12,307 nt of DNA from Sandaracinaceae bacterium. GTDB taxonomy: Bacteria > Myxococcota_A > Polyangia > Polyangiales > Sandaracinaceae. The position numbers were made by a program, and so were the translations under genes. Position 1 is the first letter of the stretch. Every line of letters begins with the position of its first letter. The stretch lies in the NCBI GenBank assembly GCA_044220955.1, contig JBGAQA010000146.1:1-12307 (forward strand), read 5' to 3'. This document shows positions 1 to 12,307 of the stretch, in pieces. The notes beneath the pieces were generated by a model. That model made no database searches. It was given only the letters and a program-made list of their open reading frames with translations, and had not been told where the DNA came from.

Positions 1-172
1 GTTTGCCAGGGGGCGCGCGGGCGGGTATCACGCCGGCCTTCGCGCTTGTTGGGGGGGGTTCGGCCGCCGCGTGGGCCGACGCGTCGTCCGCGGCGGCATC
101 GACCGGCGGCGGCGCGTCCGGCCCACACGCCGCACACGTGATGCAGAGGACGAGCGCGAGGCGCGTGGGCAT
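1..172 (-). CDS. Partial (5' end only) putative lipoprotein, runs off the window
   Basis: Manual translation from ATG at 172: MPTRLALVLCITCAACGPDAPPPVDAAADDASAHAAAEPPPTSAKAGVIPARAPPGK. It has a short basic N-region, a hydrophobic stretch, a lipobox-like CAAC-G and a Pro/Ala tether. It is absent from the ORF track because it is truncated. It lies 50 bp downstream of the giant gene on the same strand. Confidence 0.7.
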   Translation of the reverse strand, partial: MPTRLALVLCITCAACGPDAPPPVDAAADDASAHAAAEPPPTSAKAGVIPARAPPGK

Positions 173-222
173 CGTGAGAGGATCGACGAGCGCGCCTCGC
201 CGGGCAACCCCGGGCCTCGCGG

Positions 223-3200
223 TCAGCGCTCGAGGAGCCGTGCCAGCGCGGTGAGCTGCTCCGACGCGGGCGCGGTCTGCGCGACGACGTGCCCGGCCAG
301 CAGGATCGCGGCTCGCTCGCGGTGCACGGCCGTCCCCGCGGCGATCGCCAGCAGCTCGCTCCCGCCCGCCAGGGACAGAGCGCCGTCGATCATCGACGCG
401 AGCGGCTCCTGGCGCGAGGCCTGCACGACGACGCCGGCCTCTCGCCCGATCCGGTGCAGCACGGCGTGCGTCCGCTGCGCCAGCGGCTCGACGGGCCCGC
501 TCGAGCTCTTCGCGGGCCTGGCGCCGCGAAGCGGAGGGCGCTTCGACTCGCGCGCCTTGCCCGCCGGTGCCTTGGGGGTCTTGGCCGGCTTGCGCGACGC
601 GTCCGGCCGGGCGGTCTCGGGCCGGGCCGCGGTCTTCAGCCCGAGCGCGAGCGCGAGGGCGTCCGAGCGTGTGATGGCGCGCGGTCCGAGCGCGAGCGCG
701 AGCCGCTGCGAGGCGAGCGATCCATCGGCGACGAAGCGCGGGTAGCGCGCGAGCGCGTCGTCTTCGGCGCTCGCATCGAGCTCGTCGGGGTCGAGCACGA
801 CGACGGCGCTCTGCTTCGCGAGCACGTCGACGACGCCGCGCAGCGACCCGAGCGGACCGACGCCGAAGGGCATGGCCACGTCGGCCGGCAGCTCCTTGGC
901 GTGCACGAAGCCGAGGGTGGCGCCGCGCACGAGGTGAGCGCGGTCGAGGTCGACGTCGGGGCTCTCGTCCTTCGCCACGCGCGCCGCGATCATCCCGAGC
1001 AGCCGCACGTACGCGGTCCGCGCGATGGCGTCGAGCGCGCCCTCCGCCTCGCCTCGCGTCGCGCCCCAGACCACGAGCGTCCCCTCGAGCGGGACGACCT
1101 CGGGCAGGTGCTTGGGAGCGGTCGCGCGCAGCGGCGACGGGGGCGCGTTCTCGGGGTCGTCCGTCGCCGCGTCGAGCACCCGGACGCCGGCGTCCTGCGT
1201 CTCGTCGAGCGGCCCGAGCGAGAGCACGCCCCGCACGGCACGGGCTCTGGCGACGTAGAGCCCCGCGACGAATGGCCGGTCGATGGTGATCGTCGGGAAG
1301 GGCCCGCGTGGTGCGGGGAGCGATCGGAGCACGATCTCCTCGGCGAGCTCGATCGCGCCTCGCTCGATGGCGAGCCGCGCTTCGTCACGGACCGCCCCGC
1401 TCCAGGTGCGGTCGGGCGTCAGCGCGAGCGAGCTCGCACGCGCGCGGGTCGCCAGCTCACCCTCGAGCTCGATCTCGCCGAGCGGCTGCATCCCGAGAAA
1501 GAACGTGAGGCCGCGTGCGCTCGCGTGCGCGGGCCAGAGCACCATCACCACGGTCTCCGTGCCGTCGTCCTCGCGCTCCGTCTCGATGCCGAGCGCCATG
1601 TCGCGCTCCTCGTCGGTCGGCGCGATCGACGCCACGGGGGGACGCGACCGGTTCACCATCGCGACCTGGTCGAGCTCGAGCTCCTTCGTCGCGTCCACGA
1701 CCGGGATCGCGCGGCCGAGCGCCGCCGCGTGCGGCGGCGAGAGGCGCAGGGAGAAGCGCTCCGGATCCAGCGGCACGCGCCGCGTCTGCATCGGGGTCCA
1801 CCACACGGGGCCGAAGCGCTCGTGCTGCGTCCGGATCTCCTCGAAGGAGACGCGCGCTCCGGCCGTGGTCGGGAAGAGCTTCAGCGCCCCGAGGCGCTCG
1901 AGGTGGGTCCTGCCGCCGAGCAGCGCCGCGTCGCGCTGCGCGTCGAGCGCCCAGTCGGGTGCGCCGTCGAACGAGCGCTCGTCCGTCAGGCGCCGCAAGA
2001 GCCTGGCCAGGGCGCGCACGAGCGCAGGCTCGATCTCTTCGCGCGCCGGGCGGCCGGACGCGCCCTTCGCGACGAGGGGCGACTCGATCGCCGCCTCGAA
2101 GGGCGGGACCAGCTCGACGGAGATCTCCGAGACGACCTCGCCCGCGTCGAAGAAGCGCACGTGCGAAGGGCCGCGCTCGACGAGGCCGATCACGCCGTGG
2201 CCGAGCGCCTGCTCCACGACGGTCGCGTCGTCGGTGCTCGTGACCAGCGCGTCGAGGGTCCGGCAGAGGGCTGCCACGTGCCCGGGGCGCAGGGTCGGCG
2301 GCAGGGTGAGCCCTCGCGCCCGGCGCCGCGCCGTGTGGAGCGCGCGCACCTCGCGGGTGACGTCGCGAAGCGCCGCGCCGGCGATCTTCTCCAGGAGCGC
2401 GCTGCGCCCGTCGCCCGTGGGCCAGGGAACGAGCGCGATGGGCCGATCGAAGGGCCCAGCAGGCTCCCCGTCGGCGGGGGGCAGGAGCGTGAGCGGCTCG
2501 GGGAGGAACCACAGCTCGTCGTCGACGGTCGCGCTCGCGATCGAGAGCGCTTGACCCTGCACGGCCCGGAGCGTGGGCGGCGCGCAGAGGGCGCGGAGCA
2601 TCGCCCCGACCTCGCCGCGCCGGCGGCCTCCGCCGACCAGGTGCTCGGCCAGCGCGCGCAGCGCGGGGTCGCCGAAGAGCGATGCCCCGTTCTCGTTCAC
2701 CATGGCCACGAGCAGCGCGCGCGCCGACGCGTGGATGGCGCCGCGCGTGCGCGAGACGGCCGCCTCGCCCGGCTTCGTGCCGGTGTCGTCCACGAGGCGT
2801 GGCTCGATGGACACGCGCGAGACCACGTGGGGCGGCAGGTCGTCCGCCTCGAGGTCGACGAAGGGACGCCGGTCGACGAGCAGCTCGACGCGCGGCCTCG
2901 AGACGTGGGCGCGGAACCCGAGCACGCCGTCGATGCCATCGCCCGTCACCCGCGCCGTCGCGCTCGCGCCCCGCACCTCGAGCGGCTCGGGCGCGCGCGC
3001 CGCGATGGCGGCCAGGCGTGCCTCGCGCCGGCGCGCGGCGAGCGTGCCGCGGATGGCGTCCGTGGCATCGACCACCTCGCGCGTGCCCGCGAGCGCCGCG
3101 AGCCCGAGGGCCTCCTCGCGGCTCCCGCGGAGCACGTCGAGCGCGAGCCCGTCCAGCTCGCGCGCGGCGAACGCGTCGCGCGGCACGAACGCGATCGCCC

Positions 3201-5805
3201 CCTCGTTGGACGCGCGGATGGCCGCGATGCTCGTGCGCTCGCTGCCGAGCCCCGGGAACAGGCGCAGCTCGGCGAGGGCCGCTCGCTCGTCCGTGTCGAG
3301 GGGCTCCTCGAAAGGCGCGCGCGCCTCGAGCATGACGGCGCGGACCACCGAGGGGGCGTCGAGCTCGATCCCCCGGACCAGGTCGTCGGAGACCGAGCCG
3401 AGCCAGGCTCGCAGCGCCGCGCGCGCGATCCGGCTCGACGCGCGATCGAGCGCGTGCCGCTGCTCGAGCGCGATCCAGTCCACGCTGGCGCTGCTCCACG
3501 CCTCGTCGGGCACGATGCGCTCGTCCTCGACGAGCGCGAGGACGGGGACGCGCGCCGAGCGCAGCCCGTGCATGCCCATGCGCACGCCCATGTGCTGGGC
3601 GACGATGCCCCCGTCGTCGTCGCACCAGGCGACGACCCTCGCGAAACCGTCACCGTCCGTCGCGAGCCCGAGCTTCGCTCCGCGCGCGAGGGCCTGCACC
3701 GTGAGGTCCGCCGCCTTCGCGGGTGGCCGTCGCACGCGCGCGTAGTCGACGAAGTGTGCGCGCGGCAGCAGCAATCGCAGCGCCGTTCGCTCGGCGTCGT
3801 CGACGACGAGCACCGGACGATGGGCGGGCAGCGCCTCCGGCCAAGGTCGGCCCTTCTCGACCAGGCCGATCGCGTCGGCGGCAGCCAGCGCGTCGATCGA
3901 CGTCGTGCCGCCGATGCAGGTCCAGGCCGGGGCCGCTCCGAGGGGCTTGCCGAGCACGTGGCGTCGCGCGTCGTCGACGTCGGCCGCGATCGACGCGAGC
4001 AGGGCGTGGCGGACCAGGGCCCGCGCGCGCGGGTCGGACGCCACCTGCGCCGGCTCGACCGAGAGCGTCCCGTCCCTGGTCTTCTCGCCGCAGAGGATCC
4101 GCGCGACGCTCGTGCATCCGGCGAGGATCGCTCGCTCGACCGCCTCGAGCACGGCCCGGCTGACGTCGTCGTCGAGCGCCGCATCGTAGCTCGTGGTCGG
4201 CGTGAGCGCGGCACAGTCGGCGACGACGGCGATGCCGACGCCGGCCCGGCTTCGTCGCGTCTCGAGCAGTCGCCCGCCGACGCGCAGCTCGATCGTCCGG
4301 TCCTCGCCCGGCGCGCCGAGCACCACGTCTCCCGCGAGCGCGAAGTGGGGGCGGCCCTTCTGGCCGAGCTGCTGCGGGAGCGGGATGCGGGCGATCGCCC
4401 CGTCCGCTCGCTGCACACGCGGAGGCTCCACCGGGCGGGCGAGCCAGCGTCGCTCGTTCTCCTGCGTCCGCGCCGCGAGCTCGACGAGCGGCGCCGCCGA
4501 CGCGGGCGCATGATCGCCGAAGAGCAGGTGCGTGGGATCGCCGGCGGGGGCCGCGAGCACGTCGCCGAGCCAGGGCGCCAGCTCCTTCGCCACGTACGTC
4601 GCCCCGTAGTGCACCTGTGCGTGGCTCGCGCCGGCGAGCTCGCGGGGGCTTCGGGCCCGGCCCGTCGCGTCGATCAGCAGCCTCGCGTCGAGCAGCGGCA
4701 CGAGCGCGGGCGAGACCGCCGCGATCGCGAGCCGCGTCCGGAACGCGACGCCGCCCACCTCCGAAGCGAGCAGCGTCATCGCGATCGTCCGCAGCCACGA
4801 GCGGCGAGCGGGCTCCTGCGCCGTCCCGATCTCGGCGGCGAGGCGCTGGACGAGCGCCGTCAGCGCGGCGCCGGCCTGCGAGAGCGCCTCGGCGGCGTCG
4901 GGCTCGTCCCAGCGCACCGCCGAGCGTGCCGCGTTCGTGGGCAGCCGCTCGCGGTCGACGCGCAGGAGCACGGGCACGTTCGCCCCCGCAGCGCCGACAC
5001 CGCAAGACCAGGGCTCGCGCGAGAGGACGACGCCGGCCTCGGCGGCCTCGAGGATCGCGTGGGTCCTGCCGATCCGCGGGGTGACGAGCGCGACGTAGCC
5101 GCCGCTCGCGAGTGGCTCGCGCATCACGATCGCGGGATCTTGCGCGACGGGGAGCCCCCCCACCGTCAGCGGTACGCGCACCTCGCGCGTGGCGTCGCGC
5201 ACGAGCGCCAGCTCGCGCGGCTCCTCGCCGACCGCCCAGCGGGCGAGCGCACCGAGGCCCATGACGGCCCGCGCGTGGACGAGCACGCCCCGGCGTGGGC
5301 GCGGCGCGTGCGCGGGGGGCGCGGCGCGCTCGGTCGTCAGCGCCCTCAGGCCCGGAGCGATCCCGGTCTCGCGCTCCACGCTGAAGAGCTGGGGCGTGAA
5401 GCGCACGCGCTCGCTGCCCTCCGCGTCCAGCGCGTACACGTCCACGTGGCGCGTCGCCGTGCCGTCCTCCTTGCGTCCGAGGGCGGCGTTCACGCCGATC
5501 GCGAGCAGGCGCCACGCCCGCGCGTCGGGCGCGGCGGAGGGATCGAAGAGCTCCTCGAAGAGCCGGGGGAGCTTCGCGGGGTCGGGCTTCGCACACGCGA
5601 TCGCGACGAAGACGTCGCCGCCGCTGCCCTCGACGGCGATCGCCTCGGTCTCGCGCATCAGCACGCCGGCGCGGACCACCTCGAGCACCCAGCCGAGCGG
5701 ATCGGCGAGCTGGTAGCTGCGCAGCTTGTCGATCGCGCGGGCGGCGTCCACGCGCAGGCGCCCGCCCGAGACACGGATCCCGGCGCCGGGACGCGCGCGG
5801 CTCAT
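223..5805 (-). CDS. Giant (1860 aa) HSP90-related protein: degenerate GHKL N-domain plus tandem HSP90 middle-domain-like repeats
   Basis: This is the C-terminal part of ORF 223..7263, with the start reassigned to ATG 5805 (MSRARPGAG...). That ATG overlaps the upstream TGA (ATGA), and the translation changes from Arg-rich junk to normal composition there. The N-terminus LRVDAARAIDKLRSYQLADPLGWVLEVVRAG resembles the HtpG start (F.VD...I.LL....Y..P..F.RELxQNA). Sequence motifs recur about every 220-250 aa. The gene call is confident; the domain assignment is by eye. Confidence 0.85.
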   Translation of the reverse strand: MSRARPGAGIRVSGGRLRVDAARAIDKLRSYQLADPLGWVLEVVRAGVLMRETEAIAVEGSGGDVFVAIACAKPDPAKLPRLFEELFDPSAAPDARAWRLLAIGVNAALGRKEDGTATRHVDVYALDAEGSERVRFTPQLFSVERETGIAPGLRALTTERAAPPAHAPRPRRGVLVHARAVMGLGALARWAVGEEPRELALVRDATREVRVPLTVGGLPVAQDPAIVMREPLASGGYVALVTPRIGRTHAILEAAEAGVVLSREPWSCGVGAAGANVPVLLRVDRERLPTNAARSAVRWDEPDAAEALSQAGAALTALVQRLAAEIGTAQEPARRSWLRTIAMTLLASEVGGVAFRTRLAIAAVSPALVPLLDARLLIDATGRARSPRELAGASHAQVHYGATYVAKELAPWLGDVLAAPAGDPTHLLFGDHAPASAAPLVELAARTQENERRWLARPVEPPRVQRADGAIARIPLPQQLGQKGRPHFALAGDVVLGAPGEDRTIELRVGGRLLETRRSRAGVGIAVVADCAALTPTTSYDAALDDDVSRAVLEAVERAILAGCTSVARILCGEKTRDGTLSVEPAQVASDPRARALVRHALLASIAADVDDARRHVLGKPLGAAPAWTCIGGTTSIDALAAADAIGLVEKGRPWPEALPAHRPVLVVDDAERTALRLLLPRAHFVDYARVRRPPAKAADLTVQALARGAKLGLATDGDGFARVVAWCDDDGGIVAQHMGVRMGMHGLRSARVPVLALVEDERIVPDEAWSSASVDWIALEQRHALDRASSRIARAALRAWLGSVSDDLVRGIELDAPSVVRAVMLEARAPFEEPLDTDERAALAELRLFPGLGSERTSIAAIRASNEGAIAFVPRDAFAARELDGLALDVLRGSREEALGLAALAGTREVVDATDAIRGTLAARRREARLAAIAARAPEPLEVRGASATARVTGDGIDGVLGFRAHVSRPRVELLVDRRPFVDLEADDLPPHVVSRVSIEPRLVDDTGTKPGEAAVSRTRGAIHASARALLVAMVNENGASLFGDPALRALAEHLVGGGRRRGEVGAMLRALCAPPTLRAVQGQALSIASATVDDELWFLPEPLTLLPPADGEPAGPFDRPIALVPWPTGDGRSALLEKIAGAALRDVTREVRALHTARRRARGLTLPPTLRPGHVAALCRTLDALVTSTDDATVVEQALGHGVIGLVERGPSHVRFFDAGEVVSEISVELVPPFEAAIESPLVAKGASGRPAREEIEPALVRALARLLRRLTDERSFDGAPDWALDAQRDAALLGGRTHLERLGALKLFPTTAGARVSFEEIRTQHERFGPVWWTPMQTRRVPLDPERFSLRLSPPHAAALGRAIPVVDATKELELDQVAMVNRSRPPVASIAPTDEERDMALGIETEREDDGTETVVMVLWPAHASARGLTFFLGMQPLGEIELEGELATRARASSLALTPDRTWSGAVRDEARLAIERGAIELAEEIVLRSLPAPRGPFPTITIDRPFVAGLYVARARAVRGVLSLGPLDETQDAGVRVLDAATDDPENAPPSPLRATAPKHLPEVVPLEGTLVVWGATRGEAEGALDAIARTAYVRLLGMIAARVAKDESPDVDLDRAHLVRGATLGFVHAKELPADVAMPFGVGPLGSLRGVVDVLAKQSAVVVLDPDELDASAEDDALARYPRFVADGSLASQRLALALGPRAITRSDALALALGLKTAARPETARPDASRKPAKTPKAPAGKARESKRPPLRGARPAKSSSGPVEPLAQRTHAVLHRIGREAGVVVQASRQEPLASMIDGALSLAGGSELLAIAAGTAVHRERAAILLAGHVVAQTAPASEQLTALARLLER

Positions 5806-7523
5806 CGCGCGCCCCCGCCGAAGAGGGACCGCAGGCTGGCGTCTGCGAGCGCGAGCGAGCGCGCCTCGGTCACGAGCTCCCGATCGGCGAGGACGGCGCG
5901 GGCCAGCACGTCGGCGGCGACGACGGGGTCCGGGTGCGCGCGCGCCGCCATGACGACGGGATGTCCAGCCGCGATGCCGAGCGGGGGCCGGAGGGCGATG
6001 CGGAAGGGGTCGGCTTCGTCGTCGCGGGCGCTGGCGAGGTGCGCGCGATCGACGTGCGCGAGCGTGAACGTGAGCCGAGTGTCGGCGCCGACGACGTCGA
6101 CGAGGTGCACGCTCGAGGGCGCTCGCAGCACGACGCCGAGCAGCCGCGTGAGCTGAGCGAGCAGGTGGGCATCGGCCTCGCTCGTTCGCCCCGCGTCGAG
6201 CGGTACGAGCGCGGAGCCCAGGTAGCGCGGGTGGACGGGGCGGGTCCCCGTGAACGCCGCGAGCAGCGACTCCAGCGTCTCCTTCTCCGCAGCATCGCGC
6301 GCGAGGCTCGCGTCGATCACGGGCACGCCCGCCGCGGCGAGGACGTCCACGAGCGCGTCGCGCTCGCGGGCCATGCGCGAGGGCCCGCTCCCGCCGAGGC
6401 ACGGCAGCACGCGGGCGCCGCCGACCGGGGCGAGCAGCGGGACGTCGATCCGGCGCGGATCGATCGCGAGCTCGGCGCGTCGCGCGGCGTCCACGATGCC
6501 GATCCAGCGTGAGCCGGCGGTGGCGTCGCCGGCCACGTGCGCGCGCGCGGCCTGGCCGATCTCCGAGAGCACCTCCTGCGTGAGCGGGACGGAGATGGCG
6601 TGCTCGACGAGGCGGAGCGCGCGCGCGTGCGCGTCGTCCATGCGCACGTCCTCCCGCGAGAGCGTGTGGGACAGGCGGGGGTCCGAGACCTTGAACGCGA
6701 TCGACGCGCGCGTGCCGCGATCGCGGGAGGCGTGCAAGAGCAGCCCGCGGTTGTAGAAGGCGGCGAGACGGGCGGTCTCGGGCACGAGCCCGACGAGCGC
6801 GCTCGTCTCGTCGTCGTAGGAGACGGCACGCACGCTGACCAGCGCCTGGTCGAGATCGATCGGCCGGTCGATGCGCTGCTGCACGGACGGCGTGGCCTCG
6901 CTCGCCGGGACCACGTTGAAATGGATGGGAACGCTCGCGTGCCCGCACCAGCGCTCGAGCGCGGCCTGGCTCCGAGCGACGAGCTCCGCGCCATCGTCCT
7001 TCAGCGGGACGTGGAGCGTCACGGTCGTCCCGCGGGTACCACCCGGCTCGCGATAGAGGTCGTAGCTCCGGTCCGGGTGCAAGTGCAGCACGTGGCGCAC
7101 GTCGTCGCCGACGCAGGTGGAGACCACCACGAGCGAGGGAGCGAGGGCCAGGACCGAGACGAAGCCGATCCCGAACTTGCCGATCGTGTCGCCGCGGTCC
7201 TCCTTCGTGGAACGAAAGAGCACGACGAGATCCTCCTCGAGCACCTGCTGCGTCATCCCGCAACCGTCGTCCGTCACGCTGAGGCGCGCCTCGTGGGCGT
7301 CGTCCGCACGCGTGATCACGATGCGCACGTGGATCTCGCTGCTCCCGGCGTCGATCGCGTTCTGAGCGAGCTCGCGGAAGAGGGCGTAGGGGTCGGCGAA
7401 CTGGCGGACCAGGTCGCCGACGAGGCCATCGTTCTCGCTCGTCTCGGCCTCGGCGCGGCCCGCGCGGTAGGGGCCCGCGTCCGGCACGCCGTTCTCCTTC
7501 TTGCTCTTGTCCTTCTTGCTCAC
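5802..7523 (-). CDS. HSP90/HtpG-like GHKL ATPase (573 aa), divergent compact paralog
   Basis: GTG start at 7523 overlaps the upstream TGA (GTGA). All GHKL boxes are present: RELAQNAIDA (ExxxN), DDGCGM (DxGxG), IGKFGIGF and GTTVTL. The middle-domain motif DPRLSHTLSREDV matches HSP90 DLPLNxSRE, and the C-terminal LGIAAGHPVV resembles LEINPxHPxI. Confidence 0.92.
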   Translation of the reverse strand: MSKKDKSKKENGVPDAGPYRAGRAEAETSENDGLVGDLVRQFADPYALFRELAQNAIDAGSSEIHVRIVITRADDAHEARLSVTDDGCGMTQQVLEEDLVVLFRSTKEDRGDTIGKFGIGFVSVLALAPSLVVVSTCVGDDVRHVLHLHPDRSYDLYREPGGTRGTTVTLHVPLKDDGAELVARSQAALERWCGHASVPIHFNVVPASEATPSVQQRIDRPIDLDQALVSVRAVSYDDETSALVGLVPETARLAAFYNRGLLLHASRDRGTRASIAFKVSDPRLSHTLSREDVRMDDAHARALRLVEHAISVPLTQEVLSEIGQAARAHVAGDATAGSRWIGIVDAARRAELAIDPRRIDVPLLAPVGGARVLPCLGGSGPSRMARERDALVDVLAAAGVPVIDASLARDAAEKETLESLLAAFTGTRPVHPRYLGSALVPLDAGRTSEADAHLLAQLTRLLGVVLRAPSSVHLVDVVGADTRLTFTLAHVDRAHLASARDDEADPFRIALRPPLGIAAGHPVVMAARAHPDPVVAADVLARAVLADRELVTEARSLALADASLRSLFGGGAR

Positions 7524-8443
7524 GCGGCCATCCGATCGATCTCCCGGAGCGCCGCCGCCGTCTCCTCCGGCGCCACGAGGCAGATCGAGGAGCCCGTGTG
7601 CAGCTCGAACCCGGCGTCGCCGCCCGTCCTCGGGAGGATCTCGATCGAGAAGAACGTACCGCGCGTCGCGAGCGCCGGATCGCGGATCAGCACGTTGTAG
7701 TCGGCCAGGCCCATCCGCGCCCGGAGGCAGCGCAGAGCCCGCCCGAGGTGGTCGGCCAGCGCGCTCACCCCCGCGTCCTCGAGCTCCGCGAGCCGCTCGA
7801 CCCGCTCGACGGGCGCGATGCGCACCTCGTGGGCGCGCGCCGACGCGAACGGACAGAACGTGACGAACCCACCGCCCTCGCGCACGACGCGGCCTCCTGC
7901 GCGCTCGGCCTCGAGCGTGCGCGCGAGCAGACCCGGATCGGCCAGTGCGATGGCGTCGCGCGTACGGACGTGCGGGGGGACGTAGTCGAGCGCGGTGATC
8001 TGCGCGTGTGGATGAGGCTGCGAGCTTCCGGCGCGCCGCCCGCGGTTCCGGAAGGTGACGACGCACCCGATCCCCTCGAGCGCCGCGAGCGTGCGGGCGC
8101 GATCGCGGTACGTCGAGAGCACGTCGGTGAGCGAGCGCGCGTCGAGATCCGGCAGGTCGACGTCGTGCGCGCGCGACTCGATCACCACCTCGTGGACGCC
8201 CCGGGCGCCCGCCATCGACATCGACACGAGCGGGAAGCGATTGCCGACGACGCGCACCGACCAGGGGTCGCCGATCGCGGCGACGGTCGCCTCCGCGTCC
8301 GCCTCGTGGCCTGGGCAGAAGGGACAGCGCCCCGCCGGGGCCGGCAGGCCGCCGGCCTTGGTGGCCCCGATCGCGAGCCGCCCCGGGGCCAGGACGACCT
8401 CGGCGCCCGACCATGGATCGACGCGCACCTCGCTCGACGTCAT
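7520..8443 (-). CDS. galT: GalT-like (HIT superfamily) nucleotidyltransferase, 307 aa
   Basis: ATG at 8443 overlaps the nosL stop. Motifs: RVDPWSG..V..APGR, CPFCPGHE (Zn), VRVVGNRFP, GVHEVVIES..H, FRNRG..AGSSQPHPHAQ (HxHxQ catalytic motif) and C-terminal AGFELHTG....V.PE.AA..LR. The family is clear; the substrate is uncertain. Confidence 0.88.
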   Translation of the reverse strand: MTSSEVRVDPWSGAEVVLAPGRLAIGATKAGGLPAPAGRCPFCPGHEADAEATVAAIGDPWSVRVVGNRFPLVSMSMAGARGVHEVVIESRAHDVDLPDLDARSLTDVLSTYRDRARTLAALEGIGCVVTFRNRGRRAGSSQPHPHAQITALDYVPPHVRTRDAIALADPGLLARTLEAERAGGRVVREGGGFVTFCPFASARAHEVRIAPVERVERLAELEDAGVSALADHLGRALRCLRARMGLADYNVLIRDPALATRGTFFSIEILPRTGGDAGFELHTGSSICLVAPEETAAALREIDRMAA

Positions 8444-8865
8444 CGCGCGAAGAACGATCGCACGAGCTCGGGCGTGATCTCGGAGAAAGGGCGCACGGTT
8501 CCCCGATGGTCGCGCGCGAATCGCTCGGCGTCGGCGCGCGACCCCAGCGAGACGAGGTCCGGGCCCATGGGGCCCGACACGTCCGAGCCGGTGACGAAGA
8601 ACGCGCTCTCGAGCGCGACGTGCGTGCGCGCGTAGTAGTCGGTGACCCACGCGCCCGTGGCCGTGGAGTGCTCCAGTCGATAGCGCAAGAGGCACTTGTT
8701 GGAGTCGAACGCGATCGTCCGCCCGTCGAGGGTCGCCCCGCTCGTGAACGCGCCCGCCGGGTCGACGCGCATGCCGCAGTGCTCGCAGCGCGTCGACTGC
8801 GCCTCGACCGAGCACGCGACGAGCAGGAGGAGACCGAGCGCGAGCGGCGCGATGCGATCAGGCAT
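8440..8865 (-). CDS. nosL: NosL-family (nitrous oxide reductase accessory-like) Cu-binding lipoprotein, 141 aa
   Basis: Signal peptide with lipobox LVAC, then CEHCGM (CxxCGM), FDSNKC, WVTDYY, AFFVTGSDVSGPMG and AERFARDHRG. These are characteristic NosL motifs. Confidence 0.92.
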   Translation of the reverse strand: MPDRIAPLALGLLLLVACSVEAQSTRCEHCGMRVDPAGAFTSGATLDGRTIAFDSNKCLLRYRLEHSTATGAWVTDYYARTHVALESAFFVTGSDVSGPMGPDLVSLGSRADAERFARDHRGTVRPFSEITPELVRSFFAR

Positions 8866-8921
8866 CCGCGAGTCTTAGCAGGGCCGGGCCCGACGGGCTC
8901 CGGGCGTGGTACGCTCTGGCC
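8866..8921. promoter_or_regulatory. Compact divergent promoter region, probably giving two leaderless transcripts
   Basis: 56-bp gap between divergent ATGs. On + there is TG-G-TACGCT (8907-8915), ending 6 nt before ATG 8922. On - there is TG-C-TAAGAC (8880-8872), ending 6 nt before ATG 8865. Neither gene has an obvious Shine-Dalgarno sequence. Confidence 0.45.
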
Positions 8922-9461
8922 ATGGTGCGTGGTGCGGCATTCCGGTGCCTCCGCGCGCCCGGCGGCGCGGCCGCTGCGGTGGTCGTGCTGATCGGCGCGC
9001 TGAGCGCCGCCGCCTCGACTGCATCCGCACAGTCCGGACGTCCGTACATGCCCAGCGGCTACGGCGTCTCGGCGACCTACGTCGCGCCGGCCGTTCCCTA
9101 CGTGGCACCGCGCGCGCCTGCGACCTCGAGCATCCGCGGCCTCTGGATCCCGGGGCTGGTCGGCCTGCCCGTCGCCTGGATCGCGACCTGGGCGCACGCG
9201 AGCCTCTCGCTCACGGCCGGCTCGGACGGCGTGAACGTGGCGTTCATCCCCATCGCGGGGCCCTGGCTGGTGCTGGCGGCCCAGAGCGTCGATGCGCCCT
9301 ATTACGTGGTGACGGGCATCGTGCAGGACGTCTCGCTGATATGCCTCGTGCTCGGCCTCGCGATCCGCGTGCCCGAGCCGCGGGCGCGGATGGCGCTCGG
9401 GAGCGCGACGCTCGAAGTGCGGGCGGCGGGTAGCGCGCTGTCCGCGACGATCCAATTCTAG
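8922..9461 (+). CDS. Hypothetical secreted/membrane protein (179 aa)
   Basis: Signal peptide ending ASA|Q, a Pro/Tyr-rich segment, hydrophobic helices with FIPIAGPW, and a beta-strand-like C-terminus ending in Phe (LSATIQF). This architecture is familiar from myxobacterial hypotheticals (recollection, not searched). Confidence 0.75.
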   Translation: MVRGAAFRCLRAPGGAAAAVVVLIGALSAAASTASAQSGRPYMPSGYGVSATYVAPAVPYVAPRAPATSSIRGLWIPGLVGLPVAWIATWAHASLSLTAGSDGVNVAFIPIAGPWLVLAAQSVDAPYYVVTGIVQDVSLICLVLGLAIRVPEPRARMALGSATLEVRAAGSALSATIQF

Positions 9462-9466
9462 GCGCG

Positions 9467-10492
9467 TTGCTCGACAACCTCTTCCGACCCTGGCTCCTCG
9501 CGCTCGTCTTGCCCGAGCTCGTCGCGGCGGTGCTCGCCGTCGTCGCGATGGCCTCGGCCCTGCGCGTGCTCTCGCTCGGAGGCGCGCCGCGGACGAGCGA
9601 GCTCGCGCTGGCGATCGAGCGGCGCGCGGAGCTGGTCGCCACCCTCTTCGGCGTCGCGTCGATGGCGACGCTCGTGGCGCTCGTGGTGGAGGTGCTGGGC
9701 GCCGACCGGCTGCGGGCGTCCGTGCGCGGCGCGATGTGCGCCTGGGGCGTGCTCGCGCAAGCGGCGTGGGGCTTCCGCTCGCTGGGGCTCGCGCTGGCGT
9801 GCGCGCTGGCGTGCGCGGCCTGGCTCGGGCTGCACCGGGTCGACCTGGCGCTGCGCACGCCGGAGCTGACGCGCGTGAAGTTCGTCGCGGTGCTCCTGGT
9901 CGCTCCGCTCGTGATCGCGAACCTGGGCGCAGGGCTGCTCTACGCGCTGGGGCTCGACTTCCGCGTCGTCGCCTCCTGTTGTTCGACGGGGCTCGAGGGC
10001 GCGCGCGACGCGGTGCTCGGCGCCAGCGGCGGCGCGCGCACGTCCGCGTTCGCGGCGTTCGCCGGGCTCGGCGCGCTGAGCGCCTCCCTGGCGCTGGTCG
10101 CGCGACGGAGCGGCTCCGTGCGGCTCGGAGGCCTCGCGGCGCTCGCTTCCGGCCTCGCCGCCATCGCCGCCGCGCCCGCGATCCTCGGCTACGTGGCGCC
10201 CTACGCGTACGAGTCGCCCGCGCATCTCTGCCCCTTCTGCCTGCTCGACGACGACGGCCACCACATCGGCTGGCCGCTCTACGCCGCGCTCTACGCCGCC
10301 GTCTCGCTCGGCCTCGCGGCCGGCGTCGGCGCCCTCGCTGCCACCCGCGTTCGCGAGCGCGACGCAGCGTGGTCGGTGACCTCGCGCTCGCTCGGGCGCA
10401 TGGCCGCCGCCTGGGCGCTCGCGCTCGCGGTGGCGCTCTATCCGATCGTGCGCTTCACGATCCTGACGAACGGCGCTCCGCTCTTCGGGTGA
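9467..10492 (+). CDS. Polytopic membrane protein with Cys/His motifs, putative metal-binding (341 aa)
   Basis: TTG start 5 nt after the upstream TAG; roughly 8 hydrophobic segments. Motifs GAMCAWG (9728-9748), SCCS (9974-9985) and YESPAHLCPFCLL (HLCPFC at 10223-10240). Strong GC3 bias in this frame. Confidence 0.85.
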   Translation: MLDNLFRPWLLALVLPELVAAVLAVVAMASALRVLSLGGAPRTSELALAIERRAELVATLFGVASMATLVALVVEVLGADRLRASVRGAMCAWGVLAQAAWGFRSLGLALACALACAAWLGLHRVDLALRTPELTRVKFVAVLLVAPLVIANLGAGLLYALGLDFRVVASCCSTGLEGARDAVLGASGGARTSAFAAFAGLGALSASLALVARRSGSVRLGGLAALASGLAAIAAAPAILGYVAPYAYESPAHLCPFCLLDDDGHHIGWPLYAALYAAVSLGLAAGVGALAATRVRERDAAWSVTSRSLGRMAAAWALALAVALYPIVRFTILTNGAPLFG

Positions 10493-10548
10493 CGCGCCGC
10501 CGGGGCGCAACGCCCGCCGTGCTCGGTCGAGAACGCGGCGGAGGCCCC

Positions 10549-10923
10549 ATGTACAGCATCTCGGTCCGCGCTCCGGGCGCGTTCGTCGATCCGTTCACCC
10601 GTGCCACCTATGCGCTCGTCGATGCCTACGCGCGGGACGGTCACATCCCGCGCCCCGACCCGGCGTACTTCGTCGGCGACGCGAGCGCGATCGTCCTGGC
10701 GAGCGACGCGCTGCTCGCCATCGGCACACCCGCGTGGGAGCGCTGCGACGCGCCGCTCGTCTGCGGCGCGCTCGAGGCCGCCGCGCTCGAGGAGCTCGCG
10801 AGCGAGCTCGCGGCGGTCGCCGCCGAGAGACGGGCCTCGGCACCGGCCGCCCGCGCGAGCCGCCGCCGGGTCGCGCACCTCGCGCGGCGCGGGCGACGAC
10901 GCCCTCGCGCACTCGGGAGGTGA
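10549..10923 (+). CDS. Hypothetical protein (124 aa)
   Basis: GGAGG at 10540-10544 precedes ATG 10549 (MYSISVRAPGAFVDPF...). Composition is normal for about 95 aa, then an Arg-rich tail. It fills the gap between two confident genes. Confidence 0.6.
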   Translation: MYSISVRAPGAFVDPFTRATYALVDAYARDGHIPRPDPAYFVGDASAIVLASDALLAIGTPAWERCDAPLVCGALEAAALEELASELAAVAAERRASAPAARASRRRVAHLARRGRRRPRALGR

Positions 10924-10955
10924 CAGTCGCCGCGCTGCGCGCGAGGATGCGCGCG

Positions 10956-11876
10956 ATGAGGGCTCCGGATCGTGCGGACGTGCTCGTGGTGGGTGGCGGC
11001 CCGGCCGGCCTCTCGGCGGCGCTGCTCCTCGCGCGCGGGTGCAAGAGCGTCATCCTGTGTGACGCGGGGACGCCGCGGAACGCGCGCTCGACGGGGGTAC
11101 ACGGCTACCTCGGCTGCGACGCCGTGCTGCCGAGCGAGCTGCGGGCGCGCGGGCAGGCCGAGCTCGCGCGCTACCCGTCCGTCTCGCAGTTGTCTGCGCG
11201 CGTCGTCGGGATCGAGCGCCGCGGAGCCGACCTCGTCGCCACGCTCTCGCCCGGTGGGGAGGTGAGCGTCCGGCGCGTGCTGCTCGCGACCGGGATCGTG
11301 GACGCGCTCCCGAAGACGCCCGGATTCGCCGAGCAGTGGGGCAGGGGCGTCTTCGACTGCCCGTACTGCCACGGCTACGAGCACAGGGGCGAGCCCTGGG
11401 GCTTCGTCGCGCCGAAGGTCGCCGGCCTTCGTGCCGTCCTCTCCTACCTGGCCTGGACGCGCGACATGATCGTGTTCACGGACGGGTTCGCGCTCGACGT
11501 CCCGGCCGACCTGAAGCGCGAGCTCGACGTTGCGCGCGTGCGCTTCGAGCCGCGCAAGATCTTGCGCGTCGTCGCGGAAGGGGAGCGCCTGACCGGTCTC
11601 GAGGTCGAGGGGGGTGACGTCGTCGCGCGCGGCGCCCTCGTCTATCACCCCGCGGCGCGTCCGAGCGATCTCGCGCTGATGCTCGGCCTCGCGCAAGACG
11701 GCGGCTACGTCCGCGTCGAGCCGCGCACCCGGGAGACCAGCATGCGCGGAGTGTACGCGGGCGGAGATCTCGCGGCGGGTGGGATGAAGGCGCTCCTCTC
11801 GGCCGCGGACGGGATGGTCGCCGCGCAGTCCATCACCGAGGCGCTCACGCTCGAGGATGCCCTCTCGGCTCGCTGA
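10956..11876 (+). CDS. NAD(P)/FAD-dependent oxidoreductase, thioredoxin-reductase-like (GliT/dithiol-oxidase-type CPYC), ~306 aa
   Basis: DVLVVGGGPAGLSAA (FAD Rossmann motif), PRN....HGYLG, LLATG..D.LP..PG, FDCPYCHGYE (CPYC at 11358-11369), ETS..GVYAGGD. The start is uncertain: ATG 10956 (GAGG 9 nt upstream), ATG 10947, or GTG 10920 overlapping the upstream stop. Confidence 0.92.
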   Translation: MRAPDRADVLVVGGGPAGLSAALLLARGCKSVILCDAGTPRNARSTGVHGYLGCDAVLPSELRARGQAELARYPSVSQLSARVVGIERRGADLVATLSPGGEVSVRRVLLATGIVDALPKTPGFAEQWGRGVFDCPYCHGYEHRGEPWGFVAPKVAGLRAVLSYLAWTRDMIVFTDGFALDVPADLKRELDVARVRFEPRKILRVVAEGERLTGLEVEGGDVVARGALVYHPAARPSDLALMLGLAQDGGYVRVEPRTRETSMRGVYAGGDLAAGGMKALLSAADGMVAAQSITEALTLEDALSAR

Positions 11877-11945
11877 TTCTTTCCTGCGCGGACCGCTTTC
11901 GGTACGATGGCGCACGTTGGGGCCTATGGGGTTCGGAGCATGACG

Positions 11946-12209
11946 ATGAAGACGATTCTCGTGTCGTTCGTGGCAGCGTGTGCGCTCGTGGCGTGTGGCG
12001 GAGGCAGCTCGGAGTCGGGCGGCGGGACGGCGCGGCAGGGCTCGCACCCGGATCAGGGAGCGGCCGCGCCGCACATCGAGTGCGGCTCGAGCGCAGGACA
12101 CCACGGCAGCGGCTGCACGGACTCGACCTCCGGCGGTGACACCACCGCCTCGGACGGAACGACCGCGCCTGCGACCGACGCCGATGCGGGCACCGCCGCT
12201 CCGCAGTGA
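11946..12209 (+). CDS. Small lipoprotein, low complexity (87 aa)
   Basis: GGAG at 11935-11938, 7 nt before ATG 11946. MKTILVSFVAACALVAC-GGG is a clear lipoprotein signal. The mature part is Gly/Ser/Thr/Asp-rich with HIECGSSAGHHGSGC. Confidence 0.8.
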   Translation: MKTILVSFVAACALVACGGGSSESGGGTARQGSHPDQGAAAPHIECGSSAGHHGSGCTDSTSGGDTTASDGTTAPATDADAGTAAPQ

Positions 12210-12247
12210 CGGCGGCTCCGGAGTGAGCGAGCGCTAAATGACCGATC

Positions 12248-12268
12248 ACGATTCTGGGACAGAATCGT
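12248..12268. promoter_or_regulatory. Perfect 9-bp inverted repeat (operator or terminator-like hairpin)
   Basis: ACGATTCTG-GGA-CAGAATCGT, relatively AT-rich and intergenic. It abuts a TTGACG hexamer at 12268-12273. Confidence 0.5.
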
Positions 12269-12282
12269 TGACGGGCAGTTAG

Positions 12283-12307
12283 CGTCGCGACGGACGTCGC
12301 GACGGAC
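12283..12307. repeat. 12-bp tandem repeat, truncated by the window end
   Basis: CGTCGCGACGGA twice (12283-12294, 12295-12306) plus C. Each unit contains the 10-bp palindrome CGTCGCGACG. Confidence 0.7.

Follow-up and report, generated by a model that had tools for sequence, protein, structure and literature searches.

A myxobacterial gene pair predicted to encode a compact Hsp90-type ATPase and a giant ATP-dead relative with repeated middle domains

Myxobacteria carry a two-gene pair that, judged from the sequences, encodes a compact Hsp90-type ATPase of predicted activity (U) and a giant ATP-dead relative (G). We found the pair in a window of 12,307 nucleotides, i.e., positions 1–12,307 of contig JBGAQA010000146.1 from a Sandaracinaceae bacterium. 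We propose that U and G are unequal halves of one Hsp90-type machine, with a probability of roughly one half for this reading.

5802–7523, minus strand: gene U, 573 residues, compact and Hsp90-like, with a GHKL ATPase N-domain, one middle domain and a C-domain
223–5805, minus strand: gene G, an open reading frame of 1860 residues, giant ATP-dead paralog of U

U lies upstream of G, and the two genes share 4 nt where the U stop meets the G start codon. Across loci, stop and start overlapped in 41 of 43 cases (−4 in 36, −1 in 3, −8 in 2). Of 75 loci, 69 had U next to G; in the other 6 there was no upstream sequence. G was found in 19 and U in 20 of 61 genomes; these were the same genomes, as the extra U genome, G047, has G too. 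These data show that U and G are translationally coupled and travel together. With crude gene calling, no conserved third gene, including any chaperone or synthase, accompanied the pair across the 75 loci. G itself matched no Pfam, PADLOC or PHROG family. A plus-strand frame of 1955 residues (289–6156) was discarded as a shadow; the third-position GC content of 0.87–0.97 belongs to the G frame.

U matched Pfam HATPase_c (E 1.8e-10), with no PF00183 match in the same search. Its profile match to HtpG spanned the N-, M- and C-domains (99.6%, 481 columns), and isolated pieces scored lower, i.e., 4.9% for M and 49% for C. The GHKL ATP-binding motifs ExxxN, DxGxG, GxxGxG and GT were present in all 68 U proteins compared, where E51, N55, D85, G87, G89, G115, G118, G120 and R290 were invariant or nearly so. 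The catalytic-loop Arg290 (68/68) lies in the middle domain, followed by the C-domain. U nevertheless stayed below the curated cut-offs for HtpG (NF003555, 43.1 vs 371 bits), and HSP90 family protein (NF010683, PRK14083; 50.2 vs 455 bits). We conclude that U is a full Hsp90 homolog with intact ATPase motifs. The source organism retains a normal HtpG, hence the U–G pair is not its general Hsp90.

The initial annotation had read G as six to seven tandem copies of an Hsp90 middle-domain-like unit, marked by three motif classes (a, b and c) recurring in fixed order. We divide G as follows, residue numbers being those of the protein.

5143–5805, minus strand: degenerate GHKL N-domain, residues 1–221, profile match to the U N-domain 97.5%
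4420–5142, minus strand: R1, residues 222–462, middle domain with the catalytic loop kept, assigned by profile homology only
3700–4398, minus strand: R2, residues 470–702, complete Hsp90 middle-domain fold, model pLDDT 90.5
2986–3690, minus strand: R3, residues 706–940, same strand and helix order, profile 92–98% to R1, R2, R4, R5 and R6
2272–2973, minus strand: R4, residues 945–1178, complete middle-domain fold in the model
1612–2223, minus strand: R5, residues 1195–1398, assigned by element order in the model and profile matches of 96–98% to R2, R3 and R4
1306–1605, minus strand: R6, residues 1401–1500, limited to the first half of a unit, with S5-like sheet, loop and long helix, pLDDT 89.6
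640–1299, minus strand: R7, residues 1503–1722, degenerate, with an altered sheet, a long helix and a small alpha/beta subdomain, assigned by element order
499–639, minus strand: Lys/Pro-rich flexible linker, residues 1723–1769, low pLDDT, without secondary structure
226–498, minus strand: Hsp90-like C-terminal domain, residues 1770–1860, assigned by model and profile

All 13 quoted motifs that we searched for lay in the G frame, within about 30 nt of where they had been placed, i.e., class (a) at residues 287, 533, 763 and 1461, class (b) at 371, 622, 844, 1073 and 1305, and class (c) at 685, 911, 1146 and 1369. In AlphaFold models they corresponded to the hairpin loop between sheet and long helix (a), the hairpin-plus-helix opening the small subdomain (b) and the strand and helix that close the unit (c). 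As had been claimed, there was no DNA repeat family with a period of about 700 nt.

Self-alignment of the single protein, the check proposed for the periodicity, hardly exceeded chance. Among 28 unit pairs only R5–R6 reached Z 6.1, R6–R7 being an overlap artefact, and sliding windows on G alone gave Z 2.6 at most. Family profiles showed the repeats. When an alignment of 31 sequences was cut blindly into 240-residue tiles and compared profile against profile, matches of up to 97.7% (reversed controls at most 2.5%) occurred at offsets of 222–256, 452–485, 667–714, 926–934 and 1174–1182, i.e., at multiples of about 235 residues; residues 1–240 matched no later tile (at most 1.2%). With profiles of 47 sequences, all 15 pairs among R1–R6 aligned in register, 14 of them at 74–98% and R5–R6 at 25% (reversed at most 2.9%); R5–R6 rose to 66% with 154 sequences. 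A pooled unit model recognized five stretches of G and gave no match to 20 shuffles or to the reversed sequence. Repeats of about 235 residues, predicted at the protein level, are thus confirmed in G, visible to family profiles and barely to single-sequence alignment. R7 reached only 10% against other units and is the weakest assignment despite its right element order. The proposed count of six to seven middle domains hence holds for five complete units, accompanied by the half unit R6 and the degenerate R7.

A confident AlphaFold model placed four units, R2–R5, in a row with identical order of elements, the placing of unit against unit being uncertain in that model (pTM 0.50). In a structure search over 48,161 chains that did not lean on Foldseek, whole Hsp90 middle domains were the best matches to R2 over about 190 residues, as the annotation had anticipated. 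GRP94, HtpG and TRAP1 took ranks 1–3 (Z 10.0, 9.8 and 9.4; rmsd 4.1–4.7), and both structure comparisons together gave Z 9.4–10.8. R4 matched the whole Hsp90 middle domain over about 200 residues (Z 7.8–7.9), and R6 matched the first half of that domain (HtpG and GRP94 Z 7.5) and the GHKL transducer domain of MORC3 (Z 9.7). The assignment of R3 and R5 follows from shared topology and profile homology. The models thus support G units as Hsp90 middle domains by fold.

By sequence alone R2–R7 did not reach HtpG (profile at most 7.6%), the pooled unit model hit none of 29 HtpG proteins at 10 bits, and a sequence search of solved structures with the repeat profile gave 0 matches. R1 is closer, with profile matches of 86–92% to the U and 44–69% to the HtpG middle domain. 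The suggested likeness of motif (a) to HSP90 DLPLNxSRE is borne out for the R1 copy, which aligned with the HtpG loop DLPLNVSRE. The catalytic-loop Arg survives only in R1 (Arg294, 154/154 near G proteins); the consensus at this position in R2, R3 and R6 is Tyr or Trp.

DNA contact through S5 folds is known from MutL and topoisomerases, and G could be a nucleic-acid clamp of the MORC/MutL type in which repeated S5-like transducer domains grip DNA. The first half of the unit indeed matched MORC3 as well as Hsp90 (Z 9.3–9.7), and DNA engagement by such folds is mentioned in a section of the Tiamat preprint (10.64898/2026.09.30.754977). However, only the first ~105 residues of R2 aligned with MORC, MutL and topoisomerases (best non-GHKL row Z 5.4), the second subdomain is matched by Hsp90 rows only, and the whole unit matches Hsp90 over twice the length. 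Moreover, U aligns end to end with HtpG, and no methylase, helicase or nuclease partner was conserved near the pair among the loci and regions examined. We consider a nucleic-acid clamp highly improbable.

The first reading of G was incomplete; it passed over both end domains, the ATP-dead one at the N-terminus and the one at the C-terminus, and over the partner gene of predicted activity. Residues 32–331 of G matched U at 98.4%. The N-domain retains the N-terminal strand, helix 1 and Glu42; the DxGxG motif and lid glycines are replaced, and the ATP-binding (Mg-binding) Asn, present in all U and HtpG proteins, is found in 0 of 184 G proteins (0/154 near, 0/30 distant). Against the HtpG N-domain the profile match was only 1.6%, hence the link to HtpG runs through U. 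At the other end, the C-domain model is weakly Hsp90-like, with Z 5.4–6.1 for Hsp90 C-domains and 6.3–6.8 for minigluzincin (metalloprotease-like) folds; the top Foldseek rows were all Hsp90 M–C. Its profile matched the U C-domain at 59% and the HtpG C-domain at 23% (reversed 0.3%), i.e., the predicted C-domains of U and G are strongly diverged. The G frame hence begins with an Hsp90-type N-domain and ends with a putative Hsp90-like C-domain. Taken together, the comparisons show that G descends from a duplicated U in which the ATP pocket was lost and the middle domain multiplied about seven times, while both end domains were kept.

The family comprises 349 unannotated clusters at 50% identity (E up to 1e-30), and the cultured and sequenced myxobacterium Sorangium cellulosum So ce56 carries the pair (locus L113). 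Near homologs of G mostly have 1630–1990 residues. Seven short natural forms (690–1464 residues) among 164 scanned proteins have dropped units, hold 1–4 of them and kept both ends. In distant relatives one U occurs with one to three G genes, G lengths ranging over 744–2953 residues; two or three G genes accompany one U in 5 of 20 chosen regions (L176, L177, L178, L179, L180), one region (L189) has G with no U nearby, and 2 further regions are cut by contig ends. In a distant sub-branch the pair is joined by an AAA+ ATPase and a coiled-coil protein; the AAA+ gene was not found in G000 or the same-order genomes searched.

The tightly kept length of near homologs, the loss of the catalytic Arg in the units and the sub-branch with extra proteins would all suit a structural rod or spacer (a molecular ruler, or a polar or cytoskeletal scaffold) that owes its length to the number of units and that U only loads or releases. 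The existence of forms with 1–4 units speaks against a rod, as does the retention of both Hsp90 dimer ends, which favors a clamp over a filament; we regard a rod as very unlikely.

Presence of the pair is patchy (69 of 301 genomes), and distant families hold up to 6 G-type matches per genome, with the variable lengths given above and one G terminating in a WD40 propeller. These features, together with a role of GHL ATPases in defence noted in part of the Tiamat preprint (10.64898/2026.09.30.754977), would fit an immunity or conflict sensor in which variable G arms recognize proteins of an invader and set off U, an unlinked effector being the target of U. Family searches, which a diverged protein could escape, found no effector domain in G or in 29 of 30 distant G proteins and no nuclease family match in any part of G. 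Nor was any client, effector or defence context identified, and 100 neighbors from 20 regions belonged mostly to metabolic, transport and signalling families. PADLOC matches were confined to the U ATPase domain, and 116 of 164 near homologs are single copy with fixed unit order, flanks being common within lineages. We judge a sensor role to be unlikely.

How U and G might assemble is suggested by their N-termini. In Hsp90, the N-terminal strand swaps between protomers and the C-domain is the standing dimer contact, according to a portion of PMC9138868. The first β-strand of HtpG is missing from the U N-terminus. Its hydrophobic anchor, 25 places before the catalytic Glu in an ungapped register, was found in 10/120, 8/53 and 4/18 U proteins (the first two sets overlap), compared with 29/29 HtpG, 149/154 near G and 30/30 distant G proteins. 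As U has lost the swap strand while G kept it, an obligate heterodimer is suggested. Against this, U might form a homodimer, and a Tyr-Arg motif that near U proteins conserve farther upstream might replace the missing strand.

U might be an ordinary homodimeric Hsp90-like ATPase, and G a dedicated co-chaperone or delivery scaffold with its own C-domain dimer and transient contact to U. U has all of its N-, M- and C-domains, gene coupling speaks for shared function rather than a fixed heterodimer, and the strong C-domain divergence would agree. Yet the strand missing from U is what G conserves best, and the dead N-domain persists even in short G forms, where a mere scaffold would not need one. 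We hold a co-chaperone role to be rather unlikely.

In the preferred reading, a lopsided two-subunit clamp, U and G would make up a 1:1 heterodimer, with a contact between the C-domains like that of Hsp90 dimers and another between the N-domains, where G would lend U the missing β-strand. ATP would be bound and split by U alone. Arg380 bridges Glu33 in Hsp90, as reported in a part of PMC9138868; the G N-domain may likewise be docked on R1 via Glu42–Arg294, like a subunit fixed closing-ready, a pair that is not general, distant G proteins having the Glu in 21/30 and the Arg in about 6/30. With six to seven middle domains on one arm and a single one on the other, the extra units would have to bulge outward in a large loop or arc, which would create a far wider lumen or an extended multivalent surface for docking. 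Driven by ATP turnover in U, the clamp would open and close, and a very large protein or complex may be held, matured or taken apart in it. Lineages with several G genes per U may swap arms differing in length and surface, so that G would set specificity. Megasynthases are candidate clients by analogy only, HtpG stabilizing megasynthases according to an excerpt of 10.1101/2025.07.01.662645.

More tentatively, and short of even odds, the pair may represent a distinct class of Hsp90 machine, i.e., an obligate heterodimer of a motor and interchangeable ATP-dead arms, held by a donated β-strand and the C-domains. The size of a looped-out chamber or docking arc, and with it the selection of giant clients, would depend on how many middle domains there are (about 1 to 11), and some lineages would add the AAA+ ATPase and coiled-coil protein for a larger remodelling pathway. 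Hsp90 is regarded as a homodimeric machine that has two ATP sites and one middle domain, and the need for the second ATPase has so far been probed with engineered heterodimers. If nature provides a pair with just one active site, it becomes possible to test directly how far the cycle depends on the second ATPase. The tandem arrangement demonstrates that the client-binding middle domain is usable as a repeat module, and the natural variants of one to about eleven units are a ready series on lumen size versus client size.

Compared with known systems, the phage T4 RIIA-like proteins also have a GHKL ATPase encoded beside a partner gene; the matches were weak and partial (weak to the U N-domain, Foldseek E 1e-3 to 1e-2 for the repeat model). 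Among 164 pattern matches on viral contigs there was no relative of G with the patterns used. MORC, MutL and type II topoisomerase B subunits share the S5-like first half of the G units (Z 5–9.7), and heterodimers of paralogs are known for eukaryotic MutL; these proteins, which act on DNA, have a single transducer in each chain and no second middle subdomain. Sacsin and Tiamat/NO VEIN, Hsp90-like GHL ATPases, likewise carry Hsp90-like modules in giant proteins, and U gave a sub-cut-off match to SACS (29.6 vs 32.8 bits) and weak TmtA matches in its ATPase domain. Sacsin repeats the ATPase together with its flank, whereas G repeats the middle domain only, behind one dead ATPase, the modelled units having no ATPase domain. 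The relevant part of the Tiamat preprint (10.64898/2026.09.30.754977) mentions multiple ATPase repetitions in this context and describes Tiamat as ending in a nuclease, with middle folds that are TPR-like or of other kinds. For such a nuclease or another effector, and for nucleic-acid-enzyme neighbors, family searches, which a diverged or unlinked effector could escape, gave no match in G or its conserved neighbors. Our literature search found no published account of an Hsp90 architecture with stacked middle domains. With the Hsp90 family itself (HtpG, TRAP1, GRP94, Hsp82/Hsp90), U shares the N–M–C order, GHKL motifs and catalytic-loop Arg, and G the whole middle-domain fold in its units and putative C-domain-like ends. 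As presented in a section of PMC9138868, known Hsp90s are homodimeric, with two ATP sites and a single middle domain per chain; here, two unlike genes encode an ATP-dead G with six to seven middle domains and a U that lacks the first strand.

Two adjacent genes, with the stop of U and the start of G overlapping by 4 nt, form the pair analyzed here:

5805–223, minus strand: gene G, 1860 aa, a giant Hsp90 paralog with tandem middle domains and a predicted dead ATP site
7523–5802, minus strand: gene U, 573 aa, a compact Hsp90-type ATPase

U carries a GHKL ATPase domain whose closest solved relatives are Hsp90 N-domains. For G, Pfam, PADLOC and PHROGs gave no family match and NCBIfam a single row at chance level. 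In current databases U appears under the names 'ATP-binding protein' or 'HtpG', and G is entered as a 'hypothetical protein'. A 1955-aa plus-strand open frame (289–6156) antisense to G was rejected, its codon-position GC showing that it merely shadows the G frame. A coupled minus-strand run of four genes enters U and G from 8865–7520, i.e., a NosL-like (8440–8865) and a GalT-like gene (7520–8443), with 4-nt overlaps joining the former to the latter and the latter to U; neither accompanies U as a conserved neighbour across 75 related loci. On the plus strand near the NosL-like gene, 9467–10492 encodes a membrane protein of 341 aa that contains several Cys/His motifs and has zero Pfam and NCBIfam matches. 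A thioredoxin-reductase-like flavoprotein is encoded at 10920–11876, also on the plus strand.

The initial annotation had described G as six to seven tandem HSP90 middle domains with recurring motifs and no obvious DNA-level repeat. Its quoted motifs were found in G, and searches showed zero DNA repeats with the unit period. Internal periodicity was present in family profiles but left nearly no signal in the single G sequence. When a 31-sequence alignment was divided into 240-aa tiles blind to unit boundaries, the tiles matched one another at offsets that were multiples of about 235 aa, with probabilities as high as 97.7% and reversed controls no higher than 2.5%. With 47-sequence profiles, all 15 pairs among units R1–R6, numbered from the N-terminus, were in register, 14 of them at 74–98%. 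AlphaFold models of residues 463–1400 (pLDDT 90.5, pTM 0.50) and 1401–1860 (pLDDT 89.6, pTM 0.71) contain the same element order four times, i.e., five-stranded meander, hairpin loop, long helix, helices, hairpin and small α/β subdomain. After these four like units the chain continues with R6, which is half a unit, and with R7, which is degenerate, before a flexible linker leads into a small C-domain. Because profile scores of R7 against the other units reach at most 10% (154 non-redundant of 170 sequences), we regard it as doubtful and count five whole units and one half unit besides it. One fold alignment merges the R6 half with the small subdomain of R7 into a single middle domain, and on this alignment six units with an inserted half is an equally fair count.

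We searched the repeat model against 48,161 chains. The top three matches to R2 were the middle domains of GRP94, HtpG and TRAP1 (Z 10.0, 9.8 and 9.4; 190–193 residues aligned, rmsd 4.1–4.7), Hsp90s made up seven of the eight best rows, and the best unrelated row reached Z 5.4. R4 likewise matched the whole Hsp90 middle domain (Z 7.8–7.9) and R6 its first half. Direct single-unit matches to the Hsp90 middle domain cover R2, R4 and, for its first half, R6. Foldseek returned Hsp90-family chains throughout among the matches listed for both models. MORC and MutL-type rows aligned to the first ~105 residues of R2 only; that U and G form a DNA clamp appears very improbable. For the model of window positions 4419–1606, phage RIIA proteins ranked next among the viral matches after a viral Hsp90, with low TM-scores and Foldseek E-values of 1.4e-3 to 2e-2. 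In sequence, the units connect to HtpG stepwise, i.e., from HtpG to U end to end (99.6% profile match), from U to R1 (86–92%) and from R1 to the remaining units. Scored directly against HtpG, R2–R7 reached at most 7.6%. Of the claimed HtpG likeness of motif (b), L...LF....G...S...I, the location held, with R2, R3, R5 and R7 landing on the named HtpG segment, but these matches were weak.

G is a paralog of U: its residues 32–331 align to U at 98.4% by profile. Its N-domain retains Glu42. An Asn four places further occurs in 0/154 close and 0/30 distant G homologs, and other residues stand in place of the DxGxG motif and the glycine-rich lid, for which reason the domain is predicted from established GHKL chemistry to be unable to bind ATP. 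U proteins keep all these ATP-pocket motifs (68/68). The hydrophobic anchor of the Hsp90 first strand, located by counting back from the catalytic Glu, is present in 29/29 HtpG, 149/154 close and 30/30 distant G proteins, and in U proteins in only 10/120, 8/53 (two overlapping sets) and 4/18. Together, the anchor and pocket-motif counts show complementary losses: the strand is gone from U, which retains the pocket, and the pocket is gone from G, which retains the strand. That U is a homodimer with G as its co-chaperone seems rather unlikely. In Hsp90 (PMC9138868), the two subunits exchange this first strand when they close, a permanent dimer contact is provided by the C-domain, and Glu33 is bridged by Arg380. 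The matching pair is kept in close G homologs (Glu42 152/154, Arg294 154/154) and less often in distant ones (Glu 21/30, Arg about 6/30). The last 91 residues of G (window 498–226) resemble the Hsp90 C-domain weakly (Z 5.4–6.1) and minigluzincin metalloprotease folds slightly better (Z 6.3–6.8); this C-domain lacks an HExxH motif and matches that of U at 59% by profile.

We propose, at a probability of about 60%, that U and G pair as a heterodimer joined at both the N- and C-terminal ends, that U alone would turn over ATP, and that the surplus middle-domain units of G would bow out into a chamber or docking arc. More tentatively, the target of the pair may be a protein or complex of very large size. 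Megasynthases, which are stabilised by HtpG (10.1101/2025.07.01.662645), could by analogy be such targets; we found no link of U–G to megasynthase genes. In the ESM Atlas, the nearest proteins by features to G residues 1–330 (window 5805–4816) were unnamed and 255–364 aa long (score 0.97–0.98). Their clusters (958, 176 and 104 members) are commonest in Vulcanimicrobiota and, going by feature likeness, may represent a large expansion of this dead N-domain in proteins that lack long repeat arrays.

Among 61 related genomes, including the unpublished G026, which enters only these two counts, 19 were positive for G and 20 for U, i.e., the same genomes plus G047, in which a wider N-domain + R1 profile search of 301 genomes detected G. 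Within the phylum, this profile matched 69 of 301 genomes, with as many as six matches in a single genome; among protein clusters it matched 349 (E ≤ 1e-30). In 69 of 75 named loci from Sandaracinaceae, Polyangiaceae (including Sorangium So ce56), Kofleriaceae and Haliangiales, U precedes G; the remaining six lack upstream sequence. U stop and G start overlap in 41/43 loci, and the 75 loci share no conserved third gene. The host, which its named relatives put with Sandaracinaceae-like myxobacteria, also encodes its own HtpG; an HtpG is present in seven of ten G-positive genomes searched for both. The full N-R1...R7-C order was found in 116 of 164 homologs scanned, many others being cut short. 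Seven short forms (690–1464 aa) drop units yet keep both ends, with assembly errors possible. In assemblies of L047, L050, L056, L065, L073, L074 and L088, G is split over at least two frames, which may be sequencing error or real decay.

Twenty regions picked from weaker profile matches, favouring tandem and long ones, held U beside G in 17 cases; two were cut by contig ends and one was without U. Five contained one U with two or three G genes. Unit number varied among their 30 G-type proteins (744–2953 aa): a pooled unit model gave the repeat count called for in homologs, with 1–11 stretches in 24 proteins and zero in six. A role of G as structural spacer is improbable. One 829-aa G-type protein (L182:656–3142) ends in a WD40 propeller in place of the C-domain, and in L180 and L190 the G-type genes precede U. 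Most of 100 neighbour genes were metabolic, transport or signalling genes. An AAA+ ATPase gene sits upstream of U in L183, and two more small genes recurrently precede U (L183, L184, L191, L193, L194). In L183 (3233–6055 and 11701–14935), a 941-aa repeat-unit protein without N-domain comes next after G, and the genes preceding U are the AAA+ gene, one of 346 aa and one for a coiled-coil protein. Relatives of the AAA+ gene occurred in 10/301 genomes, all ten G-positive, and a search of genome G000 did not find it; the accessory genes are therefore a property of a sub-branch outside the lineage of the window.

A full-text literature search gave zero descriptions of the U–G pair, mention in subscription papers or closed supplements being possible. 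Hsp90-like GHL ATPase defence proteins are treated in the Tiamat preprint (10.64898/2026.09.30.754977); its accessible text lacks the term 'myxo', and its supplements could include U or G. That U–G is an immune sensor is, in our estimate, unlikely. The pair derives from the Hsp90 family and is predicted to work like an Hsp90. As G departs from two defining features of that family, the ATP site and the single middle domain, and U scores far under HtpG cut-offs, we conclude that U–G is a variant of the Hsp90 family rather than a plain member.
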